Source: Anthoceros angustus
Lineage: Eukaryota > Plantae > Anthocerotophyta
Reading direction: 5' to 3'
DNA: 64,000 nucleotides
Assembly (NCBI GenBank): GCA_010909165.1
Contig: MU008171.1
Span: forward strand, 310,001-374,000
Shown here: in pieces, positions 1-64,000 of the stretch
Numbering within the stretch: position 1 is the stretch's first letter
Layout: each line of letters opens with the position of its first letter
Made by a program: the position numbers and the translations under genes
The notes under the pieces: model-generated
Told to the model about the DNA's origin: nothing
Databases searched by the model: none
What the model saw: the letters and a program-made list of their open reading frames with translations, nothing else

Positions 1-3000
1 CATGTATTAGGGTTGATCTGTCCTCTGAATTGGGAAGGGGTGTCATTGAAGCCACACACAGCCCTGAATGACCTGGTTTGTAAAATCATACCCTTCATAC
101 AATAGCGCCGCAAGAGCTTGGTTTACAAGACTGATTGTGCCTGAAAATTGCACGTCTCCAGGGTGTGATGGATCTGTAGGTAAGATTGTGAATCCGGTTA
201 TCCCCATATAGACGCGTGACGGGAGGATAAAGCTTCCATGCTTAGCGGAGACCTTTACAGTAACTGGTGCAGTTAGATTGAACGAGCTCACTTCAAAGAC
301 CAAGCTCCCACTGCAATCTCCTACCACCCCCACACACATGTAATCAGCTCGCTTCAGGCAACCAGTTTACAGTACTCTGGAAAAGCACCATGGATACAGC
401 AAGGGTACAGATCTGAGAGATGAGTCCAACCTCTGGCAAGGCATAACGGCTCCCTCCAGGCCTGTGATTAGACCTGGCGATGAAGACACATGCGGATAAT
501 CCAGAATCGACGACCCGTTTACTGGATGGTACATGGATACTCTCATCAGTACGCAGTCATCTTCATGCACTCAGAAAACCAGATTCAGAAGAGTCAAGAG
601 ACTTACTGTCACTAACTATCACTGCAAATGGGCTGCCAACAATCACTTGATTATGGTAGCTGAGTGAAATGTTGTAGTTCCCAGTGTGCACAGGCTTGTA
701 AAACATAATATACTTTCCCCCGCCCATGTCAACAAAAGCTTGTTTATCTGCACTGCCTGGTCCGCTTATATCAAAGCCTATGAGATTGACGTCAGCAAGT
801 GTGGGATTGCCAAATTCATCGCTGAGAAATATATCGATCTCATCCCAGTATCGGATAGATGCTTTACGAGACAGACCTACTCCACGGGCGGACGACAGGG
901 AAGCACTTGGTGTTCCTGCACATAAGTCACCATGAAAAGAGTTTAGTGCCCAGATTTATCACAGCCAACACCTGGCCTGTGACAGTCCAGAAAAACTTAT
1001 CGAGCTCCATGTGTGCAGGGTTCATGAATAGATACCTGCATTGACGGTGAAAAAAAATGGAGACCCAAAAATTTCCACGCCACCATTGCTGACATACAGG
1101 TGATACTGCCCAGCTTGCGTTAGGTTGTAAGTCAGAGAATAGCGGGTGCCATTATCAAGAGATTGAACCTGGCAACTTGCATTCACCAGTAAATGCACTC
1201 CAAGCCTAAACACTTTTGGCACCAATATGGGAGCCGTACCATTGCTTGCCACCTCGGGAGACAAATTATTGTCGTACTGATCTCGTAGTGTGATAAGGAG
1301 GGTCAGTGGGATCCCAGCCAAAACGCTCTGAGCTCCTCCTGCCCATGTACCTGTGCATCTCGGGGTATCCAAAGCACCTGCAATGGCACCAAATTGGCTG
1401 TCGAACTGGCATACATGCCAACACCACAAACTGGACATGCTGTTTGTACCCAAAGAATATTTGGAGGTATTGTGACTCACCTGAGAGGAATGTAAAAGCG
1501 ATAGGCGGCATAGAAGCGCCAGTTTTGTCTCCAATCCTTAGCTTGAACTGACCTGCTACAGTTAGAGTGAAGGACAGCACCTGCGCAGAGCTGTTCTGTG
1601 GCACAATCTTTATTTTCGCCGAAAGAATGGTGCCATTCTGATCAAGTTGGGGAGTGATGTCATTAGCACCCACTGATACATAATTGCCATACGTGTCTTG
1701 AGCGATCAGAACAAAACTCGCTGTTTGCCCAACACGAAATGTGCTTATTCCGTTGAGCCATCCTCCAGTGCAGTTAGCTATGGAAAACTGCCCTGCACAA
1801 CGTTCAATTAGTAGCAGCAAATACGGCAGCCATGTCAAATCCAGCAAGCTGCATCTCAGGAACTTCTCAACCTGGAAAGTAGGAGTACTGGAAAGACCCG
1901 GTGATGCTCCCATCAGAGTTTCCCACTTGAAGCACGTACTGCCCAGCCTCATGCATTGTAAAACTTAAGAGCAGCATTTCTTGAGATCCATTATTGAGAG
2001 GATTGAATTGGATGTTGAGAAGATTTCCATCCAAGTTGGTCAAACCATTTTTGGCTACAGCAGTGAACACAGTACTGTTTGCAACCGAATAGACAGGATT
2101 GTGGTTCTTGTCAACTTGCTTTATAACAAAATTTGCTGCCACTCCCACAGTAAAACTATTGATTCCATTCTGCCATTCTCCGGCACAAAAGGGTATCGAC
2201 ACCTTCCCTGCATAAAAGAGACAACTAGTGAGCAATGTCTGGACATCTACTTGACCTTAATAGAAAACTGTAACAGCAAAGCGAAAGACATTGCGGGTCG
2301 AACAGAAAGCTGTCAATAACATGCACTGCTAGAACATTTACCTACCCACTGCAAATGGTCAGAAGGTCAAGTAGGCTGGACAATGTCTCACCAAAAACTG
2401 ACGCAAGAAATCTACCTGGCAATATAATTATGGAGAATGGACTGCCTGAAATAGCATCTCCAGGTGCCACAGTCCCTAAGGACACACTCAGGCTATATGG
2501 GTCAGGCTGAGCCAATGCAATCGAGTACTTAACAGAGATTATGCTCTTCTTTCCCAGATTCACAACGCTGAGCAGTAGTAGCGAAACCTTTGGGGAAATG
2601 CTAAGGAAAGCGGTTGCTGGGTAGGAAACCACAGAATTGTTGAACACGTCCTGCAGCTGGATTTGAATGGTTAAGGAGTCTCCTGCAGTTCCACCTTGCA
2701 CTCCAGTTCCTGACGCCGTACAGCTAGGTGGATCCAAAGGTCCTACAATCAGAAGTAGAACTGATGAGAATATGCACAACTGTCACCAGCCTTTCTGCCC
2801 TCAGAAAACATTCTTCAGATACATGACCAGGCAGCAGTCAGGTCCATCGATCTGATACTAATAGCCCAAGCATGCCCATTATGAAGACATGTTTACCGAC
2901 CTTAGAGTAGGCAAGGCACCTGCATAGACGAGCTTTGTGTAACCCGAAGCAAGTATTGTATTATTCCATGCAACTGTAATAAAGTAGAGTCCAGCAATTG

Positions 3001-6000
3001 TAGCATTGTAGATCACAAAGTATGTGCCATTTGTTTGAGTAGAATTCACCACATATATGGGAATAGTTGGGCCACTTTGTGTGAGAGATACATTAACTCG
3101 CAAGGTGTCTGCTTCCATTGAAGTTGGATTTCCAGAGCTGTCTTTAAGCTCTACCTCAAACTGCGATAGCTGTCCAGCATAGGAGTTTCCCAGCCCTGTT
3201 CCTTCAATTATACTCCCTTCAGTAGACTGAATAACTGCAGATATCATATTACATTAGAGAACTCATGCACGTGCTGATTGTTCTCCTCTGAATACCTCAG
3301 ATGCCTTTCCGTGCTATCTCTACAAGGTGGTGAGAACAAGCAAGATCTACCAGCTGAATCAATAAAGTGGACGTCATGGTACCCTGAGAGGAACCCGTGA
3401 AGTGAAATGCCGAGCCCTTGATGTACTGGTTTCCATCTCCAACCTGTAGGATATAGTCGCCAATCTGGGTGACCGTAAAGGTCATTGACAACTGGTTTGA
3501 GGTGCCAGCACTCTGATTTGAACTTATCACAGGCCTGATTAGCAGATCGGGTATGTTAACGGACTCAATACTCCCGGTATGATACAACGTTGCCAGAAAA
3601 CTCACTGTTCCCGCTTCCAATGTTGGAACAGGATTACCAAAGGCATCAAAGAGAGAGATCACAAGGTTTGCCACAGAACCGAGATTCAGATGATTGACAC
3701 CGTTGTACCAACTTCCACGGCAATCAGGTACAGATAGGGGTCCTACAAATCAAACCAAGTACGTTTTCTGAAGATAAAGCTATCCACATACCAAAACGCT
3801 GTACCCATGTCCGTTATGCCACGGATAAGCACAAACAAGCAACGTACCATGAAGAACAGTGAATAGAAAAGGACTGTTGGAGATACTCTGCAAACCAGAC
3901 GCGCTTGACACTTTCAAAGAAAAGTTTCCAGCGATACTGGACTCAAAAGTGATGTCCTGAAAACCAGCTAGTAGATCTGGGGCCACAGTTATTGACTCGT
4001 TATAACCTTGAACAGACACAAGGAAATTATACACTTCAAAGCTGCCGCTCAGCACGTCAACAAGATTTTCAAATTTATCCCTCTGCATCACCCGGAGAGT
4101 GACTAGACTGCCAGCCACGAACTCTGAGCCAAATATCCAGACTCCTTGACAAGCACCTGGAAACACAGGACCTGCGAGAGCATCCCCTGTATTACTGAGG
4201 ATCCGAAATTTGCAGGGTGTCTTTGATCAGCTGGTGCAAAAATGGATTCCGGTTGACAGTTTGGCAAGGTCAGTCAAGGCAGAACGTGATTAACAGCATT
4301 TGCCAACAAAATGAGGACAGGTTCCCATTTGCCAGTTCTCAATCCCTGATTCTCAAATTGTAGTGATAGAAGCTTACCAGCACTGACATTGAAGATGAAA
4401 GGTGAGCCCTTAATTCCAGTATCGGCATCCCCAACATGAAGCAAATAGGAACCAGGCGTGAAGGGCTTGAAACAAAGAGCCACTTGACCAGGGAAATTCT
4501 CATCAGAAGTCCTTGTGAGATTGAACTGTTGCATGGCTGATGGAAAGTCTACCACTTCGACAGTAAACTGGAAAATGTGACTGTTAGAAAGCGCTGGCTC
4601 CAAGTTACCATAAGCATCCATTTGCGCAACTACAAGATAAGCTGTGTCCCCTGCCACAAACGTGTTCATAGAATGGTACCAAACTCCAGTACAATCTGGA
4701 AGTGAAAGAGGACCTGCAAAACCACACCAATTAAGCACACACCTGAAGTACAGAAGAACTGAACAACTGAAGAGCAGTTTAGCCGGGAAAAGTCTGCTCT
4801 GCTCACCAATGGTTGTCGAGAAGGGAAAAGGCGAGTTCTGTACAGTTTCGGCTGCAGTACCAACTTGTATATAATACTGCCCCACTGCCCATGTAGGGAT
4901 GAAAGAAACGATAAACTTGGACTGGTCTGGATCCACACTTGTTGAATAGTTGAGGTTTCCAAGTTGGGTCATATTTGCATCCAAAAACATCACCCCTAAA
5001 CTGAAGGAACTTGAGATATTCACAACATTGTGAAAAGAATCGTACAGTGTAATCATAAGAGCTCCCGTATCAACTCCTGTTTGGAATACATTTTTCCCAG
5101 GCCATGTACCACTGCTCATTGACACGTTCACAGAACCTGGAGACATATCACAGCAAACCAAAGCAAGTCAAACACACACCAGCTTATTTTCCATATCCAG
5201 CAACCCCATCATAGACGAGATCGGCACCAGACTAAAAATATTGGATCATGGTATTCTGCACAAAAAACCTCACTCTGAGCTTACTAACGAAACCGATGCC
5301 TTCCGATACAGACTGCTAATACCCAAGAAACCAAACTGAGATCCTCCTTCCTGGCTTGCTAAGTTCTCTAAATGCTAAGGTGGGTTCGATGGGGTTCTCC
5401 GAACCTGTAATCACCGTGAAGGGTACTGGTACATTCGATAAACTCTGTCCCTTCAGAAATACGAAGAAATCAAAGGATCCAGCAATTATTGGAGTGAAGG
5501 CCAGATAGTAACAGCCCGCACATTGCGGATTTCCTGACTGCTGGAATCCCCCTGGTGCAATGGAGACATTTGCGTAGTTTTGCTGGATGTAGCAGTCAAA
5601 GTTCACAATCTCTGAGCTGCCCGTATTCTCCCAAACAACATTGCCAAATGAATCAAACTGCTCCACAACAAGCCTTGCCTCCACTCCCGCTGTGAAAGTG
5701 TTCGCGTAGTTGGGCCAGGACACAAAAGAGACGGAAGCGTCCACCGCACCTGTTACCCACCAAATTCCAAAGCCATGCAAGTAAAGCAACGCTTCTTTCC
5801 GGCCTCTTTCTTTTTTCACCTTTTCTTTTTTACTATGTTGAAAACAAGATTTCTAACAAAACTCCACGAGTGATGAGGAACAAACCAGCCACAAATTCTA
5901 CATCAGGATTGTTGGCAGATGTTGCCAAAAAGCTGCTCGGTACAGATTGATTTGGAGCATTTTGTGCGACATATAACTCATTGAAACCAAGATGAACATG

Positions 6001-6396
6001 GTATGATGATGAACCAACCAAGTTGTTTTGAGCTAAGCAAGTAACAGGATATATTCCATAAGCTGATATTTGATAGTTGCCAACAACACATAGAGTATTT
6101 GGGGCACTTCGATTGTTTTGATCCAAAATGCTGATATTGAATACGTAGTTTGTCCCGCTATAAAATCTACATTTTTCACAATTCTCACAATATTGACCGG
6201 TTGTGTTGCAAAATAATCTCCCACAGTAGATATCAAAAGCCACAATAGAGAAATTTGTAGGTTTGCCTTCCACAATCGTGAGTGGATTGGGACAATCAAG
6301 ATATGTGCAATATCCTTCATCGATCCAACCAGTAGCATTCCACCATTCATCTTGTTTTGTTACTACAAAAATTTGAAGTAAATCACACCATTGCAA
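1..6396 (-). CDS. GEX2-like multi-filamin/Ig-repeat protein, multi-exon; 3' end runs off the left edge, 5' end uncertain (possibly up to ~7190)
   Basis: Successive minus-strand ORFs (5316-5819, 4274-5161, 3780-4166, 3297-3674, 2879-3247, 2342-2779, 1867-2235, 1266-1952, 1022-1534) each carry a filamin-like unit (GP..C.G.W....F.AG...D.FGN....G.Y.L.V.....I.GSPF.F.V) separated by ~100-nt GT-AG introns. ORF 43-339 (VSAKHGS...FSGTISLVNQALAALLY) resembles the GEX2 C-terminal Ig region and the equivalent part of the plus-strand paralogue. Confidence 0.75.
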
Positions 6397-7199
6397 AAGA
6401 TCAAGGTTGTATTATTCTCACTCAAACAACTTAATCAACTACAAAACAAGATAAGTTGAAAGTATAAGTAAGTACAATAAGATGGAAATGCTTGTGTTCC
6501 TAAGACAAATGAAATCAAGTACACTAATATTTGTTGCCAAAACCACATTTGATTCACCCTTCTTCAATATTAATCAATAACTTCTTGAATTCTTATCCTA
6601 CTTGATAATAAAAATATTGATATGTAAGAACATGGGAATGAGTAGCTGTTGTTATTTTTATTCAGCCCAAATGGCACATAATTCTGACACCAAGAATAGA
6701 TCTCAATGCTCTATTCTGTTATGGTTCTAGTGTGAAATCTATGCAAGTAAGCATTTGTGCATCATAGTTAGCATTTTGAGCTGGCTGAAAAAATATATGG
6801 ACTATGTACATATGTAGATAGCAGTAGAGAGAGAAAATGTCCGGATTTTTGGCAGGCTATTCGGCCGACAAGTCATTTCATGGAGTTTATCTCGCCCGGC
6901 GATGACCGTGTTGGTACTACTAGGTCGGTATTTTAGCGAGCTGCAGAAAAAACAATGAAAAATAGGAAAGTGGGCGATCATGGGCCCGGGACATGGCGGG
7001 TAAGGTTGTTGAAGTGACGTGGTGGAGGACAAAAATGGGGCCACTTCTCAGTCGAGGGCAGCAGCTTTCAAATTTCTTGCAGGTGGTGGTGGGTGTTTCT
7101 CCACATCCGGGCGGTCCATTTTTTTGATATCGGAGCAACAATAGCAAATTGGAAGCCGTTCCCTCAGGGTGACGCAAGTTTGCAAGATCCAAGATCAGG

Positions 7200-10100
7200 T
7201 TGCAGAATGCCAGGATGATGATGAAGTTGCATATTCACGACAGAGCAGGTGTTTGGTTTTCCACCCTATCAGCACTTGGGTCTGGCCTTGAGCCCCTGTT
7301 TCTTTCCCTGCTCTTGTGCTGCAATTTCCTGCAGCGGGCTACTGTAACAGGCTTCAAAGTGAGCGGTAAGCTTGGGGCTAAGGAGGGGTGTGGCTGTTGG
7401 AGGCAAATAGAGTTCGAATCTGAGCTGCTTTTCGTTTCTGTTGTCCCGTGCAGGACCTCCTGTGGCTACCGGCAGTTCAGCTTTATGGGACAGTGACAAT
7501 GTACTCACTGCCGGTAGCCTTGCAAGGATGAACCTGTCTTTGATGAACACCACTGGCCTTCCTGCACTAAGGGATGCCTGGGTTGAAAACTATGAAGGTT
7601 ATCTTGGTTTCTCTTTCGTGGATGGAACTGGGACAGAAACTTCAGGCCCTCCAATACATCTGGACTCCATAACCTTACCAGGCTTGCAGCGCATAAGTTT
7701 TAATTACACGACAGCGGGCTCCTTTGCTATATGGGTAAATGTATCTGGTGTACCAATTTCAGGATCACCCTTCTCGTTCTATATAAACCCAGGTGATCAT
7801 CTGTAGCATGCCTCTTCTCCACCACACAACACACTCTAGCTCACTGCCTTCTGGGCAGCGCACCTGGTATGCCTCACGGAGCTCCTGGGCAGTCGATGAA
7901 TGATTTGTACCGCACCTGGTGTTCCAAGTTATGGTATCAAATCTGCAGAAAACGGTCAGATCACTAACAAATGTGTGGTGTGGATTCAGGGCCCCCTAAT
8001 TATCCTGCTTGTGTTGGTTCCTGGGTAGATGGTGTTCATGATTTCTCCATCGATACACAGGCTACTGTGGCAATTACGCTGGTGGACGTTTATAACAATG
8101 ACGTCTACCTATCAGCTACAGATGCCGGCAACAATTTACTTGCCTACTTTTTGGGAGTTCAAGACTACACGTCCACAATCTTTTCGAAGACCATGAACAA
8201 GAACATTGAATCGGTGACTTTCAATACTCAACTGGCGGGCAACCTGACGCTGGGTATTGTAAGTAGGGATTTCAAGGATATCAAGAACTCGCCTTTTCGT
8301 CTTTTCGTATCCGCAGGTACTATTTTGATAATATCGCAATGGATCCTGTTGTAGAACACTAGCTTCCCACATGCATGCTTCTGCTGGTTTAAATGTGCAC
8401 CACAGAGTACATTCCATTGTACCATATCATCATGTCACCCACATAAGTCTGGAGTTCTGGCATCTGCATGTTGTATGCTTCCTCTCGGCTTTGTGCCATA
8501 ATGTGAGAACTTCTGTGATGCAGGCCCTGTTTCTTTAGTGAAGTCGGTAGGTGTTTGGTACCCAGATAATATTCCACTTGTGCAAGCAGGGAACCAGGGA
8601 AAATATGTCGTCACTCAGAAAGACAGATATGGTAACACTATATGTCCTGCGAATGGAAACCAGGGGATGATCAATTTGACAGCCTATATCACGGTTTTCG
8701 CGAGTGTAGGATCACTGGTCATCTCAGCACAGGTTGATACGACTGTCGGTCAGACGACATTTACATTTACTCCGACTTTTACAGGGAAATTTCCCTTTAC
8801 AGTCCAGGACTCTGGTGGTTCAGCTATTGCTGGTCTGCCCCAAAGTCTCACGGTGATTCCAGGCAGGTCATCTTCTCTTGAAGGATTCTGTTGCTATTGT
8901 TCCGAGTCCCTTTGTTGTATCGCCAGAGAGGGGATGGTCGCAGGGCTGCTTGACCGAAGTTTCGAAATAACAGGGAGAGACATACTGTTACTGATGCTTT
9001 GGAGCCCTCCTTGACTTGGAATGAACAGGTCCAGTATCCACCCAACACTGCGTGGCAACCCTTCTTTACTCTACAACGAGAGCGGATGGAATCCCTCTCT
9101 TTCATGCAGGGGTACTGGCTACAGTAGTGATTCGCCTTTTGGATGTGTTCGGAAACGTAGTGTGCTACCAATATGGTGCAACGAACATCTCCTTCGACTT
9201 CACTGTGACGTTGGCGAATGAACCTCTAGTCGCGATAGCTGAATTGACCTGGGCTCCAAGAGATGGTTCAGGGTCGCAGAAACTAACCTTCATCCCAGTT
9301 TCTGCCGGCGCAACAGTTCATCAGCTGCAGATAGGACAAGGCACTCAGGCTGTAGGAAATACACCACTGAGCTTTGCAATCTCCCCTGGTAAGGCAGTCG
9401 ACAACCCTCCTTCTCATCTATGCAAATGCAAGCCTTCTTTGACTCTAGTGTCAAGCAAAAGCTGCCGATGGCTAGCTAGAATCTCCGCTGTTAAAGTTAC
9501 TAGGATCTATTCAAATTTTGCTACAGGGTCTAACTCTCCATCTGTGTCATCAGGGACCCTGTCTCCAGCGAACTGCACAGGCGCCTGGCTGATGTCAGGC
9601 AGCCGTTCTTTTGGAGTGGCTGGCACAAATGTAAATCTCAGAGTGTACCTGATGGACTGCTGCGGCAACAACTTAACAATAGCCAATGGTCTGTTGGCAT
9701 ATCCCTCCTTCTCTGTGAGCATGCAGGGCTGGGAGTCCGTGGGAACATCCTACAAAGGTGGGATACTTGGAAGTATTACGACCACTAATGGTGATGGTTA
9801 TGTCGACCTGACCTTCATCCCAGTAATAGCTGGCCGGGGTAGCGTTCTTGTGTATGCAAGTGGCTCTGGTGTCACGGCTCAGCTGCAAAACAGCCCTTTC
9901 AGCATCATCTTGCCTGCTGGTGAGAGGCATGATTTATCGGAGGCATCTGGCTTTGTTCCATACCTGTGATCAGTTAATTCACCCTTGTGGGTACTACTGT
10001 GGCTTCCTCAGGTCCAGTGTATCCGCCCAATTGCTTTTTCTTTTTCTCCCAAGGCGACACTTTTCATGCTGGCAGTACAGCTATAATCGAAGTGGTCCAA

Positions 10101-13100
10101 GTGGATTCCTTCGGGAATGTTGTGGGGCCACAGAACTATCAGTCTCAGTCGGTGCAGTTCAATGGCAGCGTGTATGAAAATGGTGTTCCTTTGCCTGCAG
10201 TGACGGTCAGTTTGGCAGGACCCATTCAGGGATCATATAATGGCACATGGATATTGACGAAAGCTTCTGATCAGTACAGCATTCGTCTATCGGGATTAGA
10301 TCACAGAGCCACTGTTGCAACCTATACCCCGGTCCTGGCCACTGATTCCACCTTTACGGTTCTGCCAGGTACAGGATGACGCGTTGCTCTGTTGTGCACA
10401 CCAAAGGTGTCGGATCCTCTAACGAAGGACTTGTCTACTCTTCCCTGGTGGCAGCTGAAGTGAATGCAAGCCACTCAGTCGTGCGATCTGGAACCAATTT
10501 TGGAGACCCGTTGCCTGCGATCTGTGTGAGCAAGACTGTGTATGCCGGTGTGAATGACAAAATTCAGATTGAGCTTCGAGATGCGTACTCTAACAATATA
10601 GCGTCCCTTTTTCAAAACTGGAATTCCTACCACTTCCTGAAATTTGGCTTGAGTGTACTGAACGGTCCCAACGACATAACAGCTACTGTGCTCAGCCAAG
10701 TGACGAATGTGCCCAACCCAGATGGATCTTCTCTTCAAGCAATTACCTTTCTACCCTGTCTGGTAGGACAGTTTGACCTCCAGGTCACAGGTGGCATGGG
10801 GGAGACACCTATTTGTGGCAAAACGACCCTGTACGTCATGGCTGGTAAGAGAAAGCTGAACCTTCTCAATGGATCATCATAGCTTGACTTAGGTCCCTTG
10901 TGGTGAAAACGGAAGAGCTGCAAAGGACTCACGGATGAGTTGAAGGTGGTGTGACTCTGCTTGTTGGATTGCAGGTTCTGTGTTCGTGCCTTATTGTGTG
11001 GGTAGCTGGCAATCTGGGGTCAATACAGCGCAAGCAGGATCTACAATCACTTTGGTGGTACTGCTTCGTGACGTGTATAATAATTCCTTCAGGCAACAAT
11101 TCACAAGTCCACAAGGACGTGGTTTTCGCTTCAATGTCGTGCGAACTCTGGGATATCAAAATGTAATACGGAACGTCCTTGAGACTGATCCAGATTCCAA
11201 TGGATACAGCCCGATTTCCTTCACTCCCTTACAAGCCGGCAATTTCCAGCTGGAAGTTGGCAATCAAGATCAAGCAGGCTTTAAAAGGGTCATCGGTTCC
11301 CCCTTCAATTTCATAGTCACCCCAGGTAGTTCAGCTTTCAGTTTCACAGTCGCTGGTTACTGCTGCTGGCAGCTGGGGTCTGGTTACTGCTGACAGCTAG
11401 GGGTCTGACATGCTGCGCATTTCCCTCTTGTGTAAGGTGGTCTGAAATGATGCGTGCACTGCAGGTGATGCTTCTGTGAGTAACTGTGTGGGAAGTTGGT
11501 CTGCGGGAGTGAACAAATATCAAGCTGGTGTTAATATTACCTTTCAAGTGCTGATGAAAGACAGGTTCAACAACATTGTCAGTTCACCGAACAGTGCTTC
11601 CAGCTTCCTCACCCTCACCATGACTGTTCTTGTTGGGGATGGTTCAAGGGTCATTCCCTACTACAATTACACCTATGACACGAGTCAGGGGACAGGCTAC
11701 CAGTACCTCCATTTTCAGATGCAGACTATGGGCCAGTTTCTTCTGCAGGTTGGGTCTGGGGACCAGGTGATATCTGGGTCACCGTTTCCCTTCACCATTA
11801 CCGTCGGTATGACTTATATCCTACTTTGAATAATCTTCACACATGCAGCAGCGTTTTGGTTGTTGACGTTCTGATCGTTCCCGTCATGGAAATTCTGACC
11901 GTTTTTCTGTCTTCAATGCGGCAGGCCCGCCCATGGTATCTCAGTGCGTAGGATTCTGGTCAAATCAAGTCAACGTATTCCAAGCAGGATATTCAACTGC
12001 AACATTGAATGTCCAGCTAGCAGATGCCTTTGGGAATTCTGTCACAGTTGCTAACGGAGGTAGTCCCTTGTTTATGTTCACCATCACAGTGGTTGGTGTT
12101 CAAATTACCAGAAGTGTGATAGCAAATGTGACTCAAATACCTGGGCAGCAGATTCGATTTGTTCCGATACAGGTTGGATCCTATCAGCTTAGCGTTGGGA
12201 GCAAATCTAACATCATTGGCTCCCCCTTCTCGTTCACAGTAGTTGCAGGTATGGAAATGATGTTTCTTTCACTTATACTGGTTGGCAGGATGATCGTGTT
12301 GCCTGGATTCTCAAAAATGTGCAATGAAAACCTGCAGGTCCTATATGGATTCTCAAAAATGTGCACTGAAAACCTGCAGGTCCTATATCGATACGCTCTT
12401 GCATTGGACAATGGGTTAGCGATTATCATTTCACCTCCGGCCAACTAGCAAACCTGAGTGTGTTGTTGAAGGATGCTGTTGGCAACACCGTCACGTCAAC
12501 GGGCCAGACTGGCTCTCTCTCTTTTAGTGTCAGCGTCGACGTAGGCAGCACCAAAGCCATATCAAATCTGCAAGTTTCTTCTGCTCAATCGGGCTACGTA
12601 TACATCACTTTCGGTACTGTCTTAGCAGCTCAAAGCATGAAATTGAGGGTGGGCAGCATGGTTGGTGGATCTTGGCAGGAGCAAATTTCGAACTCGCCCC
12701 TTTCATTCAGTGTCACTCCAGGTGTGTGTTGTAGCCTTGTTCTTCCATCTGCACATTTCCTTGGTCAGCCTACGCTTGATTTTGGATTTGGATTTGTAAG
12801 CAACCAGTGCTGGTCTTGTGCAGGGCCAATCCAAGCCTCTGTTTGCACTGGGGCTTGGAGGAGTGGTATCAACCAGTACCAAAGACCTGCTGTCGCACAA
12901 TTCTTTGTTACACAACGAGACTCCGCTGGCAACCCAGTCTATACAACAGCTGGTGGGGCCTTGCATCCTTTCCAAGCTACTTTGTCAATGGTGAATTCTG
13001 GAGCCTCTATGGCCATGTCGAACGTCACATGGACATTATTTCCTGGGCAATCATCAACATGTGTGCAAATTTTGAGCTTCACACCCCAACAGGATGGGTA

Positions 13101-16100
13101 CTTTCTTCTTAAAGTTTTTGATCACTTTGGGACCATCCTCGGTGGACCTTTCTTCTTTTGGTACTTCTCAGGTATACTAGATTCACATGTGCTAACTTCT
13201 ATGGTTGCCAAACCTTCCAAGCGTGTGCCCCCTGAGTAGAATAATGTTACAGGACATGTTGACCCAACGAAGTGCGCCATAGCTGGACCTGGATTATACA
13301 ATTCAACTGCGGGGGCTTCCTCTTCCTTTGTGATCCAGCTGAATGATGCTAATGGGAACCCTGCAGTTGTGACGACACAGCTATCCACTTTGGGAGGGAT
13401 CACAGCAGTTTTGCACATGCAGAACACCACCTATGAGCTGGAAGTTAGGATGGCAAAAGATCCTGCATCAGGTTCACTGTTCGTGGCTTCTTATACTGCC
13501 ACGGTGGCCGGGACTTATGACATACTCGTGTACTACGCTGGACAGGTCCTCAAAAGTGGCCTTGTGAAGACTGTCTATCCAGGTAAGGTGGTTTCTTCCC
13601 TTGGCTCATCAACGGAGGCTATACGCATATTCTAAAGCTTATCGCTTGGATGCTGCAGGCCCATTGGACCCCGGAACCTGCTCTGCTCAGGGGCCAGCAC
13701 TTCAGGGCCCACAGAAAGCAGGAACGGGTCTCACATTCCAAGTCTACACCTATGACTCAAGCAGTAATTTTGTCCCACATACCAATGTTCAAGTTAGCGT
13801 GAGTCCAACGGATAGAGCCAGTGTGACCAACATCACCGTTGATGCCAGTGGTGTGACAACAGTGACCTTGGCTATTACTAAAGCTCCGCAAACCTACCTC
13901 GTTTATGTGATGGTGGCGTCCAATGTTGCTACTACTGAGGCAGGTGGTCCGCCACCTTTGATGGCTGATTCCAGCAATCCGTCGAACGTAGCTGGTAGTC
14001 CATATCAGATGACTGTCCAGGCAGGTACTCAAATGTGCAGCAAACCTTGCATTGGTTGACTCAAGGTCACGTTACATGCAACTTGCTACATATCTGCTCT
14101 TTTGTGCTCAGGAAGTCCAGACCCTACAGAGTGCACCGCAAGTGGAAACGGACTCAATGCACACGATTCACTGGGGCAGTGGAATCCTATCGTTGTGACA
14201 ATGAAAGACAGCTACGGAAACCCTGCTTCAGGATATTCTGCGTTGCTTGCGCTAAACATAGCAGGTGTGGGTGACTATGAGACCTCTGATATTCAAGATC
14301 AAGGCAACGGGCAATACCTCGTCCAGTTCAAGCCTGTTAACTTGGGAAGCTACCAAATCTCCATAAGCTTGCAAGGGCAACCTTTGCCTGGCAGCCCCTG
14401 GAGCACGACAGTAGTTGGTACATCAACTCCACCCCCTCCATTGCGAGTTTATCTCGACAGTGATGTGCATGAGAAGATGAAATCATGGCCAACTGCCCTT
14501 TCACATGATCCTAGGTTTTAATTTACCGATAGCAAACAATGACTCGGCTACTACTATGGATGGTAGCGCCGTGGCCATAAATGTTACAGGAAACGACCAG
14601 GTCTTCGTCGGAAGCGCGACTGTGTCAGACATCCCCTTGGTAAATTGCCAGCTTTTGTGGGTCCTAAGGTTTTTGTTGCCCACTTTTTCCACGCTGAAAA
14701 GACTTTGCTGTCCAGGCTCCTGGGAACGGTTTTGTCACCATCACGAATAACCAGCTTCTTTACACACCCAATCACCAGTATATTGGGACTGATTTGCTGG
14801 GCTACACCATTCAAGACGGATATAATCGCACAGCCATAGCATATGTGGCGCTGACTATAAACCTCAAGCCTCCACATATTGTCTCGATGCCGTCCATCAT
14901 TGCTGGATTTGAGGACACTCCTCTGCCAAGTTATGGGTGAGCTCAGTGGTTGCATGTTTATGAATGGTTTCTGAAGTTCTAGTTGGGATGTGGTTTATGT
15001 ACAACCAGCAGCATGGTAGGGAGGGATTGGGGCAAGTGCATGCTGTGGCATTGCGGTAACATTCATCCTGTGGCAGTGGTATCACAGGAATGTCGATTGA
15101 TTACAGTCGCCCGCAGGATGTGATCTATGTGAGCTTGAATGCCGGTCATGGAAGTGTGTATACAGCACAACCAAGTGGCGGCCACATCAGCCTGCAGGGA
15201 ACTGCCACATCATTGAACAGCAGCATACAGAATGTGCACTATTTGGGGTACATACAATGTTTTGTAGGCTCGGCGGTGGTGTGACAACGTGGAGAAACTC
15301 TCTCACACTTGCTGCTGGTTTGGCAGCAATAGGCACTTCAATGGAAACGATACTATCACACTGAATGTGAAGGACTGGCGTGGAAATGGTGATACCAGGC
15401 TCCTGATCGTTATTGTGCAGCCAGTGAACGATCCTCCCTGGGTGCAGGTACCGTCACCCTTGCAGATCCGCTCTTTGGCAGTGAACTTCGGGGGAGCAAA
15501 CATGCCAGGCATTATTGTTGGTGACCCTGATGCAGCAGATGTGAGGGGTAAGAGTCCAGAACTAATTGCACCTCTTGGTCCTGTTCCACCACAGGCTGCT
15601 GGCTAACTTTGTGACGAGTGTGCAGACGACCAGGCAGTGTTGTTGCTCGTGGTTGCGCTCGAGGTGGCTGGTGGTCTTCTCAAGCTGACGCTGCCAGTTC
15701 AATACAGACGGGATATAAGTCTCCTGAACAAGACAAACGATGTTTGGGTGGACAGACCAGAGGACTCCCTTGACGACGAGTTTGTGAACGTGCAGGGGCT
15801 GGGAATCCAATTCGTGGCCCCGGTGGATGTTTGCAACACTGCTCTTAACCACCTGGTGTTTGCAAAAGACGACCTGAATGTAGGCCTCTTACAAGCTTGT
15901 CAAGGCAGTACAGCAACAAGCAAGCTGGAGGGGAGCTGCTGCTGATGAGTGTCGTGGTGGGTGGAGTGCAGATTTCTGTTAGGACAGTGAACCTGTTTGT
16001 GAGCGTGAATGACGGCGGAGATTGGGGTGATTGCATCAACTGCACAAGCAACGCCTCTTTGCCTCTATCCATGAGCGTAATCGTCGAGATTGAGCTCCTG

Positions 16101-16835
16101 GACTGGTTAACAAAATTGGAGAACACTTGGTCTGACACCCTTTGTAAGTGCCCCCAGCTAGTGACAAGAGACTGCCTGTCTTGTGTACCATGAGCCTGAA
16201 AAGCAAGTTCTTTGGTGCAGTGGCAACAAGAAGAATATTAGGAAGCACCGCAGGATCGGTGGGCATCGCCTGCATTCTTTTGGTCCTCCTTGTGCTACAT
16301 CTTTCACGGAAGGCGCGGATGAAGTACAAGGCACTTGGATTTGTGGATGCAGATGAGCTCAATCAGGAGCTTCTATGCGAGCAATCAAGGGCGAGCGAAA
16401 CAATTGTTTGAGTGCTTGAGGAGCAACGGATGCATGCATCTTGTTTACAGCAATGTGTGTTATTTCTCAGGGGGTGTGTCCTGATGCAGATATTCAACCC
16501 GATGTGGATACCGGCGGCTGCGGGGGACCCTGAGTTTCGTGTCTCTTCCACCCCGAATCCTCTTCTTTTCCATGCGCGCAAGCATGAATTCAGACACAGG
16601 TAAGAAGACGTAGAGCCCCGCCGTTTTCAGCAAGGCAGATCGGCATGCAATAACGATGTCGAGGCATCCTGCGAGTTGCAGGTTGATGAAGGTGAACAAG
16701 GAAGTGGAGAGGGAGATGCTTCTAGGATTCAAAGAGCCGTCTGATTCATCAATTCATAGGACTGCGAGGCCGTCTGTATTCCAGGAGGTTTCAAGCTTGC
16801 CTGAGGATGAAGGAGCAGGAGCAGAGTGGTATTAG
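7200..16835 (+). CDS. GEX2-like single-pass membrane protein: hydrophobic N-terminus, ~15 filamin/Ig repeats, cadherin-like/Ig domains, TM helix, cytoplasmic tail; multi-exon
   Basis: About 15 repeat exons from 7454 to 14420, mostly ending SPF.F.V.PG|gt. Then PIANNDSATT..GSAVAINVTGND and FNGNDTI...VQPVNDPP (cadherin-like), VSVNDGG, and a TM segment VGIACILLVLLVLHL followed by RKAR (16260-16320). Probable last exons 16490-16599 and 16682-16835 (TAG). Confidence 0.8.
12304..12388 (+). repeat. 42-bp tandem duplication spanning an intron/exon acceptor junction
   Basis: tggattctcaaaaatgtgca(a/c)tgaaaacctgcaggtcctata occurs at 12304 and 12346. Confidence 0.95.
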
Positions 16836-16837
16836 GC

Positions 16838-16915
16838 TAGCTTCCTCCCGGCCCCTGTCGCGAGACAAGTGATTAGCTTCCTCCCGGCCCTTGTCGTCGC
16901 AAGACAAGTGATTAG
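16838..16915. repeat. ~37-bp tandem duplication
   Basis: tagcttcctcccggccc(c/t)tgtcg..agacaagtgat occurs twice. Confidence 0.85.
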
Positions 16916-18886
16916 TTGAGAAGGCAACAGAGAGTTCCAACCATCTCCACAGCCTACAGGCGCGGTAGGCGTATAGCACGAAGAACGGAGCAAGTGGACA
17001 AGGGAACCAGGATATCTCTAGCTACTCCGCAGCCATGCCTGCAAACAAGAGGATAATTGGAGCCTGGACTTGCCACGCCAGATGACATTCCTGATTCCTA
17101 GCGCTTGCAATCGTGTGCCGTCCCCGTCCGCATACAATTCGTTCGTGTTCGCTGCACAAAGATTTCTCTCAGCGACGGCTTGCAATGCAATAAAGAAGCG
17201 GCGATGGCGCGAAATTGCGGAAGAGTGACGTCGCCTCGTTCCCGAGTATGGATAGCCGAAGAGGAGAACATAGTAATCGCCAGCCTTTGTCACAAGAATG
17301 CGTGAATGAAGCCTGATGTGCTCAGCAGTAGATACATAGCATAGTCTATTGTAGTGCAGGGAGGCGAGGGTGACCACAAGCTCTGCAAGCAACCGGATCC
17401 TCTGCGGGGATGAGAGAGAAAGGGATATGATCCGCTCCGTCCAGGCTCCAGCTGGGGCCCTGGTGTGCGCCTCACCCTAAAGACCAAGTCCATCCTCTGC
17501 GCTCTGCCTGCTCTCTGCTCTGCTCTCGTACTCTCCTCTCTCATAACAGAACAGCTGCTGTCTCTGCAGTCTGCACCAAGCGCCGCAGCCCTTGTGTAAG
17601 CAGATTGAATGATTGTAATGTAGAGCTGGAAGCCGGGAACGCGGGCGTGGAAGCAACGCAAGCTCCGATTGTGATTCCTCTGTCCTTGCCTCATTTGCTG
17701 CTGCTGCTGCGCGGCCTGCCGCAGTCTTCCGCACGCCGCGCCGCACCGCAGCCGACAGCTGCGACCGCCTCAGGTAAAGGAAAGGAAAGGAAAGGAAGAA
17801 AAAAACCCTCCTGTTTCGTTAATCACTCAGGTTAATCACTTATGTTGTAATTGTTTGTACAGCCTGGTGTGTGTATGTACAGAATGTACTACCAGATTGT
17901 ATGTATGAGGATTGGTCTGTGGATCAAATGTATGTATGTACGATCGTACAAAATGTAAGATAGGCAAGGGCAGGGCAAGGCGTTTGACGACACCAGACTA
18001 CACCACATGATTTTTTACTTGGCTCACATCTTTGTTTCAAGAAGAAGCCGAAGAAGAGGCGAAGCAGAGGCGGAGGAGAAGGCGGCCCCGCCGTCGGGAG
18101 TCGGCCGCGTGATTGACGCTCAGACTTTAACTCTCGTGGTTGGAGTCGAGCTCGAGCTCAGGCCCCGACTCCCATGGTTTGCTCGCACGCTGTGGGCGCC
18201 GGAGATAACCAATGTCCTGAGCCCAGCACCAGCACCAGCACCGGCACCCGCCTGCTCTTTTCCTACCATTATTCTTGTCTGGAGGAGCAGGAGCAGCAGG
18301 CGAACAAGCTCAAGCAACTAGCTATAGTAGAGGCACCGGCACCAGGCCCGCCGGGGATGTTTGCTCCAGGTCTCGCACTCTCTCGCTTTCTGATGCTCGC
18401 CCTGTGGGTGATGGCTTTCTGCTCTTGGGTTGGGGTCCATTGGGCTGGAAACGGAGGGGGAGAGGATTAGTGTGGCTCATTTGCGGGTTGGAATCCCGGG
18501 TCGCCGTTGGTGCGCGAATGCCCGCCCGTGGTTTCGAATTCACCAGCAGACTAAATCTCATTCTGGTGTGCAGGATACCGCGCGGCTCCCTACGCTCAAC
18601 AGCTTCCTCCGCGGAGGCGATCTGCGTGGTTATGAGGTTCTGCACCTGCGCTCGCCCTGGTTTCTGCGTCTCGAATCCCGTGCTCTCGTGCCTTCTCGCT
18701 TCCCCGACCTTCTCACCACTGCTTACGTGCGCTGAATTCAGGCCGGCGGTGTCCATGTCCGTTACACACCTCGGCACCGAAGCAGGTGGGTTGTGGGTTG
18801 CGTTTTCCTTCGGTGCGTGGAGGAGGGATTAGCTTTTGGGTAGGATTCCTTTAGGGCTTACCACGCTCGTTGCCGGGCTGCAGAAC

Positions 18887-21800
18887 ATGGGTGACTGCGT
18901 GCCGGATTGGGACGAAATGGCTGGAGGAACTGAGGTGGGGATATCACTCGAGAATCTTGAACATCTTTTGAAGGAGAAATGGGATAATGTAGAACTCAAC
19001 TCTCAAATTAACTACTTAGCATCTCTGTAAGCTGCCTACCGTTTTTTTTCCCTTCGACATGAAGCTTTTGGTTTGCTCAGGATGGGATATCAATGTCGTG
19101 TGTGCACCAGCCGCAACCGTGGGTGACTAATGCAGGGACTGCTTGGCCTGCTTGGTCCGCGTATCAGTCATCATGTTTTGTCTTCTGTGTTGCGACACTC
19201 TGGACTTTGATAGCTGCGTGCTGCTTGCCAGGAATTTGAGAGTGGCAGGAATTTTTGGCTGCTGACGCTCATGTTAGCGTGCTACCTTCCAGGTCAGACC
19301 ATGACGTGAATCAAGGCTCCTGGGGGGATACTTCCTTGTGCACAAATCTTCGTGCTCACCTGGAGCACTTGGATTCCCACCGCTCATCGGTCTGTGACGC
19401 TGTAACCCCTTCTCACCCATCTGGTGGGAAGTATCTCAGTTCAGATCTGAGAAAGAGCTGTAGTGGTGACGGCGGCACCAATATCCACAATCCCCAGGAA
19501 GATGAGCTGGTCTCATGGCTTCAACCCCTGGAGGAGCCTGTGGAGAAGGAGCACCAACATTCCCTCTCTTTTAATTCCCCTCATGACTTTCATGGTGATC
19601 CCGGTGCTGCTTGCCATTTGCAACAGAAGGGTGTGTCTCTGCATAGAATGAGGCAACCAGCAGCAGCAAGTAGAGATGCAGCAAATCCAGGGATAGCCTT
19701 TAGTTCTGGAGCTGGAGGTGCTGTAGGAGTCCTGCCACATGGTGGAGAGGTGTTTAACAGGTTTCGGACCTTGGAGCCAGTCATGCCCAAGACACCTTGT
19801 CTTGAACGGCCAAGCAATGTTGTTCATGCCCCTGATTCAAACAGCAACCACATTCATCGTGTGTGCTCCCCGAGGGTGTCCTCAGTGATGGCAACTTCTG
19901 CAGTCGAATCTGTGTCGGAGCCTGCCAGCATGTTAAATTTTCCTCATTTTTCAAGGCCTGCAGCTCTGGTCAAAGCAAACCTGCAGAGCTTGGGTGTGTC
20001 TTGTATTCCCACAAGCCAACCCCTTCAGCGACACAACACATGTCCTAAAGGAAGTGCGACAGCCAGCCCACTTCCTTTTACACTGTCAGCCAGGTCTGGG
20101 GCCACAAACACCGGTTCTCCTGCAGAGAATGACATTTGCCGAGAAAGTTCGTATTCTCATACAGGGCTAGAGTCTGAAGGAGAGGGTTCAGGTGACAGGG
20201 CTTCCAAGCAACCGAGCTGTGCTGGCAGTGTGGAGGGTAATTATGCTATGCATGGTTGTTTTCCGTCTGCGAGCCTCACATGTGACTCCAATGATAAGGG
20301 GCTGCGCACGAGCAGCCATGAAGCCTCAGAGGCAACCTTTGGTTCCACCTCTGGTGGTTCCGGTACCAGTATGGTAGAGAATGTGAATGCGCCCCAAGCT
20401 AACATGAAACGACGACTCGCAGAAGAAGACTCTGAGGCTCCTGTTGATGTGTGTCTCGACTTCTTGTGCACTTCGCTTTTTCTCATTGTCTTGTCTTGGT
20501 TGCCTTCCAACAACTTTGGGCCCTCAGTCTTCAAAATGTCAACAGGATGCTAAAGATGAGTCAGTGCACCTGAAGAAAGCAACACCTGTACGCAGCAGTG
20601 CCACGAAGAGGAGCAGGGCTGCTGAGGTGCACAACCTCTCAGAACGGGTAAGTCTTTTCTGTTTCCACAACCACCACCCAAACACACTCCTGTATGCCTT
20701 GATCACTAGTATTCGTGTGGTCAGTTGATGATGCCTTGCATGATGTTTCAGCGGAGACGAGATAGAATCAATGAGAAGATGAGGGCGCTGCAAGATTTGA
20801 TACCAAATTCAAACAAGGTTTACACTCGAGTCTGGTATTGTCGGAATGTGCATAAGTAAAGTTGTTGTGCTGACCCCCGTTCATGTTTGTGTACAGACTG
20901 ACAAAGCATCCATGCTGGATGAGGCAATTGAGTATCTGAAGATGCTCCAGCTTCAATTGCAGGTTAGCTTTTTGGACTGTGTTCGTGCACTGTGTCTATG
21001 ACAACTCAATCATAAAAGTGTGCATAAAAAGGGTGTGCAGATACCTGGAAATCGTGAGCTGATATGTGTAAATGCTTTGATAGTTTCAGTCATTTCCAAA
21101 ATTGCAAGACTACTGCTTATCTTCTGAATGTTCTTGAGACACTGGGATGGGTTAAGTATTTTCCATCACGAGGGCATCGCTTCATACTATTAGCACAGAT
21201 TGCACAGGTCATGTTTAGTTTTGGAAAAGTACATTAAATAGTCAACTGTAGGATAGGCAAACCAGCTAGTGCAACACTTGCAGTGCTGCTGTCTGTAGAA
21301 ACTTGGATGTTGACTTGTTGTGGAGCTGTTGGACATGTGTCTTCTTTGGCCTTCACCCTCTGCTTTGTGTTAAGACTGCTTTTAGGAGAAGTGATTTTGC
21401 TCACTTGTTTACTGTATCCTTGTCAGATGATGTATGTGAGGAACGGTATCAAAATCCCACCTATGATTCTCCCACCAGGGTTGCAGGCACATGAATCTCC
21501 AGTGTGTGCACCTGATCCAAATTGGGGTGTTAGCATTGACAGAGGAAAGGCACCAGGCTCTGGAATGGGTTTAGGCAGGATGGACATGATTTCTCCTGGC
21601 CAAAGGCCAATTCCGCCATTTTATGGCCCCACCCATGTTCTGGGGGGAAGCAGCACATCTGATGATCAACTGCAAACAACAGCGCTCGGTGCGGAGGCGT
21701 GGAATGTCTGCCTTAGCCACCAGGACGCCCAGGTTGTCCGCCACGCCCATTTAGGACTCTGCAATAGTTAGTAATTGCTATTCGGTGATATGAAATTCGG

Positions 21801-21997
21801 CACAAATGCAGACTGACTGGGGGTTCATGAGTGCTATTTTGCTGGAAGATTTTTCTCGTCGTGCAGGCATCACTGTGCTCTGATGATGTGTCTCCCTGTT
21901 TTTATAGCCTGGAAACGTGGATAGGTACAATACATTTATGAGACACCGTCAGCAACAGCACCAACAGTTCCTGCATCAGCGCTACTATCAACAATGA
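18887..21997 (+). CDS. PIF: Phytochrome-interacting factor (PIF)-family bHLH transcription factor, multi-exon
   Basis: N-terminal MGDCVPDWD; QEDELVSWL motif; APA-like NFPHFSRPAALVKANL (~19935-19983); bHLH spliced over three exons (RSRAAEVHNLSER|RRRDRINEKMRALQDLIPNSNK|TDKASMLDEAIEYLKMLQLQLQ, 20610-20962); Q-rich last exon ending TGA at 21995-21997. Confidence 0.88.
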
Positions 21998-23228
21998 CCA
22001 GTGACAACACCCACCCTGATTCATGGTTGACAGTGAAGCAGATTTCTTGCTCAGTCCCACTCTCCCATAGCTGCATTACTGCCATGATGTAGTCTGAACT
22101 GAGACACTGGTTTGCCGCTCTTGCTACACGTCATGTTGGTTGTGATGCTGCTATTTGAAGCTCCTGATAGGTTCTTGATGTATTCAGCGTGCTATGACAG
22201 CCTCTTGCCAGGTGTTTCTTGTCTCTGAAATATCTTAATAATGTCTTGCCTCCTCAAGAGGCCGTTTCAATTACTGCTCAGAAATTTCAAAACTTAGAAA
22301 GACCAGAGACCAAGGATGCTGATGTGTTGAAACAAGGTACAACTGATGTTGTCAGGGAGTAAAGTTGTAATCTCCGGCCGACGGCACTGTACATAAGTGG
22401 ACCACTGCATCTGAGAATGCCAGATTAGGTTGTTTAGATTGATCCCAGCAGCGGTGTCGGATTTGGATCCAGATTCATTCGGACACCGGCTTCAAGGCGC
22501 TGTTCTTTAATCCGCAGGGGCCAGTGTAAAGTGTGGTAGGTGGTGCAAGTGACATGGTCGGTTGGAAATGTTGACTGGATACTGTATATTTGATAGCTCG
22601 AATCCAGCGCACACATCAAATACGAATCACCCCAATCCATTTATTTAGACATCGGATTCGTTCGTCTTCATGGTCGTCGCCTATCCGTCGTCACAATTTA
22701 ATGGCAAGCCGCTGGTGGGACCCAACTCCGGTGTTGAGTTCTAGGCTATGAGACTTGGCATGTTTTGAAGTTTGGCGACAAACCCATAAGCTCTAGCTCT
22801 CCATGATACAAGTTGTTAAGTATCCTCATAGCCATGTTGATGTGATCTGCTTCAATGACAAGATAGGTTATGTTAACTTTGATGCGGAATGCTTTGCGTG
22901 TACATTGTATTATCATTGAAGACAACGAATAAAGTCCCATGGCAGGAAAATTCCATCCACTGGACTGCAGTAGACGTCTTCTAATAGACTTCTTCTTCCA
23001 TCTTGGACTTTTGTTGGGAGGAGGATTCTTATCTCTACATCCTAAGTAGATATATACAATAATAATAATAATTTTATATTTGTCCATAAATATAGCCAGG
23101 AACCAAATGATACAATGCATAGGAGACTGATGATGGAGTACACATATTCACAGCACTGAAATAAGAGAAGCAAGAGAAACCACAAAACGTATATACAATC
23201 CAGCAAGACATGTTGATGATCAAGCAAC

Positions 23229-23346
23229 GATTTCCCGTATAGCCTTATCGTAAGTTTATCTCACCGAGGGGCTGAGAGTGCAGCTAAGAGATTTCCCGTA
23301 TAGCCTTATCGTAAGTTTATCTCACCGAGGGGCTGAGAGTGCAGCT
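23229..23346. repeat. Tandem duplication, 61-bp period
   Basis: gatttcccgtatagccttatcgtaagtttatctcaccgaggggctgagagtgcagct at 23229 and 23290. Confidence 0.95.
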
Positions 23347-23879
23347 CTTAGCTGAGAGCTGAGCTGAGTATGGATAAGGGAATGGAGGGGAAAGGGCCCT
23401 CGAAAACAATCTTCACCGACACCAATGCAAGCCTTAGGAATGTAGCCCTCGGTTAAGAGCAAAAGACGAAGAAATATTGGAACCCACTAAGGACATATAA
23501 GTGATATAAGTGTCAACCCGATATCTGGAGGCTTGTCACAAATCAACTCAATATTAACCTTATGCCACTCGCCATCACTCGACGCGCGACATGGTGCCTT
23601 AAACCCTACCACGGCTTAAAACGCATGGCTGCAGAAATTATTTATGCCCGAAAGTATTGTGTTTTATTGAGGGAAAAAACGATGGGGAAAAACCCATCCA
23701 GCATGGGACAATGAAGGTGGACCTCGGGGGTCAAGGTGAAAAAGAGCGACTAAGCTCCTTGTCTAAGAGGGCCAGCTCCCGGACCCCCTCACCACCTCCG
23801 AGCCCCAAGCGAAGAAGGGCGGAGAAGGAGCTAGCGGCCAAACGAGCCAAGGAGGTGGAAGGACCGGACCAGGGCACTC

Positions 23880-24620
23880 AGGACCTGAGGGTCTTGATCA
23901 GGTCCGGAGAGCCAAGTCCGGACTCCCTCCGGACTGCAGTGTGGCGGTCCTTAACGGACCGGGCAAAGCCCGCACCCATGACAGACTTCTTGGGTGCCTC
24001 TCCAGCAGTGGCCGTGGTAGGATTTGGCACAGGACTTGAGAAATTGATTGAAGTCCGTAGCCTTTGCCCCATACATTTTGAGTGCGAGCAGAATAAAGAA
24101 GTGGCCCCCTTGCATCCCGCTATATTTTCTGACCTTGAGAGCCACAGCACCGGCGACAGTCCAACCAGGACGGTTAGTGATAACCTGAATGGAGATGGTG
24201 TCTCGAGCAAGGTCAGTAACCACCACATCTGCCACCGAAACCTGGTCACCGCGGACAAAGTACAAGTCAGCCCTGATCGAGCGACATGTTCAAAGAATGT
24301 ACCCTCGCTCCCTCCAGGTCATGTAGTCGCTTTTGCGAGCTATGGCAAACATGACATCGCGGATAGCATCGTGGGTGGCGATGCGATGACCCCCATGGGG
24401 ACAACAAGCAGGTGTACCCCAGAGTGCATGCATGCAGACCAAACACCACGTTCTCGCAACCCCCTGGAGTAGCAATGCCAAATTGTAGGGGGTTAAGGTG
24501 CTGCCGGAGGAGGGAGCAGCACTGAAGGGCAATAGTATGGCTAACGAGCCACATGAAGGCTTCCCCAACCGCGAGTGGATGCACATCAGCGCCCGGGCAA
24601 GCTTGTCCACAGCGATGAGC
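23880..24620 (-). mobile_element. Relic RLE-type (CRE/R2-like) non-LTR retrotransposon, internally deleted and frameshifted
   Basis: RT N-terminal motifs HPLAVGE....L and LNPLQFGIATPGGCE (ORF 24267-24800); zinc knuckle C.HGGHRIATHDAIRD..FAIAR.S...W.RE (ORF 24290-24610); restriction-like endonuclease DVVVT...A.A...KVRKY......F...A...YG.......FL (ORF 23951-24265). Confidence 0.75.
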
Positions 24621-25330
24621 CTGCCGAATTGCTCGAAAGTCGGATATATGTTTTAAAGAATTTGAAGATTTTACATAGATATTTCCAAGTATACATCGGA
24701 ATCCCACAATGAGAGTTTTAGCCTGGAGTAACCCCATACAGCCCCGCACACTGTAGGGACCGAGGGCATGATTTATAAATAAGGAATAGATAACACCCAA
24801 CCCGTGTATGGAATTCCAATGAACCCATGTCTTGAAGGATGTTTAAAAACGTAAAAAGTTTGACAATTGGGAAATGAAAGCTAGCGAAAATTACGACGTT
24901 GTCGAGAATTGAACTCGCAAATGGCGAGCTGCATACGTCATAACTCACCACCATGCCACGAAAGAACGTCGAAATGTGAGCAATGCGTGATTTTAAAATC
25001 CCTATAAATACGTACATGTATAGGGTTTTAACCCTGATTCCCCAAAGCCCCGCGGCGGGAGTCATGAGAGGGCATCGCCGCGACTTAGGGCACCGGGGGG
25101 TATGGGGCCTAGGGAATGGGGCATGGGGCTTGGGGTATGGACTTGTTGACAAGCCGATAGGAACACCGGAACCGGATGGTGTCCGTCTTGGTGGGCCCCA
25201 CTGCTCAGTGCGCCACCACCTTGAGTTTGTAACGTTAAATAACTTCTGGCTTTATTTCTACTTCTCGTGTGTGCTCCAGCTGTTTGAAGTACACACTCGT
25301 GGCCTGAGACGCGCAAGTGCGAAGGACGAA

Positions 25331-26695
25331 CGCATAAACAAAAAGCTTGCTGCTGCGGAATGTACGTTCTAAGACCGGTCCCTAGGCGATTTTCAGTGAA
25401 CTCTTTTGCAACAGCGATTATCCATCTCCATGAAATGGGTGCCACCGTTCCAGCTGCATTCTGCTTCGAATCTTGATGCTCCTGCAATCAGGTCCAACCA
25501 TTTACCATGAACCAGGTCATCAGCCCATCTGGCATTTCTCAGGTGAAGAGACTGCTGTACTCACTTACCAGAGGTGGTAGTGGAGACCTCGCAGTTGTCG
25601 GTGGGGGTGGAGATGGTGCACTCGGACTCGTTAAGGGCGTCATTGGGGTTAGGGTTACTGGCCATGGGGCTGCCGCTTGAGGTGAGGCTGAAGGAGCAGA
25701 TGATGGAGACTCTGCTGTTGGTGCAGCCATGGGAACTGTGACAGGGGAGCTTCCCACGGGGATTGGACTGGAGGGTGCAGCCTGAGGGGATGCACTTGGC
25801 ACATGAACAGCACTTGGCACATGAACAGTACTGGGCGGATCCGGACTTAGCTGCGGTGAGACTCGTGGCTTGGATGGTACCCTGGATTCAGGCGCGGATA
25901 TGGGTGCGGGGATGGTTGCAGTGGGGTTTTGAGAAGGGGTATCTGTGGGATTCAACTGCACCGTGATAGCGAATATCTGTCCTGCGGCACAGTACTACCC
26001 TTCCCTCTCTCCTTGTCACGTGCGAAGTAGAATGTTCCTGAAGCTCTTGCATGCCAATGCAAATATTATTATTATTTCGGATGTTCCGACGAGAGTGTGG
26101 AAATCCTGGCAGGTGCCAACGGCAAGCCGTGTAAACCATTGTCGTTGCTCGATGTGTCAGCCATCTAACTATCTCCGAAAAGAAAGCACAAAATCTGCTC
26201 ATGTAAGCATCGATGGAACTAGTCTTACCACGTAAGTACCAAAGGAGCCCTCATCCAGCAGTGTTGATGAACAGAAGTCGCACATTTCGTAGGCTTCACC
26301 TTCCTTCAACGAATAGAGCATCACAACGTCATGGGATCCTGCCTCGATAGAGAACACTGGAGGTCGATGTGCAGACTGCAGATGGGTTAGGTCCGACCAT
26401 TCGTTGTGGCAAGTGTCTACAGCCCAAAATGAACTGAAGTCACCACGTGTTCGAACAGACCTAGCGAATCGCAAACCAGGATGGATAGGTCAGCAGCCCA
26501 TGCGTTGCAGTCCGGCACTCTGCCTTCCGCCCTGCAATCCCAATCACGCGTCCAGCCCGGGCCCGAAATGCCACCCACTTGGTACACTTCGGCATCAGTC
26601 GATTTGCTGACGAAACGCAAAACAAGGAACAGCAGTACCACCGGAATTTGAAGGCAGTGACTGCTCTTCCAAATTCCTGAAGACAAGGTCTGCAT
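25331..26695 (-). pseudogene. Phytocyanin (ENODL/uclacyanin-like) arabinogalactan chimeric gene, apparently disrupted
   Basis: Signal-like IPVVLLFLVLRFVS, then AEVYQVGG..GW...YNAWA-like (DCNAWAA), F.....HDVV......YEMCD, GTFYFA and YCAAGQIFAITV, a Pro/Ser/Ala/Thr-rich AGP region (25560-25960) and a hydrophobic tail (NAAGTVAPISWRWIIAVA). GTFYFA and CAAGQ are in different frames, with an in-frame TAG before YCAAG (~25995). Confidence 0.7.
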
Positions 26696-26741
26696 GATTT
26701 CAACCAACACTATTAGGATTGAACAGCATTGTAGTCCGTGT

Positions 26742-27096
26742 GCGGCAGCCCCAAGGCCAGTGACCCCAGTGACGCCATGAGCGAGTCCCAGTGCACCAGA
26801 ATCGCCTCCGGTGTCTCCACCCCCACCGAGAACTGTCCATGTGAGGTCTCTACCACCACCACCGGTAAGAGACTAGTTTCCTCACTTCGTCAGTACCCGA
26901 GAAATGCCAGATGAGATGATGACCTAATTCGTGGTAGAGGGTTGCACTTGAGTACTGGCAGCATCAGGAGCAGAATGGAGTTGGAACGCCAGCAAGCATT
27001 CCATGGAGATGGATAATCGCTGTTTTGATGACCCAAATCGCCTAGTAACGATTCTTAGAATGTACATGCCGCAGCAGCAAGCTTTTAGTTTATGCG
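26742..27096 (+). repeat. Diverged inverted copy of 25331-25676 (3' part of the phytocyanin gene)
   Basis: Shared blocks in opposite orientation: gcggcagcccca.ggccagt, tctccacccccaccga, gagaaatgccagatg, catggagatggataatcgctgtt, ccgcagcagcaagctttt.gtttatgcg. Confidence 0.9.
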
Positions 27097-27229
27097 GAGG
27101 ACGGAGACTCACCCCTCTGAAAACAACTTTGAATTCACCACGAGATGATAACTCACCTCTCTGGAGCTCTGGAGAGCAAACAACTCACCACAAAATGGTT
27201 TCTCTGGTCCAGAATCGGTGTCTACCAAT

Positions 27230-27635
27230 TTGTTTAGCTAGGGCACACAATCCCTGGTGGACATGTATGCTAAATGTGATGAACTGGAGGATGCACGCCA
27301 GGTTTAGGTTTTTGACTGCTTGGCCACAAGGGATGTGGTGCCATGGAATGCCCTGCCCAGCAAGGGCTCGTCCGAGAGGCGCTTGTTGTGTACATGGAGG
27401 AGGAAGGCCTCATTTTGGCTGACCATGTTACTTTTGCTTGCCTTCTCAAGGCGTGTGCAAGCACTGGCGCCTTACAGAAGGGCAGGCAGCTGCACTCACA
27501 GATCATTGTCGAAAGAGGACTGCTGGAGAATACAATGTTGGATACCTGCCTGGTGCACATGTATGCAAAATGTGGTGAACTGGAAGATGCACCCCATGTT
27601 TTTGACAACTTGCCCACATAGAGTGCGGTGACATG
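27230..27635 (+). pseudogene. PLS-class PPR gene fragment
   Basis: DMYAKC.ELEDA, DVVPWNAL, AQQGL.REAL, DHVTFACLLKACASTGALQKGRQLHSQI...LVHMYAKCGELEDA..VFD, split over frames with stops. Confidence 0.85.
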
Positions 27636-28699
27636 AAATAGACTAGGTACTTGTATAGTAGCTACTCTATGTCACAGCTTGCGCGTTGTGGCCACTGTGT
27701 ATGGTTAAGACTTTGGGTTGTAACCTACTCTTTGTTGCAGCAAATTTGTTATAGTTTGTTTTGTGTCGCAGCAATTTTGAGCCACTCTTTATGATTACCA
27801 TTTTGTGTTGTAGCGACTATTTGTTGTAGTTTGTCCAATGTTGCAGCGATTGCAATTGTACCACAGTGCCGCAATTGCTTCAACCCCCGCGTGGGCTCGG
27901 ATGTTATGTCACCAGAAAATTCAGTTTTTCGTAATAGTTTTGAAAAAATAGAAGGAATTATTAATTTTTGTATGAAAAAAATTATAAGGAGGGCGATGGA
28001 CATGGGATGCCACGGAGGATGTGAAGGTGACGGACATGGGATGCCACGCAGGATTCCGCACGCCGGAAGCATTTATCGCTTTGGAGATTGACACGGAGGC
28101 ATACAAACTTGGCCGTCGCCTATCCATCATAAAGAAGTATTATCGAAGCGTGTGTGAAGTCTCGAGCTAAATGCCACTACCGTGCCCGCATCTGTCTCTT
28201 AACATGACCAATAGCTAACCACGACCAGGTACCCCGTCGCCTCCATAGAGCTCATGGCCGGGCACTCGCCGAGCCTGGATACCTCCCCGCTTGGCTTCAC
28301 CACCAGCGCGGCTCATTGCTGCATCCCGCTAAGTAAATGTTCTAGAAAACAAACAAGTCATCGCATTCACTAACAATCTCATACATGGCTTGCTTACTGA
28401 GCTTCGTCAAACTTGTCAAGTGAAATGGCTACAACTTGATTGTGTCCTCTGTAAATTTTCCCTTCCAAGGGCTACAAGCTTGTGTAGTGAAGCTCTTTTC
28501 TTTATTTTAGCGAGTCTTGATCACTGTAAAGTGGTTTTAGGATCGCATCATGGTAATCGTGCGGAGAAGACGCAAAGAGTACACGAGATTCAGAGTGAAG
28601 AGAGTGATAGTTACAATAGACAAGAAAAGTACATATACGAGTGGAGCATAGAATAACTGTTTAAACCTAATCTAAAATCTATAATATCCTAATAACATT

Positions 28700-31300
28700 T
28701 TGGTTTAGGTGTGATAAACATAACCATTATCCAATACCCTCCCTCAAACCTAACGCGAACGTTATTCTGCTAGGAGGAAAAAAAGAAAAACGTGCTATTG
28801 AACACAGAGCAATGCTGCAAATTGTTGTCGTTTGCATGCTGGGTGTATATCCCAGCAAGATAGTTCATGTGTTTGTGAAGTTTTTGTCATGGTACAACTT
28901 GCTCTCTCGGAGTTCATCGCATACAAAGGCAAGCTTGCAATAAGTGGACAGACTCATGATAGATTTGGTGGATTTTTTGAAGTTGCATATCAGTAATTGG
29001 CAGAAATATGAAATCTGGCGAAAATCTGCAGCCATCTCACCATACTTGCACCATCAGTCTCCTTGCAAAGTACTCAAGCAATTGGAATTCCATTCATATG
29101 ATTGTTAAACTCTAACACACTAATTAAACTAATTGGAATTGCCATTTATTGAGACCGAACATTGCATCAATTGCCGCAATAGAGTTTTGTCCCTACTTCA
29201 CTGGCATGTCAAGCATGAATGGTGTCTGGACACCGGGAACAAAAGCATATGATGCATAGAAAATGGATGTGGTCTGCATCGGAAAGAAAACTAAGTCGCT
29301 ATGCACATCTGTCCAGATACGGACGTTGATCATGAGTTGAAACATAAGGCTTCGTACTTAGTCTCCAGGTTTTGCACATCTTTTGGACTGAGGTAATCAT
29401 CTCTTGTGAATTTGCATGTAGGATATGTACGTCATTTTGCATGCACTTGTTCCTCATGGTCGATCATAATATGCATCTTTGTAACCTTGCACAACAACTT
29501 GTGAATTACCCATCGACGTTTTGCCTCCGATAAATACACTACAAGCCTAGCAGGATGAGGCTCAATGCAGCCATCAATTCACCATGGCAGTACTCACTAG
29601 AATTGTCTACATGGAAGGCATGATGGATTATGAGCTCCGTAACTTCAGGCAACTGAAGCAAGAAAATGGATGTGGTTTGCTCCGGAAAGAAAACTAAGTC
29701 GCTATGCACATCTGTCCAGATGCATGCGGACGTTGATCATGAGTTGAAACATAAGGCTTCATACTAAGTCTCCATGTTTTGCACATCTTTTGGACTAAGG
29801 TAATCATCTCTTGTGAATTTGCATGTAGGATATGTACACCGTTTTGCATGCACTTCTTCCTCATGGTCAATCATAATATGCATCTTTGTAACCTTGCACA
29901 ACAACTTGTGAATTACCCATCGACGTTTTGCCTTCGATAAATACATACAAGCCTAGCAGGATGAGGCTCAATGCAGCCATCAATTCACCATGGCAGTACT
30001 CACCAGAATTGTCCGCATGGAAGGCATGATGGATTATGAGCTCCGTAACTTCAGGCCACTGAAGCAAGGTGGTGACGTACATCTAGAAAAGACATTCTCA
30101 CTTAATGCTGACTTTAGGTCCCCTTGAACCAGGACCTGTCTTTGGTCTGCTAGATGGATTAGTGAAACTTGCAGGGTTAGTAGTCTGCCCCCGACGATCA
30201 GCTGTGCCATATTGACAGTGATAAACAATGCATTCAGGTCCTTGTGTAGCCCTCGTTACACATTTAGGTGCTATTTTAGGAGCCCAATGGTACACTTTAC
30301 AAAACTTCGTTAGGAAACGAGAGTTGGTTGCTTCACCATCAAGGAAATCTTGCACTCGAGAAGTGTGAATGTATGCCTTTAGCACTTCTTGTTGGAGCTT
30401 CCTTCGTCCACATTTGTGATTGCCAATACTCCAAACTAAGCTCTTCTTGTTGAAGAGGCCCGTGGCTGGAGTTTACACTATCAATTCCTTGAGGTTGTCA
30501 TCTGAACGCACCAACGCGGACATGGTGCCCGCAACCGAAATCAAACTAAAGCGCCACACAATCTTGCCATCGTGAACTCGTTTTTTAGTGAGCTTAGGTC
30601 TTGAGTGAATGCGAGGACTTGTTTGTTTTCCAGAACGTTTGGTTAGTGGGATGCCGGAAAGAGGCGCGCCGGCGGTGAAGCCGGGCGAGGAGGTAACCAG
30701 GCCGGGCGTGTGCCTAACCATGAGGTGTGCGGAGGCGGCGAGGCTACCCAAATGTGTGTCCAAATGGCCTAGGCCAAATGGACACACATTTATAAGAACG
30801 CCGTGATTAAGCATCCTGAGCTTGGATCGGTACTTAGATGGGGTGCCTAAAGGGAGTGGATGCCCTTGGTGCAAGTAGCTTAGGCACACCATGGTACAAG
30901 TTGTTAAGTACCAAGTCCCATGACGGAAATCCGTCCTTAGTGGACTTAAATAAAATTCTTCTTCTTCTTCTTCTACCCGGCCGTGGTTAGCCGCTGGCCC
31001 TAGTAAGAGAGATGCGTGCATGGCCGTGACACTTAGCCAACACCTGACACTTAGCCAACACCTGACACACACTTCGACATTGCTTCTTTGTGATGGATAG
31101 GCGACGGCACAAACTTGAGTCTCCCATCACATTGGGAAACGGGCAACGGCAGCACATACGCTCCATGGACGCGCCCGCCACTCGAGAACCGCCGTCATAT
31201 GAGCTAGGCATGCGTCGGCGCAGACCTCGTCACGTGGTATCTGTTTTCACACCTGCGTACCGATCCGTCTACAGCATCCTACAATACATTTGTAGGTAGA
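28700..31300 (-). mobile_element. Highly decayed Ty1/Copia-like LTR retrotransposon relic
   Basis: Weak remnants only: RFLTKF..VYHWAPK..PKC (cf. LSRF....HW.A.KRVLRY), HAKR..YPTCKFTRD (cf. H.RTKHI...YHF.RE), TWYL near 30910. No LTR pair found; boundaries are guesses. Confidence 0.4.
29258..30068. repeat. ~403-bp tandem duplication
   Basis: agaaaatggatgtggt...ctgaagcaag occurs at 29258-29662 and 29661-30068 with scattered substitutions. Confidence 0.95.
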
Positions 31301-31389
31301 AAACAGTACATGGCCGACTTTCGATCAACCCCAGCAGGGCATGCGGGCGGCGGACTAGAGGACGGACTGTAGGAACGACCTGAATTTGC

Positions 31390-33977
31390 CTAAGTAGCAG
31401 CGGTTACAAATTTGCCACGACCCACAGAAAAGCCTCGGGTGCCGTCTGGCATGCGGGGCCCTGGAGGCAGCCTTGGTACTAGGTCACTGGAAATAGGGCT
31501 AGAGTTCTGGGGCGACGCTCCCAACGGATAGCCACGGCCACTAGTCACAACATGATGGCCCCTACCGCGACCCCTAGCTCTGATGCCCCGCCCTTTCCCC
31601 CTCCTTGCGTCTCCCTGATCCAAGCCCTGCATTGGTGCGCGCATCAGATCACAACGCGCACATCGAAACTTGACAATTGCAAGCGAAAACCTCTACCACC
31701 AGATTGACTTGCAACTACTACCCCAGGGATACAACCTACCGCATGCTCATCCGATCTTTCCGCCTGCTGGCCCCCCGACTCATCCCAACTCCGATCCAAA
31801 GCTGTGTCACAAGCTGTCTCCTCCTCACCGCCACTGCTGCCATCTCCTGCTACCTTCCGTGCTGTTGGCAAGGGTGGTTGTTGATAACCATGCTTGCTTT
31901 GGAACTGCCACCACGCCACGCAAATGCTTAGAATTTCCCGAAAACTCACTGCTTTGCGTGAGTGCAAAACCACAAAAGGGGCCAGCTTGCTTACCGTCCG
32001 TCTCAAGAGTAGCCTCACACGCAGGCCGCTTCTCCAATTCCGCTCATCCGTGAGCTCTGCCACCTGCCCAGCTTGAGTGAGTTTCAGTGTCAGCGCAACA
32101 CAAAGTACATGTAGGTGTTCTTCAAGTAAAAAACGCGGCGGAAGAAATGTACTCACAGCTCTTTCTGCTTGCTCTACAGTCTCATACTCCACCAAGGCAT
32201 GCAACTGAAAAGACAGGCCAGCCAGCGAACATGATGCATTCGTCAGTACCAGGGACAACCGGCATGGAGTTTGCAAATCGCGACAACCGTCCTGCTGAAG
32301 ATGACCACACAATATTGACAGCACTAGTTATCTGAGTAGTGACAAGAAGCCACTGAAGTTCACCTTGTTGCTCACGACCATATCCACTTTGGGATGCTTT
32401 GCAGCAGTCTGTATTGAGCCATTAGCTGCCTCTGGTTGACAGATGCGCACCATCTTCACACTGCGGAGGAACACACACAAATCGTTGGTACACCCCAAAC
32501 ATCCCAATAAATGAAGGAAGATTCAAACTCTTAACTCCGAAAGTGAACGTGACATACTTGCCGATCCTGCCGAAAAATTGCTCCATCTCCTCGATTGAAT
32601 GTTCGTCTGGCAGATTCTCAGCTACAACAGTACGTGACTGCAGAAAAGGGGAGATTTCAATAAACCAGTTAGCATGCAACCAACAAGCTCCAGGGCAAGC
32701 TAACATAATCAGAAGAACCAAATGACCAAGGTTGGTGGATGACGCAATTGTGCTGGACGCTGAGCCGCCAGCAGCAAAAAAACCCTGGATATTTACAACG
32801 AGGAAGTACTAACTGTTTCCAATTGCGAAATTAATTCACAGTACCTGCACTTCTTCCAAGTCGATGTCTGGTAAAGGTTGAGAACGCCTAACTTTCTTCC
32901 CATCGTCACTAACCACCTGAAGCAGATTGTGGGGCAAAGAATGGTAAGCAATGCAAAGGCCGGCAAGGCCAAGAAACACGAGGAAGAAAAGCGGCAGGCA
33001 TAACAAACCAGCATAGTGGAGTGTCGGAGAGCAGCAGCGACTATTCCGCTGTTCTTTGCCAGATTCTTAACCTTCCTAAAGGAAGCAACCACAGGGATAG
33101 GCACTGCACAGTCCAATGCGTGCAAAGATTACACACACGGAAGAAAGACGAATCCTGCTCACTCACGGAAGGCAGCAGCAGCAGCAAGAAGGCGTTGTTG
33201 CCCAGCTCACCATATCCTTCCGGATCTTTCTTCACAAATTTCATCAAATAATTATCCGTGGGCAAGTTGACGTCACTGAAGTAGAATTCCACCTGCAGGC
33301 ACAGAAATCAAGACGAGAAAGGGGCGAGCGAGCGCTCACGGGAGGAAAAAACAAGCAGATCCTTGCAAACGCGGATCTGTGCGGAAACCTAAAATGGCAG
33401 GAGGAATCGGGAGGCTCACCTGCTTGATAATTTTGGACTTGAGCTCATCGGTGAGAACGGCCTTGGCAGCGGAGGGCGCAGCCGAGCCCTGGAGCTGCGA
33501 ATCCGGTTGGTCGGAACCAGGCGAAGCCGCAGGGATCAGGGGCGCGGGCGGCGGCCCGGACAGCAGCGTGGGCAGGGGCGGCGGGGGCGGGAAGGGCATG
33601 GGAGGCAGCATCCCGAGCGGGGAGGGAGGTGCAGGAGCAGGGACAGCGGAGGCAGGGCAGGGCAGGAAGTAGGGGAGGAGGGGCCCCAGCATCACCACGC
33701 TCTTGGGGACGAACTCAGGCGCCTCGGCGCTGAGCTTGCTGGTGGAGGAGGAGCGGAGCAGCGGAGGCGTGGGATCTGCGGCAGGCGCTGATCCGTCTGC
33801 TCCCATGGCCGGCGCCGGGAGGGCAAGGCCGTCGGAGGAAGCTGCCGCTGCCGATGCTGCTGCTGCTTGTTGTTGCTGCTGCGCAGAAGCGGTGGAGGAA
33901 AGGAGATGGTTGAGCTGCTGCTGCTGCTGCGGCTGCTGTTGATGCTGCTGCTGGTGGAGCTTGTCCGCGGCCACCAT
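31390..33977 (-). CDS. LARP6: La-related protein 6 (PAM2, La motif, RRM, C-terminal LSA/SUZ-C), multi-exon
   Basis: PAM2 KLSAEAPEFVP; La motif KIIKQ|VEFYFSDVNLPTDNYLMKFVKKDPEGY|VPIPVVASFRKVK; RRM SRTVVAENLPDEHS...LHALVEYETVEQAERAV...NWRSGLRVRLL; C-terminal PPGPRMPDGTRGFSVGRGK. Confidence 0.95.
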
Positions 33978-34230
33978 GGCCGCAGGCGCCGTGGCCGCCA
34001 GCGGAGGAAGGGCCGGGGCCTGGGCCTGGGCCTGGGGCAGGAGCCACCAGGGCCGGGGCGCTCAGGACAGGGCAGGGGCCATGCCGCTACTGCTGCCTTG
34101 CGCAGGAGGGGGCTAGGCCGCGCACACCGCCATGTGCGCGAGCAGGGCAACAGCGCCCCGGCCGGGCTGCGCAGCCCACTCCTGCTGCCTACCACGCGCC
34201 CTCTGCTCCTCCCACTCTGTCACCGCCCAC

Positions 34231-34327
34231 GGAACAGGAACAGGAACAGGAACGCCAAACCAAACCAAACCAAACCAAACGGGGCCAAAGGTTGGCGGAA
34301 CGGAAACGGAAACGGAAACGGGAACGG
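34231..34327. repeat. Compound microsatellite (ggaaca)n/(ccaaa)n/(ggaaac)n upstream of LARP6
   Basis: Directly visible. Confidence 0.85.
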
Positions 34328-34962
34328 CGACCGCCTCCAAGTATATACCATCCAAAGTACGTATATAGGTACCTGCATTTCCTTTCCAGTCCACCACCCT
34401 ACTAACAACCGGCTTGCCCTCTTGTGGACGGACCATCCTATCTCTAGACCTACCTTTAGGTTTTACATTAAATCCTTCTTTCAGGTAATAACCGCACATT
34501 ACAACTAGCCGCTTCCCAGACATTACACTCGCGAGATTATTCTAGAGAGAACTTGGAGACTACAGAAATGTGCAGGGATGGAATCCCCATCTAGGGCGGG
34601 CGATAGGGCACAACGGGGTATATAAAGGCAATGTGGGTGCCCAAGCCAGAAGGGATTGTAGATACCTTGCCCACTTCGAGCCCAGTCAACATAGGACCCA
34701 GATTCATATGTACCTACTAGGGATGTAGGTGGTGTGTGCGTGTTGCATCGTGATACCGGTTTGGCCGGACGTATGTACCTGCTAATGACACCTCACGTGG
34801 GACTACTATAGTCTAGCAAGGACAAAGTTTGCTAAAAAACAATATTGCTACCGGCTTCACCCAGTACCAGTACCTTGATCATCTGGCGGCGAGGAAAGCG
34901 GTGAAGGAATACGAGCACGGAGCGCAGGGCTCGAAGTTCGGGGCGCCGGGGATGGTCGCTTG

Positions 34963-37301
34963 TCAACATATCCTTCTTCGATGTTTCTGGTACGTGAGCA
35001 CCATGAGGTAGTCGTTCGGGGAGCCTACGTCTTTACCGGGTGGAGGGTCCTGATCCTTCGCATTTGCGTCGCTGCTGCTACCTGCAGTGGCGAACCAAAT
35101 ATTGCGGACACTTTCCAGCGGTAGGCTGGGGACCACGGGTTGTCCGCGGCAGGTGATCTCCACCTGTCGACCAGTTTTGTCCCAACTTAAGATGAGGTTT
35201 TAACCGATCCGATCAAATCAAATAGGCAGGCCAGGCTGCTGCTTGGATGACTATGTGAAGTACGTACCTCGGATTCACTTTTGAGCCCCAGTTTCTTCAC
35301 CAGGTACTTCTTAACAAGAGACACTGGCAGCCGCCCATCCCTATACGACAACGGCAGCTTCGGTGAGTTGAGTGGGAGGAGGGAAAATAAGCATCACTCC
35401 TGGAAGTGCAAGAGGCTGACCTGATCCGCAAATATGGACTTGCAATCTGTGGTAGGACACTCTCCCCCAGCCTGCAACAACATGCAAACGAACCAGGTTG
35501 AGTGACAACTGGAATGGACTGGATGAGAAGAGGCACAAGAATTTTGTTGGACATATCCCCTCAAACCCATCCTCGGCCACAACTTGTGGAGAAGCCGAGA
35601 CCCAAGACCTGGCCACTCTAGACACCTCACCTACTCACTCGAGGATAAACTGCAAGAGCATCAAACAGACACAGAGTTTGTTTCAGGACAGAACTGATTC
35701 TCTGCTGCCTCAAGGGCAAACCAGACGCCACCCATTCTGCGCCTGCAGGGGACGGCACAGTGCCCTGTCAAGCCTGGAGACGCACTCTTCACAACCTCGG
35801 ATTTTTTGAAAGCTTCATCCTGACAGGTCCTGGCAGTGGAAATCCGCGGCACATTTGCACCACTTCTGTGCGCAGCTGACCCAGCCAGCCACTCCGGCTA
35901 CTGGCACCAACAGTGCCGCCCACACCCTTTAATTTTGCTTCTGTTTCATGTCCCATGGGACTGTCCCCAGATTCAGTTTCCGGGGACGCTTCCATGGCAG
36001 GAGCAACCGGAGACAGAAGCTGAAAGCTTAGCGCCTGGACATGCAGTAGACCTGGCAGCATCTGCACCTGCCACTTCCGCAAGAGTTGCCAGAGGACAAG
36101 ACGGGGAGACAGAGTTGTCCCCAACCCCAGCAGCCGCCCCCACCCCAGCCCCATCCTCCTCCTTCAGGGAGGACGTTTCGGTCGAGGTATTGCCTCTCGC
36201 ATGCAAGGGCTCAGCAGCTGAGAGCACACGAACCTGTTCCGATGCTAGACTACCACTTTGATCAGCCTTTCTTCCGTTCCTTGCTGGAGCCAAGGCCCGG
36301 ACAAGATAGGCGGCAGCTGAATTGGAGGGAGAGGAGGCGGTAGCCTGCGCATCAGATGGCTGTGCATTCCACGTAGGTCTTGCACCACCACCTTGCTCAC
36401 CCTTGCCACCTCCTGCCACATCCCTCGCCTCCAACTCCGATTGTTCGCCAGCCCTAGTCTTCCTAGAGCTCCCACGCTCCTCATCATCGCCCTCATCCCT
36501 CACATCCTCCTCCTCATCCCCCTCCTGGAATGGATCGTCTCTCTCCCTTCCTTCGTCATGCCCACCACTCGTCCTCTCGCTGCTGGTCGACTCATTGCCA
36601 TCTGCCGTGGTACTAGGCGACCACTTTGTTTTGCGAGAGGCAAACCCTGGATTGGAGACTGAAGGCACTGACCCAATCCCAAGCGAGTACAACGACCTTT
36701 CCTTCCTCTTCCCTACGTTGTGCACAACCGGGCTGACCACTGCGCCCAGTTTCCTCTTCCTGACATTATTTGGAAACAATTTTGCCTTGACATCATCCAG
36801 CTGATGGTCCGCTCTGCAACAAGCCCATGCCAAGTTCTTTCACAACCATGCCAAATTTCAACCCTAGGGTTTCGGGCCCTCGACAATTCAAAGGTGCACA
36901 TTCCGTCAGCAAAAATGCATGAATCCGAACGCACCTGAGCTTCTCCAGGGGAAGGCAGCCAAGATTAACATTGCACATAGGACAGCCATTGGTCTCTCCG
37001 TCGCTGAGCCTGTTGTGAATACACTCCCTGCAAACTGAGCAGCAGGAGCAGCGGGGACGGCAACGTGGTGAGCCAGGATTGATGGATGCATGAATTGCGA
37101 AGCCAACGGAAGAAAATCCACAATCACACGCAACAGGAGCAGCGGTGATGTCCGATGCTTACAGGTGTGCAAACACTCGCAGATTGTGGTGGCTTCCTGG
37201 AAGAGCTGGCCACACAAGGGGCACGTGAGGCAGGCAACGAGCGGCGCCTTGGCGACCTTCACCTCGTTTCCACACACCGCTTTCTTCACGCTGAGGGGCA
37301 T
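34963..37301 (-). CDS. BMI1: DRIP/BMI1-like RING-RAWUL E3 ligase (PRC1 component), multi-exon
   Basis: C3HC4 RING LTCPLCGQLFQEATTICECLHT|FC...CPMCNVNLGCLPLEKLR|ADHQLDDVKAKLFP; RAWUL VWFALEA..Q, LPQIASPYLRIR, DGRLPVSLVKKYLVKKL, VEITCRGQPV.P, MVLTY. Confidence 0.92.
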
Positions 37302-37776
37302 TTCCGCCGGTGCCGACCATGCGGCGGTGAGCTGACCTGCCGTGTCGTGCGCTTCAAGCCAAGCAGCCAAGGACCCGGCCGGGCAGCGGGCAGTTAGAAA
37401 GGAAGCTGCCCGCGCAAGTTACGTTCATAACTTTGTCGTAGGCAGGTGGCCTTAACGTTTTGAGTTCCCTTCCTCTGCAAGTTACAAGCTAAGCGACTGG
37501 ACTCCCCAGTCATCGTGGATCCTGAGTAGACGTGACGGAACGGCGATCCAAAAACGGAACGGGACGGTGCCGGACGGGAAACGATGAGTCTGACTGGATG
37601 CCTTGGCCGTGAAGTCGTCGTCTCTGCGCGAAGCTCCTCCTGCTGCTGGCGATGGCTGCGTTGCTACACTGATCTGGGCTGCCGTTGCTGCTGAGGATCC
37701 ATCTGGCTGCTTGCTTGTGGCTTTTGCTCTTCTCCTTCTTCTGAATCCGAGCCGCAGCCCAAGTCCTTGCCTGAGG

Positions 37777-37786
37777 CTATATAAGC
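37777..37786 (+). promoter_or_regulatory. Candidate TATA box in the BMI1/SRO divergent intergenic region
   Basis: gctatataag ~255 nt upstream of the SRO ATG, followed by a pyrimidine-rich leader-like tract. Confidence 0.45.
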
Positions 37787-38034
37787 TTCCTCTGACATCC
37801 CTCCTGCTCCTGCTCCTCCTGCTCTGCTCTGCCCTGCCCTGCCTCGGCTCGGTTGGGCTTCCTCCGCCTCTGCTCAATGCCAAACTTGGAGTGGCTTGCT
37901 TGCCCGCCGCACGGTCACCTGCCCTTGCCCTTTGTCATGCCTGACGGGTCCATGGACTCCCATCTAGTCTCTTCTTTGTTGATGCTTCATGTGTGAAGCC
38001 CTGCCCGTATGTGTTCACACCCTTAGCGGCCACC

Positions 38035-40288
38035 ATGAGGATGCACTGCAATGTGGGATGCGCTGCCGTCGACTGCCTGCTGCTAGACCCGCCCTGCACG
38101 CCACCTTCCACCTGGGAGCCTGCTTGCACGGATCGGCACCAGCACAACCAGGAGCAGGCGTGCAAGGACTCTCGGCCGTTGGAGGTGGCCGGCTCACCAC
38201 AGTATGGTCAATTTGGCGACAAACTCATCCAGCTTAAAGCAGGAGATGAAGAGTTCCAGGCTATTGCTGACAAGTTCCATGCAGGACCTGGAATGACTTC
38301 TCAGGACATCACCATCAGTGGTATTTACCGGAACTCCCATAGCAGCACCACAGGGCGAGCACGGTTGCAGAACTTCAGGTTGCAGAAGGCAATGACTGCC
38401 AAGCTTAGAGGTGATGCCAACGTCCGCTTTGGCTGGCATGGAACTTCCAGGAAAGGTGTGCAAGGTATCATCCTGCACGGCTTTGGGCAACCGAGGAGGC
38501 CCAAGAACGGCGCATCTTACGGGCATGGAGTCTATCTCGCTCCGGAGAATTACTCCAACCTGAGGTTTTTTTTGCATGGCTTCTCTCCTCCTCCTCCTCC
38601 TCTCTGTTTCCCCAGTCTTCTTTCTGCACAGGCTTTGCCTCCTCTTACTCTCTGCTTAATCGTCATTTCTCCTTCTGCTCTGCAGTGCCGTTTACTCTGA
38701 TATCGACGAAAGGGGCGAGCATCATATGGTGCTCTGCCAAGTTATACTGGGCTTGCCAGAGCTCGTTCAGCCGGGCTCTGAACAGTTCCATCCCAGCGGA
38801 GAGGGATTCGACACGGGCGTCGACGACCTCGTGGACCCTAAACGTTACATCATATGGAGTACCCATATGAATTCACATGTTCTACCTGTCTATGTCGTCA
38901 GCTTCAAGGCTTCCAAGGCATGGACCGGTGAGTTCTTGCAGGCACGGGTTTTGCTTCCCCTATTATTGTCTTTTCTGCCACCAAGCCGGGTTTGATGCTG
39001 TGCTCGTTGCAGAGAGGGTTGAAGACAGCAGAGTCAGGCATAAGCTGGGCAGTTGCTGCAACTCTTTTCCCAGTCAATCAGACAATGCTGCTGATGAAGT
39101 TCAGCATCATGAAGCGGTATGTATGGTTCTCTCATATTTTTAGCCCAGGTTACTGGGGTTGGACGCGGACTGCTTGGTCATGTCATGGGAGTCCTTGGTG
39201 ACACCTATGGATAGTCCTTGGCGACACCTATGGATAGTCCTTGGCGCAACGCTTGGCCAGATAATTTTGTCATATCTGCCTAGACACCGACGGTGTTTGT
39301 TAAGAGGTTGCTAATGGTACTGCGGCCTTGTGAATGGTCAGATTGGAAGGTCTCCGTCAAGCGGCTGTTTCTTTAGAGATAGTTGCGCCTACCGTAAGTC
39401 AACTCAAAGGGAAGGACGGCAACTCCCCGGGTTGAAAATGAACTTTCCAGAGTTGTTCACGCTCCTAAAACGGGAGCTTCCACCGGCGAATTTGCTTTTG
39501 CTCAGGCAGAAGTATATCTGTTACAAGGTAAGTTTCCAGAGGTTTGTTAGCATCTCTGCACCCCCTTTGAGAGCAGATGTTTCGTTTCGTTTCTGCTTTT
39601 CTGCGGACATTCTCAACTAGTTGTTAATGCACTCATACAGGCAGGTAAAATGTCTAAGGCAGCCTGGGCAAAGTGTCTGAGGTTGTTGGTGGGCGATAAG
39701 AAGCTTTGCCTGGCCATCAGGACACTCCAAGCACAGGTATCAGCAGAACTAGGGTTTCTTGGTCCTTGGCCATGTTGCCGTTGTCGGTTTGTGTGCAATA
39801 CGTGATGTGCCATCTCCCTTCTATGAGCCTGCCAGAACCTCTTTTTCATCAAACTGGGAATTGGTGTTGCTCCTGGGCTGTCTGCCGTTTCCTTGATTTC
39901 TTCAATTTAATTTCTCTGGGTGAGGGAAATTTAGGATCATGTGCTCCCTCCGTATCTTGTTTTGTTACCTCTGCTTAGTTACTTCTAACTGTTGCCGTTT
40001 GCTGAAGTCCTAAATGGACTTCGACCAACCAGATGTGTGCGGGTTTGGAATGTGCTGTTTGAGCTGATTGTAGGCCTAGTGATTTTTCCACGTATAGCAG
40101 AAGTAACAGGTTTCCTCTGTTGGGTACTGCAGGTGTCAAGGCCTTTGGAGAAAGCAGAGGCATCTCTACCAGAGTGCTTCCTGGAACATAAGGTGGGCAG
40201 TCTGGCAGCTGGGGCACACCCAAGGAGAGTGGACTGTGCCAATGCAGAGGGCCCTCATTTCACTCAAAAGCTCCATCCGCTCCAATGA
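38035..40288 (+). CDS. SRO: SRO/RCD1-like protein: PARP-like catalytic domain plus RST domain, no WWE evident; multi-exon, 3' end either 39805 or 40288
   Basis: GDANVRFGWHGTS, YGHGVYLAP, DERGEHHMVLCQVILG, PGSEQFHPS..FDTGVDDL..PKRYIIWSTHMNSHVLPVYVVSFK; RST MNFPELF..L...LP......L...Y..YK|AGKMSK..W...LRLLVGDK.L..AI. Confidence 0.92.
39192..39247. repeat. 23-bp tandem repeat in an SRO intron
   Basis: gtccttgg(t/c)gacacctatggata x2 plus a partial copy. Confidence 0.9.
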
Positions 40289-40599
40289 ATTATCCCAAGG
40301 TCACTGAACACTTTGGTGTTCCTGGTGCCGGAAGTAGTTCACAGGATCAACGGTGATTCCGTGCACCGTAGTTACATATTGTGAGTAGCAGGGCGTCCGC
40401 CGACTGGGGCTTGGTCTCGATGCAAGAGCGCCTCCTCCTAATATCTGGAAAGTGTGTATTTGGGCAAGGAAGCGTATACAGATTGTGTTTAAAACCGCGC
40501 ACACAACAGCTAAGGAAGCTGGGACACGCTGATCAAGGGTACATTCTTTGTGAGGCGGTCATGACTCCTGGCTGGGTGTGATGGTCTTACTAACATACT

Positions 40600-43000
40600 G
40601 TACCAAGAGATTAAAACTAAGGGTTACACTAAACGAAAAGTAAGTCATGATTGTAGGAAAGGTAGTGCCCGCTTAGTCCTTAGGTTTAGGCGAGACTGTC
40701 AGGATAGTACATTCTATTAGGCAACCTGTTCGATTTTTGTTTTGGGTGTAAACCCTGTTCGATATTTGTTTTGGGTGGAAACCCTGTTCGATTTTGATCA
40801 CCTTTCTCCGATGTACATACTATGCATGAAGACGTTCAATCCGTTCAATAAAACATACAGATCGTGGACAGCGCGAGAAGAACACACTAGGCCCGATCTA
40901 TCGAGGCCGAACTAGCAACCAGGCCACAAAGGCCGAATGCAGGTAGAGAGCAAAAGAAAAGAGGTCCAGAGAGCGGGGGAAGCCGGGCCTCCGAAGACGT
41001 ACCAGATCTCGGCATCCCTCCCCCAGGGCCCAGAATTGGCCAGGTCCAGGCCCCTCCGCAGGAAGGCCTGAAAGCTGGCCTTCTCTGCACCAGAAAGCGA
41101 GCTCCACTGAACGCCTTTCCGCAACGGGGCACCAAGGCGAAAGGGCTCCTGAATTCCCGCCCAGTTTAGGGAATGCGCAAGCAGGAGTGCAGCCAGCTCT
41201 CCGAGGTTGGCAACCTGGCAACAGGACCGACATCGTGCCTAACCTGAAGAACTGCAACCTTACATGACAACCAGGCCACATGAGCCTGGTGCAGCCCCCG
41301 CCATCCCTGCTCCTTGTGGATGCCCCCTTTATAACACACAGTTGTAATTCCATCGAACAGGTTTGATGCAGGCTATAAACCCGGCCCTATGCCAAGCTTC
41401 CAGCTTGAGAAGTTGCGGAGGGCATGCCTGAATGTTGGAGGTTCCCCATAAGGTGGTCTCCCATATGCAACAGAGGAGTTTCAGTCGGTTACCAGTCTGC
41501 AAACCTCAAAAAGTCACACCCGCCCAGTGGATCCATAGGTGTTGGATGGTAGCCGCCTAAATAACAGGCCACCACCGATGCTGCAAAAAGGGCCGTTTCG
41601 TGAGACTGTTGATTCCATAAAGGGCAGAGGCTTCAGAGAAAACCAGGGAGGGGGAAGCAAGAGTTCTTCTGAGCCATGCTTCCACAGCCTTCCAATTACC
41701 TGTAGCAAAGGAGCAGAGGAAAAAAAATATGTTCACTCTTGTGTTCCTCTGCCTGGTTGCATAGGGTGCGGTGCGGGATTCCCACAGCTTCGAAAAGTCT
41801 ATCCCACCTGTCCGAGTTGGGAAGGGCAGCCTGCCACATCTTCCAAATTGTGCACCTATGTTTTTCCACAATGCCCTTGCTCTTCCATGAAATTTTCAGC
41901 ATGTGACGTTGAGAAGGGAGGGACACCCAACTTTAGCCGTGGAGCTAATGGATTCCTCCCCTTTGGCTGCAGCTCTTTGACCAGCAGTTTATGGAGGTGG
42001 GATGTGCTGACGTTGAGTAGAGACCTGGAGGCAGGGGAGCCGATTGCCACAGTCTGTGGCCAACGCCATAGGTGGGGGGACAGCGACAGAGATGCAGTGT
42101 CCTGCATATCCGCCCACACCAGATCCCCACCCCAGCAATCTGGCCCGCACAAAGGCTCGTCTTTGAGAAGCCATTGCCTGGAATTTGAAGCACCGAACAG
42201 AATAACTACTTTGCCCTTCCTTCGACCCTGTTTTGTAAACATCCGCAGCAATGCTGCTGCCCTCCAACTTAGATAAAAGCATCACCGAAGCCCCGTCAAG
42301 GGCCAAGGCTGATTGATCAATGCGCGGATCCAGCATAACAAAATCCCCCGGAGCGGAAGTGTCACCAGCATCCAGGGCTGCGGCCACAGTGTCAGCAAGA
42401 CCGTGCTGTACACAGGAAAGCAAAAACTTGGCACACCGGAGATTGATGTTCAATTCAAAAATAAGGTCCTCCGTCAGCTTCCAAGTCTCAGTGGCCAGGT
42501 TCCACGGGAGTCTGAGAGCAAAAAGTCCCTGCAGTCCTGCACTTTTAACGTGCTGATGCCGTTCCACCCGAAGTCGGAATTCCAGTTTCCAAATCTGCTC
42601 AACGCCATGTAAATGCAGAGACAATGCATGAGCCCTACCAGGGGAGGATACCATCTGCACAACTTCGCAGCCCCCTTGTGGCTGGAGCCCTACCAGGGGA
42701 AGAGTTGTGCAGCCCCCTCGTGGCTGGAGCCGTACCAGGGGAAGAGTTGTGCGGCCCCCTTGTGGCTGGAGCCCTACCAGAGAAGGACACCATCTGCACA
42801 ACTTCGCAGCCCGCTTGTGGCTGGACCACATGGATAACCAAAGGGGAGTCCATCTGGGAGCACAACTTCGCAGCCCGCTTGAGGCTGGACCATATCGATA
42901 ACCAAAGGATATGGGTTACTCCATATCAAATCCGAGTACGGGACTTTGAAATATATATAAAGTGTCCGAATTCACTTTTGAAATATCTATAAAATCTCCG
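40600..43000 (-). mobile_element. Decayed Ty1/Copia-like retrotransposon relic (gag-integrase remnants)
   Basis: Degenerate gag knuckle VRCFKF.AM (~42190); integrase-like LQTGNRLKLL (~41490) and RLQFFRLG..SVLLP (cf. HLRVFG..AYV.IP, ~41250) in gag-int order; many frameshifts; 29-bp tandem at 40724-40795. Confidence 0.5.
42628..42908. repeat. Imperfect tandem array (~42-56 bp units, core gcagcccc..gtggctggagccctaccagggg)
   Basis: At least 5 copies of gc.gccc....g.ggctgga visible, and 3 copies of cacaacttcgcagccc. Confidence 0.9.
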
Positions 43001-43680
43001 AATTCACTAAAACAAAGGGGAGAGACCGAAAAGTACCGGTCCCTATCGGTGGAAAACCGTGGGTGGGTGGGAAATGCCGGTTCCCAGAACCGACAGTGTA
43101 GCCGGTCGACATGAAGCCCTGATTCCGTGTTCAACCGCCCTAACAGGGTTAAGACTAGTCACTAGCCCTGAATTCGAAACCCTAACCCTAAACACCACGA
43201 TCTGATTTGAAGTCATATCACGTCCCGACGACGAGGCAAATCTGGCAACCCTTTTACAGCAATCGATCGACCCACGTCTCCATAGTGCAAGGCTCTTGGT
43301 GGAGGGCGGCGGACAGCGGTGGGGGGAATTTGGGGCTTGCCAAATATCGAAAGCGAAGTAGGACACCGGCTTGGCTTTGTTGCAACCAGTGAGACAAGTG
43401 TCCACAAGCAAACTTCTTTATTCTTTATTCAGGGTTGTCGTTATAGGGTTTCTATAAAGTGGAGGTGGATCTTTGTGGCGCCGACCTCTACTCTACTCAT
43501 GGCATCACCAACTAGACAACTCTTCTTTCCTTTGAAAGAGAGCTGTTGGCGGAAGTGGGGAATGGAAAACAGTGCAACTGAATGCAGGGTAGCATATAAG
43601 ATTTTTCTGGAGGATAGTACTTGGGCTTTCCATGGGTGCTGCTGGACCATTGAAGCCGTTAACGGGGCCCCCCACAGATT

Positions 43681-46278
43681 TCATCTCTGCTGCGTGCCAC
43701 TGGCGTCAGATTCAGTGCAGCAGAAAGCAGGCGGGATCGGCCCACAAACATAGTGCGTGAACAGCTTGTTCACGTCGAAGCCATTGAAGCAGCTCCCCGC
43801 CGACTTCGTGTAGGCACCCATTCTAGGGAATACCAGCCAGTCGCCACACTGCAACTGTGGCAGCCACACATTTCTCATAATAGTGTCCAAACCATCACAG
43901 GTGGGACCGAAGATGGTGGACTGATAGAGCTGCTCATCCTTCCAGGAGTCGGTACCTGCCTCTTCTTGTGAAAGGAGGGGAAGGGAGCGCACAGACAAGA
44001 CTGCATGATCGTACAGCAAACAATTCATGGAGCCATAAACTCCATCATTGATCCAGTACTCGGGTATCTTGTTCCCTCCCTTCACCCGCAGTCTGCTTCC
44101 GAAAATATGCGTAGCTAGAGTGAAGGCTTCTTCTGCAAAGAAGCGGCCAGGCTCTGCGATGACAGAGACACCCATAAAGTGAGGGAAGTGCCTGTCCAGA
44201 GCCTGGTTGATTGCTGCAGCAGCCGCCTTGAACCTGACACCGATGCCTCCATCCGAAACGAAGCCACCACCAATATCCAGCACTTTGAGGGGAGGCATCC
44301 CCAAGTTGCCAGCGGTGTCGAACACTCTTCTTGCAGACTGTATTCCGTCTGCAAAGGAGCTAGCCTCCGATGCACCACTGCCCACATGGAACGCAACACC
44401 CACTACCGAAAGTCCTAGGTGTTTGGCTACGGACAGGAGGTGCTCACACTCATCCATCTCTGCCCCATACTTGGTGCCCAGAGGGCAGCGTGCACCACGA
44501 TCTTCCACCCAGATTCGAATAAGCAGCTCAGCCTTGGGATGATACTTTCGAAGCTTGTACAACTCAACTTCAGAATCGAAAGTAGTTCTCAAAATTCCAC
44601 AAGCAGCTGCCTCCACCATGTGCGACGGAAGCTTGCACGGATTTGCAAAGATAATCCGATCAGAAGCGCACAGGACGCTCTTTGCAGCAGCCAGCTCCGC
44701 CTTGCTAGCCACGTCAAGTCCTGCACCCAGGTTCACTAACAAGGACATAAGGCGAGGGTCCCGGTTGCACTTGACAGCATAAAAAGGCTGCACTCTGGGC
44801 ATGGCAGCCTGCCACTCCAACCACAGCCTCAAAACCACCGCAATATCAAGGATGTAGAACGCATCCTCCGTTCCCGAAGCCAAGACCTTCTTCCGGATGT
44901 ACGAATCCATGTCAGTAGAGGAGGTCAGAATGGATGGGTTGACTGCTGACAAGAATGTGCTCAGACGAGGAAGACGCTGCAGGTTGTCGACATGACTCTC
45001 CATCTTCCCACACCCATTAAGCCGACGAGTAGTATCCAGCCTCACAGCCTTGCCCTGCGAGGAATCGGTGTTGGCTCCCACCACCTCCCCAAACAGGGGC
45101 AGCGGACACACAGCAGAGCTCCACAGGCCGGCAATCTTGTAAGTGTGGAAGATGATAGCACTGTTGCTCCCCAACTCCTGCCTGCTGGTAGACTCACATG
45201 CATACCCCTGAGGGCATATGGGCTGGTTCCACGAACACCCTGCCATATCCTGGCTGCTGCACCCCGTCACAAAGAGGGCGACAGAGAATTCCTGCGGCTT
45301 GAACACAGCCACAGCCTTACCCACCAAGCTCTGCAGGTCTGTGGTCTTGGGCCCGTACCCCATAGCCTCGTACGACGCATAAGACCATCCCTCCTCAGGC
45401 GAGATGTGTATCGTGGAGTGCGCTCCTGGACCAGCATGAACACCCAACCCTTCCAGCGCATTCATGCTATACCCGACAGGCTCAAACGCAAAGTCACAGA
45501 TGTCAGCCTGTGGGTTGATATCCGCAATCCCCGATGCCCTGCTCATCTCGGCAGCCGTGGGAAACACGGCCTTCTGGAACTGAGCCGCGCACTGCCTGCT
45601 CAGTTTTGTCATGCAGCACTCCAAGGTGTACACAGGCTCAGCTTGAGCAGGAGCAGCGACATCCTCAGCCTGGGCGCAGTACGCGTGCCAGTTGTGAGGC
45701 TTGGACGGATCCCCCATCACATAGGCCTGGCCTCCTGCACCCAGCCCCCCGAAGAACTTGTCCAGGAACGTCACCTCCTCTGCGAAGCTGGAATGTGGAA
45801 ACGGCTGCACCTCCGGGAAGAGGTAGCTGCCGCGAGTGTACTTCACCCGGTACGTCTTCAACCGCAGGCGAGCTGCGTGGGCCAGCAGCAGCGGGATCGC
45901 CCGCAGCAGCTGCGTCGTCCCGCAGGTCTTGATCACCAGCCTGTGAGGGTATATGAAGAGCGAGCTTTCGCTCAGCACGTAGCTGTCCACCCAGGTGTTG
46001 CTCAGCTCCTTCACAATTGTGCATTCCGCTGCTCTGAGCAGCTTGTTCAAATCCTCCCTGCCGAGCGCCCGCAGTCCCAGCCCTTGGGGATCGGAGAAGA
46101 GCGGAGCCGGAAGGAATTCCACCTCCAGCCTCTTCTCGAAGCCTTCAAATCCTGGAAGCGCCGGTGCTTCCGCTGCTGCTGGTCCTCCTCCTCCTCCTCC
46201 GTCCGTTGCCGCTGCTCCCGCCGCCACCATCCCCGCCGCCCTGTCATCCGGAGCTTCCGGCACAAAAGACACCCCCAT
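43681..46278 (-). CDS. Bifunctional S-adenosylmethionine decarboxylase-ornithine decarboxylase fusion (AdoMetDC/SAMDC-ODC), 865 aa, intronless
   Basis: AdoMetDC motifs GFEGFEKRLEV, DSYVLSE/SSLF (pyruvoyl Ser105), KTCGTT, GYSMN, STIHISPE.GWSYASYE. Fold-III PLP ODC motifs PFYAVKCN (K503), IIFANPCK, FHVGSG, LDIGGGF, AEPGRFF, INDGVYGSMNCLLYDH, FGPTCDGLD (C794), MGAYT, FNGF. One uninterrupted frame with Kozak gccgccATGg. Confidence 0.97.
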   Translation of the reverse strand: MGVSFVPEAPDDRAAGMVAAGAAATDGGGGGGPAAAEAPALPGFEGFEKRLEVEFLPAPLFSDPQGLGLRALGREDLNKLLRAAECTIVKELSNTWVDSYVLSESSLFIYPHRLVIKTCGTTQLLRAIPLLLAHAARLRLKTYRVKYTRGSYLFPEVQPFPHSSFAEEVTFLDKFFGGLGAGGQAYVMGDPSKPHNWHAYCAQAEDVAAPAQAEPVYTLECCMTKLSRQCAAQFQKAVFPTAAEMSRASGIADINPQADICDFAFEPVGYSMNALEGLGVHAGPGAHSTIHISPEEGWSYASYEAMGYGPKTTDLQSLVGKAVAVFKPQEFSVALFVTGCSSQDMAGCSWNQPICPQGYACESTSRQELGSNSAIIFHTYKIAGLWSSAVCPLPLFGEVVGANTDSSQGKAVRLDTTRRLNGCGKMESHVDNLQRLPRLSTFLSAVNPSILTSSTDMDSYIRKKVLASGTEDAFYILDIAVVLRLWLEWQAAMPRVQPFYAVKCNRDPRLMSLLVNLGAGLDVASKAELAAAKSVLCASDRIIFANPCKLPSHMVEAAACGILRTTFDSEVELYKLRKYHPKAELLIRIWVEDRGARCPLGTKYGAEMDECEHLLSVAKHLGLSVVGVAFHVGSGASEASSFADGIQSARRVFDTAGNLGMPPLKVLDIGGGFVSDGGIGVRFKAAAAAINQALDRHFPHFMGVSVIAEPGRFFAEEAFTLATHIFGSRLRVKGGNKIPEYWINDGVYGSMNCLLYDHAVLSVRSLPLLSQEEAGTDSWKDEQLYQSTIFGPTCDGLDTIMRNVWLPQLQCGDWLVFPRMGAYTKSAGSCFNGFDVNKLFTHYVCGPIPPAFCCTESDASGTQQR

Positions 46279-46384
46279 GGCGGCGGATACCTATCCCTCC
46301 TACACTCGTCCGTACGCACGCACCACCTGGACTACAACACTCACTCCCTTCACCTCCCCTCACCAGACAAGACAAAGAAGACAG

Positions 46385-46416
46385 GCAGACAGACAGACAG
46401 ACAGACAGACAGACAC
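46385..46416. repeat. (agac)n microsatellite in the leader or leader intron of the AdoMetDC-ODC gene
   Basis: Directly visible. Confidence 0.9.
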
Positions 46417-46621
46417 GAAGATTGGGCGAATGCGGTTGTGCGGAGCGAGGGCGAGACGAGGCCGCTTCCCCCCCTGGCGGGAGAGCTGATCTGCAAAGCC
46501 GCAGAGCAGCCCCTGGACGGCACGAATTCAAGGCCTTGCAAGCAAGACTAAGCTGCTGTGGTACGGCAGGGCAGTGGTGGCCTCTACGAATGGCAGCTGC
46601 AGCGGGAGGCGGCGTTCGATA

Positions 46622-46945
46622 TCAGGACGGCTTCCTCACGCACTGCGCACAACACAGGGATGGCCATCGTTCATTCGCCAGCGCCATGGAATGAAAGCAA
46701 TGCATTCTCGCAACACCGGGAAGTTCGAGAATGGAAGCATCACAAACGGATGGAAGCAGCACAAACGGATGGAAGCAGCACAAACGGTCGGGTGGATCCC
46801 CTCCCCCCGCCCCCCTCACCTTGCTGTAGGCTGCAGTGCGGAACTTGTCGACTCCTCCGTTGGGGCGAACGTCCTCCGCGACGTAGCCGAGAGGCGTCTC
46901 GAATTGGCGCTTCTGTCCACGATTACCGCCTTTGCTCTCCGCCAT
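46622..46945 (-). CDS. Conserved-peptide 'small' uORF of plant AdoMetDC mRNAs, 48 aa, two exons (46945-46820, 46642-46622)
   Basis: MAESKGGNRGQKRQFETPLGYVAEDVRPNGGVDKFRTAAYSK|CVRKPS* matches the family pattern MESKGG...YEAPLGYSIEDVRP.GG..KF.SA.YSNC...PS; GT-AG intron 46819-46643. Confidence 0.95.
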   Translation of the reverse strand: MAESKGGNRGQKRQFETPLGYVAEDVRPNGGVDKFRTAAYSKVRGAGGGDPPDRLCCFHPFVLLPSVCDASILELPGVARMHCFHSMALANERWPSLCCAQCVRKPS

Positions 46946-46953
46946 TATAGCAT
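46945..46953 (-). promoter_or_regulatory. 'Tiny' uORF (ATG CTA TAA) overlapping the small uORF start by 1 nt
   Basis: Minus strand reads ATG CTA TAA TG; the last A of TAA (46945) is the A of the small-uORF ATG. Confidence 0.92.
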
Positions 46954-48175
46954 TCAGCCAGGAGAGCTGAGACGCGGACATGGAGAGATTGCAGCATGAG
47001 CACGACGCTTTCCGAGAGCGAGGCCTGGCGATCACCCGGCGGCGGGGCGGAAAATGGCGGATGGCGGCGGGCGGCGGGCGGCGGGGATGCGATCCAGGTT
47101 GCCCTAGCGGGGCGGGACGGCGCGGGGAGGGAGCGAGAGGGCGAGAGGGCGAGAGGGCGACGAGGGAGCGAGGCGAAGGAAGCGAGTGCGGGGCTTTTGC
47201 ACACAACACAAGACACAAGGAAGGGAAGGAAGGGAAGGCGGAGGGCGGCAGGGCGCGGGATGTACAAGTGGGGGATCCGAGCCCACTCCCGGGCCAGAGC
47301 CTCGGGGCTCAGGGCTCGGGGCTCAGGGCCGAGGCGAAGCTGGGCGCACGTCGGACGCGGCAGGGCCACGTGAAGCGGTACTAGGCATGGTCAACTGCAT
47401 CATGGGGGCATGCCATCACCCTTGTCATGATGCCACATGTTGGGGGTACACGTGCCTAGGGCCTGGGGGCATGATGACGCCACCGCCACGACCGCCGGGT
47501 CCCGGGCCCCGGACCCCGGACCCCGCACCCCGTCCCTCCAAACCCTAAATCATGGTACGTACAATAGAGGGTGCTCCCCCGAGGCCCGACCGACAGGCGC
47601 CGCGAATCTTCCTGTCATGAAAAGTTCGAGTTCGGCCTCTCAGAGACGCTGGGACCTGAGAAGAGAGAGGGAGAGAGAAGGAGAGAGCCACAGCCTGGTG
47701 CCTGGTCCCTGCTGCCTGCTGCCTGCTTCCTGCTTCCTGCTGCCTCCTGCCTGCTGCATTCCTGCCTCCTCCCTCCTGCCCAACCGCCTTTCCTACCTGT
47801 CTTCCTCCTACCTCCGTATTTTTAGTGAGTATCGTAACGCACACCAATCAATGGATATAAAAAATATTCTATGGTGAATCTTCACCCTAGAATATATACA
47901 TAGAATATAGAATATAGAATATATCCTAGAATATATATATTATTTATACATCAAGGTATATGAAATAAAAATATATTTTATATTAGTTTGGTAATGGGTG
48001 GTAGTGAGTGAAGTAGGTCTTACCCTAAAATTCACAAGCCTAAGGATGATTAGGTAGACATCTTTAACTTATAATTAACATGACAAGGTGTGTAACATGT
48101 GGCCTCTCTAAGTGAATTCTACAATTATCGTTTATCAAGCTTCTTAAACAATTTGCTAGAGACTTCCCAACGTGA

Positions 48176-48415
48176 TGTGATCAACCTTCGTGAACACTTT
48201 GCTACTCACCTCCCAATGTGATCAACCTTCGTGACCACTTTGCTACTCACCTCCCAATGTGATCAACCTTCGTGACCACTTTGCTACTCACCTCCCAATA
48301 TGATCAACCTTCATAAACACTTTGCTACTCACCTCCCAATATGATCAACCTTCGTAAACACTTTGCTACTCAACTCCCAATTTGATCAACCTTCTTGCTA
48401 ATATGATCAACCTTG
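48176..48415. repeat. 41-bp minisatellite, 5 full copies plus partials
   Basis: t(g/a)tgatcaaccttc(g/a)t(g/a)a(a/c)cactttgctactca(c/a)ctcccaa starting at 48176, 48217, 48258, 48299 and 48340. Confidence 0.95.
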
Positions 48416-49731
48416 CAATCTCAGCATTGAAAAGCCGTATCCCCCATGCCCCATAGCGTCGAAGAGTACCAACGTAAAGCTTAGTTGGGGAGGATTCAAC
48501 CTAAATCCACGGTTGACCCTAACTGTCCTCAGTGGCATCTAAACAATCCCCACATTCTAAGCTTCAAAACTGGAAGTTCCTATCTCTCAACTCGAAATTC
48601 CTGCGCGAATAACTGTTTGACCACTTCCCTCTGGTGGCAACACCCACCTCACAGGGTAAATTTAGGCTAACATGTTTATTTTTGAAAAATTTCATGTCAG
48701 TATCTAATAAATATTATCTTCGTTAAATGTTAGCCTTAGGAGCATTCCTAAGCGTTTATCGAGAGTAGACTGTACTTGGTAGATATGTAGGCAATTCGGA
48801 TTGGGCGCTTGGTTGCACCGGACTTGATGGCTCCAATGGGTACACATAGGCAACTTGCAATGGGCTTGGTAGCTATGGTGGGTACCTTTGTAGGCAACTT
48901 GCAATGGAGTTGGTAGCTATGTAGAAGGCCGGACTTGGTAGCTCCATATGTAGAAGACCAGACTCGGTACCCACCATGGCAAAATGAAGGATGCAACTTG
49001 GCAGGCGTTTGGTAGGTTGTCTAGGCTACTAGCTAAAGGTGTTTTGTCTACATGTGTCCTTAGACTACTCAGATTCCCACCCGAACAATGACAAGCTGAT
49101 AATATTTGAGAGCTGAATATTCCGCAAGGATTCAATATCTTGACAAGGACAAGGACAAGGCCAAGGCCAGGGCCAAGGCCAAGAAGAAGAGGGTAAGGAG
49201 AGAGGAAGGCAGGGCAGTGTGCGGCTAGGCAGCCGCAAACAAGTAGGTAAGATATTAGAGGCAAGGGATGGAAAGGAGCGTTGGACAAAAAAAGAGTTGG
49301 TGCGATCCATGGGATGGTCCATGGATGAGATACAAGACGTCACGGCACGTGAAGCGAGAGCGCATGCACGGCCACGGCTACGGCGGCACGTCCCGAGGCC
49401 CAGGCCGGGAGGATCGGGAGGGTCAGGAGGGTCGGGAGGCGGGCCGGCGCAGGGTGGGGGGGCCTGCCGCGCTGGACTAGTAGGGCGGCCGGCGTGCTGG
49501 GCCGGCACGATGCTCCTTTTAATGGCAACGCCTAACGGTACAGGTTGGGCACGTGCCGGCTGTACCCTCCGCGCCCTGCAGCGGATGATGATGCTCATGA
49601 TGGATTGAGATGCCGCCATCCACATGGTGCGGATACCCTACGGCATTCAATGCTGGCGGGGGCGGCCGTCAGCTGATCTGAGCGCACGATCCCCACGCCA
49701 CCAGGGAAACCCAGGCCCGACCCAGCCTTCT

Positions 49732-49968
49732 CCGTCCTTGGGCCACCTTGCTTCGCACGATGTCCGGCCTCCTGGCGACGGGGACTTGAACGGTTGCACC
49801 ACACACACACACACACACACACATCCACACACACACATCACACAGCTCTAGCCTAGCACAGCCGTCCTTGGGCCACCTTGCTTCGCACGATGTCTGGCCT
49901 TCCGGCGACGGGGACTTGAACGGTTGCACCATACACACACACAACACACAAGTCTAGCCTAGCACAGC
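49732..49968. repeat. Tandem duplication (~130 and ~107 bp) differing mainly in a (CA)n tract; followed by (agcac)n repeats
   Basis: ccgtccttgggccaccttgcttcgcacgatgtc.ggcct.c.ggcgacggggacttgaacggttgcacca at 49732 and 49862. Confidence 0.92.
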
Positions 49969-51217
49969 AAAGCACAGCGCAGCAAAGCAAAGCACAGCAC
50001 AGCACAGCACAGCACAGCACAGCACACGGAGATGCCACAGCCCACCCCAGACAAGCCCAGCCCAGCCCCACAGCACGCACTCTACAGCCTACAGCACGCC
50101 ACACTGCACAACACAAAACAGGATCCCCACAGTCACTGCCCACTGCCAGCGCCAGCGCCCATATCCATTGCCATCTCTCTCTGTCAACCAATCCAACAAG
50201 TCCTCTTGTCCACCAGTCTCCTGTTATATAATGCCGCTCATTGCCTGGCCTCCTGCTCATTGCCTGGCCTCCTGCCCCTGCCCCTGTCCCTGCTCCTGCC
50301 CCCTGCTGCTGATGTCGCCTGCTCCTGCACCCCTTCCTCCTTCACCACAACCAGCAGCATCTCATTTTCTAAAACTAGCGTAGGTAATAACACAAGTTAC
50401 GTACGTATGTACTTTTCCCTTCTGACAGGCTCTGCCTCTCTCGCCTCGCCTCGCCTCGCCTCCTTGCTGCCGGAAGGGAAAGCATGTTACCAGTCATAAC
50501 TACATCATATGCACTCCCTGTTCTGCTCTGCCCTGCTCTGCTCTGCTCTGCTCTGCTCCAGCTTCCACCCTGCGCTGCTCTGCTGCACCACTCATCATCC
50601 AGGCATTTCACATACACTACAATTGGCAGGGGAAACGACATTTGATTTTTATCTTCTCCAGCCTATCCAGCAGGACTTGCGTCTATCGTTACACCACCGT
50701 GACACGCTCAATCATCTTTGTCCACGTCTTCACCACCCGTTCCCCGTCTGCCAGGCCAGGGCACCCTCACCTGCTGGGCCACACAGCAGCCTAGATACAG
50801 TGCATATATATGTAGCGGACCCTCTGACTGCACCTTTTTGCGCCAAATTCACTTGGTGGTGTATGTGTGCTTTCTGTACTGCGAGTGTGCGGCAGCAAGC
50901 ATGGCCGCTCCAATCCCTGGTCCATCTCGTGACAACAGTACCACACGGTTAAAGCCACGTGCATTACGTACATCTCAAATCCCCATAGATATTACATAAA
51001 CAAGTTTTTTCATTTAATGCCAAGTGGAGCCCCAGCAAAAGAGACGGAAGGTCCGGAAAGGAGACAGCAAAAAGAAGCAGGCACCCAGGAGCCCGGGATA
51101 CGCACTACAAACAGCAGACTAGTTACAGTTCGGAGTCCCCTCTCGCAAGTTTACTGCTCATCTATTTTACAGGCCCCGGAAGCAGTTACGGAGTTATCTA
51201 CAATCAAACATGTTTTC

Positions 51218-55480
<4,263 letters not shown>

Positions 55481-56241
55481 GCTGTGCGAAGCCCCGGGCC
55501 CGGGCCCGGAGGGGATGGCAGGGTGAACTTCAGCCCGGATTGGTCGGCAGCAGAGCGGGGTGGCTCAGCGGAGCCTCATGGCGAGCCTGCTGCTCTTCTC
55601 CCTGGATCTGCCTCCCCTCCGCTGTTGAGTAGAAAAAATCGGTTGCTCCTTCTCCTGCTGCGATGCCAGATCTCCCACTGCTTGCTGCAAATCCGTCTGC
55701 GTACGCGCGGGCGCCGTGTTGATCCTGGCGCATCCACGCGTAGGTTGGAGAGTGAAGCGAGTGCGGGCTTCGCGCGGAGCAGAGGCAGAAAAAGCATTAG
55801 ACGAGCGTCCGGGTGATTATAAAGGATGAGATGATGAAGCAGAACGAAGAGAGAAGCAGACCCAAAAAAGAATCGGATTAAAACGACCGTCGGACGTGGC
55901 CGATGCGGTTCGTACCTCTTTTACAGCTTACAAAGCATGGGACACGAACTTGCGTCTTAAAACACGAGCTTTCACGTCCCAATCATATAGCCACCCCCGA
56001 ACAGGGTTCAACTTCCCTTTTGTTCTCATCTCATGACTCAATCAGACGGAGATGGATACTTATGTACTTTAAAGTGGCTCTGCTCGCAGGCTCTTGGTTG
56101 GAGAAATGAATATGGTCGCAGGCACCTGCGCAGGAAGAGAGAGGAGAGAGAAAGAGGGAGGCGGCAGAGCATGGAATCCAGGACGGCTATGGCGGCAATG
56201 GCGGTAGGAAAAAGAAGGCGGGATGGAGATGGTTCGAGAGT

Positions 56242-56947
56242 CTAGGGAGCGGGAGGCGAGCACCAGAAGGCGAGGTGCTCGTCTCTGCGCAGATTGCTAA
56301 CCAGCCCGCCGCACTGAATGCACACAAAGCTGCTGCCGTCCGCGGAAGCATCGCGGACCACCTGGAGTCTGCCGCTCTCTGCCAAAATGGGATGCTCGGA
56401 AGGAGGCACAGGCACAGGCTGAGGATGAGCTTGAGCCTGAGGTGCCAGATCCATGGCCACGTCGAGCTGTGGCGGATGCGAGCTAGCGGAATCCGCCAAG
56501 GCACACTCCGCGAACAGTGCGGTGAGCTCGTCCGTTGCGGCGTTGGCGCGCATGCCGCTGAGGTAGAGCTCCCGGGCGCGGGCCAGGGCCTGCATCACTG
56601 CCTCCTCGCCGCCTCTTGCTCGCAGAGCCGTCACAACCTGCACCAGAGCCATCCCCCCGCGCACACCGTCAGCCACGGAGATTTGCTTTGTGTGCTGCAT
56701 TTGTGCTGCGTTCCTGAAGAAGAAGAAGAATTGGTGCCTGCCGCAGCCGGAGCAGAAGCAGAAGCAGGATGCTGCTCCTTGGCCTGACCTAGCGAGCTGC
56801 GTGTGCCACAGTTGGTGCGGGATGTGCAAGACAACGTACGGCTTTGAGAGCAAGCGACGGATTGCCTTCGTTAATCCGCTGTCGAGCCACGGCTAGCAGA
56901 GCCGCGATGCCTTCGGAGCTCACTGCATCTTCTCCCGGTTCCGCCAT
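56242..56947 (-). CDS. Conserved plant protein with C-terminal C2HC zinc finger, two exons (56947-56840, 56637-56242)
   Basis: LLAVARQRINEGNPSLALKA|VVTALRARGGEEAV...SILAE-like PILAESGRLQVVRDASADGSSFVCIQCGGLVSNLRRDEHLAFWC (C-x2-C...H-x4-C). Confidence 0.85.
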
Positions 56948-58712
56948 TCGGCCGCCTGCCGAACTGCCGTCCGTTGCGAAAAGGCTCCGAATTGTGTTCA
57001 GGATCCGACTCGTAGGAATCCTCCTTGCCTGGCAAGCATCATCATGCATGTAAGGCCATCAGAGACCGCTAACCAGTGCCTGCGACACACTCCTGGAGGT
57101 GAGAATGGTCTGTTGCGTCTTACACACGACCCTCAACTTGCGCTTGTTGCCACACCCGGGCTCCAACATAGCACGCTCATATCTGTCACCGGTGTCACAG
57201 GTGCAGGAGGGTTGTCGGGGACAGCGTCACATGGCATAAACCTAGCGCAGCATCCATCGTCACTATGTAGTGCAGCACCCCCAATTATTCCACTAGGGTT
57301 TCGCAAATTTGGTGTGCATTTCCGCCAATCCGTCTCTTGCAGGAGCTAATCTACTCCATACCAAGAAGCCAAAGCATGGAAGCTGTGGAGGAAAACGGCA
57401 AATCAACAGCACAGCATGTGACTTGGCTAAGTTCGTGCAAAAGCAGCAAGCCAATTTCGTGAGCTTAATAATGGGTGAGTTTGCTGTCTGAGCAAGCTTT
57501 ACGGTTCGTTTTGAAAACAAACTTGTTTCACAATCGGTTGAAGGATGCATTGCGGGTTCTGCTAATCTCTGCTCTCTGCCAGCACAAATTGTCGGTGACT
57601 GTGACTGGATGGTGCCTCCATGACTAATGTGATAAGCAAAGATTCACCACTGCCTGAGCTTAAATGGCAAGGTCGCAAACAATGTGAGCACGAAGGACGT
57701 TTGATCTATCAGCTGATGGCTGCTGTTCCTGCGATTTGAGCTAGGGTGTGGTTAGGGCACCAATGAACTGTATATGTCAACATGAAAGGTGTCAATTACC
57801 CTGGAAAGCTACCTCAGGTCCTCAGGATGAGCGGGGCAAGAATCAGGCCATGTCATGTGGGAGGGGCTATGTTGCAGACAGCTTTGCTGGTGCTCTATAA
57901 CTACAGGTGTTCGTTTACACAGTTGCAGTAGGGCCATCTGCCTCTGTACAGGTATATTAAAGTTTATTCTGAGAGTGACCGGATTCTGGAGCTCTTGACG
58001 AAACCGTCCCTCGTGTCACCTTTCTTGCCAGACCTGTTTCTTGGAGGAAAGATATCCTGCAGCTGGTAGATATCACAATGACGCAGGCTCTTCGAAAGGT
58101 TCCCTTTCTTCTGCTTTTCGACCATCTGCTCAGGGTTCTATAGTCCCTGACCATCATATGCTCGTTCCTCAGTCGGGTGGAAAACGACAGACATGCACTA
58201 CGACATCAGGCAGCAAAGACTATGAGCTCAGGCCTGCACAGAGGAGATTCTCTCATAACTGTTCTTGAATGATATCTTCGCAAGCTGTTCTTGACTGCAG
58301 GCAGCAGCACAGTGGAGCGAACGTAACGTGGAGGGCAGCAGGTATGTTGAGTGTCGCATGGCGGTGTAGATTTGCGTATGCTAACGCCGCGCAAGCATAG
58401 ATGCAAAATACGAAGTTGAGACGGGTGAACTGAAATACGGCAGCACACGCTTCAAGTGTGGGAGGCCACAGGTGAAACAACTCAACATCCCATCTTCTAT
58501 ACCGTGTCCCCATTTTGATGTAATTAACAGATGTTTTCCTTCAAGCGAAATTGTTTGTGATTTGAGTTACCATTAGGCTGATAGTGACAAATCACTGTGG
58601 TGAGTTGGTGAGTTCCGAGCAGGCCGGTGATGGCCCAGCGTCGTGTCATGCAAACTCATTATAGATTTTGCTCATAGCCCCTGTTGCCTCCTTGAGGCTC
58701 AAAGGGCTCGCC

Positions 58713-61199
58713 ATGGCTGCCATGGCGGGCGTTGCAATTGAATTACGGCAAGGGCAGCAGGACACATTGTGGGGACAGCTGTCCTGGGCTCAGAAAAGTG
58801 GTGGGTTTGCGGGTATTCCAGGAAGAACTCCCGCTCGCCTGAGTTCAATGAACCAACAGTTGGCAAACAACGAAGCCGCGAGGTGCAGCAGCTTTCGGCA
58901 TGGGCTGTCTCAAGAGATTCTGCACAAGCCGTTTCGGGTGGATGCGCAGCTTGCTGCTCCGTGGACGGGGATGGGTCGTCGGGCCTCCAAATCCAATTCC
59001 AGCTTGCTGGATGATCCTGACCTCAGCAGGACTGCAGGATACCAAAGGGCCGTCACCGCTGAAACCGTGATCAAGCTGTGTGATCAGGGCCATCTCAGTG
59101 AGGCTGTGGAGGCTTTGGGAGTTCTTGTCCAGATAGACTGCGGTATCGCCAAATCTCTCTTCTATACACTTCTCAAGAAATGTGCAGTCAAGAAGGATCT
59201 TGTTCTGGGTCGCCGCGTTCATGCATTCACGGTGTCAAAGGGGTATCAGTCAGACACGTTCCTGGGCAACCACATCCTGAGAATGTATGCTTCTCATGGG
59301 AGGTTGGAAGAGGCGATGGATGCGTTCACCATGGTCCCGAAACCAGATAATTTCATGTGGTCTTCCATAATGTCTGCATATGTTCAACACGGACTAGACA
59401 AGGAGGCCATAGAACTTTATCATCGGATGCGCAGGTTAGGCTTGAAGCCAGATGGCCATGTGTTCGTGGCAGCCCTTCAGGCTTGCGCAAGGGGAGCAGA
59501 CCTGAAAACTGGGCAAGAACTGCATGCTGATGTGGTGGCTAGTGGGGTGGAGCCTGATTTGTTTGTCTGTAATTGCTTGGTGGACATGTATGCAAAGTGT
59601 GGCAGCTTGGAAGACGCTCAACGAGTGTTTGACGGACTGAGCAAAAAAGATGTGGTTACGTGGACTGCTATGATAGCAGGACATTCCCAGCAGGGCATGG
59701 GCCAGGAAGCCCTTAGTCTCTACAGTGCAATGCAAGATGAAGGCATTGCCGTACCCAATGCCGTGACATTTGTGTGCCTCCTCCAGGCCTGTGCGAGTGT
59801 GGGCACCCCAGCTTTGGAACAGGGGAAGCAGCTTCATGTGCAGATCAGAAAATGTGGACATCAAGGTGATGCGTTTGTAGCCAGCGGTCTGGTGAATATG
59901 TATGCAAAGTGCGGCAGCCTAGAGGATGCTGAGAGTGTGTTTGAGGGCCTCGTTCAGAAAAACGTGGTGACATGGACTGCTATGATAGCAGGGTATTCCC
60001 AGCAGGGCATGGGTCAGGAAGCCCTTCGTCTTCACAGTGCTATGCAACAAGATGGCATGGCTGTACCTGACTCAGTTACATTCGTGTGTCTTCTTCAGGC
60101 TTGTGCAAATGTGGGCCCCACTGCCTTGGAGAGGGGGAAGCAGCTTCATGCACAACTCAGAGAGCAGGGGCATCAGGCTGACGTGTTTGTAGCCAGCAGT
60201 TTGGTAAATATGTATGCAAAGTGTGGCAGCTTAGAGGATGCTCACAGAGTGTTTGATGGACTTGGGCAAAAAGATGTGGGGACATGGAATGCAATGATAG
60301 CAGGATACTCCCAGCAGGGCATGGACCAGGAAGCCCTTGGTCTTTACACCGTTATGCAAGAAGATGGTATGGCTGTACCCAATGTTGTCACGTTTGTGTG
60401 CCTCCTCCAAGCATGTGCAAATGTGGCAGCGTTGCATGTGGGAAGGCAGTTACATTCACAGATTGAGGAACAAGGGCTTCTTTCTGATGTGTGTGTGGCC
60501 CGTAGTTTGATAAACATGTATGGCAAGTGCGGGAGTATGGTTGATGCACAGCAGGTGTTTGACGTCATGCCCGATAGAGATGTTGTTGCGTGGAGTTCAC
60601 TGATTGCAGGTTATACTTGTCAGGGGAACAGTGATGTGGTCTTCGTCTTGGTCCAGAGGATGAGAGAGGATGGCATACAGCCCGACGCCATCACATTCCT
60701 ACATTTACTCACGGTGTGCAATCATGCGGGTTTGGTAGACAAGGGGAGAGAGTACTTTGAGTCTATGAGCAGGCAGTATCGCATTATTCCCACAGTGGAG
60801 CATTACACATGCATGGTGGATCTCTTGGGCCGAGCAGGCGAACTGGATGAGGCACTATCTTTGGTAAGGGCAATGCCTGTACTGCCTAATGCTGTAGTTT
60901 GGCACAACCTGTTGGGTGCTTGTCGAAAGTGGAGCAACGTGGAGGTAGGACGACGGGCTTTTGATGAAGCAGTGAAGCTAGATGAAAAAGATGCCGCCGC
61001 TTATGTGTTGATGTCAAACATATACACAGATGCCCAGATGTGGGAGGAGGCACAAGAGATGCAGGCCAGGAGGATGAGAATGGGTGCATGGAAGGAGCCA
61101 GGTCAGAGCTGGTGGATCGACATGGATGGATTGACTCATACTTTCTTGGTGGGAGATCAGAAGCAGCCGAAGTGTCAAAGCAAGGTCGAAACAGGTTAA
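58713..61199 (+). CDS. PLS-class PPR protein with E domain and truncated DYW start (PG box PGQSWW); putative organellar RNA-editing factor
   Basis: Long single ORF (58668-61199, first ATG 58713) with a transit-peptide-like N-terminus, repeated MYAKCGSLEDA..VF / DVVTWTAMIAG / VTFVCLLQACA, HYTCMVDLLGRAG, VWHNLLGAC, AYVLMSNIY, KEPGQSWW....HTFLVGD. Confidence 0.95.
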   Translation: MAAMAGVAIELRQGQQDTLWGQLSWAQKSGGFAGIPGRTPARLSSMNQQLANNEAARCSSFRHGLSQEILHKPFRVDAQLAAPWTGMGRRASKSNSSLLDDPDLSRTAGYQRAVTAETVIKLCDQGHLSEAVEALGVLVQIDCGIAKSLFYTLLKKCAVKKDLVLGRRVHAFTVSKGYQSDTFLGNHILRMYASHGRLEEAMDAFTMVPKPDNFMWSSIMSAYVQHGLDKEAIELYHRMRRLGLKPDGHVFVAALQACARGADLKTGQELHADVVASGVEPDLFVCNCLVDMYAKCGSLEDAQRVFDGLSKKDVVTWTAMIAGHSQQGMGQEALSLYSAMQDEGIAVPNAVTFVCLLQACASVGTPALEQGKQLHVQIRKCGHQGDAFVASGLVNMYAKCGSLEDAESVFEGLVQKNVVTWTAMIAGYSQQGMGQEALRLHSAMQQDGMAVPDSVTFVCLLQACANVGPTALERGKQLHAQLREQGHQADVFVASSLVNMYAKCGSLEDAHRVFDGLGQKDVGTWNAMIAGYSQQGMDQEALGLYTVMQEDGMAVPNVVTFVCLLQACANVAALHVGRQLHSQIEEQGLLSDVCVARSLINMYGKCGSMVDAQQVFDVMPDRDVVAWSSLIAGYTCQGNSDVVFVLVQRMREDGIQPDAITFLHLLTVCNHAGLVDKGREYFESMSRQYRIIPTVEHYTCMVDLLGRAGELDEALSLVRAMPVLPNAVVWHNLLGACRKWSNVEVGRRAFDEAVKLDEKDAAAYVLMSNIYTDAQMWEEAQEMQARRMRMGAWKEPGQSWWIDMDGLTHTFLVGDQKQPKCQSKVETG

Positions 61200-62633
61200 T
61201 ACTGAAATTAAGAAAGAAGAATACTTGTCACGCTCATCACCAGCGGAAACAATCTGAGCATGAAACAGGGAACACTGCGAGGTGCCGGCTATCGCATACT
61301 CTTGTGACATGCTGCGCCCCTACTTAGCATGAAGCTTATTTTGGATGCGTTTCCACACTCCTTGACGGAGGCAAGGTTCAAAAACCTTGTGAAGTAAAAC
61401 ATCAACTCAAATCTATGTGAAGGCAACTTATGGGTGCTTGGTCTTGTGTCACTTACTGCTTGTCATATTTCTTTCCTATTTCCCGCAACCTGGCGTCTGC
61501 CGTGATTGCGGGAAATCTAGAAATGCTAGCTATCCCGCAACGCAGCCACTATTCCATAACACAGCCCCGAGATGGCTTGCGTTTTTCTCCACATACGGAC
61601 ACTGAGAGTTGCGAATTGTAGGGCGCTTTGGCACAGGCTGCAACAGTGGCGGGGAACGGTGAAGGGGACGGGTCCTTGTTATGCCATGGGTCACAGGCAC
61701 AGGGCTCCGAAGAAATGGAGAAATCGGGTCACAGGCACACAGTTCTGAAGACATGGAGAAACTGGCCGATGCGTTTGAGCCGGTAGCCGGGCGGTTTACG
61801 ACAAGTTGTGCACGAAGATCTTGATGCAGTCAGTTTGGATCGGTGAGGTCTAGGGTTTGGCGGTTTGAATTGAAAGATAGTCTCGCGTGCCCATTCATCA
61901 ATCATATAAATTAATAAATAATTACATTCATATTTATGATCGAAATCGTGTAATTTTATACTTCCTTTACAATATAAAATACATAATATGATCTTAATGC
62001 GTGACACTGCTATCTCCATTACACTCTATCACTTTTTGAAATTGGTGTAATTATATTTGTAAAAAAGTATTAAAAACTGTAAAAATAAACCCTTGAGGCC
62101 TAAGTGGGATTGGAAAAGTCATCACCATTTTGGTGAGAAATGATGTGGATTTGCAGCAAGAAATCTGCTTCAAGGTATTGTCAACCCCAAAATGCTCACC
62201 CTACTCAAATCGAGCCTTTCAACCCGCGTTTTTGAACATTGTGCATTTTTTGTTGTATGACACTTATTCGCGTTAAGGTTACCTCTTGTGGGAAATTCTG
62301 CCCTTCATATTTTGAAAACTTATTGAAAACTTTTAACCAACCTATCCAATTGAAACGCGAAACGATGTTTCAAAGAAACACACCAACCCCTCAAGAAAAC
62401 AAACGGGAACATTACTACCTAAATACTCATCCTGTTTGTTTAGGGTTTTGGAAAGGCCTTTTCTTGGATTACCGTACCCAAAAGGGTGATTCGGCGTTAA
62501 TTAATGAAAATTAGTAAAATTGAAAAATCCAGAAATTATTGAACTTAAAATGCACACTGTGTAAAAATTTACAAGTTTAAGATGTCGAAAACAAGGAAAC
62601 TAGAGTTTGTGTGGAAAATTAGGGCCTGTTGAG

Positions 62634-63310
62634 GCGAGCGGGCGGTGAGGGAGCGAGCGGGCGGTGAGGGAGCGAGCGGGCGGTGAGGGAGCGAGCGGGC
62701 GGTGAGGGAGCGAGCGGGCGGTGAGGGACGAGCGGCGGGGGAGGGAGCGGCGGTGGGGAGCGGGCGACGGGCGCGGCGGGCGCGGGCGGCGGGCGGGGCG
62801 AAGCGCGCGGCGCGCGGGCGGTGGCGCGGAGCGGCGGCGCGAACGGGCGCGGCGCGCGGGCGGCGCGGGCGCGGAGCGGGCGGTGGGGAGCGGGCGCGGG
62901 CGGAGGTACCCGAGCGGGCGCGAAAAGGGGCGCGAGGTGCCCGGCGCGGCGCGGTGCGGTGGCGCGGGCGCGGGCGCGGGCGCGGTGCGCGGAGTGCTGG
63001 AGCGGGCGGTGCGGAGCGGGCGGTGCGCGGAGCGGGCAGGCGGAGCGCGGTGCGCTGGAGCGACGGCGGAGCGGCGCGGGCGAGCGGGCGCGGCGCGGTG
63101 CGCTGCAGAGTGGACGCGGCGTGGACCGGACCGGAGGGGTTTTGGGCGCGGCGCAAGAGTAGGCGCAGCGCGGAGTGGTGCGAAAGTGGGCGCTGCGGCG
63201 GTACGGGCGGGCACGGTGCGGTACGCCGGGCGCGATTGTGGTGCGGCGCGGGCGCGGTGCGCGGAGCGGCGGGCGGTGAGGGACGAGCGGCGGTGAGGAG
63301 CGAGCGGCGG
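62634..63310. repeat. 19-bp tandem (gagcgagcgggcggtgagg, ~5 copies, 62634-62727) followed by an extremely GC-rich, G-skewed low-complexity tract
   Basis: Directly visible; abuts an AT-rich block at 61880-62620. Confidence 0.9.
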
Positions 63311-64000
63311 TGGTCGCTGCGCCTTTCCGTGGACGGAGGCGGGCCCGGGTGTTTTACCGCCGGACGAAGGCAAGGACCGCTTCATGAGGTAGGTGTCCGG
63401 AGGTAGGGTGGGCAGTTGGCCGGAGTCGAGCAGACGGCAGGTGTAGCCCCGCTGTTTCCGGCTCCAGAGGCGGGCCCGCCGGGTTCACGCCGCTATTGTG
63501 CCACGGAGTTGCGGCGTGTGTGTCACAACAAGGGAATTTATTTTTTCCCGATTTTGTTCGGGCCTTTCTAGTGTGGATTTCCTACCCCGCCTTTTTGGTT
63601 GCGAGTTGCGGGCGCTAGTTTGGTAGGCTCAGCGGTGGTTCTGGGTTGCGCCCTCCAGGCGAGCTCTTGGCCGGCCTTTTGTTCGCCATACGAGCTCACA
63701 CTCCGTATGTCCCAGAAAGGATGGGTCGTTTGTCCCCGGCCCCAGACTCGGCCCCTGCCGCCCGATCGGGCGCTTATGGTTCTTTAGTACCCTTCCCACC
63801 GGGGCGGTCTACACCTCCGTGATCGCTAAGGACACTCCGTGTCTTGTGTGCTCAACTCTGCTGCGGTGTCAAGGGGTGAAAACCCACATTGGGCACATGC
63901 ATAAAGATTTCACCTGCACTACTTGGGCTGCCCAAGTGCACATTGCGACCTCCTCCAGCCTGCGTGTGCTCCGGCCCAAGATCGCCCCTTCGTGGTGTCT

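Follow-up and report, generated by a model that had tools for sequence, protein, structure and literature searches.

Introduction

The bifunctional enzyme of Plasmodium falciparum carries two polyamine-pathway decarboxylases, AdoMetDC and ODC, in one open reading frame (ORF), with an N-terminal AdoMetDC, a hinge and a C-terminal ODC (PMC3253432). A review published in 2011 described this enzyme as 'unique', with no full structure available and poor expression; channelling was considered unlikely and the benefit of the fusion regulatory (PMC3253432). Plant AdoMetDC genes possess a polyamine-sensing leader made up of a tiny and a small upstream ORF (uORF) (PMC2811004), and in Micromonas pusilla a single accession, XP_003057072.1, has been entered as both ODC and SAMDC (PMC6356823, Table 2).

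Here we analysed a 64,000-nt stretch of contig MU008171.1 of the hornwort Anthoceros angustus (hereafter, the window), which contains a gene of this architecture: a single ORF on a single transcript, with AdoMetDC first, a hinge, and ODC second. As in P. falciparum, its product would catalyse two non-consecutive reactions and is predicted to dimerise through ODC; the chain is 93 kDa, compared with about 170 kDa for the P. falciparum enzyme. It further differs from the Plasmodium type, for which Cardiosporidium and Selenidium stood in in our comparisons, in having plant-type halves that fall in a green clade and the plant tiny and small uORFs upstream. A fusion of AdoMetDC and ODC was reportedly described in Micromonas by Green et al. 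in 2011; judged via the mamiellophyte Mantoniella, which lies in the same green clade, the Micromonas fusion and the window gene very probably belong to one orthologous family, although the latter belongs to a land plant, and not to a prasinophyte alga, and carries a tiny and a small uORF.

With the seed-plant AdoMetDC (potato 1MHM; PF01536, PF08132; PMC2811004) the window gene shares the leader design, the cleavage motif and a place in the same tree, but it has a whole C-terminal ODC, the seed-plant genes being apparently fission derivatives. Its ODC half resembles the eukaryotic ODCs (human 1D7K, T. brucei, standalone seed-plant ODC, Huperzia L/ODC) in fold and active site; it differs in being fused, and its paralog lineage is distinct from that of the standalone land-plant ODCs. 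The two-domain architecture as such is not new, and domain annotations in databases already show it. In a literature search that was thin on subscription journals we found no published description of the fusion, its uORF control or its fission history in land plants.

Results

A single intronless frame encodes two complete decarboxylase domains

The original prediction proposed a plant-type bifunctional AdoMetDC-ODC with the domain order of Plasmodium, and this gene proved to be real and transcribed. The 865-codon frame was confirmed on the sequence as intronless and stop-free (Table 1), and the Pfam scan found both domains complete, as had been claimed, with matches to SAM_decarbox (residues 43-381, E 1e-101), Orn_Arg_deC_N (residues 482-715, E 2e-67) and Orn_DAP_Arg_deC (residues 624-821, E 3e-19). 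The PF01536 match reached 340.8 bits, above the cut-off, and covered profile positions 3-343 of 343, indicating a complete AdoMetDC domain. The ODC half displayed the attributes of a fold-type III enzyme, namely PF02784 and PF00278, the PLP lysine, the glycine loop, EPGR, the CDG cysteine and the ornithine-type Asp. The motifs KTCG, YSMN, STIH, GGGF and AEPGR were all found at their predicted places, and the coordinates given for E104/S105, K503 (44770-44772) and C794 (43897-43899) were correct.

An AlphaFold2 model built from 115 sequences showed two well-folded domains (mean pLDDT 85.3) and a linker that is disordered at residues 385-426 (pLDDT <50). Identity to 20 close homologs was 9% in the linker, as opposed to 51% and 64% in the two domains. 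The best PDB match of residues 42-380 was potato AdoMetDC (1MHM, E 2.6e-72), and that of residues 458-846 was human, mouse and trypanosome ODC (E 2e-98); the modelled ODC half superimposed on ODC structures with a TM of 0.88-0.95 by target length.

A 519-codon antisense ORF at 44992-46551(+) was taken as a shadow of the GC-rich coding strand. Tandem repeats lie on either side of the gene, at 42667-42780 (42 nt, 2.7 copies) and 48175-48394 (41 nt, 5.4 copies). A 280-codon ORF at 41989-42831(-) had no Pfam match, and an 843-codon ORF at 58668-61199 (+) encodes an E-motif PPR protein, of the type used in organellar RNA editing. This PPR gene and the position of the fused protein in the trees are in keeping with a hornwort.

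Table 1. Coordinates of the AdoMetDC-ODC gene and its leader in the window.
Feature	Position	Strand	Evidence and remarks
Spliced transcript contig, run X1 record 1	43467..47212	(-)	3586 nt; contig ends are not transcript ends
Tiny uORF, ATG CTA TAA (Met-Leu-stop)	46945..46953	(-)	Sequence
Small uORF exon 1, 42 codons	46820..46945	(-)	Pfam AdoMetDC_leader, E 2.6e-16
Small uORF intron, 177 nt, GT..AG	46643..46819	(-)	Spliced out in three RNA-like runs, joint 46642/46820
Small uORF exon 2, CVRKPS-stop, penultimate Pro	46622..46642	(-)	Exon-wise comparison
Bifunctional AdoMetDC-ODC proenzyme ORF	43681..46278	(-)	865 aa, 93 kDa, intronless, stop-free
AdoMetDC domain, residues 43-381	45136..46152	(-)	Pfam, homolog alignment
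Putative self-cleavage site E104/S105	45964..45969	(-)	Motif and alignment; predicted cleavage
Linker, about residues 386-455	44914..45123	(-)	AlphaFold2 pLDDT, homolog identity
Fold-type III ODC domain, residues 458-846	43741..44907	(-)	Pfam, structure matches, alignment

Spliced transcripts span the junction of the two halves

The transcript contig of run X1 showed 0 mismatches over 43467-46347 and carried the uORFs and both domains. As the GT..AG intron of the small uORF is missing from it, this contig represents a processed transcript. In run X10, from a related species, one 3984-nt contig spanned the entire ORF and likewise lacked the intron; it had 169 mismatches over 43544-46305 and, near 45631-45633, a 3-nt deletion that keeps the frame. 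In both species, therefore, a single transcript contig crosses the AdoMetDC/ODC junction. Contigs of DNA run X2 do break at 45078-45088, within the linker, a point in favour of the two-domain ORF being an assembly chimera or a read-through artefact; however, short X2 contigs bridge 45059-45108, and the spanning transcripts of the two species, together with an architecture common to over a hundred homologs, rule out such an origin, to which we assign practically no credence.

A second AdoMetDC gene was detected in DNA and RNA-like runs of A. angustus; it matches the window gene only in the conserved FEGFEKRLE stretch. The evidence for this paralog lies at 46121-46155 and 45899-45951 and is also present in the related species, with a higher contig depth. 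Since this second gene is transcribed, the fixed 1:1 enzyme ratio that had been proposed holds within the fused polypeptide, but not necessarily in the cell.

Catalytic residues are retained in both halves

In an alignment with 114 homologs, the catalytic residues of both halves were invariant or nearly so, and all of them are present in the window protein. The AdoMetDC half retains E45, E48, E104, S105, C119, S271, H291 and E295; of these, E45, E48, C119, S271, H291 and E295 correspond to human Glu8, Glu11, Cys82, Ser229, His243 and Glu247, and we take R50 and R149 to be the putrescine-mimicking arginines of the potato enzyme. The ODC half keeps K503 (PLP), R588, K603, H631, GGG 670-672, E709 and R712, as well as D757, C794, D795 and Y823. 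D757 is the counterpart of human D332, the ornithine-type residue, and from its sequence the ODC half is predicted to be of the ornithine type, although it may conceivably also have lysine activity, as in plant L/ODCs. At 44762, DNA run X2, from the same sample, has T for C, which would result in R506Q; this may reflect an allele of the strain or a difference between assemblies. The predicted cleavage products have computed masses of 10.7 kDa (a 104-aa beta chain) and 82.7 kDa (a 761-aa pyruvoyl alpha-ODC chain).

Two positions of the AdoMetDC half are unusual: V268, which is Cys in 113 of the 114 homologs, and S293, where all 114 have Thr. These substitutions at near-invariant positions, an end branch of 0.63 as compared with 0.32 for the ODC half, and the second AdoMetDC paralog in the DNA and RNA runs are what would be expected if, within an ancestral fusion, the AdoMetDC half of the window protein were a weak or dead scaffold or regulator, the paralog making the dcAdoMet and the gene acting as a uORF-regulated ODC. 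We consider this unlikely, as E104, S105, C119, S271, H291 and E295 are all kept, the domain is complete and confidently folded in the model, the change from T to S is conservative, and several divergent fusions likewise have a residue other than Cys at the V268 position.

The leader carries the tiny and small uORFs of plant AdoMetDC genes

The leader of the window gene shows the three traits of plant AdoMetDC leaders: a one-base overlap of the tiny and small uORFs, the last base of the former being the first base of the ATG of the latter, a PF08132 match, and a penultimate proline. The small uORF ends 343 nt upstream of the main ATG. By analogy with the plant genes (PMC2811004), this leader would confer polyamine-responsive translational repression. 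Two more ATGs are found upstream, at 46997 and 46981 (-); the second, 46981, shares the reading frame of the small uORF, which it would lengthen by 12 codons.

Marchantia, Selaginella, Klebsormidium, Trebouxia and a fern-clade transcript all proved to have the small uORF upstream of the fusion in an exon-by-exon comparison; in Micractinium and Crustomastix only its terminal KPS motif was seen. A pattern scan found the tiny uORF in the four streptophyte loci, and the tiny/small arrangement of the window is repeated in Marchantia, Selaginella and the fern-clade transcript. In Klebsormidium the tiny uORF has a greater length and the small uORF is extended.

The fusion is widespread in green plants

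A full-length search returned 695 proteins, and 117 of the best 120 contained both domains. Named fusions were found in land plants (Marchantia, Riccia, Calypogeia, Selaginella, Psilotum, Adiantum, Ceratopteris and Pteridium), in streptophyte algae (Mesotaenium, Netrium, Coleochaete, Closterium and Klebsormidium) and in chlorophytes (Trebouxia, Micractinium, Bryopsis, Tetraselmis, Pyramimonas, Nephroselmis and Mantoniella); Chlorokybus, Mesostigma, Mesotaenium and Spirogloea were assigned from identifier prefixes. Among the named matches in the best-120 lists there was no moss or seed-plant fusion, and in the best-120 lists of the single-half searches mosses and seed plants were returned as standalone proteins only. 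The fusion ORF is intronless in Marchantia and Selaginella and contains introns in Klebsormidium, Micractinium and Trebouxia.

A HMMER scan of 50% cluster representatives yielded more, divergent fusions, and AdoMetDC came first in all 169 two-domain proteins. Outside green plants, named fusions with this order occur in the apicomplexans Cardiosporidium cionae (P0436) and Selenidium serpulae (P0398), with intact catalytic residues, and in Diphylleia rotans (P0387), where these residues are nearly intact. Further non-green fusions (P0422, P0461, P0393, P0395, P0391, P0399, P0382 and P0386) belong to several eukaryotic lineages. Apparent tandem double-ODC proteins were also seen (P0242, P0245, P0081, P0107 and P0385, including Ephemera, Acipenser and Medioppia), which may be merged gene models.

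Standalone AdoMetDCs nest among the fusions

Separate trees were built for the two halves from chosen subsets of the matches, with 70 rows for AdoMetDC and 63 for ODC. In the AdoMetDC tree, whose sampling was without standalone chlorophyte and non-green AdoMetDCs, the window protein lies inside land plants (99/96), where it groups with lycophytes and euphyllophytes (97/88), its exact place among land plants being weakly resolved. The moss and seed-plant standalone proteins are nested among the fusions, and the tree broadly follows the species tree. Monophyly of all 31 standalone AdoMetDCs was rejected (p-AU 1.75e-7), with the proviso that pieces of fusions may be among the 'standalone' rows taken from transcript assemblies. 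Rooting on the non-green fusions gave the same nesting, with bootstrap values that were not fully settled. In the ODC tree the window protein falls in a land-plant fusion clade (100/97), and the standalone ODCs of Sphagnum, Lycopodiaceae and seed plants form a separate clade (100/95). Forcing the window ODC into this standalone land-plant clade was rejected (p-AU 7e-5, for a group defined after the tree was seen).

In several relatives a full AdoMetDC is joined to an ODC half that is either truncated or full-length but catalytically dead: P0164 (Marchantia paleacea, 562 aa), P0172, P0173 and P0117; from their sequences, they look like fission in progress. P0117 (813 aa) has neither the PLP lysine nor the catalytic cysteine, and may be a decaying remnant or possibly a regulatory pseudoenzyme. 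Given the nesting of standalone AdoMetDCs among fusions and these decayed ODC halves, the best reading is that the moss and seed-plant standalone AdoMetDCs are products of repeated fission. HMM searches of the N-terminal extensions that standalone ODCs carry in Huperzia, Klebsormidium, Closterium, Mesostigma and Ginkgo found no remnants of AdoMetDC.

These results do not support the idea of an independent fusion from plant-type parts put forward in the original prediction, as the fusion is spread across green plants, the plant standalone AdoMetDCs are nested within it and the ODC half belongs to a lineage other than that of the standalone land-plant ODCs. It is true that both halves are nearest to plant sequences, that the ORF is intronless and that the genes are separate in seed plants, as would be the case had standalone AdoMetDC and ODC genes joined recently in the hornwort lineage. 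However, fusions occur green-wide in trees that are broadly species-like, those of Marchantia and Selaginella are likewise intronless, and grouping of the ODC half with the land-plant standalones is rejected, so that a recent fusion of standalone land-plant genes is rejected under the models used and appears highly improbable. The grouping of both halves with other green fusions instead assigns the window gene, on sequence grounds, to a green-plant AdoMetDC-ODC family.

Relationship to the fusions of apicomplexans and other protists

Both halves of the window protein fall outside the apicomplexan fusions in our trees, in which Cardiosporidium and Selenidium stand in for Plasmodium; this excludes a recent transfer and is still compatible with a deep shared origin. 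A wider quick ODC tree recovered the green sequences as one clade (SH-aLRT 100) without the apicomplexan and Diphylleia fusions, on an unresolved backbone. Transfer of a green fusion to apicomplexans is unsupported, since apicomplexans lie outside the green ODC clade. Because same-order fusions in Cardiosporidium, Selenidium and Diphylleia lie outside the green clade, the proposed convergence with the Plasmodium fusion is, at the level of sequence, unproven.

Conceivably, the green, apicomplexan, Diphylleia and other protist fusions share descent, the separate genes of animals and fungi being fission products. The catalytically intact or nearly intact fusions of the three named protists and those of several other non-green lineages, the uniform AdoMetDC-first order, and the recurrent fission seen in plants are consistent with such a descent. 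Nevertheless, non-green fusions are scattered among standalone proteins in the quick tree with its unresolved ODC backbone, the linkers are not alignable, few non-green rows have a taxon name in homolog searches that favour query-like proteins, the Diphylleia fusion comes from one transcriptome, and passages of PMC12803844 dealing with ODC and AdoMetDC in the last eukaryotic ancestor make no mention of a fusion. We therefore regard this common descent as possible but doubtful.

Discussion

Together, our data make it probable that the window gene is a hornwort representative of a bifunctional AdoMetDC-ODC that goes back to the ancestry of green plants. Judging from what is known of the two enzyme families, the proenzyme would self-cleave at E104/S105 to generate its pyruvoyl cofactor, the short beta chain would remain attached to the alpha-ODC chain, and the ODC halves would pair to form shared active sites, giving a Plasmodium-like (beta, alpha-ODC)2 complex. 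The two sites would act in parallel and without channelling, supplying dcAdoMet and putrescine to spermidine synthase; the logic proposed for Plasmodium, of a regulatory benefit without channelling, should hold for this enzyme. When polyamines are high, initiation would move away from the tiny uORF and towards the small one, and both activities would be switched off together.

In evolutionary terms, the fusion would be older than the chlorophyte-streptophyte split, and mosses and seed plants would owe their standalone AdoMetDCs to duplicates that repeatedly lost the ODC half; the standalone land-plant ODC would be a separate paralog lineage that split off among streptophyte algae. A broader scenario, in which the fused form is the original state of green plants and perhaps of wider eukaryotes, together with Plasmodium, the separate genes arose by fission and the uORF first co-regulated both activities, is advanced here only tentatively; its green-plant part, taken by itself, is likely.

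If so, the usual picture of plant polyamine genes would be reversed, with an old fused enzyme and a derived, separate AdoMetDC in crops and mosses, and in seed-free plants the ODC route would be tied to the AdoMetDC translational switch. Furthermore, a compact 93-kDa plant enzyme could be a tractable model for studying the cross-talk between the two domains.

Follow-up and report, generated by a model that had tools for sequence, protein, structure and literature searches.

The minus strand of the window, by which we mean the whole 64,000 nt stretch of Anthoceros angustus DNA that was analysed (contig MU008171.1, positions 310,001–374,000), encodes an AdoMetDC that runs on into an ODC, preceded by a leader with a tiny and a small uORF. 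This locus raises the question of whether ODC has been placed under the translational switch known from plant AdoMetDC genes and, if so, whether it came there by a recent gain. All coordinates given below are those of the window.

The AdoMetDC-ODC transcript and its leader

The coding part of the locus and its 3′-end were organised as follows:

43681–46278, minus strand: main ORF, AdoMetDC-ODC fusion, 865 aa, intronless; start context GCCGCCATGG
45136–46152, minus strand: AdoMetDC domain (aa 43–381); Pfam SAM_decarbox, E 1e-101; potato 1mhm, E 5e-73
43816–44835, minus strand: ODC domain (aa 482–821); two ODC-type Pfam domains; human ODC 1d7k, E 1e-98
43467–43680, minus strand: 3′ UTR, to the end of the RNA contig (X1)

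AdoMetDC and ODC were therefore encoded by one uninterrupted ORF on one transcript, and the main AUG (46278) was in a strong context with G at both −3 and +4. Alignment with the potato and human AdoMetDC revealed that the YVLSES/SLF self-cleavage site (ES/S), the Cys of KTCGTT and the His of STIHISPE were kept. Alignment with human ODC likewise revealed FYAVKCN (with the PLP lysine), HVGSG, the GGG loop of DIGGGF, the Glu of AEPGR and the Cys-Asp of GPTCDGLD. Judged by these motifs, both domains look active.

For the organism itself one sequencing run (X1) was found, and for two relatives, organisms B and C, many; contigs were compared with 4101 bases of the window, those of B and C being ~93% identical. 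The X1 contig (3586 nt) aligned to 43467–46347, 46423–46642 and 46820–47212, with 11 more letters beyond this point, and had no mismatch over the coding sequence (2881 nt matched). Its joint 46642>46820 represents the exact removal of a 177 nt intron (CT..AC on the plus strand, GT..AG on the minus strand), which identifies the contig as RNA-derived and puts the leader and the fusion ORF on one mRNA. The same joint was present in contigs of the relatives (runs X2 and X20), so that the intron predicted at 46819–46643 in the initial annotation was supported by RNA from X1, X2 and X20. The placement of ODC under the AdoMetDC leader, also proposed there, was borne out by the X1 contig, in which the intact AdoMetDC-ODC ORF followed the leader on the same spliced mRNA. 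Rather than beginning downstream of 46945, the case that had been named as speaking against this placement, the contig reached ~47223; contigs of this kind do not show where most transcripts begin, nor do they rule out shorter internal ones.

That the fusion or its leader is an artefact of assembly or annotation, for example two genes misjoined, is barely conceivable. The X1 contig differed from the window only in small ways and only in G-rich tracts of the G+C-rich 5′ part of the leader (47043, 47096 and 47123, with GG and GGG inserted and one A>G), whereas this independent contig matched 2881 nt without a mismatch and the same architecture was found in many independent genomes; the explanation was rejected on the RNA contig match. 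Strain variation may account for the differences at 47043, 47096 and 47123, as may a homopolymer or assembly error on either side.

The leader contained the following features:

46279–47223, minus strand: spliced 5′ leader of the AdoMetDC-ODC mRNA, 768 nt after intron removal; 5′ end approximate (RNA contig end)
46923–46997, minus strand: extra uORF read in a different frame, 24 codons and a TAA stop; C at both −3 and +4, a weak context
46979–46981, minus strand: extra AUG in the small-uORF frame, which would add 12 codons, MSASQLSWLNAI; T at both −3 and +4, a weak context
46945–46953, minus strand: 2-codon tiny uORF, ATG CTA TAA (M L stop); T at −3 and C at +4, a weak context
46820–46945, minus strand: small uORF exon 1, 42 codons (MAESKGG...FRTAAYSK); A at −3 and G at +4, a strong context
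46643–46819, minus strand: leader intron within the small uORF, 177 nt, GT..AG (AG at 46644–46643), five ATGs; RNA contig joint
46622–46642, minus strand: small uORF exon 2, TGC GTG AGG AAG CCG TCC TGA, encoding CVRKPS plus stop (46624–46622)
46279–46621, minus strand: ATG-free spacer from the small-uORF stop to the main AUG, 343 nt, carrying a (CTGT)9 microsatellite

The final A of the tiny uORF was also the A of the small-uORF ATG at 46945 (ATG CTA TAA-TG, 46953–46943), and of the two AUGs that of the small uORF was in the stronger context (A/G at −3/+4 compared to T/C). From the ATG at 46945 to the GT at 46819, exon 1 encoded the peptide MAESKGGNRGQKRQFETPLGYVAEDVRPNGGVDKFRTAAYSK. Together with exon 2 the small uORF had 42 + 6 = 48 codons, ending in ...KPS with proline as the penultimate residue. 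Both the overlapping tiny uORF with its shared A and the 48 aa small uORF with an intron near its 3′ end were thus confirmed at 46953–46622, and the ATG-free stretch initially put at ~340 nt measured 343 nt. This spacer (46621–46279) contained 0 minus-strand ATGs, compared to a mean of 2.9 in dinucleotide shuffles and none in 2% of 5000 of these, and its folding was weaker than that of all 100 shuffles (z +2.8). As the X1 contig reached ~47223, the AUGs at 46997 and 46981, which were absent from the initial annotation, belong to the transcript leader. The uORF starting at 46997 overran both the tiny and the small AUGs and stopped at 46923.

Some further observations were made on the non-coding parts of the leader. 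The (CTGT)9 microsatellite lay at 46379–46415 (minus strand), within the AUG-free spacer, and in relatives B and C 138 unlike letters took the place of the stretch 46305–46470; the spacer can therefore vary in sequence while being AUG-free, at least in the window. The leader intron contained a 19 nt unit three times in tandem (46731–46787). It was also in frame and without a stop over its 59 codons (46643–46819), so that unspliced mRNA would encode a 107-codon uORF with the same CVRKPS end; this was not so in Marchantia, Selaginella, Glycine or Physcomitrium.

Because the leader is on the same spliced mRNA as the fusion ORF, any effect of the uORFs on the main ORF covers the ODC domain. It could be argued that the leader nevertheless controls AdoMetDC only and that ODC is made mostly from an internal transcript or start, or from another gene, with the two arms of the pathway uncoupled. 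The contigs are compatible with internal transcripts, the linker between the domains contains methionines, stand-alone ODC paralogues occur in other seed-free plants, and one contig of relative C lacked almost exactly the ODC domain. We nevertheless consider uncoupling very unlikely, as the ORF is continuous and intronless, the stretch from leader to 3′ UTR was covered by one contig in two organisms, and the fusion architecture has been retained across dozens of green lineages, an argument for the joined protein being what functions.

The contig of relative C (run X20) skipped 1053 nt (43811–44863, minus strand, codons 472–823) in frame. The gap had non-canonical ends (minus-strand TG..TA), where two similar short motifs shared 1 nt of microhomology, and no contig covering the skipped part was found among those of X20. 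The gap could be a real deletion or isoform of the ODC domain, or an artefact of assembly or reverse transcription; if real, it would offer a snapshot of how a stand-alone AdoMetDC originates. Additionally, relatives B and C had separate short contigs (794 nt and 608 nt) that matched only the conserved AdoMetDC stretch 45899–45951. From their flanks and loose ends (YVLSESSLFI), these are a second, paralogous AdoMetDC transcript. Their word depth was 114 and 509, compared to 18–43 for the fusion contigs, contig depth being no measure of expression.

Leader family and distribution of the layout

Exon 1 of the small uORF matched Pfam PF08132 (AdoMetDC_leader) with 60.2 bits (E 1.7e-16), the curated cut-off being 25 bits. 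The Pfam and alignment queries consisted of exon 1, as exon 2 with its 6 codons was too short to search, and the joined 48 aa peptide was used only for tblastn against fetched loci. The stand-alone AdoMetDC genes of Selaginella (L008), Glycine max (L009) and Physcomitrium (L010) each had a tiny uORF of 2–3 codons with a 1-base overlap, an intron directly after ...AAYS-N and a last exon encoding C(V/I)RKPS-stop. A C-terminal small-uORF exon like that of the window was present in these three loci and in the Marchantia fusion locus (L001). Alignment of the peptides revealed a core, YE.PLGY..EDVRP.GG..KFR.AAYS, that was common to fusion and stand-alone genes.

Compared with the plant AdoMetDC dual-uORF leader (PF08132, CPuORF homology group 3), the window had the same tiny uORF of 2 codons, the same 1 nt overlap and a small uORF of 48 codons; the lengths given for plant AdoMetDC small uORFs range from 48 to 55 codons (PMC2811004). 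The peptide core, the ...KPS end, the weak tiny and strong small AUG contexts, the codon at which the intron interrupts the small uORF near its 3′ end, the AUG-free spacer and the intronless main ORF also agreed. The two differed in that the main ORF of the window runs on into a complete ODC domain, and in that the window has two more weak-context AUGs upstream of the tiny uORF. On anatomy, the window leader matches the plant dual-uORF switch detail for detail and is its orthologue.

A whole-length protein search revealed fusions of ~780–1030 aa in the liverworts Marchantia, Riccia and Calypogeia, in Selaginella and in the ferns Adiantum and Ceratopteris. Fusions were likewise found in the Zygnematophyceae Mesotaenium, Spirogloea and Closterium, in Klebsormidium, Chlorokybus and Mesostigma, and in many chlorophytes. 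The best match was 56% identical to the window protein, with 52–56% in the listed streptophytes and 40–46% in chlorophytes. The public entries for these proteins are mostly hypothetical or carry single-function names, and in the public gene calls of Selaginella, Klebsormidium and Adiantum a separate PF08132 'gene' is annotated directly upstream of the fusion. Wherever DNA or transcript contigs were fetched, a small uORF was found upstream of the fusion ORF:

Marchantia (L001): tiny/small pair with 1 nt overlap; small uORF present, with a CVRKPS exon after the intron
Selaginella (L002): tiny/small pair with 1 nt overlap; small uORF present
Transcript contigs L006 and L007: pair with overlap; already spliced, 47-codon uORF; the first AUG is the tiny AUG
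Closterium (L011): pair with overlap (ATG ACC TTA TGA-TG); small uORF present
Klebsormidium (L003): no tiny uORF; small uORF present
Coccomyxa (L005): no tiny uORF; small uORF at 26 bits, barely over the cut-off
Micractinium (L004): no tiny uORF; only a ...CVKKPS-like end

In the loci compared here, the tiny uORF of fusion genes is thus present from the Zygnematophyceae upward. The fusions of Marchantia, Selaginella, Adiantum, Ceratopteris, Klebsormidium, Closterium and the chlorophytes have the same domain order as the window. The window copy is set apart from them by its different land-plant lineage, its two extra upstream AUGs and its stop-free in-frame leader intron.

Direction of change between fusion and stand-alone genes

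In the initial annotation the locus was read as a native plant AdoMetDC gene that had gained ODC at its 3′ end, with ODC under a borrowed leader. A tree of AdoMetDC domains was rooted on the chlorophyte fusions; the trees were built by a quick method (SH-aLRT only) in which several deep nodes are unresolved. Every algal branch was a fusion. The stand-alone genes of mosses, lycophytes, ferns and seed plants fell within the land-plant clade, intermixed with fusions, and the window AdoMetDC branched near the base of this clade. Forcing all fusions to one side of a branch cost 111 log-likelihood units (AU p 7e-6), the groups for this test having been set by architecture before tree building. A few of the 'stand-alone' models may be truncated predictions; those of Selaginella, Glycine and Physcomitrium were confirmed as stand-alone from DNA.

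In the tree of ODC domains, those of the fusions tracked the species tree, with the window in the land-plant fusion clade (SH-aLRT 96). The stand-alone ODCs of Sphagnum, lycophytes and seed plants formed a clade of their own (SH-aLRT 95) that split early in streptophytes. Klebsormidium, Closterium and Mesostigma each had a stand-alone ODC in addition to the fusion in this tree. The Closterium stand-alone models were nearly identical to the ODC part of its own fusion and may be recent copies or split gene models.

Since the leader and the fusion occur together from chlorophytes to ferns and the stand-alone genes are nested among them, the polarity within green plants is that the fusion is old and the stand-alone gene derived. 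That a native AdoMetDC gene recently gained ODC, and with it the idea of a borrowed leader, was rejected on this distribution and on the AU test. The simplest reading of these comparisons is that the fusion with the small uORF is ancestral in the green lineage, that the common ancestor shared by land plants and Zygnematophyceae already had the tiny uORF with its 1 nt overlap, and that stand-alone AdoMetDC genes originated when the ODC domain was lost, repeatedly, and the leader kept. The leader and fusion would then be older than land plants, and the AdoMetDC genes of seed plants and mosses would be descendants without the ODC domain that have retained the leader. On the sequences compared, this layout goes far back and is found widely among green algae and seed-free plants; it is no local invention. 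We consider it likely that the window contains the orthologous plant AdoMetDC dual-uORF leader in its ancestral place before a bifunctional AdoMetDC-ODC gene.

As the arrangement was inherited rather than invented in the window, the result is less dramatic than the initial annotation suggested. It does show that among green algae and land plants without seeds the fusion is the common state, standing behind the best-studied polyamine-sensing leader of plants, and the classic angiosperm AdoMetDC gene looks like this fusion minus its ODC half.

Predicted translational control of both decarboxylases

In the established model of the plant leader, the tiny uORF shields the small-uORF AUG and permits reinitiation when polyamines are low, whereas at high polyamines leaky scanning brings ribosomes to the small uORF and its peptide stalls them (Hanfrey 2005, as cited in PMC2811004). 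Polyamine-induced arrest at the small-uORF stop codon has been reported together with mRNA decay (Uchiyama-Kadokura 2014, as cited in PMC5587730). We infer the polyamine response of the window leader from this Arabidopsis model. At low polyamine levels, the tiny uORF, and perhaps also that at 46997, would capture scanning ribosomes and so carry them past the small-uORF AUG; after termination these ribosomes would initiate again at the main AUG. When spermidine or spermine is high, more ribosomes would leak through to the strong small-uORF AUG, the nascent peptide would arrest its ribosome at its own stop codon, and the main ORF would be blocked, with the mRNA probably destabilised.

The two decarboxylases of polyamine synthesis, AdoMetDC and ODC, probably share one translational brake. 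As they are one ORF, this brake would cut both syntheses together, lowering that of putrescine and that of decarboxylated AdoMet jointly and at a fixed ratio. A second AdoMetDC transcript in the relatives and stand-alone ODCs elsewhere mean that the switch need not control the entire supply of putrescine and decarboxylated AdoMet. The AUGs at 46997 and 46981 lie outside the canonical tiny/small model; the 46997 uORF would serve as a second shield, and the 46981 start would yield a longer arrest peptide.

The uORFs might instead be conserved and translated but damp the main ORF constitutively, or answer to a different signal, without polyamine feedback in this lineage. The functional data on the leader are confined to seed plants, the extra upstream AUGs change the simple competition between the tiny and small uORFs, and the tiny uORF is absent in Klebsormidium and the chlorophytes, so that the two-uORF logic is not universal. 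Weighed against this, the peptide core and the ...KPS end needed for arrest are conserved from algae to angiosperms, and both the 1 nt overlap of the tiny and small uORFs and their weak and strong AUG contexts are retained exactly. On these grounds a damper indifferent to polyamines appears unlikely, though less so than the uncoupling of ODC considered above, and the polyamine-responsive brake is the reading we prefer.

To our knowledge, plants have no antizyme, and ODC feedback in its absence is poorly understood. With the fusion and its leader, joint control of the two arms of spermidine synthesis acquires a specific mechanism that can be tested, and Marchantia, for which genetic tools exist, has the same layout. 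A broader proposal, which we offer as possible and no more firmly than that, is that the dual-uORF switch arose on the AdoMetDC-ODC gene, which it would still gate in seed-free plants and streptophyte algae, setting the supply of putrescine and aminopropyl donor jointly as a stand-in for antizyme; the AdoMetDC genes of angiosperms and mosses would be truncated descendants that kept the leader.

The bifunctional AdoMetDC/ODC of Plasmodium likewise has an N-terminal AdoMetDC and a C-terminal ODC in one ORF. The window protein is compact (865 aa) in comparison, the Plasmodium protein being much larger with parasite-specific inserts, and we know of no dual-uORF leader for Plasmodium. Coordinated output of putrescine and decarboxylated AdoMet has been proposed as the benefit of the Plasmodium fusion, which was termed unique in a 2011 review (PMC3253432). 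No description of the plant or algal fusion or of its leader was found in a search of the open literature that covered spellings without a slash, and the main text of the Ivanov/Atkins/Michael review of polyamine uORFs makes no mention of the fusion (PMC2811004). We regard the leader in the window as an ordinary member of a known family, here in control of a main-ORF variant that has been little described; it was inherited and is not new.

Polyamine-sensing arrest peptides are also found in other leaders of polyamine-pathway mRNAs, namely the MAGDIS uORF of mammalian AdoMetDC and the uCC of AZIN1 and ODC homologues. These differ from the window leader in their independent origins, their other peptides, their single uORFs or non-AUG starts and their single-function targets. 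A C-terminal Pro-Ser is common to the plant small uORF and the animal uCCs (PMC2811004).

An extra AUG in the small-uORF frame, 12–21 codons upstream, was present in Selaginella (L002, position 2998) and Klebsormidium (L003, position 2908) as well as at 46981 in the window. Its occurrence in the three loci may be due to chance or may provide an alternative, longer arrest peptide.
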